Assembly: GCA_034780895.1 (NCBI GenBank)
Contig: JAUZTB010000068.1
Location: 7,905,753-7,969,752 of the forward strand
Source of the DNA: Rhynchobatus australiae
Taxonomy: Eukaryota
Reading direction: 5' to 3'
DNA length: 64,000 nucleotides
Part shown: positions 1 to 64,000 of the stretch, piece by piece
How the letters are laid out: every line of letters begins with the position of its first letter
Position numbering within the stretch: the first letter of the stretch is position 1
The notes under the pieces: generated by a model
Database searches by the model: none
Seen by the model: only the letters and a program-made list of their open reading frames with translations
What the model was told of the DNA's origin: nothing
Translations under genes and position numbers: made by a program

Positions 1-152
1 CTGTATGTCTTTGGAATGTGGGAGGAAACTGGAGCACCCGGAGGAAACCCATGCAGACACGGGGAGAACGTACAAACTCCTTGCAGACAGTGGCCAGAAT
101 TGAACCCGGGTCGCTGGTGCTGTAATAGTGTTACACTAACCACTACACTACC
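1..152 (-). mobile_element. tRNA-derived V-SINE (HE1-like), 5' half
   Basis: Reverse complement of the same family as 7308-7590, with B-box ggttcaattc. Confidence 0.85.
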
Positions 153-285
153 ATGCCTGCTGTATTGTTTTACCTTGTACTACCTCAATACACTGTGTAA
201 TGAATTGATCTGTATGAACAGTATGCAAGACAAGTCTTTCACTGTACCTCGGTACATGTGAAAATAATAAACCAATTCCAATTCC
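153..285 (+). mobile_element. Rex1/Babar-type LINE 3' UTR tail
   Basis: Same tail as 14750-14915, 41740-42150 and 43435-43630 (...cttgtactacctcaat...gtacatgtga.aataataaaccaatt). Confidence 0.75.
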
Positions 286-371
286 AAAAACAGGGAAGTT
301 TTATTATAATTGTACAGGGTGTCAGGGAGGCCACACCTGGAGTACTGTGCCCAGTTTTGGTCCCCTTATCT

Positions 372-955
372 CCTCATTAACCTTCTATGAAAGTAAAGAC
401 GGTGACACGCCTTCTTTGTGATTGCGTCTACATGCAAGAACCAGGACAGGTCATCCAATGTGTTAACGCCCAGGAATTTAAACCTGCTGACCATCCCCAC
501 CACTGAACCCCCAATGTAGACAGGTGCACATTCACCTTCCTTCCCCTTCCTGAAGTCAACAATCAGCTCTTTAATTTTACTGATGCTGAGCGAAAAGTTG
601 TTGTTGCCACATGGACCCTGTCTATACTTCTCACTGCCTTGGTAAAGCAGCCAATATTATCACTCCTCCCACCACAGACATTCTCTCTTCTCCCCCCTCC
701 CACTGGGCAGACAATACAAAAGCCTGAAAGCACGTACCACCAGGCTCAAGGACAGCTTCTGTCCCACTGTTATAAGACTATTGAATGGTCCCCTTGTACG
801 ATAAGATGGACTCCTGACCTCACAACCTAACTTGTCATGGCCTTGCACTTTATTGTCTGCCTGCACTGCACTTTCTCTGTAAATGTAACACTATATTCTG
901 CATTCTGTTATTGATTTTCCCTTGTACTACCTCAATGCATTGATGTGATCAAATG
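372..955. mobile_element. Rex1/Babar-type LINE fragment with inverted 5' part (372-610 minus, 611-955 plus)
   Basis: Minus part translates KELIVDFRK...FKFLGV...LSW. Plus part reads CLGKAANI...LPTGQTIQ followed by the family tail. Confidence 0.75.
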
Positions 956-1267
956 AAACTAATGTACCAATTTAATCTACTAATTTTAGGCATTCCAAAG
1001 GGGGAAGTCAGAATGAGCTGGAGGTCTGATCCAGCACATCTGATCTCCCACTTCACTGTGGAGTCAACACTTAGACCAGGGACAGAGCACAAACGAAGCT
1101 TTTACACCAGGGAGGACTGACATGTCATCTGAATGGGATTGCTGGCCTTAAGTGAAAAGTTAATTTCAAGTAAGGGTTTTATTCTTTGCTCTACTTAATC
1201 CTAATGTTAATAATTATTTACTGGTGCCAAAATATGCTTATAAGTAAATTTATTTTTAATTATTTAA

Positions 1268-1585
1268 CATAGAACATAAAACAATACAGCACAGTAACAG
1301 GCCCTTTGGCCCACGATGTCTGTGCTATCTGCCTGCACATGGTCTATATCTATTCCCTGCCTGTTCATGTGTCTGTCTAAATGCTTCTTAAATGTTACTA
1401 TTGCATCTGCTCTCACCAGCTCCCCTGGCAGCCTGTTCCAGGCACCTAACATTTCCCTCACAAATCTCTTTAAAGCTATGTCCTCTGAATTTGGTACTTC
1501 CACCATGGGAAAAAGACTCTGACTATCTACCCGACCTCTGCCTCTCAATCTTCTGTACACTCGATCGGGTCACCCCTCAGCCTCC
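1268..1585 (-). mobile_element. CR1 LINE 3' end
   Basis: ORF 1264..1560 gives WNRLPGELVRADAIVTFKKHLDRHM, the typical CR1 ORF2 C-terminus. Confidence 0.85.
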
Positions 1586-2394
1586 AACATGCTCCCATCT
1601 CCACAGATGCTGCCTGATCTGCTGAATGTTTCCAGTATTCTCTGCTTTTACTTCCGATTTCCAGTATCTCCAAACCTCTGCGTGGGTTCTTTATCCAGTC
1701 AGGTTCACTTGTGGTTCAAAAGTCATTGAGCCACAGATGGGAGACACATGTTCTCCTTAAGCAGCCAACATGGTTCAAAGGGGCTGTGCATACTCCAAGG
1801 AATAAAATGGCACAGGAAGTGCCTTATTGCCACACTAAAGGAATGCAAAATCAAGTGGAAACAAACTATATCAGGAGTCTGTCTGATCAAACCAATGTTA
1901 CCATGCTAAAATGATTACCATTTCAACAAATGTAAAGCTAAAGATATTCAGCTTATTTACTATAAACAGGATGTGTATACATCATCTACATTTGAAGCAG
2001 TCATGTTGTGGTCCTGAATGATACTTATGCAGCGGTTTTAAATTGAGAAATCAGTGATGAATTTGGAATAGTTAGGACGACCTTCAAGATCAAACCACAT
2101 AAATCAGGAATTAATGTTTTCCTTTTATTCAGTTATGGGACGCCCTTGCCAAACTGCCCTCGAGAAGATAATGGTGAGCCACCTTCTTGAATATGTGGGG
2201 CCTATGTAATGTCTCAGAGCCCAAAGACTATGAAGACATATGGGCTTCCTCCATCAGCCCCTGTCTGCTACACAAAATGGGATCTCCATATTTAGGTGTG
2301 TGAGACAGCGAGTTCCAGATTCCCAACTACCCCTAGATAGGACATCTAGAACCCTGGAGATAGTCTGGAATATCTGCGTCATTATGGAGATATA

Positions 2395-2510
2395 AGAGAC
2401 ATCAGATGCTGGTCTGATGCCGGGTTTCAACCCGAAACATCGACAATTCCTTCCCCCACCACAGATGCTGTTCGACCTGCTGAGTTCCTACAGCAGGTTG
2501 TTTGTTGCTA
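2395..2510 (+). mobile_element. Penelope-derived short repeat with degenerate hammerhead core
   Basis: ggtCTGATGCcgggtttcaacccGAAAcatcgac followed by the family motif cacagatgctg..cgacctgctgagttcc. Confidence 0.65.
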
Positions 2511-4124
2511 CCTCATTACCCTGTCTTCCCCAATCGGTGAAATTTCCAGAGTTCAACCAGAATGAAAGGTGAGAAGCCAGAGTTTATTGTAGAGTTCCCA
2601 AGTCACATCTCACACGGTGGAGTAACCACGTCTGGATAACACCAACTTCCTGCAAAATACCGCGGTGTCAGACTGCACTCTTCTTAGAGACATTTACCCC
2701 AACATCTCCCCCTGCACCCCACCCCTTTCTCTTCTTCTGCCAAGTTTCCAACCACTGGTGCTACCAGTGAGCCACTCTTTTGTGAATGGCAGCCTCAAAC
2801 AATTCACAGCACTGTTCCAACCCCTCAACAAATCAACACAGCACCAGTTTTTGCTCAAGTGTGGCTTCGAACCAAGAACGGATCCGAAACCCCCCCCCCC
2901 CACCCCTTCTCAAAACCCCTCAAGAGTTTTGTTTGGGTGATGGANNNNNNNNNNNNNNNNNNNNNNNNNNNNNNNNNNNNNNNNNNNNNNNNNNNNNNNN
3001 NNNNNNNNNNNNNNNNNNNNNNNNNNNNNNNNNNNNNNNNNNNNNNNNNNNNNNNNNNNNNNNNNNNNNNNNNNNNNNNNNNNNNNNNNNNNNNNNNNNN
3101 NNNNNNNNNNNNNNNNNNNNNNNNNNNNNNNNNNNNNNNNNNNNNNNNNNNNNNNNNNNNNNNNNNNNNNNNNNNNNNNNNNNNNNNNNNNNNNNNNNNN
3201 NNNNNNNNNNNNNNNNNNNNNNNNNNNNNNNNNNNNNNNNGACACTTCCAGAGGTCCAGTTCCCCCTGCCTCCCCATTTTCTCATCTTCAGGCTAAAAGC
3301 TAAGACAGTGGGGAGCTGTTTGATAATGAAGGCATTGCAACTAACCCCATCTACCTAACCCTCACTCCAACTTCCCCCACGTGTACTGTTCATCAAGAAT
3401 TAATGGATAGCAATTGTCCCCCTCCCACTTTCTCCTTAGCCCAGGAGCACTTTAACTCCACACTGTTACGGTGTCCCAGGCCAGAGATTAAGTATGGGAT
3501 ACAATGGTCCCATTTTAGGTTTAGTTCTGGATTACTGAGACCTGTAATTAACAAACAGTCATGATTTTATCAGGACAAACACCGAGTGAAACGCACAACC
3601 ATGTGATAATATTTCAGTTACCAGTGTGATGAACAACAACAAGTTAAGATAATGTAATGGCTGCCTCAGTCTAACGTTATGACTAAGGAATTCCAGACTG
3701 GTGCAGGGACAGAACCAGCCATCTGGTTCATGTACTAAAAACCACACTGAAAACCAAAATAGAATTGAAGCAATAGGGTAAGAGGATAGGGGTCACATCA
3801 AAAGGGAGTGGATTCACATCTACAAGATTCTTAAAAATCCCCACTTACAAGAAGGAGACGTGAGCCAAGTCTGGGAATGTTTCCTTGGCCAATTCTCGAG
3901 TGTTTTCCCTCACAACATGCTTATCTTGCATTTCTCCCTATTTTCCAGCAGATCACAAAACCCTTTGCTGTTAAGTTCCCACGAACTGAACCTTAGTTTG
4001 ATCTAAATCTATTACAAGCACCGAGTGGGTATTAATCTGAGGGATAATCAGCGGCACTGGTTTGAAAGTTGGCGAGTAATAATGAGGGCAGAAAACCAGC
4101 TGCTGGAGGAACTCAACAGATCAA

Positions 4125-4570
4125 GATACTTATTTATTAGTAACATGTACATCGAAATGCACAGTGAAATACGTCTTTTTGGGTAGAATGTGCTGGGGGC
4201 AGCCCGCAAATGTCACCACACTTCCAGCACCAACATAGAATGCCAACAACTTCCTAACCTGTACGTCTTTGGAATGTGGGAGGAAACCAGAGCACCCGGA
4301 GGAAACCCATGCAGACATGGGGNNNNNNNNNNNNNNNNNNNNNNNNNNNNNNNNNNNNNNNNNNNNNNNNNNNNNNNNNNNNNNNNNNNNNNNNNNNNNN
4401 NNNNNNNNNNNNNNNNNNNNNNTTTGGAATGTGGGAGGAAACCAGAGCACCCGGAGGAAACCCATGCAGACATGGGGAGAACGTACAAACTCCTTACAGG
4501 CAGCAGTCGGAATTGAACCCAGGTCGCTGGCGCTGTAATAGCGTTACACTAACCGCTACGCTACCGTGCC
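4125..4570 (-). mobile_element. V-SINE, full length, interrupted by a false gap
   Basis: Reverse complement of 7308-7590. 55 bp is duplicated across the gap (4268-4322 and 4423-4477). Confidence 0.88.
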
Positions 4571-5189
4571 ACATCTGTGGAGGGAAATGGACAGTTGACG
4601 ATTTGGGACTGAGAGTAGAGGGGAGGTAGCCAGGATAAAGAGGCAAGGGGGAGGGTGGTTTGGGGCAAGTGATAGGTGGATCAAAGCGAGAAGGGGTTGA
4701 TTGGCAGATGGTAAATGAACAGTGGGGAGAGGAGACCCAGTAGGAGGAGTGTGTGGGTGATGGGCAGATGGAATAGGTGCAGGAGGGGAAAGAAACTGGG
4801 AGACAGGGGTATTGGGGGGTATACTGAGGGCAAGACTCTTCTGCTTGTGCAGAACCTTGCATCAAATGGTTTCAATGCTGGGAAACAAATATGGTCATGT
4901 GGTACATAGTCACAGGTAAGATGGGCCAAATGGCCTCCTTCTGCACTCTGTCCCATTTTTGAATGAACGCAGAGTTTGACTTACATCTCTATTTTCCTCA
5001 TACATGTATGATTAAATTCTCTGATGATCACTGAAGAAACATTTGTAACTAAAAGACTAATGTCAGAGTCAGTGAGCTATGCTACCTGTGCATTCATTAG
5101 TGCTGGAAGCAACATGGATTGTGGCTCTGTGCTTCTCTCCTGCTGGCCGAAAGTATAATGCATTAGTATTACATACACATGTAGATCAG

Positions 5190-5740
5190 CAGCAGAAGTA
5201 GTTCACTCAACACTCAAGTCCATATTCAATAAGCTGATGACTGATCTGAATGTAACCTCAGCTCTGTGTTCCCATGGTAACCTTTCACCCCTTCCATATC
5301 AAGAATCTATCTACCTTCACCCCAAAGAAATTTCAGAGACTCCACTTTACTGGCCTTTGAGCAAGAGAGGTTCAAAGACTCACAACCCTCTGAAAGAATC
5401 CCTGGTTCTAGATTCTCCCACAAGAGGAAACCTCCTCTCCACATCCACCCTGCCAGAACCCAATCAAGTCATCTCACACTCTTCCAAATTCTGGCAGATA
5501 CAAACCTAGGCTGACCAACCTTTCCTCCTGTTCCAGGAGTTAGACCAGCAGATCTTTTCTGAACTGAATCCAATCAATTCATTAACACCTCCAATCAATT
5601 CATTAACACCCTTCCTTTAACAAAGAGACCAATACTGTACATAGTACTCCAGATGTGGTCTCACCAATGCCCTACAGAACTGAAGCATAACCACCCTCTT
5701 TTGTGTTTAATTTCCTTAGCAATGAACAATAACATTCAAC
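5190..5740 (-). mobile_element. Degraded CR1 LINE 3' fragment
   Basis: catagtactccagatgtggtctcaccaatgcc is the reverse of the CR1 motif ALVRPHLEY. Confidence 0.7.
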
Positions 5741-6066
5741 TTTAGGTAGCTCCCTCATTCTATCCGTATCACAACTGGTCATTTCTGCCACAGGTCCTCC
5801 CCGTGTGATATTAGCTCAGTTTTTTCTCTCTCCTCCGCGTTCAACACCATCATCCCCTCAGTACTAATCAACAAGCTTCAAAACCTGGGCCTCTGTACCT
5901 CCCTCTGCAACTGNNNNNNNNNNNNNNNNNNNNNNNNNNNNNNNNNNNNNNNNNNNNNNNNNNNNNNNNNNNNNNNNNNNNNNNNNNNNNNNNNNNNNNN
6001 NNNNNNNNNNNNNGCTGGGGTGGGCCAGGCATTGAGGTGTTATATCCTGAAGTTGTACATTGTTAA

Positions 6067-6120
6067 TGTGTGCTTGTGTGTATCAGTGTGTGTGAGTGTG
6101 TGTGTGTTTGTGTGTGTATG
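6067..6120. repeat. Imperfect (TG)n microsatellite
   Basis: tgtgtgcttgtgtgtatcagtgtgtgtgagtgtgtgtgtgtttgtgtgtg. Confidence 0.85.
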
Positions 6121-6544
6121 TTACCCCAGTTGCAAATCCCCTCTCGTGCTCGTGGTATCCTGCGTGTGAGTGAGCGTGTGTCTGTTCCCATCCATTCCGT
6201 CCCTGTTTTTGACTAGTTTTGGTCCACAAAGCTCATGTTCCTGAATTCTCTATCCTTAAGACCGGAAAGCTGGGAGGGGGGGGGGGAGTCAATAAAGCAA
6301 GACTGATGAGGGATCAAAGGGCTAAGGGAAGAAACGGGCAGAGGCCACACGTATGGTCCCAGGATGGGATGTTTGTCTCCCTGGTGCCAGGGTCAAGGAT
6401 GGCATTGAACCGTGGTACAATCTTGGGGTGGGATTGGCATTCATGTTGATACCAATGACATGGGTAGAAGGATTAAGGTCGTCCTCACGGATTTGGAGGT
6501 GGGAAGAACTTCATGGTCCTGGGCCAGTCCTCGATGTTCAGGCC

Positions 6545-6915
6545 CAGGGGGATCTCATTAAAACCTACCAAATACTCGAAGGCCTGGATACAGTGGACGT
6601 AGAGAGGATGCTTCCATTGGTAGGAGAGTCCAGGATCCGAGGGCACGGCCTCGGAATAAAGGGACATCCCTTTAAAACTGAGGTGAGGAGGAATTTCTTC
6701 AGCCAGAGGGCGGTGAATCTGTGGAATTTGTTGCCACAGAGGGCTGTGGAGGCCAGGTCATTGGGGGTATTTAAGCCAGATAGGCTCTCGGTTGGTGAGG
6801 GGGTTAAGGGTCACGGAGGGAAGGCAGGAGAATGGGGTTAAAAATGATCAGCCATGATTGAATGGCGGAGCAGACTCGATGGGCCGAATGGCCTAATCTG
6901 CTCCTATATCTTATG
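6545..6915 (+). mobile_element. CR1 LINE 3' end, relatively young
   Basis: GDLIKTYQILEGLDTVDVERMLPLVGESRIRGHGLGIKGHPFKTEVRRNFFSQRAVNLWNLLPQRAVEA, then the tail gatgggccgaatggcctaatctgctcctat. Confidence 0.92.
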
Positions 6916-7307
6916 GAAATGTTATTAAAAGACAGGACTTCAGAAGTTAATGTGCTGAAATGGAGTAGTCTCTGGAGATATCAGTGAGCACAGCCACGTG
7001 CGGCTAAATGCAAACCTGTTGAGATGATGTAGGAGGGAGGGCTATGGTTTCCTTGGGGTGGTGGCACCTACTATACCAGGCGGGCAGACTGCACCTCAGC
7101 AGCATCGGGACCAGTGTTCCATCTGGGACACTGGAGAGGCTTTCAACCAGGTTGGAATGGGAATGGGAATATGTGTATTGTTCTGAAGGGGAAGACCCAG
7201 AAACGCAAGGCAGAGAGTTAGTAAGGTGAGAGGGGAAGGATATAAAGAGGATGTGAGGGGGCAACCTCTTCATGCAGAGGATGGTGCGTATATGGAATGG
7301 CATGGAA

Positions 7308-7595
7308 GTGTAGCGGTTAGTGTAGCGTAATTACAGCGCCAGCGACCCGGGTTCAATTCCGGCCGCTGTCTGTAAGGAGTTTGTACGTTCTCCCCGTGTC
7401 TGCGTGGGTTTCCTCCGGGTGCTCCGGTTTCCTCCCATATTCCAAAGACGTACGGGTTAGGAAGTTGTGGGTGTGCTATGTTGGCGCTGGAAGCGTGGTG
7501 ACACTTGCGGGCTGCCCCCAGAACAGTCTACACAAAAGATGCATTTCACTGTGTGTTTCGATGTACATGTCACTAATAAAGAAATCTTTTCTTAT
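7308..7595 (+). mobile_element. Full-length tRNA-derived V-SINE
   Basis: Head gtgtagcggttag, B-box ggttcaattcc, V-domain gtttgtacgttctccccgtgtctgcgtgggtttcctccgggtgctccggtttcctccc. Confidence 0.9.
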
Positions 7596-7639
7596 CTTCT
7601 CTAGTAGTTATTTAGTAATAAACCTTGAAATACATGCTC

Positions 7640-7948
7640 GCAGTATTTTTCCCAGGGAACGGGAATCAAAAACTAGAGGGCATAGACATAAGGTGACCTG
7701 GAAGGATTTGAAAGGGACTTGAGGGGAAACTTCTTCATGGAGAAGGTGGTGCTTATATGGAACGAACTGCCAGAGGAAGTGGTTGAAGCAGGATACATTA
7801 CAACATTTAAAAGACACTCTGACAGGAGCACGAGTAGGAAAGGTTTGGAGGGATATGGGCCAAACAGAATGGCTTAGATGGGAATGTGGGTCGGCACAGA
7901 CGTTGGGCTGAAGGGCCTATCTCCATGCTGTAGTGCTCGATGACTCTA
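7640..7948 (+). mobile_element. CR1 LINE 3' end
   Basis: FPRERESKTRGHR, tggaacgaactgccagaggaagtggttgaagcagg, and the CR1 tail. Confidence 0.85.
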
Positions 7949-8169
7949 CATATAACATCACCAGATGTGTGATTTTCTTTTGTCCCTGCTATTTTGTTGG
8001 AAATAAGTTACCTCATTAGAGTTACTGATAAAATGGTAACAGAACATTGTGAAGTACTAGTTTTTACAGTAATTTACAGCCTTGAATCTTTTTAAGAATT
8101 TGAAAACAGGAAAGATTCCGACATCGAAATGAAGAAAGGATAAGCTGAACATCAGTGGGGAAGCTCTTG

Positions 8170-8965
8170 TCAAGATTTGCTCCTTCTCCTCCTCCCTCAT
8201 CAGCATCCAGGGACCTCAAATACTCCTTCTAAGTGAAGCAGCAATTCACTTGCACTTCTTCAATGTAGTGTATTGCACTCAGTGCCACATAGAAGATGCC
8301 AAGCACAGACTGGGCACTGCTTTGCGGAACACCTCTTATTCAATCCACAAAGGTGACCCTGAACTTCCAGTTGCCGGCCACTTTAATTCTCCACCGGGCC
8401 CTCATTCTGATTTGCACAACTTTGGTCTCTTATGTCGTTCAAATGAAGCCCAAGGAATGACACCTCATTTTCTGTCTATGCACATTGTAACCCTTAGGAT
8501 TTAATATCTAATTCAACAATTCAGATAACCAGCCTTTCCTGTTTGTGTTAGAGTCAGTCAGTTCTGATACAAGATTGTCTACTTGCAATATTAGTTCAGT
8601 TTTTCTCTCTCCACAGATGCTAGCTGATCTGCTGAGTGTTTCCAGCATTCTATTACATCAGGCTCCCAGCAACTGTTGCATTTTGCATCTTGCAGTTCCA
8701 GCTGGTTTTTTCGGGCTACCAACAGCCATTTGCCTCTGATTACAGTTCCTCCAGACAGATTAGCTGTGACTAACAAGCATTCAGCTCCCTCCCTCAGATG
8801 GCACCAGTCGTCTCCACCCTCCTCCTCTATGCAAAATACAATACACTTGATTTCTCACTTTTCCTCTTCTGACGATAGATCATCCACCTGAAATGTTAAC
8901 TCTGTTTGTCTCCAAGGATGCTGACTGGCCTGCTGAGTATTTCCTGCATCGACTGTTTTTCTTCT
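8170..8965 (+). mobile_element. Penelope-like element 3' fragment: GIY-YIG endonuclease remnant plus terminal repeat with hammerhead-like core
   Basis: NVVYCTQC..IEDAKHRLG...DPELPVAGHFNSPPGPHSDL matches the vertebrate Penelope GIY-YIG C-terminus. CTGACGA...GAAAtgttaac lies at 8869-8900. Confidence 0.8.
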
Positions 8966-11774
8966 TTTCAGCTGAGTGAATATATAGGTAATAGTGACTA
9001 AGGGCTAAATGTTCATTTTCCTGTAAGATAACAACAATTCAACAGCCTTTATGATAAAACGATAACCATATTTTACTGAACTGCCTCTGCAAGGATTTGA
9101 ATCATTTTAAGTTCCATAATCACCTTATTACCTGTAAACAAGATAAGCTGCTGGAGAAACCCAGCAGCCCAGGGAGCATCTGTGGAGTCAGACAGACGGA
9201 TGAAGTTTCAGGACTGGATTCTGAATCAGGACTGAAGCAGGATCTTGGCCCAAAATGCAACCATCCTTCTGCATCCACAGATGCTGCTTGACTTGCTGGG
9301 TTTCTGCAGCAGTTTGTTTTTTTTATTTCCAGATTGCAGCACCTTATTACAATGTTGATCGCAGTATATGTCTATCCTCTAACCCATGACAGAGATTGGG
9401 TAAAGTTGTACCTGAGATTTTCCCTCTGAGTCTGGTTTTAGTTTGAGCTGAGGATCTGTAGACCATGGGAAGAATCCGGTGATTTTGAGGCTCCAGGACT
9501 GTCACACATCCGACAAGGTCAGAGGGACAGTCACCCAAGACACTGGCCAGACGAGAAATTAGCAAGATGCTGACAGAAACACTTCTGCTGAAAATCCGGC
9601 ATAAACAATAAAAAATGTTGTTTTTGAAAAGAGATTTTGCCTTTGAAATTATCATTAATGCTTTAAGACAGATATCAGCCAAGGAGTGGTTAAATCNNNN
9701 NNNNNNNGATGTAAGTGTCTGACTACCTCAGCTGCCTGGTAAATCCTGATGGAATAGTTACATCACTGTATTGCTCACTGATTCATGGCATTGCTTTGCA
9801 AAACCATGTGGCTTTTGGTTGTATCTTGGAAAGTCTGTCAGCTAGTTCCTTGCCTTGAGTTGCTACTCATAACAACAAAAAAAAATCGCATTTTGCAGTG
9901 GTTTTTTAATGTTTAATTATTTGTTTGTGTGATACACATCACTTTCCGCGTGGCATGACTTGGGTTGCATTGTTGTATCAACGACTGCTGTCAGTCATTT
10001 GCCTTCAATAGAGGATATTTGGTAGGAGCATCGATCCTAGTTACTTGCTTATTAAAGAGAGAAGAATATTTGGATGCTACAGTTGACAGGATGTGGTAAC
10101 TGCCGGGTCAGCCAACAGTTATTGCCCAACCCAAATTCTAACTGAATCAAGTGGCATGTTGGGTCATTTAAGAAGACGTTTAAGGATCAACCACAATGCT
10201 CTACGTCTGGGTCTGGAACACAAGTTTTCTTCCTGAAGCCATTCTTTGAGACTATTCTTACTTCAGGTCCTTCTTTTATCCCACCTTCCTTCAAACCTGC
10301 TGATATGCTGGGGTACAGTGGAAGTTCTTCACCAATCATCAGGTGATCCACAGATGCGTAACGCACCACCCACACTGCTCCATACTGCTGTTGAACCAAA
10401 ACAGCAGGAATAATGCAAGATTAGATGGGTTAATTGCAAATGCACTCAGGATAAAGAAGTGTTTTTAAACTTTTGAGGCAGGGCTGGGATTCTTGTGGAT
10501 AACAATTCAACAGGATATTATGTGCTAGTTTCATGTTCAAACAATGTGCAGTAATATCTCCTCAAAGAAAGGCAAACCTGCCATGCATCTGCTTGACAGG
10601 ACATGCCCAGTCTATTTGTTCACAAAGGTGGCACAGTCACGCAGAATTTGAAAAGTAAAATCCAGGATCATCCTTTGCTAAGCACGTAGTATCATAAGAT
10701 TGTAAATGATGCACAAGCTCAAAAATTCTGCAATTCAATCAGGTCACAAAGTTTGATACCAAACCATTGGACATTTAAGAGATTGATAGCATGACAAGCT
10801 GCCCTCCTTGAAAGGATTGTTATAATAAAAATTCTTGAGGAATTGGCACAATGCTTTCTGCTCCTTGAAGTCACTGGTCACAGATACATGAGGGGCGTAA
10901 GTCACAAGAAAATTAAAGCAAAGTCTGAGCAAAGTTTGTAAACTTAGGAGGGACAATAGGGTCCTGCTCATTAACTTCTAATGAAAAAAAATTGAGTTGA
11001 AAGTCCAGTTGCATTGCATGATCAGCTCCCTGAGACTGACACCACCTTATACTTATGAGAATTTATCATCACAAGATGGACTTTTGCAAATTTATCCTCG
11101 CTAGGAATTTTCTAATCTCGAGATCCTTCCAGATGATGTAAATGAGTTCTTGATTCTTCAAAGTCTCCCTATCAGTGTTACTGTTCTTAATACAGAGGAG
11201 CTGAGATCAGTATAGATCATATTGAATGGCAGGACAGACTGAACAGGCTGGTGGCCTACTCCTGGTCCTATTTTCTGGTGTTCTCTCATACCTGTTCAAG
11301 GGAGTGCCATAAGTATAAAGTGTGATTTTTTTTAATGCTGTGTCAGTGAAAATGATGGAACATTGATTGGACAAATATTCTATTCGAGAAATGAAGTGAA
11401 CATCTTGAAGTTCAAACCTCAAGGAATGCACATCATGCTAGTCATGACCGTAATCACGTTGTAAAAAGCATCAGCTTAGTAAATGGAACAGAACCTACAT
11501 CAGTGGTAGTTCATTAACATTTTAGTGAGATGTTTAGACTCCAAGAACCACACAGTAACCACCAGCACCAGAAAAATTCATGCTTTGGAACATAAAATCT
11601 TACTTCCATTTCACATGCAGACCAATAAATTCCATTCATTTGCTTCTGAATCCAATAGCAATGAGGTAGACATTACTTCCAAGGATAATTTTAATTGGGC
11701 ATTCCTTTGAATCAGTTTAATGATTCTTTGGGAAATTTAAACATTGATGATGCTGGAAACATGAGGAAAAATTA

Positions 11775-11960
11775 GACAAGGAATGGTGGAAATAATCAGC
11801 ACATTAGGCAGCATCCGTAGGGAGAGAAACAAGAGGCAGAATTTCACATCGATGACCTTTCATTAATTCTTATGAAAGATCATTGACCTGAAATGTTAAC
11901 CCTGCTTTTCTCTCCATAGATGCTGCCTAGCCTGCTGAATATACCCAATATTCTATTTTT
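11775..11960. mobile_element. Palindromic Penelope-derived short repeat
   Basis: Inverted arms (ggcagcatccgtagggagagaaac ... tctccatagatgctgcc) surround ttcttatgaaagatcattgacctgaaatgttaac. Confidence 0.65.
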
Positions 11961-13244
11961 AGTCTTGATTCTTTACAATTTGATGTACTTTTAAGTATTT
12001 ATAAATAATTTTATGTTATTTCATCTGTCAGATTATTGATATTTATAGCCCTCGCACAAAAGTCCTTGGACAAATTGAAGCCATTCTTACAAATATGCTC
12101 CTTCATTACCAATAACACAAAGGCAAGTTTTACACCATTGACATCTAAGGAACAATGTTGACCAACTGAGAGGTACCAGGATCATTGTTCTCCCATGCAA
12201 AATAGAATCCCTAAATTCCAACTGGAGTTCCATCTAGTGGTTTGCTCCAGAACTGAACCACCCAAGTTTCTCCTCAGGCAGTCCATCAGTGTCAAGGATG
12301 ACTTGCTTCAGGTCCAGTTGTGTAAGTTCCGAGGTGACTGAGGAAGCCATCACGGGTGGGATAAGAGGTGCTCGAGGTGGCAATCGGATGGATTGTTGCC
12401 CACACTCCACCTGTTCCCAGAATCAAAGCGCCATCCCCAGTATTTCTCTGCCAGGCTGGGTGGTGTTGGGTCAGCGATTCAGTGAAGACATTACTTTTTT
12501 TTAAAAAAACTGTGGCTTTGAGGATGTCCCTGAAAAATGTTCTCTGGCAGACAGGGTCACCAAGTCACTTAATCTACCAGTGGATTTGGAGGCAGTGTAC
12601 TTCTCCTGTACTTAAGGCAGTATTACCACCACCAATTTATTTTGTACCTATTTTCTTTAATTTTGAAAAAAAACACACACCCCAATCAAAAGCAGGTTGA
12701 ATGATGCCTCCTATACTATGGGAAGCCTCACAAAATTTACTTTGCTATCTGTAGCATTACTACAGGCAGGTTCTTTTCACACAGATATTATAAGGGTGTG
12801 CAGTAGATCACGAGCCTGGGTGTGACATCCCTCTGGAAGATCATGGTGTGAAATGATACTCCCAAATGAGATTGCAAGTCGAACACTGGTGCCACGATAC
12901 AATGGAGGTATAAAAGCAAACTTTGCCAAAAACAAAATGGGTAATTCAGAGCTCTGGCATCAAGANNNNNNNNNNATCCAATGCCACACAACAGGTCAGC
13001 AACAAATTGGCACTGATTGTTTCCAGAATTGAACTAAAGAATATGATTTTCAATCAAAACAAGAAAATGGCAGTTCATTACACAATACACCACAGTTTCA
13101 ACTATTTTTGATTTTGTTGCAGCTTTTATATTCCTGATTTCAGACTTCTTCCTTTTGCAGATGAATGGATTCCTACAGATGTGACTACTGACAATTCACT
13201 TTATACAGGCAAAGATTCCACTGTGATTTACAGAAGTGTAGATT

Positions 13245-13545
13245 CCGAGTCATACAGCACAGAAACAGGCCCTTTGGCCCAACTGGTCCATGCTGACCAA
13301 GATTCCCATCTAAGCNNNNNTTGGCCCATATCCCTATAAACCTTCCCTATCCACGTACCTGTCCAAATGTCTTAAATGTTGTTAATGTACCTGCCTCAAC
13401 CACTTCCTCTGGCAGCTCGTTCCATATATGGACCACCCCCTGGGTGAAGAAGTTGCCCTCAGGTCCCTTTTAATTCTTTTCCCTCTCACCTTAAATCTTT
13501 GCCCTCTAGTTATTGATTCCCATTCGCTGGGGGAAAGACTGTGTA
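13245..13545 (-). mobile_element. CR1 LINE 3' end
   Basis: Reverse complement of the 7640-7948 family. Confidence 0.85.
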
Positions 13546-14749
13546 ATTCATGACAATAGGTTTCACCATTACTGGGTCTAAATCCTGGAATTCCCTACTG
13601 TAGGAGGACCTTCATCACACAGACTGACATTGGCTCAGCACCTTCTCAAGGTCCACTGGAGGTGAATGTTAAATGTTCACCACGTCAGTATGAAACGTGC
13701 AACTCCATCATGGCCACCATCTCAGCCAAGCATCCACTTAATAATCAGTCACCTACTCAACTTTTGTGACACATCGATCACTGAATAAGATTCAAGAGCA
13801 GGAACCCTGGCTACATACCTATTCTCACCTTTGGCAAAGACCAATTACAGTGACTCCAAGTGTTGCCCCGGGGTGAGATATTTAACTCAGAGAATCTGGG
13901 CTTTTATAGCTTATATCTTTGCTTCACAGAAAATAACAGAAGAAAAAAAATAACTCCCTAAATCATGAAAAGTATGGTTCTAATAGCACAGCCACAGAAG
14001 GGAACATCAATTTAGGCCTGTAATTAAGTTAAATATGATTTGGAAGGCAAGGTCTCAAATCAAACCATCTTTCAGTCGACCTGCTGAGTAAGATGAAAAT
14101 CCAATGCCTGTGATTACAGGAACAAGAGTTGCATTCCCCAGAGTTTTAGAAGGTTAAAAGATGATTTGAAGAAAGTTTCCAAGATATTCAGGGAAACTTT
14201 CTGCTGTTGTGAAATCTAGGACCAGGCATCCTAGTCTAAAGGCAGAGCCAGGCTTTATAACAACAAACTTAAGCGTGATAGAAATTTTAAACTCTTTCTT
14301 ATAAATGGTAATTAATGCTAATTCTTAATTTCAAATCTGAGATTAATAGATTTTGGTTAACCAAGGGCATTAAGGGATAAGGGGTAAGGACAGGTGTAGG
14401 GTGTTGGGTCACCAATCCACTATGACTTTTTTGGAATCGTAAAGTGCACAAAAAGCCTCCACTTGCTGCTATGATCAACGCTTGGAATGGCTTCTCGGAT
14501 GGGATACTGGTGGTCAGAACTTCATTTTGGAATCTCATGCAAAGAATGGCTGTGGGTAGTCTTGGATGGAGTGTGTAAAACAGACTAAATTGTTGTCTTC
14601 ACTGGGGGTACAACATTATTGTGTCCCTTCAGCTCTCGACTAAATTATTTGGAGCATTTAAATCCTAAAATGTAATATTAGTTTATAAATATAGGAAACA
14701 ACTACCATGAATAATAGTAACTAGAATCTACTGCATTATCCTAGTAACA

Positions 14750-14915
14750 TATCTTTCTGTAACTGCAACAATTTATTCTGCATTCTGTTATTGTTTTCCC
14801 TTGTACTACCTCAATGCACTGATGTAATGAAATGATCTGTATGGACAGCACGCAAAACAAAGTTTTTCATTGTACGTCGGTACATGTGACAATAATAAAC
14901 CAATTTACCGATTTA
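14750..14915 (+). mobile_element. Rex1/Babar LINE 3' tail
   Basis: Matches the tail of 41740-42150. Confidence 0.75.
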
Positions 14916-15599
14916 CTCTGGATCACTAATTTCCTTTTGGGAAAGAAACCTGCTATCCTTATTCAATCCAACCATTAACGTCTTCAGCTGCAATAACAAA
15001 CTGCTGGAGGAACTCGGCGGATCAGGCAGCGTCTGTTGGGGGAAATGGACAGTCGATGTTTCGAGTCAAAACCCTTTATCATTTTGTTTGTTGCTCCAGA
15101 TTCTATCAACTGCAAGTGGCCCTTTGAAATTATCTAGTAAGCCACTCAGATCAAGGATAATAAATGCTGGTCTTGCCAGCAAATACTACAGAGAATGAAT
15201 ATTCCTTTTAAAAAATACCTTGCAACTGATCTATAACACTTTTGGGAGCTAAGGTCCACCTTTATGTTCTGGGTGGTTTAGCTTTTTTTTACACCCATTA
15301 GCTTTGTACCCCACACATCATAAAATATCTCATTGCTTTTTGAAAATAAATACAGAAATGGACCTCTCATTTTTCCAACATGGTCACATTGAGCACACTC
15401 CCACTTTGCCAAATGACTTTGAGTCCACAACTTGACCTGCAGCTACAACCATGGCACACATTATGGATGCAGACACATTTAATCCAACTGAACAGTGGGT
15501 CACCAAGACCACTACTGCATAGCTTAGGACATAGCAAATATTCAATAGATATCCGTCATTCAATCTTGCCTCAATTTTTTTCCGCAAAATGTAGTTTGC

Positions 15600-15870
15600 T
15601 TTCTGAATTTGCCTACCGCCACAACAGGTCTACAGGGGAAGCAATTTTACTTGCTCTCCACTTGGCTTTGGAGCACATGAACCAACAGCAAAACAAACAT
15701 CAGGCTGTTGTTTATCAATTACAGCTTGGCGTTCAACACCATCACCCCCTCAGTACTAATCAACAAGCTTCAAAACCTGGGCCTCTGTACCCCTTGGCAA
15801 TGAATGCTCAACTTCCTTAAGGGGAGACCATAGTCAGTGCAGATGAGTAGTAACATCTCCTCCTCACACA
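15600..15870 (+). mobile_element. Rex1/Babar-type reverse transcriptase fragment
   Basis: FAYRHNRSTGEAILLALHLALEHM, then frameshifted ...AFNTITP. A sister fragment lies at 5835-5913. Confidence 0.8.
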
Positions 15871-16939
15871 GCTTCATTCCTTTTCACTTTTNNNNNNNNN
15901 NNNNNNNNNNNNNNNNNNNNNNNNNNNNNNNNNNNNNNNNNNNNNNNNNNNNNNNNNNNNNNNNNNNNNNNNNNNNNNNNNNNNNNNNNNNNNNNNNNNN
16001 NNNNNNNNNNNNNNNNNNTTCAGGCTCTCATACCCATTCTCCCTCTCATTGAGATATGATGACCGATCATAATTGCATTTGCCTGCTTTAGTTCCAAATA
16101 TTAACCTAAGCAAAATACAGCAAATACTTGAATTTTTATATCAATCAGAAGATCAGAAAACTATTAAATCAATTAGTTCTGAGGAATGTCATCAACCTGA
16201 AATGCAGTCTGTATGTACTGCTCTTAAATAAATGGCCATGCACTACAACATGGATTAGTTTATGAACAATGCAAATGCCTTCAATTTGCTGTGTGCTTCC
16301 TTTCTCAGTAGTTTCCACAATCAATACCTATTCAGTAGCACTGAGTAAATTGAATTAAACACTCAGTACAGGAACTGAGAAAAGAAATAAGCAACATCTT
16401 GGAAGATTTTTGTGCTTCATTTTCCTTTCCTCCTGTTGTCTGTTCACCTTTGCATAACCCCTGTTTGCCTGGGGGATACTGGGCCTTCAAGCTCATGTAT
16501 TTCCAATGCACCAGGACTAGTCAAATTCAATCAACAGGAGGTGGCATTTAGAATAACCCAAGTCTTTCTGTCCAGAACAAACAATCATATAGCATTAAAA
16601 CTCATTATACTTAAAACCCGTGGATTTGAGAATTTAACAACCTCAGAAGACCTTACCCTATTAATGTAGTTCTCCTCCCATGAGGCTATTAAAACACATG
16701 ATCTTTGCAAGATGAAGTGGAATCAAAAATAGCCTAGGAGAAAGGCTAACATTTTAACATTATAATGATTGGGTTGTGCAAAATTCAATTGCCTGTGAAG
16801 CACAAGAAATAAATATTAAGTAGTTTAGAATGGGCATGTTTACTAAACATAAGCACAAAAAAAAGTTGGTTGGAGAAGTCAGAATTCACTTTCCATCCCT
16901 TAAAAATATGATCATACGTTTTCAAATTCTACAACCAGA

Positions 16940-17300
16940 AAGCAAAATACTGCAGATTTTGGACATCTGAAATAAAAACAGAAAATGGTATTAAAGTTCG
17001 GCAGGTCAGGCAGCATCTCTGGAGAGAGACAGTGAGTTAATGTTTCAGGTTGATGACTATTCTGATGAAGAGGTCACAGACCTGAAAGGTTACTTCTGTT
17101 TTTTCTTTCCACAGATGCTNNNNNNNNNNNNNNNNNNNNNNNNNNNNNNNNNNNNNNNNNNNNNNNNNNNNNNNNNNNNNNNNNNNNNNNNNNNNNNNNN
17201 NNNNNNNNNNNNNNNNNNNGAAATATTAACTCTGTTTCTCTGTCTGCAGAATCTGCCTCACCTGCTGAGCACTTACTCGATTTTCCATCTTTATTTAATT
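16940..17300. mobile_element. Palindromic Penelope-derived repeat with the best-preserved hammerhead-like core (17062-17093)
   Basis: CTGATGA-ag-aggtc-aca-gacct-GAAA-ggttac lies inside inverted arms. Confidence 0.7.
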
Positions 17301-20300
17301 CCTGTACTTGGGTGCTGCTGCAATTGAGGAATGTTGTAAAGAGTTACACCTGGATGGGAACGTCTACTGGATTCACATTACTTCAGCAGCTAATCTACAG
17401 TGAATAGAACTTGAATCTTCAAGTTCTATTTCTAACCATCTACGGCACAAACACTACTAAGGTGTTTTCATGATTTGCATCATGGTTTATTCAATGCTAC
17501 ACTGCCAGTGCACTGCAGGTTTAAACAATAACTTACATTTATGCAGAATTTAGAATGGAAGAACATTGGCAAGTGCTTCACAGGCTTATAATTAGACAAG
17601 GACAAGTAGGGAGAGATTTACAGAGAACTTTGGAATGCAGTGGTTACATAGCTCCAGCCAGTGTAACACAAAAGGCTGGAGCAGATGCAATGTGCTCCGG
17701 GGGAGGTATGCTGGTGGGGCTGTAGCCAAGGAGGAGCATATAAGATTTAAACACAAACTTGAATATTTTCAGTTTGAGACATTGTAAGCCACAGCTGCAG
17801 GGCTAATGATAGAGCAGAACTTGGTGTAGTTCCACCAGAGCTTTCTATCAGTTGNNNNNNNNNNNNNNNNNNNNNNNNNNNNNNNNNNNNNNNNNNNNNN
17901 NNNNNNNNNNNNNNNNNNNNNNNNNNNNNNNNNNNNNNNNNNNNNNNNNNNNNNNNNNNNNNNNNNNNNNNNNNNNNNNNNNNNNNNNNNNNNNNNNNNN
18001 NNNNNNNNNNNNNNNNNNNNNNNNNNNNNNNNNNNNNNNNNNNNNNNNNNNNNNNNNNNNNNNNNNNNNNNNNNNNNNNNNNNNNNNNNNNNNNNNNNNN
18101 NNNNNNNNNNNNNNNNNNNNNNNNNNNNNNNNNNNNNNNNNNNNNNNNNNNNNNNNNNNAAACCAAAAGGTTTCTGCAGCAAATGGACTGAAAAATAAGT
18201 AGAGCTGGGATATGATATTCAAGTGGAAAGAGGCAGTCTTGATGACTGTACTTCATCTTGGATTTAATGTTGGACAGGGAGTGGGTGATGCAGAGATAAA
18301 GCTTAATGAAGATTATCTGCACCTTCAGATGGCATCCAGAGGCAGTACATAGATAAAAGCAAAGTCAGAGATAAACGGGGTTAGGAACAACAAATACAGA
18401 TTTATAACAAGTGCTGTTGAATGCTGTTCATTAAGCTGGACAATGGAGGGAAGCAGAATATGGTATGACTGAGCATCTGAAAGATTGCAGCAAGGTACTG
18501 CAGAATGCAGAGCGATTATGTTGATGGTCACACATGCAGAGGAAGTCAACCTTCACTTGCACAGCAGCCATTTTAAAGTTGTAGCTATGGGGTAAATATG
18601 ATTAAAGAGATTTAAGTAAGGTGTTAACAGGAATAATGGGCATGGAGTGAAAATGGAAGGAAATAGGGCAGAAAGAAAGTGATAGGATAGAAAGTGGAAT
18701 AGAGAATAGGTTTTAAAGGGATGATGACAGTTGCTTGGAAAGGAAAAATACCGGTAATGTACCTGGAGGGAATCTTCAGGGGGTTGAGGAAGGAGCCAAA
18801 AGAAAAGTTGAAAGGTCAATAGTTCATTTGAAATGAGGTTAAGGGACAGTGAAGTCATGGACAAAAGCTCATGGAATATCGGAACAGAATAGCAACAGAA
18901 GATTGCCGTTGTTTAACAGCTGACTGTCCAGCTTTCTATCAATGACCCTCATCAATTTACAGAGCCCAGTATGATTGCTTCATGTGGAGACATTTGAAGA
19001 GTAATATTTAATGCAGAATTTACCCATCTATTAAAAGCACTTTACTATCTGATGTGTAGTTAAGTTTTACAATGCAATTTAACAGCCACCTTAACATGAT
19101 ACAAGTTCAAACAGGATATACAATGAACCAATATGCACAATGATGGTGCTTCCTGAATCAATTTCTTGCTGTTTTAACCTATTTAATAGGAGGAAAATTG
19201 ACTGCATAAAGTTCAACATCACAATGGTCCAAATCAATTGTACTTTGCTGTGATCAGCTATAATGTGCAACTTTCTATTTATGATCCAGGTCAATGCGAT
19301 TATTGCACTGAGTGCAGAGTTCTGGTTATTTTTGATATATAGATAATTACTCCAGTCACATTTTGAAGACCACCAATACAGTTAGCACCGAGATCTTAAA
19401 TGAATACACATTTTGTAACTACTACCTTTAAACTCAGCAGAATTCAACCAATTGAGCCAAATCAAATTCAATGAATTAAACGATAACTTAGTTGCCCACT
19501 TTATTCCCATGGTACTATTGATATTTCCCCCACTAGGTGCTGTGACATGCTTGCACAGGTGACACCTCTGCTATACCTTATTCCACATTCTCTGGTGACA
19601 ACAGACTAGGAAAGTGCTTAGCCCAGCCAAGATCCCCACTTAAGATCCTCTTGTATAATCTCACAGCAACTGTCGCTGTGCATTAGAATAATGATTAGAA
19701 ATGTGAACCCGGATCTCAACTGACCAGCAAATGGGGACCATCCTGGTANNNNNNNNNNNNNNNNNNNNNNNNNNNNNNNNNNNNNNNNNNNNNNNNNNNN
19801 NNNNNNNNNNNNNNNNNNNNNNNNNNNNNNNNNNNNNNNNNNNNNNNNNNNNNNNNNNNNNNNNNNNNNNNNNNNNNNNNNNNNNNNNNNNNNNNNNNNN
19901 NNNNNNNNNNNNNNNNNNNNNNNNNNNNNNNNNNNNNNAGCTTTAGCACGTAGATGACAAAAGGTGCAAAATCTTCTAGAATTTAGCAAACAAGACGATT
20001 TTATTTTATTAAATGCTCTTTGCATGCCAAACTCTCAATCTGGCAAACCAAAATAAAAAGTGCCCTGCTTTTCCACTGTTTAAAATGTGCAGAAAATGCT
20101 ACGTCAAATTGGCATTTCATGCAAATCTGTGAAACAGCAACTAAATCTAACATGCATTTCAATGTACATTAGTTTAGAAACTATCCTTGCAGTTTAATCA
20201 ATCTACATTATTGTTACAACAATAAAANNNNNNNNNNNNNNNNNNNNNNNNNNNNNNNNNTAGTTTGCATTGACCGTAGACACTAGGGTTGACAATGTTA

Positions 20301-21834
20301 AAAGTGTCAAGGATTCACAGTTTAAAAAAACCCTTGCATCTTGGCACACTGCGATAAAGGAAACCATTACAACAGTGGTTAAAAATGACAGCTTTAGGTC
20401 CAATGCAGCCTGGCATGAAGGTGCATTAACAACTCCTTAGCCCAGTCACCAAGTATAACACAAATAGCCCTGCAGGAAATTTAAAAATATGCTGCTTCTA
20501 CATGTACACTTTTAAAACTAAATGTGTTCCACAGCCAATGAAGTACTTTTGACATGTAGCCATTGTTTTAATGCAGGAAACAGAACAGGGTGACATAAAT
20601 TACCCAAACCACTCCAATAAGCATAAGTTGCTAGAATAGGAATGAAGGAAAATTGGAACATATCTTAAANNNNNNNNNNNNNNNNNNNNNNNNTACTTGT
20701 CAATTTTCTGAAGTTATCCTTAAAACTGCCTGATACACAGCAGGTGATTCCAGCACTCTTTCATTTTCAATGCTATTAGACACTGATCAATGCTGATCTT
20801 GTACTTGGTACCAGAAAAGCTCAGCTATTTAAAGTATGGAGTATTGGGCAAATAACATGAGTTGACCTCGAGTACCACCAGAGTATTAAGTCATGTTAAA
20901 GACTCAGGTCAGGCAGCACTCTGAGTATTACTAACATTTTCAGTTTACATGTTAGATTTTGGGTCTCTGCAATATTCTGCTTTTGGATGACAGCCATAAA
21001 TCTGGTGGTTCTGACAATTAAGATTACTGGTGTAGCTAGAACCAAAACTGAAAAAACAGAAAATACTCAGGCAGCATCTGGAAAAAAAAAGTGTTTTTCA
21101 GCTTCGCAGCTTTTCATCATAACTGAGTGCAGCATTGAAGAAGTGATTTCTTTCACGAGAAACCATTCACCCTTTTCTGCCCTTCTGGAGGCATAAAAGA
21201 TTCAGTGGAACTGTTTTGAAGTACAATGGAATTATTCCCAGTATTGTGGCCAATACTTTTCTCTTGATTGGTATCACAAACAGAGTCATTGATCATTACT
21301 ACATTCCTACTTGTGGCAGCTTGGTGTATACAAATCGACCACTGAATTTTGTAACGTCACTGGCCACACATAAAAAGTACTTTATTGACCAATGTTACCA
21401 GGTTGTGAAAGCCAAAACAAATTTCTTATGGAACCTATTAATAAACTTTTGCTGACACTGTTCTTATCTGTGAAACAAAAATGTACCACACAGCACTGAG
21501 CAGAGGCTAAGGGATGGAAAAGAAAGGGAGAAACCTGAAGTGCACCAAGTACCATGCCATTAAAAGAGGGTGAATCAGCATAAATTTGATCAGAACAACT
21601 AATGAAAAAAAAACAGGCCTCCAATGAATAGATTCAGCAAGTTCATCCACAGTGCATCCATAAGCAGACAATTAGAAGGGCCTATACCTAGTGTGAAACT
21701 CTCACAACCAAAGAACATTTAGAGTCAGAGTCATACAGCCCAGATATAGGCCCTTAGGTCCAGAGTCCGTGGCAACAGACGCACATTTATACTAATCCTG
21801 CACTAACCCCATTTTTAGTCTTCCATAAGAGCCA

Positions 21835-22040
21835 TTGAGATTCTACCAATCACACTAGGGGCAATTTAGAGAGGCCAATTAACCTACCAACCCACACAAC
21901 TTTGGATGTTCAGGGAATCTATGTACCCAGGGAACACAGTCACAGGAAGAAAATGCAAAGTCCACAGAGATAGCAGCTGAGGTCAGGATTGCATCAGGGT
22001 CGATGGAGCTATGAGCCAGCAGTTCTACTAGCTGCACCAC
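21835..22040 (-). mobile_element. Older HE1-like V-SINE
   Basis: ggggcaatttag..ggccaattaacctacc...tttggatgt...ggtcaggattg...gctgcacc. Confidence 0.7.
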
Positions 22041-22369
22041 TCGACATTTACTGGTATGAAATGGGTTTAAGAGTGCTGTGGCACTGTGTAGGTGAAAGAT
22101 GGTAAAGGGAAAAAGTATTCCTGGTCCATTAAGCAGCACAAAACAGAAGAACTGAAATTGGTAATAAAATCAGAGAGTTGAACAAGTTACTTGGAGCTCT
22201 GCTTCTTGTTTCTTGGGCCATGACTGAAGAGCTCCACTACTCATGGTTATGGCGTGCTACTGTGCTCTTCCATGATGTCAAGTCAGACATTGGTTTGAAC
22301 TGGCCCTAAGTAACAGGGCTGAATGACAATGGATATACAGAACAATCAGTTAGGTATCTTCAATACATT

Positions 22370-23087
22370 CCGAATAACACTTTATCCAAGTAATATTTTA
22401 GAAAAATTGAGCAAGATATGGTAATATGACAAGAAGTTACATGACATCTTGAATAACTTAGAATGAACAGTAACCCTAAGGAAATTAGGTGACATGATAT
22501 CTACCAAAATTCATTACAGCAAGAATGGTCCAAAAAAAACCTCTTCATAAATATTATGCAGTGTAAACATTGATACAATTGGTGCAAATCTTGATGTAGA
22601 GCTATCATACTCCATTAACAGCCCTAGTGTTTACAGTGACCATGGAATAAATGAAATGCCAATTTGATGAAAAATTTGACCATCACAAAGTAGTTAATTT
22701 GTGTAAATACACACTCAAAATATCCTAAAGCTCATACTAATATGGCCGGGAAAAAAAACAACAATAATACAATCACTCACACACTTTCTCTCAAAGACAT
22801 AATTTCTGATGCATTTGCACAGCAGTTAATGCTACAGAATACCCAAGGCATTAGAATGAGTTGTAATTTGGTCAGAAGTGCTCCCACTTCCCAGAGTATG
22901 CTACTCCTTTTGGTTCAGTCTCATGATCTTGGTGCCCCAAACACTTGGCAGTAATGTGGAGGAGGAGAAAGTTTGAAACCAGTGCATTAAGTCTACAGCA
23001 GGTCTACTGTAAAGCTACAGTAGCTTTTTTTCCAGCTCAAATCTAATTGGAACAACGTTCATAATATAATTCCTTCCCTTTTAGAAG
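22370..23087 (-). other. KDM1A: Putative KDM1A 3' UTR (3' end not determined)
   Basis: Unique AT-rich sequence after the stop codon. I found only a variant signal GATAAA (22381-22386); the nearest AATAAA I saw is at 21381-21386. Confidence 0.4.
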
Positions 23088-23264
23088 TTACATGCTACTG
23101 GGTTGTTGAGTTGGTGTAGTTTGTCGAGGAAGAGTATACATTGCACCCAGAAACTGATCAGCAATTCGACCGGCTTCCCTTAATCCACTCAATAAAGCAC
23201 CATGAACTGTTGCAGGGTAGTTGCGGATGGTATGTTCTCCAGCAAAGAAGAGGCGGGGAACGAC
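23088..23264 (-). CDS. KDM1A: KDM1A terminal coding exon 19: [58 protein letters not shown]
   Basis: 177 nt including TAA, acceptor ttacag. Contains the amine-oxidase FAGEHT...TVHGA motif. Confidence 0.98.
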
Positions 23265-23399
23265 CTGTAATGGGGGAAGAAGAAATTAAATCTGTTCCAC
23301 AAAAACCACTATTAATAGTTTCCATTCAATGTTAAATGAGTTTATAGCAAACTAGAATTCAAAAATGAACCACAATTATAATTCAGTCACTAATACAGA

Positions 23400-24700
23400 A
23401 ACACAGAAAACAGCAGCAGAATGTTCACCCTTTGATTCTGCTCTTCTATCTCAATACCATATTTCCACTTTGTTCCCTTACTCCTTGATGTCCTCTGTAC
23501 CCAGAATTTTAACCACTTGACTTCTACAGTCAATTCCACAGGTTCACTAACCTCCAAGCAACTTCTCCTCACTTCAGTTCTAAACTGCTTGCCCTGCAAC
23601 CTGAGACTGTAAACCCTCATTCCAGATACTTCAGGCAAGGGAAACATCCTCCTTACACCCAGTCTGTCTATCCTCGTCAGATGCAACCTGAAACATCAAC
23701 AACTTTTTTCCTCCCACAGATGCTGCATGACCCACTGACTTCCTCCAGCACATTGTTTGTAGCCTTGTCAGAGTTTTGCATGATTCAGTTAATCTCCTCC
23801 TGTTCTAGTGAATGCAAACCTAGTCCATCTAATCTCTCCTCATATGGCAGTCCCACCATCCCAGGAACCAATCTTGTGAACCTAAGCTGTGCTCCCTCTA
23901 TGACAAAATTGCCTTTTCTTGGGTAAGGAAAAACAAAACTGCATACAATACTCCAGGTGTGGTGGCACCAACAGCTGGGCAAGTGCAGTAGGACATTCTT
24001 GTTCCTGTACTCAAAAGGGTCTTGCATTGAAAGCCAACATACCATTTGCCTTCTTAATTGCTTGCTGCACCTCCATGCCTGATGTCAAAGGCATACAAGA
24101 ACACCCAAGTCTCTACACATCAATGCTTCCCAATCTGACAGTATCTAAACAACACATTGCCTTTGTCTTTCCTACCAAAGTGGATAACTTCAAATTTATC
24201 CATGTTATATTCCATCTGCCATGTTTTTGCCCACCAACTTAATCTTGAAGTTTCCATGCTTTCCTCACGATCCCACCCAATTAAGTTTTGTTGGCAAACT
24301 TCTGAATGTTGATTTGTTCTTCCATTCATATCATTGATAGACATTATGAGCAGTGGATGCCCAAGCAATGTACACTATAGAACCATGGAAAGACTCCATA
24401 TCCTGTTTGTCAACCAAATTTCAATCCATGCCAATACATTACCCCCAATACCACATGCTAAAATTTTCCACATGAAAAACTTAAGACTTTTTCCAAATAC
24501 CAAAAAGTGAACTGCACCAATCCGCTGTTTATCCGTTATCTGTTCTACCAGTTACATCCTTAAAAAGCTCTAATTAGTTTGTCAAACACCACTTCCTTCC
24601 AGAAATCCATGATAATGTGGTCTAATTTTGTTTATGTTTTTCAAATGTCCTGTTATCTTATCGTTTATAGTAGTCACCAGCATTCTTCTCACTACTTGTT
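23400..24700 (-). mobile_element. CR1 LINE RT/3' fragment in KDM1A intron 18, with a short Penelope-type piece nested at ~23680-23765
   Basis: ORFs give WAKTWQMEYNMDKFEVIHFGRK and IEGAQLRFTRLVPGMVGLPYEERLDGLGLHSLE. Confidence 0.88.
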
Positions 24701-26695
24701 ATAAAGTTGCATTTCCATATGCAGTGAAATTGCATATTACCTTTTATGTGAAGCTGGGTCTTTTTTAACACCACTGACTTTTACCCTTTTGTAGATTTCC
24801 TATTCACTAGACTACATACTTGGAAAGTATGGAATGGTTTTCCCCAAGTTTGTTAATAAGACCAATGGTCTTTGAGGCACCTGGTTTTGATATACAAGGA
24901 ATAACCCATATACAAAATCCAGAATTGAAGCAAATTTCTAGAAGACGAGGACAGAACAGTGAGAAAGGAAAACATAGTAGTTGAAACTTAAAACAGAAAA
25001 ATGTGCTGTGAATTGATTCATTTTGGAATAAAGAATAAGGAATAGCAATATAAAAAGGGGTGCAATTTTTTTTAAAAAAAGGCATTACCAAAATTCTAAA
25101 AGAACTGAGGAACTCAAGTAGATAAATTTCTGAAAGTAGCAGGATGTTGATAGGGAATGTTAAGCAGTTTATGGGCCACTTGGCTTTAAAAATTGATGAA
25201 TTTACACCACAAACATAATGAAATTAGGCTAAACCTTTAGGCCTCAGCTAGAATTTTGCATCCACTTCCATGGAAGTGTCTCTGAAGAGGATTCAGTTAA
25301 GATTTACGAGAATAATATCAAGATTAAGGGACCTCAGTTATATGGAGAGACTAGGGTACTTGGCATACTGTTCTTCAAAAAGAGGGAATGTTAAAGGAAG
25401 ATTTAAGTGTTCTACTGAACTCTACTAGTAGAGGTACTAGGCCCATCGTTGCACAGTTTCTACTGGCAGAGGAGTTAGTAAACAAGATACACAGGTTTTA
25501 AGTAATTGGCAAAAAGTACCAAGGTGAGGAGTACTTTACGTAGCATGATTTAGAGATCCGAATACAGTGTTTAGAAAGGTGGTTTCAAGAACACTTTTCA
25601 AAAGAAAAATAAATAATTGAAAAGAAAGAATTTTCAGGACCATGGGGAAGGAAGAGGACACTGGGACATTGCAGATCTCTTTTATAGAACTGCCACAGGT
25701 ACAATACATTAAATATTCCCCCTCCAGTGTTGAATGATTCCATGCCCTAGGTTAAACTCACAGAGATTAGCTGATAACCAAATATTTCTGATGAAATAAT
25801 TCAATGCCACAATTCTCAATGCCACAAGCCTGGACACCTGGAGAGCATGGCTGCAAATTCTTGACAAAAGTAATTCCCATCTCTTTCTTGCTTTCTTTTC
25901 AAATGTCTCATCCTTTTAATAAGCATTCAGTTGCACATCATCTTCCCGTTTATCAAAGTGAAATAAGTAGGTCACACACTGTCTCTCACAGCTTGTCACA
26001 AACTACCCTCGTACTTCCACAAGGCAAGCTGCCTTTGTTTCCCCACAGTCCACGTTTCAGGGACTGAATGCATTTTGCAGCTCATCACAATCTGAAGAGC
26101 ACTTTCACAACCAATTAAAGTCGCACATTTTGTGGCAACTCAACTAAAGAACAGAAATAGCAAAACACTTTCCATTTCAGGAAGTACATTGCATTTTCTG
26201 CCTTAAAGCAAATTCTGTTTTTCTTAGATAGGCCACAAAACCCACTGTACAGTGAAATTAACTTTTGGAAAGTGGGGACCTTATAAGACACATCCAGTGT
26301 TGCTAACTGCAAATTAGAACAACACTTTAATGTCAAGTATACAATCCAATTTTACTTAACAGTCCCAAACTTGTTCCACCCTTGGTAGTGATTGACCAGA
26401 TACCCCGCAGAGTTATGATTGGTGGAAAGATCCAATTAAACTGTAAAAGCACCAGTTGTACAATTGGAAACTGTAAAATATGGGTCACCCCAATCCCCCA
26501 TCTCACTGCATTACTGAAATTCTATGACAAGTATTAGGATAGTGATGGAGCAAGCATGTCTGTCATCCCAGTGATGCTTTGCCATTAATAAATCTACAAT
26601 AGAATGGACAAAAAGGATTACCCACAGAAATCAAAAGGCACGTTTCTTCTCAAAGTAATGAATTCAATGTAAAACAGCCAAAGTCTAAATGATCA

Positions 26696-26920
<225 letters not shown>

Positions 26921-27029
26921 TCAGAAAGATGGCTTACTCAGTGACTCTGTGCGTTTCAGCTATTTCTTAACTAAATCACAAGTCACGAGAAACTATGCAG
27001 CTATGCACATACTTAAATTGAGGTGGTGG

Positions 27030-27048
27030 GTGGATGGATGGATGGATG
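27030..27048. repeat. (GGAT)n short tandem repeat
   Basis: gtggatggatggatggatg. Confidence 0.7.
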
Positions 27049-28164
27049 ACAAATGTCACATCATATAGCTGAAGCATAGGTTGAAAATGTATTATTGAAG
27101 GGTATTGATGGATAATTGAAAGCATCAAATTGGGTTGGGGTAAGGAAGTGTAGTAGTCTCGGAGCATTAGCGAAGATACCCAAGAACAGTGGTGCTGATG
27201 GCCCAGGGATGCCAGAACAATGGGATTAAGGCTAAGGTCAGGGGAAAAAGCCACATTCTGCAATGACAGGGCATTTGTTACAATTCAGTTGGTAGCACAG
27301 TCTTCTCTACATCAAAAGATTAGCTACTGAAGTTCCACTCCCGAGATTAGGGTACAAAATTTAGTTCACCACAAGACTAAGGGAGATATTAGAAAAAATG
27401 AAGAGGGAGTAAAAAGTAAAAAGTAAAAATCACCCAGAGTAAGTGTGTACTGTTATTTTATGTTAAGTGCTTACCTATCAATAAGGTTCCGTTCTTAGAT
27501 GCCACAAACACTATTTTCTATTGTTAAATTTCCCTAGTACACATACAGATATATTTTTTGCACAGAATGCACTGCTTTACATCAATTAAGCCAGGGGACC
27601 CAATTGGAGCTCTACAGTCCAGAAATGCAAAATTGGTCATCCTAAAATTAAGAAACTCCCGCATTTCTTTTTATGACTGAAGGACACAGTAAAATTTCTG
27701 AAAAGTGGGTACTACCGATTATATGACATGAACATTGGTCAATTTAATTTTCTTTTTAAAGAGGGAAGCAAATGATTTTTATTAATAATTATAATCACAT
27801 TACAACTAATGCACAATGATAAGAATGGGTCACCTTCTTCCCACACAAGTTTCAAATGGCAGTATGACTTTAAAAGCATGTGGACTAACATCAAAAATTA
27901 AGGTAATTATGAGAGAGCAAATTAAAAACTTTAATTATCATGCCATAATGTTCCTGACTGAATTTCTCAGGCAAAGTCTTACCTTAATGTGTTACAGAAC
28001 AACAATAAATCCCAGAGCAGCACTAGAATTGGCTAATCTTGTAGTAATGCAGCAGGAGCAATCATGCATTAGTATGTAGAAGTGAAAATATTTTAAATGT
28101 TTACTACACATTGCCTCTTCCATCACAATGATAGCTTTGTATTATTCTAAAGTGCAGAGTTACA

Positions 28165-29290
28165 TAAAACATAGAACAGTACAGTATAGGAACAGGCCTT
28201 ATGATGCCAAGCTAAACCACTTCCATCTACATGCACATGGTCCGTATCCCTCTATTTCCTATCTTTTCACGTGTCTGTCTACATGCCTCTTGCACGCATC
28301 TGCTGCTACCACCTCCCCTGGCCGTGCATTCCAGGCACTTACCACTCTGTGTAAAAATACATTTCCTGTACCTCTCCTTTNNNNNNNNNNCACCCTGGGA
28401 AAAAACATAACTACCCCATCCATGCCTCTCACCCCTCAGCCTCCAACACTCCAGAGATAACAATCCAATTCGTCCTACCTCTCCTTGGAGTTAATACACT
28501 CCAATCCAAGCAACATCCTAGTGTGGTGAACCTCTTCTGCACCCTCTCCAAAGTCTCCACATTCTTCCCATAGTGTGGAAACCTGAACTGCACGCAATAT
28601 TCTAAATGTGGTCTAAATAAAGTTTTATACAGCTGCAACATGACGTGCCAACTTAAATACTCAACATCCCAACCGATGAAGGCAAGCATGCCGTAAAATT
28701 TATTTACCACCTTATCCACGTGTTGCCACTTTCAGGGAGCTATAGACTTGCACCCCAAGATTTTTCATATATCAATGTTCATAAGGGTCCTACCATTTAC
28801 TTTCCTCTTGTATTTGACCTGCCAAAATGCATCACCTAATTTGTCTGGATTAAACTCCATCTACCATTTCTCTATCCACATATCCAGCTGATCTATATCT
28901 TGCTGTATCCTTTGACAACCTTCCTCACTGTCCACAACTNNNNNNNNNNNNNNNNNNNNNNNNNNNNNNNNNNNNNNNNNNNNNNNNNNNNNNNNNNNNN
29001 NNNNNNNNNNNNNNNNNNNNNNNNNNNNNNNNNNNNNNNGCTGTATCCTTTGACAACCTTCCTCACTGTCCACAACTTCTTTAATTTACATGTCATCCAC
29101 AAACTTCTGAATCAGCCGACCTACATTTTAATACAAATCATTAATGTATATTACAAACAACAGAGGTCCCAGCACTGATCACAGACCCCCAATCAGAAAA
29201 ACACCCCTCAACCATTACCCAGTCTTCTATGACCAAGCTATTTTCGGATCCAATTCACCATGGTTCCCATGTGACTTAATTTGGTCTTCC
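28165..29290 (-). mobile_element. CR1 LINE 3' ~1.1 kb
   Basis: LYKTLFRPHLEYCVQFRFPHYGKNVETLERVQKRFT and VVDSEEGCQRIQQDIDQL. Confidence 0.92.
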
Positions 29291-29891
29291 AGCTACAGAC
29301 CTTATGATCTTCAAGGCTGAACAAGAAGTTCAACTATTTCCAAAGATCATCATTTCTGGCATCTTTATTTCAGATTTCCAACATTCCTACCACACTAATT
29401 TTGTACTTTGAGAAAATTAGTCTGCATTTACATCGCCTCTAGAATTTTTCTATCTTGCACCAACACATCTTTTCTCATTTAATTTCTCTTGTCCTCCACA
29501 GGCCTTCCGTGCTATTCTCTCCTGTTTAACTATTTACCTTCATATGCAAGATCATCGACCTGAAGTGTTAACACTCCCATCCACAAGTGCTGCATGACCT
29601 GCTGAGTATTTCCAGCATTTTTCGGATTTCCAAAGTATGCAATATTTTGATCTACATGCAAAGAATTTTGTTGAGTTGATAGACTTAAACATGAAAAACA
29701 AAATTAGGTAATTAGATTTAACAGACTACATGCTGGTATATCTCAGGAAAGAGCTACAAGCTAAAGAGCTCATTGAGTTTTAAAATCACCAAATGTCACT
29801 GCCTCCCTTCTATTCTCTCCTCCATTCCTCATCAGAAGACTAAAAGATGAACACGCTGCAACATTCACACCAGGCAATCAAACCAACCTCA

Positions 29892-30041
<150 letters not shown>

Positions 30042-32283
30042 CTAATGAAAGGAACTGTAACCACACTTATTCACTGCAAGTCCCACATTTGTGTTTTACT
30101 GTGCTGCCACAACAATGGATTAAATAGATTAAAAACTAGTCTCATGAACAATACATGTTTCCAGGAAGAACAAATCAATAAGCTCTTAATAAAACCAGTA
30201 TGTGTATTAGCTACTGATAATCAACCTGAATTAAAAAATTTAGTATCTTTCAAAAGGTCTTGTACTTTATCCTAAACAAGGTCTGTTCAGAAATATAAAT
30301 AAGCACAATCAATATGCATATAGGGTGACAAAGCACTGTTTGTAGTTATATGCTTTCTTTTTCATTATAAAGTGAAGCTGTGCCACAAAATGCTAAATAT
30401 AGATCACTTTAACAAAAATGCAGCGTTTTTACAGTGTATTCAGGCTACATCAGTTGCAAAGTACTGCGCTGAAAGTCATGACAAGTTGCATCACTGCATC
30501 ATGTCAAATTAGAAATTGAACTCGTTTGATTCAGTTGAGCCTTTTGGGAATGAATCTACCAAACTCATATGGTCTGGCCTATGTAACTCCAGACCCTTAG
30601 TGATGTGGGTTGACTCTCGTCTGCCCTCTGAAATGGCCATATCAAGCCATTCAACTCAAGGGCATTTAGGGAATGGACATGAAATACTAACCCTGGCAGT
30701 GATTCCCACAGCCTCTGAATAAATAAAAGAACATTTACAAGGTGCAAACTGCTTCACAATTGCTCTAGTGTAAATTTAAAGATCAGATCAGTCAAAATTA
30801 AGGTTAACATTGTTAAATAGAACTAGAATTACTACATCATGAGCACTAACAAAATTTATGGTACATTGCAGTCAAATTTAAATAATTGAGTACCATGCAC
30901 AATTATTTCAAAACTGAGCATTCCTAAAGGAAGCTAATGGTTAAGTTTTTCTGAGTTATTAATGGAATTAGTTTTTAGTAGTTTACTAGAAAAACGGCTC
31001 TATTCATTTTTACTGAATGTTCTATCCACAAGCAACCATTTTTTCCACCAAAAAATACATTTGTTTCAGCTCTTAAATATATCTCATCGGACCATTAAGA
31101 AAAGATTCATGTCCTAGAAAATGAACAGCAAAACAATGGTCTCTACTAAGATTTGACAGGTTTGTTTTTAAGATTTGGGTCTTTTTCTTTAATAAAAAAA
31201 AAAGACATGAAATTGCAACATGCAGATTAGGTTCTGCAGCAAGTAAAACTTCAAAGATTTGAGATGAGCCATTTGGAGGGCAATAAAAAAAAACACATTA
31301 AAAATAATACTATAGATTCTGAACTTGCAAAGACTGCAAGGAGCTAAAAGCCTTCTATTATAACTACCAATATCAAACCAGATGTAAGATGCACTCCTGC
31401 AGCCTGTGAAAATCAGCCAAGAATCCAGAATTCCAAACTCTGGCTTGATGTCTACAACAAAGGTCAGGTACAGGAATGAAGCCAAGAAGAGTAGAAATGT
31501 TCCAATTCAATCTTCCTTAACTTTTCAAGGTTGATTTAATTCAAACAAGAGAGGATTAACTTGGTGCAAAACGTAGAGCACAACCTTCCCCAGTAAGAGT
31601 TCTAACTGATGGTAAAGGAATTACTAATAATCGAGTTCCACCATAACTTAAATTCATGCAACTTTTGTCCTCTCTGAATGATTTTAACGTTCTTAGTGGT
31701 TACAACACCTTTACTTGTTCATTCCTCTGGCTAACACAAGCTCAAGGACTAAATTGAAGAAAGATTCATTTGACCAGATTCTCTCAAGAATGCAATTTAA
31801 CAACAGTGCTTAAAATGGATCCTTCATAAAGCAAAATGGCATGGGGGAATATTTCAATAGTTCTTTTAAGTGAGCTGCAAGATTGCTACCATCAATAAAA
31901 ACAAAGGAGCTGGAGGTAAAAACAGACTCCATCATGTTTAGTATGGACAGTTAAGTTTTATAGACCCTCTAATACATATCTAGGTTAGTCCACAAACATT
32001 TCATATTCCAACATTTATCAACCAAATTATGTTAAACTTTTGTAAATTCCAGTAAATGCCAATGGTTTACATTGATTGCAGCTTAAGGCTACCATTACCA
32101 CGAAAATGAAAGAAATTTTATAAAGCTTAAAATCAAATCCATAATTTTGACGATTAGGCCAAATTGAATTTTTTCCATTAAGAAAGCCATCTTCACTCAA
32201 TGTAAAAGTAAATTAGTGCTACTATCAAGAGTTACATAGCACCTCATTATTCTTTTTTTCCTTATCAAAGCACGATTTCTTTA

Positions 32284-32502
<219 letters not shown>

Positions 32503-32641
32503 TCAGCAGTTACCCATTCTATACTCCTAGTGTAGCAGGATTTACTGCAAGGGCCTGTGTAAGCCAAAATTAACCATCAAAAATAGGTAAATTAACAGTA
32601 ACCTTCAATGATGTAATCAAAACGGGGGTCACAACCAGTCA

Positions 32642-32956
<315 letters not shown>

Positions 32957-33699
32957 TCAGATATGCAATATATCTGCCAAAAACAATATGGTAATTTCAT
33001 TCCTGCCTGTGCAGCAAACCATTAAATATTCCACCCCACAGTCCAAGCAATGAAGATGTAATGATGGCTGTCCTTGTCNNNNNNNNNNNNNNNNNNNNNN
33101 NNNNNNNNNNNNNNNNNNNNNNNNNNNNNNNNNNNNNNNNNNNNNNNNNNNNNNNNNNNNNNNNNNNNNNNNNNNNNNTGGCAGGTATCATGTTGGTTTT
33201 TTCCTTGATTGTATGTACCTAGTTCATTTGAGTGTGTTTTATCCCTGCTGCGATTTTCCCCATGCTCACTATAAACCGTGTGTGTGTGATTCCAGTTACT
33301 GTTTTCCCACATTTGTCTTTTGTAAATAAAATCCTTTACTGACAGACTGTGTTCAGATTCCTTGCCTTTAAGACTCCTCCCTGCACCCCCTTCCCGCCCA
33401 AAACCTGTTTCCTCACTTACAACAACGTAGTACATTTTACAGCTAGTTTCGCTTTGGAGAAAGTCTTTGTTTGTTTATGGACTGAAACCTCATCCCATTT
33501 AGTTTTGTATTGTTGCTGCTCATTTTATTGTTGACTGAACACTGTGAAGCTCCCACATTGTTCAGTGCAATGTTACTGGATTGTCTACATTAAACCATAT
33601 CAATAGTGAACTATGTAGCTTTACTGTTTCGCACAGAAAACAGGGTCAGTAAAAATCAATGTTGTATATTATAAGAATCAATAGAGAACTATTCATGCA

Positions 33700-33980
33700 A
33701 GGCATGGTAGTGTACCGGTTAGCATATGCTTTACAGTGCCAGCAACCTGGGTTCAAATCCAGCCACTGTCTGTAAGAGATTTGTACATTCTACCCATGTC
33801 TGTGTGTTTCCTCCGGGTGCTCTGGTTTCCTCCTACATTCCAAAGGCATAGGGGTTAGAAAGTTGAGGGCATGCTACGTTGACGTCAGAAGCGTGGCGAC
33901 ACTTGTGGGCTCTCCCAGAGTGCACTACACAAAGATATTTCATTATGTTTCTATGTACATGTGACTAATGAAGATATCAA
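33700..33980 (+). mobile_element. V-SINE copy
   Basis: Colinear with 7308-7590, B-box ggttcaaatcc. Confidence 0.88.
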
Positions 33981-36789
33981 TGAATAATCTGCTTTTATTA
34001 CAGAACTGAGCGTATAGAGTTGATTTAGAGGGAAGTAAACTACGCACCTACAGTTAATTAGATTAGTTTTATAAATTACTCATTTAACGTGAAAGCCTCA
34101 GTGACTTCTCTTCCCATAAAAAAAATTCACATCCACACCAACTGATCAAAGCGCAACATCAGCAACCATCAAATCTTCAGTCCAGCTAATCTAGCGTTTG
34201 GAGTGCTGAAATATGGCAAGTTGTTGAGCACAGCATTTAGCTTCAAGTAAGAATAATTTTCAATTTGATGGGAGATGAAGCTACAGACAAAATACTAATG
34301 AACTGTGATGGAAGAAAGACTTGCTTTGATTGACAAAAGGTATTCTACTTTCATAATTTACCTTCTGTATTTTGACAGCTGTAGTAGCTAAAAGCAGCAC
34401 TGTCTGATGCAACACCACTTCAAAAGGTAAATCAAGTTATCTGTCCACTACTTAACTAGCAATATCCATAATGAACAGTCGAGTGTTAGGAGAAGATTTG
34501 CAAATAACCATATAAATCAGAAAGAAAGTCTGTGCACCTCTTTGGAACAGATTGCCTGGTTTAAATTTGAAGAGTACCCTTATAATTCTCTTTTGACAAA
34601 AAGGAAATAATGAAACATAAAATCACTTCTCATTTTATGTGCTGCTATACAGCCAAAGAAAACCTGTGAATTGATTTTTTTTCCTAAATGGACTCATCAA
34701 AAATGCAAATTGCTTAAAATACTGCATAAAACTGCTATACTATAATGGGTTATCTAAAAACTGTGCTTGGACTTGATTCTAGTTAATTTAATTACTTAAA
34801 AGGCTTGATTGCAGCTTGAAATATATGACCCTTCAGGGTGTTAGCCGACTTTCAGTCAGAAAGATCAGGTACCTCAGACATTATCCATATTATTTCTAGT
34901 GTATACCCATCAATAAAAGTGTTCATTATTCAACCTGAATTATCCAATTGAATTATCCAGTGCTGCTTCATTATAAAGTTACATTTTGGTTTATGTTACA
35001 TATGGGCTTACTTCAGAAGGAGCACTTTGTGATGGGCATGTGAGAAAGTATCTCAGTCCTATGCAATTATCAAGAACACTTTAAAAAAAAGGAACACTCT
35101 AGTAAATGGTAGTACTGCATTATTACAGATCTGGCATCCAGTTGGGATTATTTGGCATTTTTAAAAATTATATAAAGGAAGTACTCAATGGGAATACATA
35201 GCTTTTACTGCCCAGAAACAGCCCATTCTGCCCAGCCATCTGGTACTAGTCTTTCACACAAGCACCCTTCCATTTCTTATAGTGAAAAACTTACTTCATC
35301 TCAGCTTGTTGCTATGTGACAAAGTAAATGCCTCACTATAATAAAATAAAAAAAGTAGAGTACATGGCCCCTCGAGCTTAAGACATTCACATCATGGGTG
35401 ATCCTTAGGACCTAAAAACCTCAGCCATAAATGTTCTTTGTAACTGAGTGTGCACAGTCCAGCTTGAAGCAGAGAATTCCAAAGAGTTACCGCACTCAAG
35501 TGGAAAATAAAATCATCACTGACCGAGCACTGAGCCTGGGACTATTCCCTCAGCTTTAGGTTCTTCAGTTACAGGAAGTAGCTTCTTGGCATCTCTTTGG
35601 TCAGACACAGGTTTTAATAAAAGCACCTCTTATCCTCTAAACTCAAGTATAAGCACAATCTCACTCATTTTCTCCTCACTGATTCCTGGGATAAGGAGTT
35701 GTCCAGCCCAAGGAATTGAAACTGCAATAACTTCAAGGCAAGATACATTGTAAATCAGCTAGAGACATGCAGTAAACAAAGAGAAATTCAACCTTTGAAA
35801 TTATGCCTTAGATATACACTGTTTGAACTAATGAAGAGTCCCAGACCTCAAAAGCCCACACATTCTCCTTCCACAAATGCAAGAAACACTCAGCAGGCCA
35901 GACAGCATTTTCTGTTTTTATTTAAACTACCCGAGCACAATTACAACACCTGCTTCAATGTAACAATGTGGAAAATTGTCCTTGATATCCTGTCCACAAA
36001 GGGCAGGACAACTTCAATCTTAATTACAGTCTCATCAGTCTACATTCTAACATTAACTATGATTGAACGGGTTGTTCACAATGTTTTTGTGGGTCACTAA
36101 CTCACCAATAACCTGGTCAGTTTGGTTTCTGCCAGAACCACTCTGGCAGACTTCATTATAATTCTTCTTTGGAGATGGACAAAACTAGTGAATTTGAGAG
36201 GCAAGATTTAGCTTCTTTTACATCAGGACATCATTTGACAGAGTGTGGCATGAAGCGGCCCTGGTGAAACTGAAACCAATACAAATCAGGAGGGGAAGAG
36301 GTCATACTTAGCACTAAGGAAGATGGCTGTGGTTATTGAAACCTGCCACCCCGGTCCCAAAGAATGCTGCCTGTGATGCTGCTGCAAGCAATTTTTTCAT
36401 TGCACCTGTGTATACATGTACTTATGCATATGACAATAAACTTGATTTTGACTTAGCAGTATCCTGAACCCAACCAACTTCAACCACTTCAAAGAACTTT
36501 CCTCCAATCAATNNNNNNNNNNNNNNNNNNNNNNNNNNNNNNNNNNNNNNNNNNNNNNNNNNNNNNNNNNNNNNNNNNNNNNNNNNNNNNAAGCACACTG
36601 CCACTAGCAGAGTCATAACTAGCATATATGCCACGCATGTCACCTTAACAGGAGAGACCATTTTCATTTAACAGGTTTCCCATCAACAAAATCTCCCCCT
36701 AGCAATATCTGAACCAGCTACATAAATTGTTTAGACAGTAATTAGAAGTATTTGCAAATCATGTTTACCAATCCAAGAGAATTTTTGTT

Positions 36790-37905
36790 TTGCTGAGGAT
36801 AATGCTTTGTGGGACTTCCAGCAGGCTTTTGATAAAATGCCACATTACAGGCTTGTTAGCAAAGTTGAAGCACATGGTATATAAAGAACATGGATACCAT
36901 GGATACAATGTTGGCTAGATAACAGGCGAGAGACAGCTGTAGCAACTGGTTGTTTATCAGACTGGAGGAAGGTGAATCGCTGTTGCCTCCTGGGATAGGG
37001 CCATTGCTTTTTTTTAAAATAAAATCTTTGTTAATGACCTATACTTAAGGGTGCAAACCATAATTTCTAAATTTGAGGATGACAAAGCTTAGCATTTGTG
37101 AGAGAGTATAAACAGGCTGCTAAAATGGGCAGACAGATGGCAGATGTTTAATGCATAGAAATATGAGGTGATGCACTTTGGTAGGAAGAATAAAAAGAGG
37201 CAATACACAATAACAGATACTGTTCTAAAATTAATGCAGAAGCAGGGGACCTAGGGTATGTGTGCACAATTCATTGAAAATGGCAAAGCAGGTTGAGAAA
37301 ATGGTTAATAAGGCAAACACAGTTCTGGGTTTTATCAACAGAGGCACAGCTTGTAGAAGCTAGGAAGTTACACTGAACCTTTTATAAAACACTGGTTGGG
37401 CCTCAGCTGGAGTACTGTGCTTGGTTCTGGTTGCATCATTATTGGAAGGGTGTGAAGGCATTCGAGAATACAGAAACAAATTACGAGGATAATTCCTGGA
37501 ATGGGAGATGACAGTTACAAGGGTAGATTAGAGAGGCTGGGACTGCTTTCTCTGGAAGAGGACGAGAGATTTGATAGAAGTACATAAAAAGACGTAGGGC
37601 AGGGACAGGGTGGATAGTGGCACTTGGTGGAAAGATCGAGGACTAAATGTCACAGGTATAAAATAAAGTAGTTAAAGAGATGCAAGGATTTTATTTTCTC
37701 TGCGCAACATGTGGATGGAATCTGGAATCTTATGGTGAGGGCAGGTTACATTGTGGATTTCAAGAGGGGGTTGAATGAATACATGATGGAGAAAATTTAC
37801 AGGGTTACAGAGAAAGAGCTGGGAGGTAGAACTAGTAAGATGCTCTGAGAGAGAGCCAGTGAAGACATAGGCTGAATGGACTCCTTCTGTGCTGCAACCA
37901 TTCTA
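36790..37905 (+). mobile_element. Degraded CR1 LINE RT/3' fragment
   Basis: gacttccagcaggcttttgataaaatgccacat (DFQQAFDKMPH) and aaaacactggttgggcctcagctggagtactgtg (KTLVGPQLEYC). Confidence 0.85.
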
Positions 37906-38266
37906 CAACTCCACGATAAATACTGTTGCCACAAGAGTGAATCAGAGGTTGAATACCCTGCTACTTTCCATCATCTACCCAGCAGAAGTCAGGTGCATGA
38001 GGACGTGCTCTCCCACCTGACTGAATGCCTTCAATACCAAGTATACCAGAGGTTATACCATTAAGGATGAAGCTGCCTGTTTGATCATAACCCCATCCAC
38101 TACATTAAGCACACATATTCTCCACCACAGCATAGCCAGGCTGTGTACAATCTACAAAATGCACTACAGTAGTTTGCCAAAAATCCTTGGGCAGCAACTC
38201 CAAAACAATCTAGCCATTTAATTATATCCAAGAAGTTTTAAATCAGCAGGATAGGCTGAGATTCTA

Positions 38267-38660
<394 letters not shown>

Positions 38661-39005
38661 TTATTTACTTTTCAAAACTAACAGCAAATTAAGCGTGCAA
38701 GCCTCCACTTGCTCTGATTAATCATCCATAATTAAAATATTTACAAATGTAATTATAAAATATTGACACAGAGGACAGAAAGGCTGAGAAAAGCAATTGT
38801 TAAATGACAACGCTGACACTGTGCAGTGACGCAAATCCCTCGAGCACCTCTACTGCAATGGAAAAATACAAGTTGCTTAATATGCAACTAGAGTGATGGG
38901 GAAACAAGATCCAGCATAAACTTATCACTCACAAACTGACACCAATTTGTACACTAATCAGTGGCACGAAACATTTGTCGTGATTAAGTTCCAATGTGCA
39001 TTTTA

Positions 39006-39164
<159 letters not shown>

Positions 39165-39421
39165 TCATTCCATTCCCCCCCCATTCCACTGTTATGTTAA
39201 ATACTCTAGACCACTAGCACTTTCACTGTGTTCAGAGAAAAAACATTGAATCAGTAATTTCATACTGTTTCTGCAATGTTGAGTATGCATTTTCCTACCA
39301 TTGCACAAGATGCAAGTTACCAATTGCAGTAAAGCAATAAAACGCCATCAAGTAAACTGAGTCATACTGTTTTTCATTTTGACCAAGAACCAACATTTTG
39401 CTGATAAGGTAGCAGCAATAC

Positions 39422-39495
39422 CTGGGTGGATTAGCTTCCAATTCCTGGAGCTTCTCTTCAAGCTTCACCTGGGCCTCTGCAAGTTCATCATATTC
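39422..39495 (-). CDS. KDM1A: KDM1A exon 12: EYDELAEAQVKLEEKLQELEANPP
   Basis: 74 nt, ttccag / gtattg. Confidence 0.98.
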
Positions 39496-41739
39496 CTGGA
39501 ATGGATTCAAATAAAATGAACTGGTCACATAATAAAAAGGAATTTAGTGGGACTGTGTGGAATGAATAAGCTGCGTTCCTGCAACCTGGTTGGACTCTGG
39601 CCCAGACTGACAGACTGGAATGTCATCTCTGAATTTCCAAAGTCTAAGAGGACAGAAACTTCAATCCAGATTCCACTGACATGAATATAGCTCTATCCCA
39701 AAAACCTGCCTGGACCCAAACTCAAAAATAATACTCTACTTCACAAATATTAATTGTTTCTAGATACTGCCTTTAATATCCTGCAAGTACATAACCAATA
39801 CTCTTGTATCAATCCACAGTACCATCTACTTCAAAAAACAATTTTAAACAACAATAACTTGTGCTCATACAACTGCCCCAGACTTGATGAAATGCCCCAA
39901 GGTGCACAACGTGAGTATTACTGTACAGAAATTGGCAAAATTTAACATCAAGCAACAAAAAGAGAAACCAGACAAATAACAAAACACTTTGCAAATTGGC
40001 ACAGGATCTTTTTGATCAGAATTGAATGTGTGGCTCAATGATTAGTCTGAGAGAAATGGGTTTCAATTTATGGAATGCTGGCATCAGCATTGGAAGTTGT
40101 CTTGATGGGTTGGGACCAGTGCCTGAGCAAATCAAACAATTAAGTCCAAGGACAAGGCTTTAAATTAAACAGTGATTGTGGGGGAGAGCAGGGGAAATTT
40201 AGAAAGTAAAAGAGAAAGGGCAAAGTAATAGTGCAGGTAGTAAAACAGATAATGATAACCAGAGTCTATCAGCAAGGAACAGAGCATACAGACAGAAAAA
40301 TAGACCTCCAATGCTCCAAACGGAATCAGAGGGAAAATGGTTAAAAAAGACAAAGCTGAATGTATGCAGTGATCATAATAAGATATGAATTAAATGGCAC
40401 AAATAGAATTAAATGGATACAATCAAATAGCCAATACAAAGACATAGTTACAAAATGACCCAGGTTGGAAATTAAATATACCAGGATACTTAATTTTTAG
40501 AAGAGATAAATCAATATGGAAAAGAATGAGGTGTGGTCCAACATAATAACAAAGGGGATAAAGGCAGCAGAAAAAAAAAGTGCAAATAGAGCTAATAAAC
40601 AGCCAGGAGCAGAATATTTTAGAGGGAATTATCTATATGTCCCCCAGCAATAGTGATAATTTTGGGCATTGATTAAATCAGAAATTAGACTCACATATTA
40701 AGTATGAACAACTTAATCATGAGAAACTTTAATCTACATAGACTGGGCAAACCAAGTAAGCAGCAATTAAACGGACAGCAAATTCAAGAGTGGAAAAGAA
40801 ATGGCTTTCTAGGTCAGTTTGGTGAGGAACCAATGAGGAAACTGGACATTTTAGATCTCATACTGTGTAACAAAATAGAGTTCATTGATGATTGGTTGTC
40901 GAGGGGTTTCTGAGAAAGTGATCAAAAATGAAAGAATTTTCTGTGAAGCTTGGAAGTAATTTAGTTCAAACTAAAATTGGGGTCTTAAACCAAAACAAAG
41001 CAACTACAAAAGTATGAAGCACAAGNNNNNNNNNNNNNNNNNNNNNNNNNNNNNNNNNNNNNNNNNNNNNNNNNNNNNNNNNNNNNNNNNNNNNNNNNNN
41101 NNNNNNNNNNNNNNNNNNNNNNNNNCAACTACAAAAGTATGAAGCACAAGATGGTTATGACAGATTATGTTAATTCTTTTAACTATGTTAAAAGTTAAAA
41201 CAATAAACAAGCATTAATACGTAATTTACAACAAATATACAATAAAAGGCTGGTGTACAAGATAACAGCTCACAGTACTGAGGGGAAGTGTGTTAGCATG
41301 GATTGAAGTATGCCTTCCATATGATAATCAGAGAGTCAGAATAAATGGCTTTTTTTGTTCAGGCCGGAAGGAAGTAACATGTGAAGTGTCCCAAGAATCA
41401 GTGTTCTTGGAAGACAGAATACCAGAACTACTGGAGAAAAGGTCCAATGCAAATGAAGAAAGCATGTATTAGTGAAAAACAATGTGAAGATGTTAAAAAT
41501 CCTGAAAATTGATAAATCCTCAGGAGCTTGGATGCAAAGACCAGAGTTTTGATAGAGGTGATTACGTGTAGTACTTGGATCATCTTCCAAATTTCAATAG
41601 ATTCTGTAAGAGTTCCTGCGGATTGAAAAGTGGAAAGTGTGACCCCAGTATTTAAGAAAGGAAGATACAAAAGAAATATAGGGAACAAATTGACCTGTCA
41701 GCCTGTCACTGATAATAGGGAAAATGATGCAGCTCCCTA

Positions 41740-42150
41740 TGGACTCTGTCTACACTTCTTGCTACCTTGGTAAAGCAGCCAACATAATCAAAGACCCCAC
41801 CCACCCAAACGTTCTCTCGTCTCCTCCTCCCTCCCATTTGGCATAAGATACAAAAGCCTGTAAGCACATACCACCAGGCTCAAGGACAGCTTCTATGCTG
41901 CTAAGACTATTGAATGGTTCCCTAGTACAATAAGATGGACTCTTGACCTCATAATCTACCTCATTATGACCTTGCACCTTATTATCTGCCTGCACTTTCT
42001 CTGTAACCGTAACACCTATTCTGCATTCTCTTATAGTTTTACCTCATGTTACCTCAATGCACTGTTGTAATGAATTGATCTGTACAGATGGTTTACAAAA
42101 GAAGTTTTTCCACTGTACCTCAATACATGTGACAATAATAAACCAATTTA
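41740..42150 (+). mobile_element. Rex1/Babar LINE 3' end nested in the CR1
   Basis: LGKAANIIKDPTHP...RYKSL...TTRLKDSFY followed by the family tail. Confidence 0.85.
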
Positions 42151-42992
42151 GGATGTAATATCATGAAACCTGGAAAATAATAAATCTGATTGAACAGAAT
42201 CAACATGGATTTGTGAACAGGAAATTACGTTTGGCTATTCTACTGCAGTTCTTTGAGGACGTAACAAGTAGATAAGGAAGAATAACAGGCAATGTATAGA
42301 TATTTGCCCACAGGAAATTGGTGAACAAGATTACAGCACGTGCCGTCAGGGGGAATACACAAATTTTCTCCCTTTTTCGCCCCCCCCCCCCCCCCAGAGA
42401 AAGATGATAAAAAGAGTAGGAATAAATGAATCCATCTCTAATTGGCAGGCAACAGTGTACCATGTGCATCAATCATTGGGCCCCAGCTATCCACGATCTA
42501 TAGCTACGATTTGACTAAGGAGACCAAATATAATACTTCCAAATTTGCTGATGACATGCAACTAAATGGGAATGAGAGCAGCAGTGAGGATGCAAAGAGG
42601 TTTCAAGGGCAATAGATAAACCAAGTGTGTGGACAATAACATGATGGACAGAATATAATCTGCATAAATGTGAAGTTACTTCAGTCGGAAGTAAAACAGA
42701 TGCTGAGTATCTTTTAAATATAGTGATTTTGGGAAACGTTGATATATAATGGGTCTTCCCTATATGTAAGTCAAAGGGATCTCCCTGTCCACAAGTTACT
42801 GAAAGTTGACATGCAGGTATATTGAGCAACTTGGAAGGCAAATGCTTTGTTGTCTCCTGTTACAAGAGGACTTGAATACAAGACTAAAGATGNNNNNNNN
42901 NNNNNNNNNNNNNNNNNNNNNNNNNNNNNNNNNNNNNNNNNNNNNNNNNNNNNNNNNNNNNNNNNNNNNNNNNNNNNNNNNNNNNNNNNNNN

Positions 42993-43044
42993 CTTTATTT
43001 AAGCGTTTCTCAACCTTCTTCTCCTGCTTTAGCCGTTCCCTTTC
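42993..43044 (-). CDS. BAZ2B: BAZ2B-like next exon, 5' part, truncated by assembly gap: ERERLKQEKKVEKRLNK(E)
   Basis: Acceptor ctcaaag. Matches the following BAZ2B peptide EKERLKQEKRDEKRLNKE. Runs into the 100-N gap at 42893-42992. Confidence 0.82.
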
Positions 43045-43434
43045 CTTTGAGTATTAACAGATTGCAACTTACTTTTTTTTAATATTATTATGTATCAGGC
43101 CATAGAAATGCATTCAGGTACAATGATCCTTCATTAAAAGTTACTTAAACTACAGAATAATCCCATTTTCAAAGGAACTGATTAATGTATCACACTGTTC
43201 ACTAAAATAATTGCACTCCATTGAAATTACATGTAGAAGTTCAAAGCCATTGATACAACTGTTAATATCGATACATCTGTGATAAGGTGAGCTTAAAGAC
43301 CAAGTAAGCAAGCTATATTATCATAGAGATTCTTTGAGTCTCACAGTTAAAATTTATTAAAGTAAGTAAACAATTTTAGTTAAATACATTACACAACATA
43401 TAAACCATGCGCAAGCAATGTGTTTAAACTGGCA

Positions 43435-43630
43435 TCCTCACACTTTATTTGTCTACCTACACTGCACTTTCTCTGTAACTGCAACACCATATTCTGCATT
43501 CTGTTCTGTTTTTCTTTTTACTACCTTGACGTAATTATGTATGGCATGATCTGTCATCTGCTACACAAAACAAAAGCTTTTCACTTTATCTATCTCAGTA
43601 AATGTGACAATAATAAACTAATCCAATCCA
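43435..43630 (+). mobile_element. Rex1/Babar LINE 3' tail within the BAZ2B-like intron
   Basis: gcactttctctgtaactg...ctgcattctg...atgtgacaataataaac. Confidence 0.75.
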
Positions 43631-43834
43631 ACGGTCATCCTGAGCCAAAGGTCTTGATTCTGTGCTGTGTTGTTCAATTCTAAGATAAACTAACAAAATA
43701 TGGCAAGTTATTTTAACGTACATAAACTGGACAGCATTTATTACATTAGATTCCTGAGGAAATGCACTTTAAACAGTCACATGCTTTCCTGTTCATTCTA
43801 GAAATAATATTTGTCAATGCACTGTCTTACTTAC

Positions 43835-43900
43835 TTCAGCTTTCTTCCGGGCTTCCATTGCTTTCATGAGCATCATATGTTGCCTTCTCCTCTCCTTTTC
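43835..43900 (-). CDS. BAZ2B: BAZ2B-like coding exon EKERRRQHMMLMKAMEARKKAE, out of context inside KDM1A intron 11
   Basis: 66 nt, ttgttag / gtaagt, phase 0-0. Nearly identical to the BAZ2B coiled-coil peptide ERERRRQHMMLMKAMEARKKAE recalled from human. Confidence 0.88.
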
Positions 43901-46874
43901 CTAACAACGTACAAGATAAATTTCAGGTTTAAATAGTTAGGTATTGATATTATTGTGTAGTTTAAAGTTTAAAAATGTATTTTTACTATTTTTTTTAGAA
44001 TAAGTTAGACAATCGTGAACAGTTTAAAATAAAAACAGACAATGGCCAAGTTTGTGTACATTTTAGTTGAGGATTAGGAAATAACATGGACAATCAAAAG
44101 CAAAACAGAAAAAGCAACAGATGTAAAGACAGTGTAAAACGAAAGCGTATGCTTTAAGTTATGTACATAGTTCTTGGAAAAGCAGAGCAAATCAGTGCGA
44201 TGCTTCTCCATAGCTGTCAGGTATAAAGCGCAATGGTCGGCTTCAACAGGCTAATTACCTTACATCTGCTTCAGTCAAAAATCATTTAGCAAAAGGCCAA
44301 TTAGTATAAATTATCTGTTGTAATTAGCCAATTTTGTAAAATGTTATTACCTACATATCTAGGTTTTAATGCAAGATTGAAATCAGTCTTTCAGAACATC
44401 AACTACAGAAAAAAAAATTAACCTATCCCACATCAATTCTTTATTGAAGAATTCACTACTTTATCATGGTATGCTCATTTTCCAGCAAACAAAATTATGC
44501 TATTGACTAATATTACAAATTCAAAATTTAGAAGAGAAGGAACTTGAGGGCTAGGAGGGTGGTATAAGGAAGCAGGATAACTTAAGTTATATTTAATTAT
44601 TCTTATTTGGATCTATATGCATAGGATATTGGGAAACCCTTATTTATGACCATCATATTAATGTCATTATTACCCCCAACCTTTCCATGCTGTAAATTGC
44701 TTCATGCCCATGACAGATATCAGCTTTGTGAAGTTACCATATATATTGTTATGCATCAAATTTCCATCTCCAAACTCCTTAACTGCAGAAAAACTACTGA
44801 ATTACAATCAACCTTACTTGTTTAATAGCAATGCTTTTCTATGAAAAATTTTATAATGGCATCATGTGAAGATATCTAAATAAGACACATAAATTAACTT
44901 GCCCTGATCCACTTATCCCTCTCCCTCTAACTGCATTTCACTTTAGTATCCTTGGTCCAGACACTCCATATAAAATGCCACAGGAGATCAAGTAACAAAA
45001 CTAAAATTAAATTCACATCTGTGAACAAAGGTATCTGTGAACAAAGGAGCTATTTATCTGCAATCATCTTCAATTTGAAATATTAAATATGTATGGCATT
45101 CATACAGAAAATGAAGTTTCATATATTTTATTTATTATTTTGCTTTGTTAGATAGTAGAAGCCAGGAAGATATTTTGGGAATAAACATACAGATATATTA
45201 TCATGAAATTCCACTCTTAGTGATACTATAATTGGAAAGAGTAGATTATAGGCATATTTTGTTATTCAAAACAGAACATGCTGAGAAGTCTGTCTTCACC
45301 TGTTTACTGAAAGATGGGCGACTTAAATGAATTGTGGTTAAGGTTGAAGAAATTTTCTCAAATTTGGTTTGCTGGAATGGCATTGTTCTGGGATGTAAAG
45401 AATAAACTTTAATAGAATGTGGGACAAGGGAATGAGTTGTGGTAAAAAAGATTGAACATTTATAGGCAGTCTAACCATTTCTGAAGAACTGTAACTAGTT
45501 TCAGAACTTGTATATTTATCCTTTTGTTGTCTCCTGTTACAAGAGGACTTGAATACAAGACTAAAGATGTCTTATAGTTACATATGGCCTTGGTGACACT
45601 GCACCTGGATATTGTGTACAGTTTTGGATTCCTTATCTCTAAAAGGATAAACTTGCTATAGAATGCAGAGAAAGTTCATCTGACTGGTTCCTGGGATGGT
45701 GGGTTTGTCACATGAGGAGAGATCAAGTAGGCTTGGTCTCTGTTCTCTGTATTGCGGAGATACAAGAGGTAATCTCATTAAGATGTAAAGAATTCTTAGA
45801 GAGTTCCCTAGAAAAGCTGGATGGATGTTCTAAATAGATAAGAGGTTGGCCCTTTAGGACGGAAATGTGGAGAAATTTCTTACTTAGGTGGTGGTGAATC
45901 ATTGGGGTTCTCTCCCTCAGAGGGATTTGGGGAATGGGTACTTGATTGCATTCAAAACAAAGATCAATGAATTTTTCAAAATTATAGTGTCAAGGTATAT
46001 AGGGAAATGTCAGGAAATGGTGGAATAGAAGATCAAACATCACCTTGTTTAATGCTGAAGCAAGCTCAAGGAATCAAATGGCCTACTCCTGCTCCTTTTC
46101 CTACTTTTTACATCCTTTGAAACAGAGGTAAGGATTTTAAACTAAAGGATTATAAGAAAGGAACTTCTGGGGGGGAGAAAATCAGTGCAATGAGTGAATA
46201 AGACTTGGTGTTACCATATGAGGTACAAAGAATAAAAGCCAAGGAGGGCAGAACATGGATGTTTGCCAGCAGGGAAACTGAAATTATCACCTGGATATAA
46301 TAAATGCCTGAATGAGGGTTTCAATAGCATGCACACTGAAGCAGAGATATCTGTTGAAACAGATATTGGTCCTATAAATTAGCATTCAAATTGAATTTCT
46401 TTACAAATAACTCAAAAAATTGCCTCCTATTTCTAAGGTGAGAAGAAGTTACCTTCCAAAATTATGCAGAATTGTTTTAAGCTTAATTCCATACTACTCA
46501 ATTTATTATCAGCAATTAACTATTTTTACATTAATTTAAAAAAACAATTATTTCTGATTTCAGGGTTCTCTGCAAATTCAAATATACCAATGGCGGGACA
46601 CACTTAAGAGGAAAAGCATATCAAAATTTAACACAATATACTGTCAGTCATCAGCATTTTCAGAAGCCATGAGGACCTTTTCTGAAACCAGCACATTCAG
46701 ACAAAATACTAAACCGTGAAATAACATTCAACCCCGATTCACATGCCCACCAAACTTCCTCAACAGAAAGGGTAATACAGAAAGGGGAAAACAAAACTAA
46801 GATAACGGTTAAAGGGAAATAAAAATAAACATTGCCAAACAAATCCCAGAGTATGACACATATAGTAGTGCTTA

Positions 46875-47111
<237 letters not shown>

Positions 47112-50100
47112 TTAAAATCTGTTATATTTATAGAAGCTGCTTTGTAATTCCTGTTAACGTTCTGCTCAATTTCTCCTTCCTAGATAATACCAGTTATGCA
47201 TTTCATGGTGTTCCAGCAACCAAATCATGTTAAATTGTTTCTAACATCATAATTATGCTTAAAAGAAGCTGTGCCCAGGAACAAGCAAACATGGAGAGCA
47301 ATGATGAAAGGAAAGCTGCAAATTCCACAAATCAAAAATAGCAATTTAAAGAAAAAGCTAGAATTACACAGAACTATTAACATCTGAAAACAGAAGACAG
47401 GTCAACATATCTGATGTAGACTCTTAATCTGAACAATCTCTATCCTGACAAAGGGACTGCAGTTGAAAGGTTAGCTTCTCATGCAGATGCTGAGGAACCA
47501 GTTATGAGTTCCCATTTCACTTTAATTTATATTTCACAATTATGTCTGAAAATAAAGTTCAGAGAAGATAAATAATGAGAGAGAAAACAGAGTTGCCAAA
47601 CTGTTAACTCACAATTGGTGGTGGGGAAAACACTGAAATCTATAATAAAGGATGTGATATTAAGACACTCAGAAAATAATAAGAAAATCAAAAAAACTAT
47701 AGATGCTAGACATTTAAAACAAAAACAGAAAATGCTTGAAATGCTGGACCTCAGCAGGTCAGGCCACTTCTGTGGGAAATTCTTAGAGGACACAAAAGGG
47801 TGGATGCCTGGAGGATGCTTCTGGTTGAGGTGTCTAGAACTATAAGTCACCGTAAAGGTAAGGGGTTGGACATTTAGGACTGAGAAGTGTTTTCACTCAG
47901 AGGCCGGTGAATCTTTAGAATTCAATCCCAGAGAGTGAGAAAGCAGAGTCATTGATTGCATTCAAAACTGATTTGATAGATTTCTTAATATTAAAAGGAG
48001 TCAGGGATAAAAGGGATAGTGCAGGCAGAGGTAGAAGATCAGCCATGATCTTGCTGCAAAACATAGCACACTTAAAAGATCAAATGCCCAGTCCTCCTGC
48101 TTTTTCTTATACAAAATTATTTTCAAAGTCAATTAATTTTAATAAGGATATTATTGAAATATTAGCTAACAAAACCAGCTGTTGGCAATTGCTCCAATCT
48201 TTTGTTAAAGGTCTTAAATTGCTATGAATAAAATTCTATGCAAAGGCTTATCGCCATCTGCATTAAAAAAAACAAAAAGCCTTCACCATCACTGAAACTT
48301 GCAACATATTTGTTAACATTTATCGCAGTGTTAGAATACTTGCTGTATTGTTACAGCGTGATTCAGTTCTTAAAATTAACAGGCCAATAAAATACATGAC
48401 TAAACATTTACATTAATTTAAAACAAAGAACATTACAGCTGCCATACTAATCACCATCAGCAGCGCCACCATAGGGTAAATGATGGCTTTGCAGCCCAAT
48501 ACAAAATTTAGTGAACACAAATAAGGGATCTGTAAATGACAAAGACTGATCTTTTAGATGTGTTAATGCTTTTAAAATGTTTGGCATACAGCCCTGCTGC
48601 ATTCAAACACATAAGAACTTTGCATTTTAATATCAACTCTTCTGGATGCATGAAGAAATGCACAGTGGAATAAATACTACTTGACAAACAGATAAGAACA
48701 AGCATATCTTCTTACTGCACAAGTACAGATCTGACTGGAGGAACAGGTTCAGATCAGCGACAAGCAAAATATCAGCACTCTACTGCAGTTTGGCAGGTAA
48801 TAGATTAGAGTTTGAAAGTGAAGGGTTTAGCTCTTGCTTCAGAGATTTGAACATGTCATTCAGGCTGACATGCTATTGTAATATTGCTGCTTTTTAACCA
48901 AAACATTAAACCAAAGCCCAGTTTTCTCTCAGGCAGACGAAAGCTCCCACAATCTTTTGTTTATATCATGACTAATTGTGGTACACTCCCGTGTGAAAAC
49001 AGTGGCAACTGTTCATATGTATTTAATTAATTAAGCAGCATGCATAATAAGTGAAATTTGAAGTGCAGAAAGCAAATACACATTTTAATAGAAAACTTTT
49101 CATATTTTAAATTAATATCTCAATATCTTGAGTGAGATCCAAGCAGCTTTCAGATTTCCTTTAAAATTCATGACACTNNNNNNNNNNNNNNNNNNNNNNN
49201 NNNNNNNNNNNNNNNNNNNNNNNNNNNNNNNNNNNNNNNNNNNNNNNNNNNNNNNNNNNNNNNNNNNNNNNNNNNNNNNNNNNNNNNNNNNNNNNNNNNN
49301 NNNNNNNNNNNNNNNNNNNNNNNNNNNNNNNNNNNNNNNNNNNNNNNNNNNNNNNNNNNNNNNNNNNNNNNNNNNNNNNNNNNNNNNNNNNNNNNNNNNN
49401 NNNNNNNNNNNNNNNNNNNNNNNNNNNNNNNNNNNNNNNNNNNNNNNNNNNNNNNNNNNNNNNNNNNNNNNNNNNNNNNNNNNNNNNNNNNNNNNNNNNN
49501 NNNNNNNNNNNNNNNNNNNNNNNNNNNNNNNNNNNNNNNNNNNNNNNNNNNNNNNNNNNNNNNCTAAAAAGCACTGAAGGCAAGTATGTTGCATTGTTTA
49601 ATAAAGTATGCTTGCACTAGCTTCAACAGAGGCAATTGCTTGTCAATTTCCAATGGCCTCCCACAGTGAAACTGGCAGCTTGTGTTCTTCAGAGGCAATT
49701 GCATCAGATTACTGTGGGGAGGTTGCATGGAAACAGTTTCCCCACAACCCCCAGCAAGACTTTTTTTTCTGCTTGTCAATTTTTAAAGTGACGCTTTCTC
49801 TAGTTTCCAATCGAAATCGCATTATGACCAATTCAGCCTGTGTAATACAAACAGGGGTCCCTAAATAATCAATCGTGATACATCCAATTCACGTTATAGC
49901 AGAACTACCTGTACTTACACATTTCAAGTCAACAAATTTTCTTCGCGTTCACATTCTGCTCCATGTAACACTACGCAAAGCAAAATACAAGCATACCCTC
50001 TTTTGTAGGTGTTTATGTGAAGGATGTATAAGATGTTATATTTGCAGAGATGCTACATTCTAATTTGGAGCATGAGGCATCTCAAACTTAGAGAAAATGA

Positions 50101-50247
50101 AATACAAGACAAGAACACGGCCACTCACTGTTTAACAAAATCCTGTTAGCTTTCTTTCAAAAGGAATCCAATGGTCTAATGTCAAAGTACAAATAACTTC
50201 TTCTTATTCATACTTTTTAAATAAAATTCAAAGGAAGTCACAGTCAC

Positions 50248-50338
50248 CTTATTAAGTAATTCTTTCAGATCCTCCTGTGTCTTCACAATTTTCTTCCAGT
50301 GTTCAATCTGCTCATCCTTCACATGTTTCTCCTGCAGC
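50248..50338 (-). CDS. KDM1A: KDM1A exon 10 (Tower domain): [31 protein letters not shown]
   Basis: 91 nt, tgttag / gtgact. Visible in ORF 50182..50415. Confidence 0.98.
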
Positions 50339-51204
50339 CTAACAAGATATCCAATTGTTGTTATAACATGATCAATATTTTGGAGTTTACTGTCAGTTAT
50401 GACTTTATTATGCAAGTATTAACAGTGTAAACATCACAATAATGTTTCTAAAATACATAGTTTTAAACACTGGGGTGGGGTGGAGGTCTTTTGAAGTCAT
50501 GAAAGGAACTTTATGTTCATCAGTCTCAAAATTGCTAAAGCACCTCACCATTGTGCTCTTAGCCAACTTGCATCCACAAGGCTGAACTTACTCAGCAAAA
50601 ATAATGTGGCCCAGCATGGAGCAATGTCTTCTCATAATCTGGCCACGTGGGCAGGACATAACACACCTCAACCACAAAATAGCTGAAAAAATACTGATTC
50701 ACAGCAAAGCCACAGCCCCAGCTTTGCTGCCTGTCAATGAAGTGAAGATTTTTTCAATCACTTTTAATGCCCCCAACATAAAGAATTATTCAAAGGTTAT
50801 TAAAGACCAAATAATTTAAAGAATTAATAATGTAAACTCAAAACCATTTAAACAATTAAAACAAAGACCATAATGAGGGAAATAACTTGTCACATTCCTA
50901 CCTTTGTCCCTTGTATCTGTAAGTTTTAGTCAATTAAATGGACTCACAAATCCTGCTGCACATTAGAACTGGGTGCAAATTCCTTCACTGATTGCTGACA
51001 AATGCAGCAAGTTCACACTATGTCGTTGGACTCCAAGGATATTTACTTTTGCGGCTGCCTACTTGGCATTATGCAATCTAGAGTTTGGCTACCGAACCAG
51101 GGACAGAGTGCCTTGCCATAGTCAGACTGAATTTTAATTTTATACCCAAGTAGATCTCTAATATAATGATGCTTGGATGAATGTGAAATACAATAAGTAC
51201 TCAC

Positions 51205-51347
51205 TGTATGACAACCTCCAATGCCTGTCCTAATGATACAGGTTTGTTGTTCAGGTAGTTGAAGTCTAATTGATGACTGAGGTAAGATGTGGCCTCCAGC
51301 AAACGATTGAATTCTTGCTCTACCATCTCATCTTTTTCTTTGGGAAC
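51205..51347 (-). CDS. KDM1A: KDM1A exon 9: [47 protein letters not shown]
   Basis: 143 nt, gctcag / gtgagt. Confidence 0.98.
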
Positions 51348-51799
51348 CTGAGCATCATAAATAAGACACCATTGTCACCCAAAAGAAATAAGACAGGATC
51401 ATTTATTTATACAATAATTAATAATACCAAGCTTTCCAATTAATTAGTGTTTAGCAGTAGTTTGCGCTTATGGGGTTGCACACCCAAAAATAGGTCACAA
51501 ATCTCTGAAGATTTTTTTTTACAGTTTTCCAAATGTGGAAAGAACTGCCTATTTTTGAGGCTCCTATTGGCTGAAGTAAATACATTCAATGCACATGACA
51601 AAATACCAAAATAAAGTAAAATATCAGTCGTCGTGACATCAACACACAAAAACTATAATGTGTGATACAGTTCACATGTAGGAAGAGTGAATTTGGAAAC
51701 TCAACCACTAAGGAAAACTGAGGTTCCTCAAACCCTTAGGGCTCCATGGTAAAGTCACTGAATAATCATGTCAACCTGTCATTTTCTGGGCTAGAATTA

Positions 51800-52095
51800 A
51801 AACATAATGGAAATACTCAGCTCATCAAGAGGCATCTGTGGGGAGAGGAAGGCAATTAATGCTTGAGGTCAACGACCTGTATCACAACTTGGAAAAGTTA
51901 CCAGTAAAACATGTTTAAGAGGTGCAATAGTTGAATCTTCAAACCAAATTTACTACCAACTTTTTGCCATTCTGATGAAAGGTCATCAACTTGAAACTTT
52001 AATTCTGCTTCTCCTCCAGAGATGGTGCTTAACCTGCTGAACATTCCATCATATTTTACTTCAGATTTCCAGGATCTGCAGTATTTTGCATCTGG
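51800..52095. mobile_element. Palindromic Penelope-derived repeat with hammerhead-like core (51972-52003)
   Basis: CTGATGAaaggtcatcaacttGAAActttaat, then tctccagagatggtgcttaacctgctga. Confidence 0.65.
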
Positions 52096-53084
52096 GAAGA
52101 TAAATCTTATCCACACTTCAGTCTGGCTTAACTTTGATATTATTTTAAATGCTAGTGATTAGTTCCCATTTTTGTGCAAGAATGTGGGGAGATTTTGCAA
52201 CTGCAAGTGGTGTGCCAGATAAGCATAAAGTAATCCAAATAACAAAATAAAGCTGATCAGAGGTCCTTTTAACCAAATGCAGCTTATCCACTTGGTAATA
52301 AACAATCCCTATCCTGGAAAACATCCTGTGCTTTTGTCTCCAAACCTTAACAAATGCAATGTTTGTCAGAAGATGTATGTTGGACACTAAATTGGCAATA
52401 AAAATGTAAAACCACGTCACACAAGGAGGACAACAACAGTGGTCACCACGAGCCACGACAAACCAGAGGACCTCAACTCAAGGTTAACGTTCTTTTGAAC
52501 ACTCAGAGAGGAAGATAAAGAATTTTAACATTACTAATTAATTTAGGTAAAGAAATTCTGGATTAGTTAAACATCTAATGCATCCTTTTGAAATGAAATC
52601 CAGAATTGGGATGAGAGGTCATGAACAGTCTATTAACTTTTATCGTCAATATTGTCTGAAATGTCCCAATGAAGGGAATTCTGACCAATAAACTGCAGTT
52701 ATAATAATAAACATTCTACTAAAACCCAATGCAATTTTACCCTATTGTAACTGTTCTCTTATAAATTCTCCTGTCCCCATATTTTCAGCTGCAAATTACA
52801 AAGCTGAGTTTACAACCTTCTAATTGTCTAGATGAACACATCTCCAGAAACACTTAAACTTGTCACCATCAAGGAAAATGCAGCCATGCTACAGTCCTTG
52901 TGGTAAAGGTATTCTGACACTGCTATGAGTTAGTGAGTCCCAGTGTGTTGCTCCAGCAATGATAAAGAAATGCTATTATATCTCCAAGCCAAGATGGTAT
53001 GCAAATTAGTGAGGATATCATGGTGTCCATAAATGTATCTACCTCCTTTGGTCAAGGAGGCAGGGACTGCAGACAGAGTAATAC

Positions 53085-53635
53085 AGCATGAAAACCACAA
53101 TCCCTTCAGCAAAGCTTGTCCATGCCACCCACCAAGCCAGTCCCATTCGCCCATGTTTGGCCCATATCCCTCTAAACCCGTCCTATCCTTGTACTTATCC
53201 AAATGTCTCTTAAATGCTGTTATTGTACCTGCCTCAACCATTTCTTCTGGCAGCTCGTTCCGTACATGCACCACCCTCTGCCTGAAGAAGTTGCCCCTGC
53301 AGTCCCTTTTAAATCTTTCCCCTATCACCTTAAATCTATGCCTTCTAGGTTTTAAGCTTCCCTTCCCTGGGAATAAAGATTGCGTGTATTCACCTTATAT
53401 CTACCCCTCACAATTTTATACACCTCTATAAGGTCACCCCTCAATTTCCTATGTTCTAAGGAATTAAGTCCTAGCCTGCCCAACCTCTCCCTACAACTCT
53501 GGCCCTCAGGTCCTGACAGCATCCTCATAAATCTTCTCTGCACTCTTTCCAGGTTAATGATGCCTTTCCAATAACCAAAACTGTACACAGTACTCCAAGT
53601 GCAGTCTCACCAATGCCTGGTACAACAGCAACATG
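53085..53635 (-). mobile_element. CR1 LINE 3' end in KDM1A intron 8
   Basis: LERVQRRFMRMLSG...LRGDLIEVYKIVRG and RGNFFRQRVVHVRNELPEEMVEAGTITAFKRHLDKY. Confidence 0.92.
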
Positions 53636-54484
53636 TGTGTCGGTAAGCGATAGAATCTTGAGGGAGTTGATGGGAATATGGGAAGAATAAAATGAGATGA
53701 CTATAAATGGGTGTTTGATGGTTGCATAGACTTGGTGAACTAAGAGTTATTTCCATGTTGCATCACTCTCTGACTCTAGGTACCAGGCAATGACCTTCAA
53801 CAAGGGGGAGAGAGTGTAGCCACCTCCCCTTACATTCAATGTTATTACCATCTCCAAGTACAGCCTCACCAACATCTTGTACAACTACAACATAACAACC
53901 TTTGGAGGTCCTGTCAAAGGAGCTATGGCAACTTGCTGGTGTGCATTTTGTAACCGATGTACATTGCAGCTGCAATGCACCCACAATGAGTGCAACTAAA
54001 TGTTCGGTGTGGTGGGTAGAAGCCAATGGAGCTACTTTATCCTTGACAGTGATGAGTTTCTTGAGTGTTTCTGGAGATGCACTCATCCTGAATGAAGCAA
54101 CTGATTCTTTTTCTGGGTCTCAAAATACCATAAATTTTCCTATTTAAAGAGATTTTAAAGTAACAAAAATAAGGACAGAAAACTGAACTTTAAAAAAAGA
54201 ATGGGGAATGAATGATCTCCACCTTAATAGTCAAGTTATATCCGGTTTTAGTTCAATCCTGGTTTGCTCTTTGTGTACAACATCAGAAATTCCCCAGTAT
54301 TACCTACACAATTGCCAGTGATTAGATAAAATTGATGCAACTCAGATCACTGTTATAGTGTACACTTTGTAATCAGCTAAAATCCTAACATCCTCAAACA
54401 ACTGCAAATATCTTGCACTCCCAAATATCTGTTGCTGTGAGATTTCATAATATATGCCTAATTAGTAAAAGTAAAAATACGTAC

Positions 54485-54502
54485 GTTTGTGCATCTTTCT
54501 CC
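54485..54502 (-). CDS. KDM1A: Candidate alternative microexon 8a-like (GERCTN)
   Basis: Minus strand reads cactaataaatctttcccctttttttctatgtcattgctgatgtttggaatctgatcctaatgaag|GGAGAAAGATGCACAAAC|gtacgt. It is 18 nt, phase 0-0, and lies between NGQA and VPKE. Confidence 0.8.
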
Positions 54503-57478
54503 CTTCATTAGGATCAGATTCCAAACATCAGCAATGACATAGAAAAAAAGGGGAAAGATTTATTAGTGTCTTGACCCCGTGACCACATTTTGAAGTATTC
54601 AACTTTTAAAGAAATTCCTTATCACACCTCTCAAGACAACTCAAAATACTTAATATGCAATTAATTACTTGCTTAATCACCACTACCACGTAGATTAAAT
54701 ATGGCAGCCACTTTGCTTAAGACAAAACACCACAAAACAGTAATGAAAATTAATAAGTAGTTAATCAAATTCTTGGAGCCTTGTTTGAGAGAACATTGGT
54801 CAGCACCAAACTGGGGGATCTTTCTGCTTTACCCTCATATTGTGATAGTAGTTTATGGTTAGTAACTTGGAAGGCAATCAGCACTTCGAGTTTTCCATCT
54901 CACCTCAAAAGGTGGCATCTCTAACAAAGTAGCATTTGCTCAGTATTGTACTGTAATATCTGACCAGAATCCGCATTTAGGTTTAAATCACTTCTGACTC
55001 AAAAGCAAGAGGGTTATGAGTAAGATCATGTTCAATTCAATGAAAATCAAAATATTTCTCATTCTTTCAATGAGCATGTGCAATACAGTGCATACCAGGT
55101 TGAAAAGGTTTAACTCAAGGTTATAATTTCACAAGTAATTCTCAAGGATCTTACTAACCAGTGAACATACAGTTAGAATATTTATAATTAATCAGCTGAT
55201 GAAAATCATTAACCTACAAGGTTAAATGTTTCTCTCTTTATTGATGCTGCTTGGCCTGCTGAGTATTTCAAGCTTTTTGCTTTTATTTTATAAATATCAT
55301 AGTACAATGTTCCCAAACTACAAAGGATATTATTCTTTAGATCATAATTCTAGATAAAGTCTCCTAGATGTGGCTAATTTAGGATTTTCAGCTCATAATA
55401 CAACAGTGGAAAAAAAATTATGACAACAGAACCAGTTAATTTTTAGGAGTCTTACTACTACTTAAATTATTTTCAGTAACTTTACTTATTATAAAGTAAA
55501 TCTNNNNNNNNNNNNNNNNNNNNNNNNNNNNNNNNNNNNNNNNNNNNNNNNNNNNNNNNNNNNNNNNNNNNNNNNNNNNNNNNNNNNNNNNNNNNNNNNN
55601 NNNNNNNNNNNNNNNNNNNNNNNNNNNNNNNNNNNNNNNNNNNNNNNNNNNNNNNNNNNNNNNNNNNNNNNNNNNNNNNNNNNNNNNNNNNNNNNNNNNN
55701 NNNNNNNNNNNNNNNNNNNNNNNNNNNNNNNNNNNNNNNNNNNNNNNNNNNNNNNNNNNNNNNNNNNNNNNNNNNNNNNNNNNNNNNNNNNNNNNNNNNN
55801 NNNNNNNNNNNNNNNNNNNNNNNNNNNNNNNNNNNNNNNNNNNNNNNNNNNNNNNNNNNNNNNNNNNNNNNNNNNNNNNNNNNNNNNNNNNNNNNNNNNN
55901 NNNNNNNNNNNNNNNNNNNNNNNNNNNNNNNNNNNNNNNNNNNNNNNNNNNNNNNNNNNNNNNNNNNNNNNNNNNNNNNNNNNNNNNNNNNNNNNNNNNN
56001 NNNNNNNNNNNNNNNNNNNNNNNNNNNNNNNNNNNNNNNNNNNNNNNNNNNNNNNNNNNNNNNNNNNNNNNNNNNNNNNNNNNNNNNNNNNNNNNNNNNN
56101 NNNNNNNNNNNNNNNNNNNNNNNNNNNNNNNNNNNNNNNNNNNNNNNNNNNNNNNNNNNNNNNNNNNNNNNNNNNNNNNNNNNNNNNNNNNNNNNNNNNN
56201 NNNNNNNNNNNNNNNNNNNNNNNNNNNNNNNNNNNNNNNNNNNNNNNNNNNNNNNNNNNNNNNNNNNNNNNNNNNNNNNNNNNNNNNNNNNNNNNNNNNN
56301 NNNNNNNNNNNNNNNNNNNNNNACATAGGAATGTATATTTATACATGATGCAAGTGATAGAAGTGATATGCTCAATAAAAACTTTGTAACCAAAACATGA
56401 AAGGATTTGAGGTTCAATCAAACATTAAAACTTGTATGCTCTTACATAGCTACAAGATTTCACCTTGGAGTTGAACAGAACCCAGTATTAATGCAACAGA
56501 TACTCCACGGAAGTGTTAGTGTCTCTGTCAAGAACTGCCCATAGTGCCAGGAGCACGGCACTGGTGCTGGCTTTACCTGGCAGTAGCAACTTCCACAGTG
56601 CTGTCATTGCTAGTACTCTGGGAGGCAGGGTGGGTCTCCACCCAGTCCTGTGCAGAAATGGAGACTTTCCTAACTGGGTGCCTCTGTGGCATCAAACTGT
56701 GTGTCATCCCAAATCAGCCTGGTAAATAGGGTAGTTGGGACTAGAGCTGAGTTGACAGCGCATACAGCAGAGTAGAAGCACTGGGGAAACTAGGGGAGCA
56801 TTCTCACACAATCCATTATAGCATGTTTACACTCTCAGCTCTGCCAGTCAGACAGACTTCTATTTATACAGCTTCCTCAACCAGAATTAAAACATTTAAA
56901 GCAGCTGCACAGTAGCTGCTACTATACTGCTTACACCAATGGCTACCAAGTACTTGACTGGAAACCAAAGGTCTCTGAAATTTATTTTGTTTTTTAGCAG
57001 AAGCAGCTATGGCCACTATCCATCAACAAATAAGCTGTCAGGCCATCACTTTTATAACAACAGCTAACTCTCAGAGCCACATGTCAGGGCCATTTGCAGC
57101 CACGTTTGTACCAAGGTACGGAGAGATCAGCAGGAGACTGTGCTGGTCAGCAGGCAAATGGCACTCGACTAGCATAGGAGTGGTTCGGGGACTGCTGAGA
57201 TATCAATATTAGCCAATTAAGATGATAGAGGATCAAACTTGTCCATTTGGCCCCACCCAAGCCCCACTGTTGTCATGGGCTAGCTCCCAACCTATCAAGT
57301 ACTCCAGTCAATGATGTAATAGTGAATCCTGAAATAACTAACTGAAATTCCCACTGAGAAGCACTCATTTTCCACAGGCTGCATGGCAATATATAGCAGA
57401 TGTTTGAACCAAAGGATAAATTAACTAGATACATGCAAGTATAGAAAATCATGTTATATTTGCAATCATCATCCATCA

Positions 57479-57655
<177 letters not shown>

Positions 57656-58471
57656 TTATTTGTTGACTGACAACTCTGCAGCATGTTCAGTGTAAACTTG
57701 CACAAATACATGGCCATGGTATCCAGAATGCTAACTCGTATTAGTGTAAAGATGAGGATTCCCATTCCTGATTAGTCACCTGTACAGAAAGGCATAGTTG
57801 TGCAGAAACAGTCAAGATTAGAGCTTGGCTACAAAGCTCTCCATGACCAAGCAGGAATTAACATTCATGTATGAAGGATGGCCAGTTGGATGAGGCAGTG
57901 AAGAGTATCCATGGCCAACAAGTCAACAACTCCAGTTAGTCATTTTTATAAAATGGGGAAAGAAAGATGGAAGTAAGACTGAAGGCACATTTCTTTTCCT
58001 CGGTCAGACCCTTTCTGGAAATCTATATTTTATTTTGGTGTCATACACTACACAAAATATGTTGGCAGCTAAAACTGAGACTTCAAGGATTCAACTAGGA
58101 GGAAAGATTGCATAAATTTGGTGTTTATTCCCTGCAGTTTATATATTGAAAGGTGATCTAATTAAGAAGCTGAAAATGAACTTAAGTTAAAATTGAGAAA
58201 CTATTTCGTGTGGTAGGAAAAATTAAGAAAAAGGAGGAATCTTAAAATTGCAGTTCTCTGTGAGAAGTGATACCTGAAAGCACCTCACACAAAAAATGAT
58301 TTGGAAATTCTAAACTCTCTTCCCAAAATGTTGTAGGTACTTGCTCAACTCAAATTTCCAAGTTAAGTTTTCATTAAGTGAAGTTACCAAGGGAGATACA
58401 GCTGTTAAATGGGTGTTGTAGGACAGAATAACAGAATGATGGAAAAAGCTTAAAAGGGGCTGGGTTGCCTA

Positions 58472-58645
<174 letters not shown>

Positions 58646-58813
58646 CTACAATTAGAGCGGTGATGCAGTGATTGTGTGTCTTTCCATACATAGCTGTATA
58701 ATAAAATAGCTAGGTATAGCTGACACTCCTAATTTGGGTCCAGCATTAGAGATTACCAGATCCTGAGCCCTATGCACAAGCATAAGTACCACTTTCCTTT
58801 ATACATTTTTCTA

Positions 58814-58990
<177 letters not shown>

Positions 58991-59099
58991 TCAGATACTT
59001 TTCCAGTTACCGAACAAAGAAAACACAGATCAATCAATATCAAAGGATGACATCCATATGAACAGCTTGCCCTAACCTAATCACACTTAAGTACCATTT

Positions 59100-59715
59100 A
59101 CAGCCTCCCCCACTACAAAATCCAATACTTTTGCCATTGATTGCATCTCCTTTGCATCCAATCCATTGTCTAGGACTGAATGAGACAGTTTGTAATCATA
59201 ACATCCTTTTTAATTCCAAGCTGACCTTCTGACCTCGTCTCTNNNNNNNNNNNNNNNNNNNNNNNNNNNNNNNNNNNNNNNNNNNNNNNNNNNNNNNNAC
59301 CCTGGCTCAATCCCAACCGCTGTGGAACCCTTCAGCATAATTTTATTTCCTTCCCTGTGCTCACTGACCTGTACCGACTCTAGGTTCATCATTGCCTTGG
59401 ATTAAAAATTTACATCCTTCTGTTCAAATTCTTTGTATTCCAGTAAACTCTTTTGAGAAATGTTTCCTCTAATTAAGGCTATTTGCACATCACCAAATTC
59501 CTTTGTCCATTATTGAAAGCCATGCCTTCTATTGTTCAGCCCCCAAATTCTGGAAATCTATACTAAATTTCTCCCATCTCACTACTTAAAATCTGTTACG
59601 AGGACCACTTGTCCTACTAAATCTTCCTTTGGTTTGTTTTATCTGATATAAAGTCCTATAAAAGTGTGGGATATTTGATTAAAGGTGCCAGATAAATGGC
59701 AGTAGCTGCTGCTGT
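59100..59715 (+). mobile_element. Old L2-like LINE 3' fragment
   Basis: ttaaaaatt..catcctt.tgttcaaat...gccatgccttc...tctggaa...taaaggtgc.agataaatg resembles L2 3' ends. Confidence 0.5.
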
Positions 59716-59897
59716 TAGAGTGACTAAACAAGTCTAGTTGTAATGGTATAACAAGTTAAAGGTGTGACAGTAGCAGCAGCAAATAAAATCTAAGTAATAT
59801 TGGTAAATATAATTAAATCTCATGACATTTCTTTATAAAATGAGCTTATGCCAAAAAAAAGTTACAGTTTTGGGCAAATAGTTACAGTTTCACTTAC

Positions 59898-59990
59898 TTG
59901 GAAGTGGTTTCACCCGTTTGTAGATACCAAAGTTAATTAGCCCATGACGCTCTAAGTAGCTGTGTATCCTGTGAACCAGCACTGCATCAC
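59898..59990 (-). CDS. KDM1A: KDM1A exon 5: [31 protein letters not shown]
   Basis: 93 nt, tcttag / gtaagt. Contains the SWIRM C-terminal motif [11 protein letters not shown]. Confidence 0.98.
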
Positions 59991-60332
59991 CTAAGACAAA
60001 GAGGAAATAACAATGTAGGCTCAGACAAAACAGACTACCAAAATGCAACACACTTTTTTTCTAATTTAGCAAAATACATGCATACTTTTAAAGTGGCCAG
60101 GAAAACCACTGTTGCACATACATAAGCTTAACATTTTACTCTGAAAATTACCAGCTCAAATTGCACCTTTGACAATCACAAAGAATATCTGGAGATTAAA
60201 CTATTTTCCTTCCATGCTTGCATTCCATAAACATTGTTCTGTGTTTCATATTCTAGGATTGGTGCCTTTCAGAATTTCACGTCAAGCTTTGTATGCAACC
60301 TTGCAAGTTCAATTAAAATAACTGCAACTTAC

Positions 60333-60411
60333 TGTTGTAAGGAGACTCCAGCTGCTGGTGAGTTACCTCAAAGGTCAACTGCACCTTTGGGTTGTCCAGC
60401 CAGAGCTGCAG
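60333..60411 (-). CDS. KDM1A: KDM1A/LSD1 exon 4-equivalent (SWIRM domain): [26 protein letters not shown]
   Basis: 79 nt, acceptor aaacag, donor gtaagt. Translation matches human LSD1 [27 protein letters not shown]. Confidence 0.97.
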
Positions 60412-60879
60412 CTGTTTAAATGGGGAAAAAAAAAGACAATAAACAAGTGCATGTTACAAGTAGATGTGTGTTCTGTTGTAAAGAGGACAAAATAACACCC
60501 ATCATACAAATGCTTCAGTTTTCTCCATTATCAAGTCTCCACGTTTTTTTTAAATATGTCTGAAGCTATCCAGCAAGTTTCAAAGGGCTATAAGGGAATT
60601 TAATATGCTCACCCAAAGCATTTTTAACCCCCTAGATGTGGTCAAGGGCATAAAACAATGGCCAAAATTTACACTCTCCAACAAGGAGTACCGAGTCCAA
60701 CTACACTACCCTTAAATGCATCCCAGCTAACACAAGCACTCTCACTACATTCAATATAATGTTCTAAGTGTAGATGGTTCAATTTGAAATGGATTAACAC
60801 ATATATCAACTGATGCTTATTGCCGTTCCCAAAAAGCCTGTTCAATATTTACAATATTCTAGCACGACAATTTGGAAAA

Positions 60880-61590
60880 ATTGAGCAAGTGAGAAAATTT
60901 ACAGCAGATACAGTATTAACGAGACAAATGTGAAGTTATCCACTTACTTAGGAAAGGTCGAGTACTATTGAAATGACCGGAGATTGGGAAATATTTAATT
61001 TATAAAAGGACCTGATAAACCAAACACTAAAAGCAAACAAGAAGTTAAGGTGGCAAATGGTGTGCTGGCCTTCACGGCAAGAAGCTTTAAGAATAGGAGC
61101 AAGGATGTCTTACTACAATTTATACAGGATCTTGGCAAGTAGTTTTAGTTTACTGAAGGTTCCCCAGACCATTTCTTGGGATGGCAGAACAGTTGTACGA
61201 GAAGAGATTGGGTCACCTGTATTCACTAGAGTTCAGAAGAATGAGAGGGGATTTCATTAACAAAATTCTGACAGGGCTAGGCAAACTGGATGAGGGGAGG
61301 CACTTAGAAGGATGTCACAGACTCAGGATTACAGAGTAACCGACACTTAAGACTGAGAGGAGATTTCTCTTTACTCAGAGAGTGATAAATCTCTGAATTC
61401 TCCAGTACAGAAAGCAGGCAATGCCAAGTCACTGAATGTATTCAAGAAATTGTTGGCATCAAGGGTATAGGCCTTGTTTTTAGGCATCAAGGGTATAGGG
61501 AGAGAGCAGGAATACAAGGAGACAGAGGATCAGTCACAAATGGAGAATCTGACTTGAGAAGCCCAATGACCAACTCCATCTCCTGCTTTC
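60880..61590 (+). mobile_element. Degraded CR1 LINE 3' fragment
   Basis: aaatgtgaagttatccactt; ggcaaatggtgtgctggccttc; tttactcagagagtgataaatct. Confidence 0.75.
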
Positions 61591-61964
61591 TGGGTTTCTA
61601 TCCCACCCCACATAGCACTGTTTTGTGATAAAGCTCTTGGTCCTCCAGTCAAGACATCTGCTCGGGCTGTGCGGTAAGTGCTGTTGTACAAGGAACCCAG
61701 TGTGGAATCCAGACCACACTGATGCTTTCATAGTAATGAACTGCCCACTGTTTGGTGTGGCAAGGCAGCCTGTGAGGGCTGTAGTTGGGCAGGCTGAGAC
61801 ATTGGCATGGTCATTCAGCACCAAGATATGGTGCCTCAAGGCCACATCCTGTCCAGCATGATGTCTGCAGACCACTGCTGAGGGCCGGGAGCACCTACTA
61901 CAAGAGTTGACAGAGAGCCTGAATCCTATAGACTCTCGTCACGCCATGTTGCGCATGATAGAAT

Positions 61965-62492
61965 CTGCTGTCTCCACTCTCTTTATCAGAACCAGGTTTA
62001 TTATCACTGACATGTCGTGAAATTTGCTGTTTTGTGGCAGCGGTACAGTGCAAGACATAAAAAATCACTGCGTTACTAAAAAAGTAAAAATAGTGCAAGA
62101 GAGTAATAACGAGGTAAGTGCCCATGGACCATTCAAAAATCTGATGGCGGAGGGCAAGAAACTGTTCCTAAAACATTGAGTGTGGGTCTTCAGGTTCGTG
62201 TACCTCCTCCCCGATGGTAGTAATGCGAAGAGGGCATTTCCCAGATGGTGGGGGTCCTTAATGATGGATGCTGCCTTACCACTTGAAGATGTCCTTGGTG
62301 GTGGGAGAGTTACGCCCAGGATGGAACTGGCTGATTCTACAACCCACCGCAGCCTCTTTTGGATCTGCACATTGGAGCCTCCATACCAGGCTGTGGTGCA
62401 ACCAGTCAGAATGTTCTCCACCATATATCTGTAGAAATTTGCAAGAGTCTTTGGTGACATACCAAATCTCCTCAAACTCCTAATGAAGTTGA
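61965..62492 (-). mobile_element. Rex1/Babar-type LINE 3' end (ORF C-terminus plus tail), truncated by gap
   Basis: RRFGMSPKTLANFYRYMVENILTGCTTAWYGG...KAASIIKDPHHLGNALFALLPSGRRY. Confidence 0.9.
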
Positions 62493-63309
62493 NNNNNNNN
62501 NNNNNNNNNNNNNNNNNNNNNNNNNNNNNNNNNNNNNNNNNNNNNNNNNNNNNNNNNNNNNNNNNNNNNNNNNNNNNNNNNNNNNNNNNNNNNNNNNNNN
62601 NNNNNNNNNNNNNNNNNNNNNNNNNNNNNNNNNNNNNNNNNNNNNNNNNNNNNNNNNNNNNNNNNNNNNNNNNNNNNNNNNNNNNNNNNNNNNNNNNNNN
62701 NNNNNNNNNNNNNNNNNNNNNNNNNNNNNNNNNNNNNNNNNNNNNNNNNNNNNNNNNNNNNNNNNNNNNNNNNNNNNNNNNNNNNNNNNNNNNNNNNNNN
62801 NNNNNNNNNNNNNNNNNNNNNNNNNNNNNNNNNNNNNNNNNNNNNNNNNNNNNNNNNNNNNNNNNNNNNNNNNNNNNNNNNNNNNNNNNNNNAGAGATCT
62901 AATGAATTGATCAGCAAACCAGCAACAAAAAAAGGCTCTTCAACCAGACTGAATAACATTCAGTCACGTCTTACCCAGGAACTTGAATTTAAATGCCCTC
63001 CAGACAGCAAAATAAAGAATAATGATAGTAAAAATAGTTGGTTTAAATCTTCACATTAAATTCTGAAGGAATGAGACACCACACAGGTAAAATTAAGTTT
63101 TCAGCATGACTAATAGCTGTTAAAAATTCATTCTCCATTGAATGTGCCAGCCTTAATTTTAGCTACCACATCAAGTAGCTAAATACAACATGTTCATTCC
63201 CTTACATTTACTTCAATGCTACATTCATTGATGTAGCCCCATCAATAATTTCTGGATATTTGCGTGTAACTAGGCATGTCCATGCTCCAAAAGTATGTCA
63301 CATAGGACT

Positions 63310-63795
63310 GAGGATAATATAATTATGGATTTTAATGGACAAAAAAGTGAGAGGAATAAATAATTCATTTTCAAATTGACAGGCTGTAACTAGTGCCTCA
63401 GGGACGGTGCTGGAGGCCCAGAAGTTCACTGTTCATATCAATGATTTGGAAGAGGGAACCAAGTATATTGCATGCTGGATATAAAGAGGCTGCAAGGGGA
63501 TATAGGTAGAATGGGTGAATGGGCACAGACACAGCAGGTGCAATTTAATGTGGGAAAAATACAAGGTAATCCGCTTTGGTAAAACAAAATAAAAAGATGG
63601 CGCATTTTTGAGATGCTGAGAGATTGTAAGATCCTTAGACCCATGATTCCAGGGGACTTGGGTGATTCTTGATGCAGTTTCAAAATTAATGACCCAGACA
63701 TTCAGGTTGAAATGAGAAGAAATTCTTCACCCCCAAGAGTAGTGAATCTTTGGAATTCTCTACCAAGCCAGTCACTGAATAAATTCAAGAGATGG
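63310..63795 (+). mobile_element. Degraded CR1 LINE fragment
   Basis: atatcaatgatttggaagaggg; gctgcaaggggatataggtag; gtgaatctttggaattctctacc. Confidence 0.75.
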
Positions 63796-63805
63796 ATTCC
63801 CTCAA

Positions 63806-63870
63806 TACAGGTGACCCCCGCGATAGAGCCGCTCAGGTAACAGAAATTCACCCTTACAGAGTACACAAAT
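63806..63870 (+). mobile_element. Possible Tigger/pogo (TcMar) DNA transposon end
   Basis: TA followed by CAGGTGACCCCCGCG resembles Tigger TIR starts. The other end was not found in the window. Confidence 0.4.
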
Positions 63871-64000
63871 CACTAAAAATTTGAGACACAGATTGAAATT
63901 TGTTCTCATGAAACTGTGGGGGAAAAAAAGTAAATAAACATTTTTTTTCAACTCTTACTACTTGACACACATGCAGATGATGTGGATTCACGTTACTCAA

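Follow-up and report, generated by a model that had tools for sequence, protein, structure and literature searches.

The window analysed here, a stretch of 64,000 nucleotides (G000:C68:7905753-7969752), carries part of the gene KDM1A, and one KDM1A intron in it holds two exons that look like pieces of another gene, BAZ2B. Do these exons represent an exon capture in the animal or a mistake in the assembly, which comprises 2.23 Gb in 81,522 contigs and has 23 N-gaps in the window? The initial annotation of the window favoured a chimeric contig or mis-scaffolding, and its leading guess is supported by a hole at the BAZ2B locus on another scaffold (C1) and by a contig of a related species in which the same intron lacks the inserted DNA. 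The exact fit of the block to this hole, together with the block-free intron of the relative, makes an assembly error very likely, and we are nearly certain that the block is a misplaced BAZ2B contig and not a case of exon capture.

The block spans 42993-45522 on the minus strand (2,530 bp). It contains a 66-nt exon of phase 0-0 (43835-43900, minus strand), which has intact AG and GT splice sites and encodes a 22-aa peptide, and, after an intron of 790 nt, the first 52 nt of the next exon (42993-43044, minus strand), which starts after an AG and is truncated by a placeholder gap of 100 N (42893-42992). The end of the left contig before this gap (42846-42892, plus strand) is a 47-bp sequence that is repeated exactly at 45523-45569 (plus strand), and the true KDM1A intron resumes at 45523. 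The junction between the block and this right copy (45522/45523) has no Ns. All these positions of exons, intron, gap and repeat had been given by the initial annotation and are borne out in the sequence, as is its reading of the block as genomic DNA: the 790-nt intron between the exons rules out a retrocopy. The G+C content of the block (0.32), compared with 0.38 and 0.36 in the KDM1A flanks and 0.36 and 0.37 in the C1 flanks, is uninformative, and a Pfam search with the 22-aa exon found no family. The repeat around the block is presumably a CR1 element.

The host intron lies between two KDM1A exons on the minus strand, an upstream one at 46887-47018 (human LSD1 residues 449-492, E 2.6e-20) and a downstream one at 39422-39495, which was located by translation and whose 3' end is approximate. 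We take this intron to be intron 11 and the affected region of the protein to be the Tower domain. The GT donor at 46887 and the AG acceptor at 39495 both fall between codons, and the adjacent KDM1A exons of the window are present and in order. Thus, the earlier observation that a 0-0 exon sits in a phase-0 intron is confirmed on both sides. Exon shuffling, or exon capture, proceeds by intronic insertion of symmetric exons, and such an event would look like what is seen here, with the splice sites intact and a phase 0-0 exon in a phase-0 intron.

The origin of the exons is evident from protein comparison. The first peptide of the block is identical to coelacanth BAZ2B (P0003) at 21/22 positions (residues 1015-1036) and the second at 14/17 positions (residues 1037-1053), and the median identities over the 116 listed proteins of at least 500 aa are also 21/22 and 14/17. 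The exons are therefore consecutive in BAZ2B and precede the exon of the DDT domain (residues 1084-1169), in agreement with the initial annotation, which had placed them before that domain and had preferred BAZ2B to BAZ2A pending a peptide comparison. A BAZ2A origin was considered and is ruled out, since P0098, which is a shark sequence with the label BAZ2A-like, is identical at 6/22 and 4/12 positions. A DDT-domain search of the same genome scored 33 candidates and gave three matches, on C62, C1 and C94. The DDT exon of C1 is nearer P0003 (67/86), whereas that of C94 is nearer P0098 (68/85). Moreover, a protein search with the C1 exon returned 386 matches, and the named proteins among the best 120 of the 386 are nearly all BAZ2B. 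Taken together, the DDT and peptide comparisons assign the C1 locus to BAZ2B, the C94 locus to a BAZ2A-like gene and the block to BAZ2B, as judged by sequence similarity. The third locus (G000:C62:5184172) consists of a single large exon encoding the DDT domain and then a PHD-like cysteine pattern, and presumably resembles BPTF.

The BAZ2B locus on C1 is interrupted just where the block would be expected. Exons for P0003 residues 946-966, 966-988 and 989-1003 follow one another in order, and the last one, a 33-nt exon that we read by eye as residues 1004-1014, is followed by a gap of 2,654 N (C1:37073046-37075699). Beyond the gap, the sequence restarts within an exon, at residue 1069, with 11/12 identities over 1069-1080; this remnant is the last 36 nt of the interrupted exon, and it ends in a GT donor before the DDT exon for residues 1084-1169. 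The block encodes residues 1015-1053, which are absent from C1, in correct order and orientation, so that the exons of C1, the block and C1 again are colinear with vertebrate BAZ2B (P0003 of coelacanth, P0074 of chimpanzee) through P0003 residues 946-1169. Unlike vertebrate BAZ2B, residues 1054-1068 were found in neither the block nor C1, either in the comparison with P0003 or in a protein search of the same genome. These residues less one base account for 44 nt, provided that the exon is as long as in coelacanth, and subtraction of the block and this remainder from the gap (2,654 - 2,530 - 44) leaves 80 nt. From the protein order and the gap size, the block very likely belongs in the C1 gap.

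The assembly appears to hold this piece of BAZ2B in a single copy. DNA searches of the same genome with 43700-44100 and with 43950-45522 gave one match each, namely the window itself. Similarly, a protein search with BAZ2B residues 1015-1098 (E up to 10) scored four candidates. Its three matches were the exon in the window, the remnant on C1 beyond the gap and the BAZ2A-like locus of C94. A second copy of the block was not found among the best candidates scored, which a much-diverged copy could escape. The initial annotation had reasoned that a BAZ2B locus without these exons would indicate misplacement, and the single copy and the 2,654-N hole on C1 are just this. Its alternative of exon capture is not supported. 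Capture by duplication should leave a BAZ2B copy at the donor, where a hole was found instead. In addition, the neighbouring BAZ2B exons on C1 likewise end at codon boundaries, and for this reason the matching phase is uninformative for capture. In contrast to captured exons, this one has no remaining donor copy, equals a hole in the assembly and is missing from a relative.

A single copy and a hole at BAZ2B would fit a true translocation in the sequenced animal, with the piece moved from BAZ2B into KDM1A, as well as they fit a misplacement. However, the C1 gap has been sized at 2,654 bases, and we infer from how scaffolders estimate gap lengths that DNA of this length was still present between the flanks in the linking data. 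A true excision would join the C1 flanks, and the move would have cut BAZ2B in the middle of an exon. We consider such a translocation extremely improbable. Another sized gap, of 1,800 N, lies downstream in the BAZ2B locus (G000:C1:37094551-37096350), where further exons of the gene may be absent or misplaced.

The 47-bp direct repeat on both sides of the block and the N-free junction at 45522/45523 could instead be taken as traces of a real event, namely a recent duplication by which the KDM1A intron received a 2.6-kb copy from BAZ2B; the near-identical copies would then have been collapsed, placed here and replaced by a gap at BAZ2B. The intact splice sites and the phase 0-0 exon in a phase-0 intron would also be in line with it, and if it were true, the 66-nt exon could be spliced into KDM1A in frame. 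To judge the repeat, we surveyed the gaps in 464 kb (the window, 200 kb around it and 200 kb of C1) for exact copies of the flanks of at least 15 nt. Such flank duplications occur at 20/50 gaps of exactly 100 N, compared with 1/112 gaps of other length. Thirteen of the 20 are flush with the gap and seven are displaced. The four flush cases in the window (4268-4477, 28902-29077, 38411-38558 and 41001-41150), which repeat 55, 38, 24 and 25 bp of the left flank, respectively, are unmerged contig overlaps. Because the same pattern is found at 20/50 gaps of 100 N, a target-site duplication was set aside as the origin of the 47 bp, and the repeat is most readily explained by two overlapping contigs that were not merged, an assembly signature. 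The duplication would also have to coincide with a hole on C1 that matches the block to about 80 nt.

The element flanking the block may read through once the block is skipped, as is weakly suggested by one other copy of the repeat, on C1, which is colinear with 42799-42892 and 45537-45719 (weak matches, E 0.036 and 0.13); at E 1e-4 or better, the search for repeat continuity gave self pairs only. The last 323 nt of the block matched nothing but themselves among the loci searched. We examined four other displaced cases with an offset of more than 300 bp, three from the survey and one from the BAZ2A-like locus on C94, and foreign DNA was demonstrated in none of them. In two of them, 107-137 nt resemble the opposite side of the gap at 88-95%, which makes these pieces look like adjacent alleles. 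A third has 55 nt in common at 91%, and the fourth, with 41 matches, is an ordinary repeat. Thus, the block is the sole proven foreign piece among the displaced cases examined.

Public sequence contigs give a view of the site apart from this assembly. Of 24 sequencing runs listed, none of them of RNA, the contigs of four were compared with the window (X1, X2, X3 and X13, the last one a run with a small share), of which X1 is perhaps from the assembly's own sample and hence not independent, and X2 is from another organism and study, a related species. A single 1,984-nt contig of X2 aligns by its letters 6-444 with 42407-42845 and by its letters 445-1,984 with 45523-47072. It represents the KDM1A intron with a single copy of the 47 bp and with neither gap nor block. 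This one contig, in 1/4 runs, reads through the host site with no block in it, and since it comes from a relative, it shows the older state only. The initial annotation had expected that sequence spanning the site without the block would point to an artefact, and the X2 contig is such a sequence, albeit from a related species; it also speaks against the duplication. A contig of the same species over the site is absent among the matches listed, as the duplication would allow. No piece of X1, X13 or X3 among these matches crosses 45522/45523 or 42845/45523, and the listed pieces of X1 end at 45265 and restart at 45605. At the other end of the block, a 791-nt contig of X2 aligns by 172 letters with 42993-43165 and continues past the gap edge for 619 more, which are not among the matches listed, and a 543-nt contig of X1 continues for 65 letters past that edge.

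Read depth over the block had been proposed as a further check. The contig depths of X1 are 5.3, 5.5 and 6.6 in the block and 9.9, 7.3, 6.9, 2.5 and 6.7 in the KDM1A flanks, so the depth is not doubled in the block. This part goes against collapsed copies, but weakly, as contig depth is no copy number. Taking both sides together, we regard a real duplication as very improbable. Its most far-reaching form, a very recent species-specific duplication with collapsed copies in which a coiled-coil exon of BAZ2B is spliced in frame into KDM1A, adding 22 residues to the helical stalk of LSD1, is a shade less credible again.

The misplacement of a BAZ2B contig could have arisen as follows. Two contigs of the KDM1A intron that overlap by 47 bp would have been kept apart by 100 placeholder Ns. 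During gap filling or contig merging, the BAZ2B contig would then have been fused, without Ns, to the right-hand one at 45522/45523, while the scaffolder had probably already reserved about 2.65 kb for it on C1, where it belongs. By this mistake, a real single copy of a 2.5-kb BAZ2B piece would have been attached inside the KDM1A intron, leaving BAZ2B on the other scaffold with a hole of matching size. Both genes, KDM1A and BAZ2B, would be ordinary and intact in the animal itself. BAZ2B exons inside KDM1A are very likely not a real feature.

Excerpts of a preprint on vertebrate genome assemblies (bioRxiv 10.1101/2020.05.22.110833) describe contig boundaries as sites of false duplications, which may be mistaken for duplicated exons or genes, in tandem or translocated, and give about 5,000-8,000 mis-joins, chimeric joins included, for short-read assemblies. 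As far as these excerpts go, our case resembles such mis-joins and false duplications of draft vertebrate genomes: a short sequence is duplicated exactly next to a gap, and foreign DNA mimics an exon translocation. It differs from the false duplications described in the same excerpts (10.1101/2020.05.22.110833) in that the block is moved, not duplicated, and is missing from its own locus. Among the matches listed for these genes, the titles and abstract openings contain no fusion or chimera of KDM1A and BAZ2B.

The consequences are practical. The gene model of BAZ2B on C1 lacks residues 1015-1068, which matters for users of the assembly only, and a gene finder could add a false exon of 22 residues to KDM1A. 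In this genome, a 100-N gap with a flank recurring nearby indicates overlapping contigs; the DNA between the copies should be held suspect and its home locus looked up first.

Similar arrangements were seen elsewhere. In the BAZ2A-like locus on C94 (L014:5947-6455; G000:C94:2049947 on), a 100-N gap is followed by a 378-bp piece, after which 31 bp of the left flank recur. The last 107 nt of this piece resemble the left flank at 95%, as two alleles set next to each other would. Displaced flank copies also occur at three further 100-N gaps, G000:C68:7998016, C68:8007418 and C1:36844602, with offsets of 822, 402 and 541 bp, respectively; the piece at the 402-bp offset is an ordinary repeat.

KDM1A in mammals carries a neuronal microexon. 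A strict pattern (in-frame AG..GTRAG) found no such exon of 9 or 12 nt in the corresponding intron (51347-57490 of the window), a result that is uninformative given the strictness of the pattern and an 819-N gap in this intron. One 15-nt candidate microexon lies in the same KDM1A intron at 53884, inside repeat-like sequence.

Follow-up and report, generated by a model that had tools for sequence, protein, structure and literature searches.

KDM1A and its 18-nt microexon in Rhynchobatus australiae

The window, a stretch of 64,000 nucleotides of Rhynchobatus australiae DNA, contains KDM1A (LSD1) on the minus strand. Coding exons were located by tblastn with three shark proteins, and the same search found none of the 5' exons of the gene within the 64-kb window (Table 1). 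The two exons on which this analysis centers are nearly invariant relative to human LSD1: the upstream one is identical to residues 339–369 at 31/31 positions, and the downstream one to residues 370–416 at 46/47. Translation of the former ends in ...YEANGQA at position 57491, followed by the donor gtaagt, and the latter opens with VPKEK from position 51347. Searching the protein of this downstream exon yielded eight hits at 100% identity among the 120 best listed, all from cartilaginous fishes, in agreement with the origin that an earlier note had considered probable for this DNA from the letters alone.

The intron between these exons spans 6143 nt, including an 819-nt gap, and harbors an 18-nt exon that is bounded on the minus strand by aag and gtacgt, is rich in purines (14 of 18 bases) and is flanked on both sides by phase 0 junctions. 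The earlier note had proposed such an exon, encoding GERCTN in phase 0-0, at the position of the mammalian exon 8a; all of its coordinates check, and the 18-mer is that of a published exon. In PDB 2X0L, the residues matching the two flanking exons (217–247 and 252–298) are separated by four extra residues, which marks the mammalian exon 8a position. For a 22-letter degenerate pattern comprising the exon and its splice dinucleotides, the expected number of occurrences in the intron is 1e-8, a post hoc figure since the pattern was derived from the exon itself; the pattern matched the 2.23-Gb genome of the species only once, at 54485..54502.

Table 1 Features of KDM1A and of the microexon in the window
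Feature	Position	Strand	Description
KDM1A/LSD1 coding exons	about 60417 to 23091	-	tblastn, three shark proteins; approximately residues 196–838 of a shark orthologue
KDM1A counterpart of human exon 8	57491..57585	-	residues 339–369
Branch-point-like cactaat	54562..54568	-	predicted branch A at about -61 relative to the microexon
Distal polypyrimidine tract	54541..54558	-	18/18 pyrimidines, unbroken; about 40–56 nt upstream of the microexon
Single UGC	54531..54533	-	31–29 nt upstream of the microexon; not above chance
Acceptor aag	54503..54505	-	proximal pyrimidine content 0.44, lowest of 15 gene acceptors (next 0.56)
18-nt exon 8a-like microexon of KDM1A	54485..54502	-	phase 0-0; GERCTN
Donor gtacgt	54479..54484	-	U1 pairing weakest among 14 gene donors (crude duplex energy)
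KDM1A counterpart of human exon 9	51205..51347	-	from residue 370; FNYL variant, common to chondrichthyans

Three other features of the gene were recorded. A 100-N scaffold gap interrupts a coding exon at 38339–38600, and the same 24 nt stand on both of its sides; this is an assembly artefact and would break gene prediction there. Very high-copy sequences, matched by tens of thousands of contigs and probably interspersed repeats, occupy about 53040–53950, 51900–52130 and 55090–55310 in the same intron as the microexon. In the acceptor region 58975–59014, which belongs to the exon with its end at 58877, AGs at 58978 and 58975 lie 3 nt apart and may form a tandem acceptor.

Published exon and its inclusion in proteins

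Both the microexon and its antiquity have already been published, as has its occurrence in cartilaginous fishes. The accessible parts of Tamaoki et al. 2020 (PMC7244555) state the GERCTN peptide for the elephant shark genome and GERCTS for the zebrafish 8a-like exon, which bears out the GERCTS-like teleost insert mentioned in the earlier note. Olivares-Costa et al. 2023 (PMC10721905, Supplementary Data 5), in its accessible parts, tabulates the exon for gar, zebrafish, medaka, whale shark, elephant shark, coelacanth, lamprey and hagfish, proposes an origin in the vertebrate ancestor, interprets its distribution by divergence and repeated loss of a single ancestral exon, and scores the mammalian regulatory sequences as absent in both chondrichthyans examined. 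The antiquity suggested in the earlier note is thus upheld, but its date in the jawed-vertebrate ancestor is younger than the published range, which includes lamprey and hagfish.

Comparison with that table revealed that the 18-mer of the window is identical, letter for letter and at synonymous positions, to those of Rhincodon typus and Callorhinchus milii. The published fish exon and the one described here agree in gene, intron, length, phase and peptide, and both lack UGCUGC; besides intron length (6143 nt in the window versus 8819 and 2835 nt in the two published chondrichthyans), only the species differs. No description of the distal branch point and pyrimidine tract was found in the accessible parts of PMC7244555 or PMC10721905. 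From lamprey to teleosts the peptide is strongly conserved, which argues for selection on the peptide; the coelacanth has GERCNN.

The 18-mer might be an AG..GT segment that arose in the intron by chance, or a non-functional remnant in Rhynchobatus australiae. This deserves consideration since the host intron contains 235 in-frame AG..GT segments of 3–51 nt, 19 of them 18 nt long, and AG/GT boundaries alone are consequently no evidence of an exon; both the acceptor and the donor are, moreover, weak. However, identity to the whale shark and elephant shark exons extends to synonymous positions, and the exon is included in annotated proteins of 12 elasmobranch species. Published identity and the presence of GERCTN in annotated shark and ray proteins together constitute independent proof of the exon; the chance-segment explanation was rejected on these grounds, and we regard chance or decay as extremely improbable.

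Inclusion levels were inferred from the annotation of related species. In a search of sequencing runs with a mostly intronic 6.6-kb query, which may conceal spliced RNA, no RNA run was among those listed, a result uninformative about expression. Of 373 proteins, 38 have FNYL, the marker of the downstream exon, and removal of eight sea urchin sequences left 30 chondrichthyan proteins, 28 of which contain GERCTN. Twelve shark and ray species contribute 25 named proteins to this set; the five Scyliorhinus torazame isoforms (X1–X5) are all among them, as is one whale shark protein in which GERCTN follows a different upstream stretch. The other three are open reading frames on Logan contigs of 2.5–2.9 kb, which should be spliced transcripts judging by their length. 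The only two proteins without it are both elephant-shark UniRef models. None of the 25 named proteins skips the microexon, although shark isoforms also occur in large mixed clusters, of which 15 members each are listed, and skipping isoforms may be hidden there.

In lampreys, the insert is present in 14 of the 15 cluster members listed and missing from one further lamprey model, as it is from a hagfish model. Among 27 fish proteins listed from two clusters, three lack it; these are NCBI teleost isoforms, indicating that the exon is alternative in fish. A first search gave 97 proteins with a readable junction, 81 of them without insert, many being UniRef-only teleost models; since zebrafish almost always includes the exon, absence from such a model is weak evidence for skipping. 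The expectation of the earlier note that gene predictors would easily overlook so small an exon applies to many UniRef-only models, but not to the NCBI models of sharks and rays, which include it. In zebrafish, according to the accessible parts of PMC7244555, every stage and every organ tested expresses variants that carry the insert, clones without it account for 2–6%, and the protein with the insert (LSD1+8al) has demethylase activity. An exon confined to neurons should leave many skipping isoforms in the annotation, and the small number seen argues against such restriction. The gene name kdm1a is absent from the 12 supplementary files of a zebrafish neural-microexon paper (PMC12626424), a weak observation.

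Splice signals and mode of inclusion

Upstream of the microexon, the branch-point-like cactaat and the strong pyrimidine tract that the earlier note had described are both confirmed in the sequence. The tract is perfect at -53 (15/15 pyrimidines). Within the 98 nt upstream, AG occurs only at -69 and -2, leaving an AG-free zone of 65 nt, the second-longest in a comparison of the microexon with 14 other KDM1A acceptors (the first-exon acceptor and one unlocated acceptor being excluded). The corresponding comparison of donors ranked 14 of them by U1 duplex energy, with three others left out. At the acceptor of the downstream exon (51348–51430), an 82-nt AG-free zone was observed together with pyrimidines concentrated at a distance and, at -7, a UGC; an AG-free zone, a distant tract and a UGC are thus not confined to the microexon. 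Contigs of two sequencing runs, one near-identical to the window and the other from a related organism, extend through the intron, and none of their listed joints is a splice joint. The sequence from the related organism differs at 14 of 801 nt, yet the microexon, its splice sites, the UGC and the branch motif are all unchanged, and each of the three differences within the pyrimidine tract leaves a pyrimidine. With a probability of 0.73 for zero changes in 18 nt, the unchanged exon in this contig is no evidence of conservation.

The earlier note read these signals as those of a neural microexon controlled by SRRM3/4, and in its full form this explanation holds that the cartilaginous-fish exon is neural or neural-biased and SRRM3/4-dependent, a functional forerunner of neuroLSD1, with the ubiquity in zebrafish derived. 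SRRM3/4 microexons share with the exon of the window a length of 3–27 nt in a multiple of 3, a distant branch point and tract, a weak AG and a UGC in the spacer. The accessible parts of 10.1101/2024.09.17.613571 describe the same layout, with a UGC between the remote branch point and tract and an AG in a weak context, and relative to the other KDM1A acceptors the distant-tract architecture holds for this exon: its AG-free zone is second-longest and its proximal pyrimidine content the lowest, and a UGC lies between the perfect distal tract and the AG. A UGC is indeed present at 54533–54531, as the earlier note had pointed out. As a signature of SRRM3/4 it is uninformative, however, since 43–49% of 18,683 random windows also have one nearby and 9 of the 14 other KDM1A acceptors have one within 60 nt, even if, in the accessible parts of the same source, SRRM3/4 targets do not strictly require a UGC. 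The mammalian element UGCUGC is absent from the 300 nt upstream of the microexon, YCAY counts near it (4 and 5) lie at the gene average of 4.9 per 300 nt, and no clear antisense trap was seen: the longest exact downstream antisense match is 10 nt at a distance of about 1.8 kb, and 19 of 210 control 38-mers reach at least 10 nt (exact pairing only). Whereas SRRM3/4 microexons are said to have strong donors (10.1101/2024.09.17.613571, accessible parts), the donor here is weak by the crude U1 energy, and no prevalent skipped form is apparent in shark annotation. The distant branch point itself may be a plain steric need of a very short exon. Together with the zebrafish version being included in every organ tested (PMC7244555, accessible parts), these observations make neural, SRRM3/4-restricted inclusion unlikely.

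We favor the reading that the majority of transcripts in every tissue likely contain the GERCTN exon and that skipping is minor, the exon being a default part of fish LSD1 and not a neural switch (probability roughly 0.8, judged from sequence and annotation). Within 18 nt there would be too little room to engage the donor and an adjacent branch site at once, which may account for the placement of the branch point and the perfect pyrimidine tract 40–65 nt upstream, across the AG-free spacer. The purine-rich microexon probably acts as an SR-protein enhancer, and in combination with the distal branch point and tract this would allow default inclusion in the absence of a neuron-specific factor. 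In the protein, the exon adds GERCTN between the equivalents of human Ala369 and Val370, and the six residues would extend a part of the amine-oxidase domain that tolerates insertions. Demethylase activity is presumably kept with the insert, by analogy to zebrafish LSD1+8al, and the insert probably tunes contacts with partners or substrates.

Exon 8a of mammals and inserts beyond vertebrates

The mammalian and turtle neuroLSD1 exon 8a interrupts the same junction of the amine-oxidase domain and, like the exon in the window, preserves the frame. The two differ in that exon 8a has 12 nt, encodes DTVK, is accompanied by UGCUGC and is neuron-restricted, whereas the exon of the window has 18 nt, encodes GERCTN, lacks UGCUGC and is likely included by default. 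CoREST and HDAC1/2 are released when the second residue of DTVK is phosphorylated (accessible parts of the review PMC8624367). The earlier note suggested that the six-residue form may be ancestral and pointed out that, like the phosphorylatable DTVK, it contains a Thr; in its full form this explanation derives DTVK from the six-residue exon, with the Thr kept as a phosphorylation site.

Intron and phase are common to the GERCTN and DTVK exons, and a single ancestral exon is also the reading given in the accessible parts of PMC10721905. Sequence comparison revealed no likeness between them beyond that of shuffles: aligned without gaps, the 12-mer agrees with the 18-mer at 5/12 positions at best, a score reached by 96% of shuffles, and the best in-frame match is again 5/12, reached by 60%. 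The coelacanth, nearest to tetrapods, has no Thr in its GERCNN insert. As neither this insert nor the DNA of the two exons, with likeness not above that of shuffles, agrees with a conserved phosphorylation site, the equivalence of the Thr in GERCTN to the phosphorylated Thr of DTVK was rejected. Unrelated short inserts at the same junction, namely FQ in the tailed frog, VWT (optional) in starfish, Q in sea urchins and VS (optional) in octopus, render an independent origin of DTVK plausible; those with initial Val or final Gln may be shifted splice sites. Insertions are tolerated at the LSD1 junction, and DTVK may have arisen as an exon of its own. Twelve bases can neither prove nor exclude homology, and we consider descent of DTVK from the six-residue exon, with its Thr retained, possible, with the odds against it.

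At the protein level, inserts at this junction were also found outside vertebrates. The 15 listed of 47 amphioxus cluster isoforms comprise nine with TAGCQTQ followed by EGRCKL, three with EGRCKL alone and three with neither; EGRCKL equals GERCTN in length and has Arg-Cys in common with it. In hemichordates, NGLSVL is present in 3/6 isoforms of Ptychodera and SGQSVL in 2/3 of Saccoglossus. The accessible parts of PMC7244555 say that the fish peptide extends to amphioxus, but in the figure legend hagfish is named and amphioxus records are absent. A full-text literature search, with most subscription journals outside its scope, found no paper containing EGRCKL, one unrelated paper containing NGLSVL and, in the accessible parts of its sources, no description of an amphioxus KDM1A microexon. 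From these protein sequences, an optional 18-nt exon at the LSD1 junction may predate vertebrates, which we judge at slightly below even odds. A joint reading, in which a pre-vertebrate exon is SRRM3/4-controlled and neural-biased in sharks, becomes default in teleosts and is replaced independently by DTVK in amniotes, appears quite improbable.

The finding adds one species to the published table and matters only for the correct annotation of KDM1A. Neural bias of the exon in sharks would mean that the neuronal switch of LSD1 is older than bony vertebrates; the evidence leans the other way.
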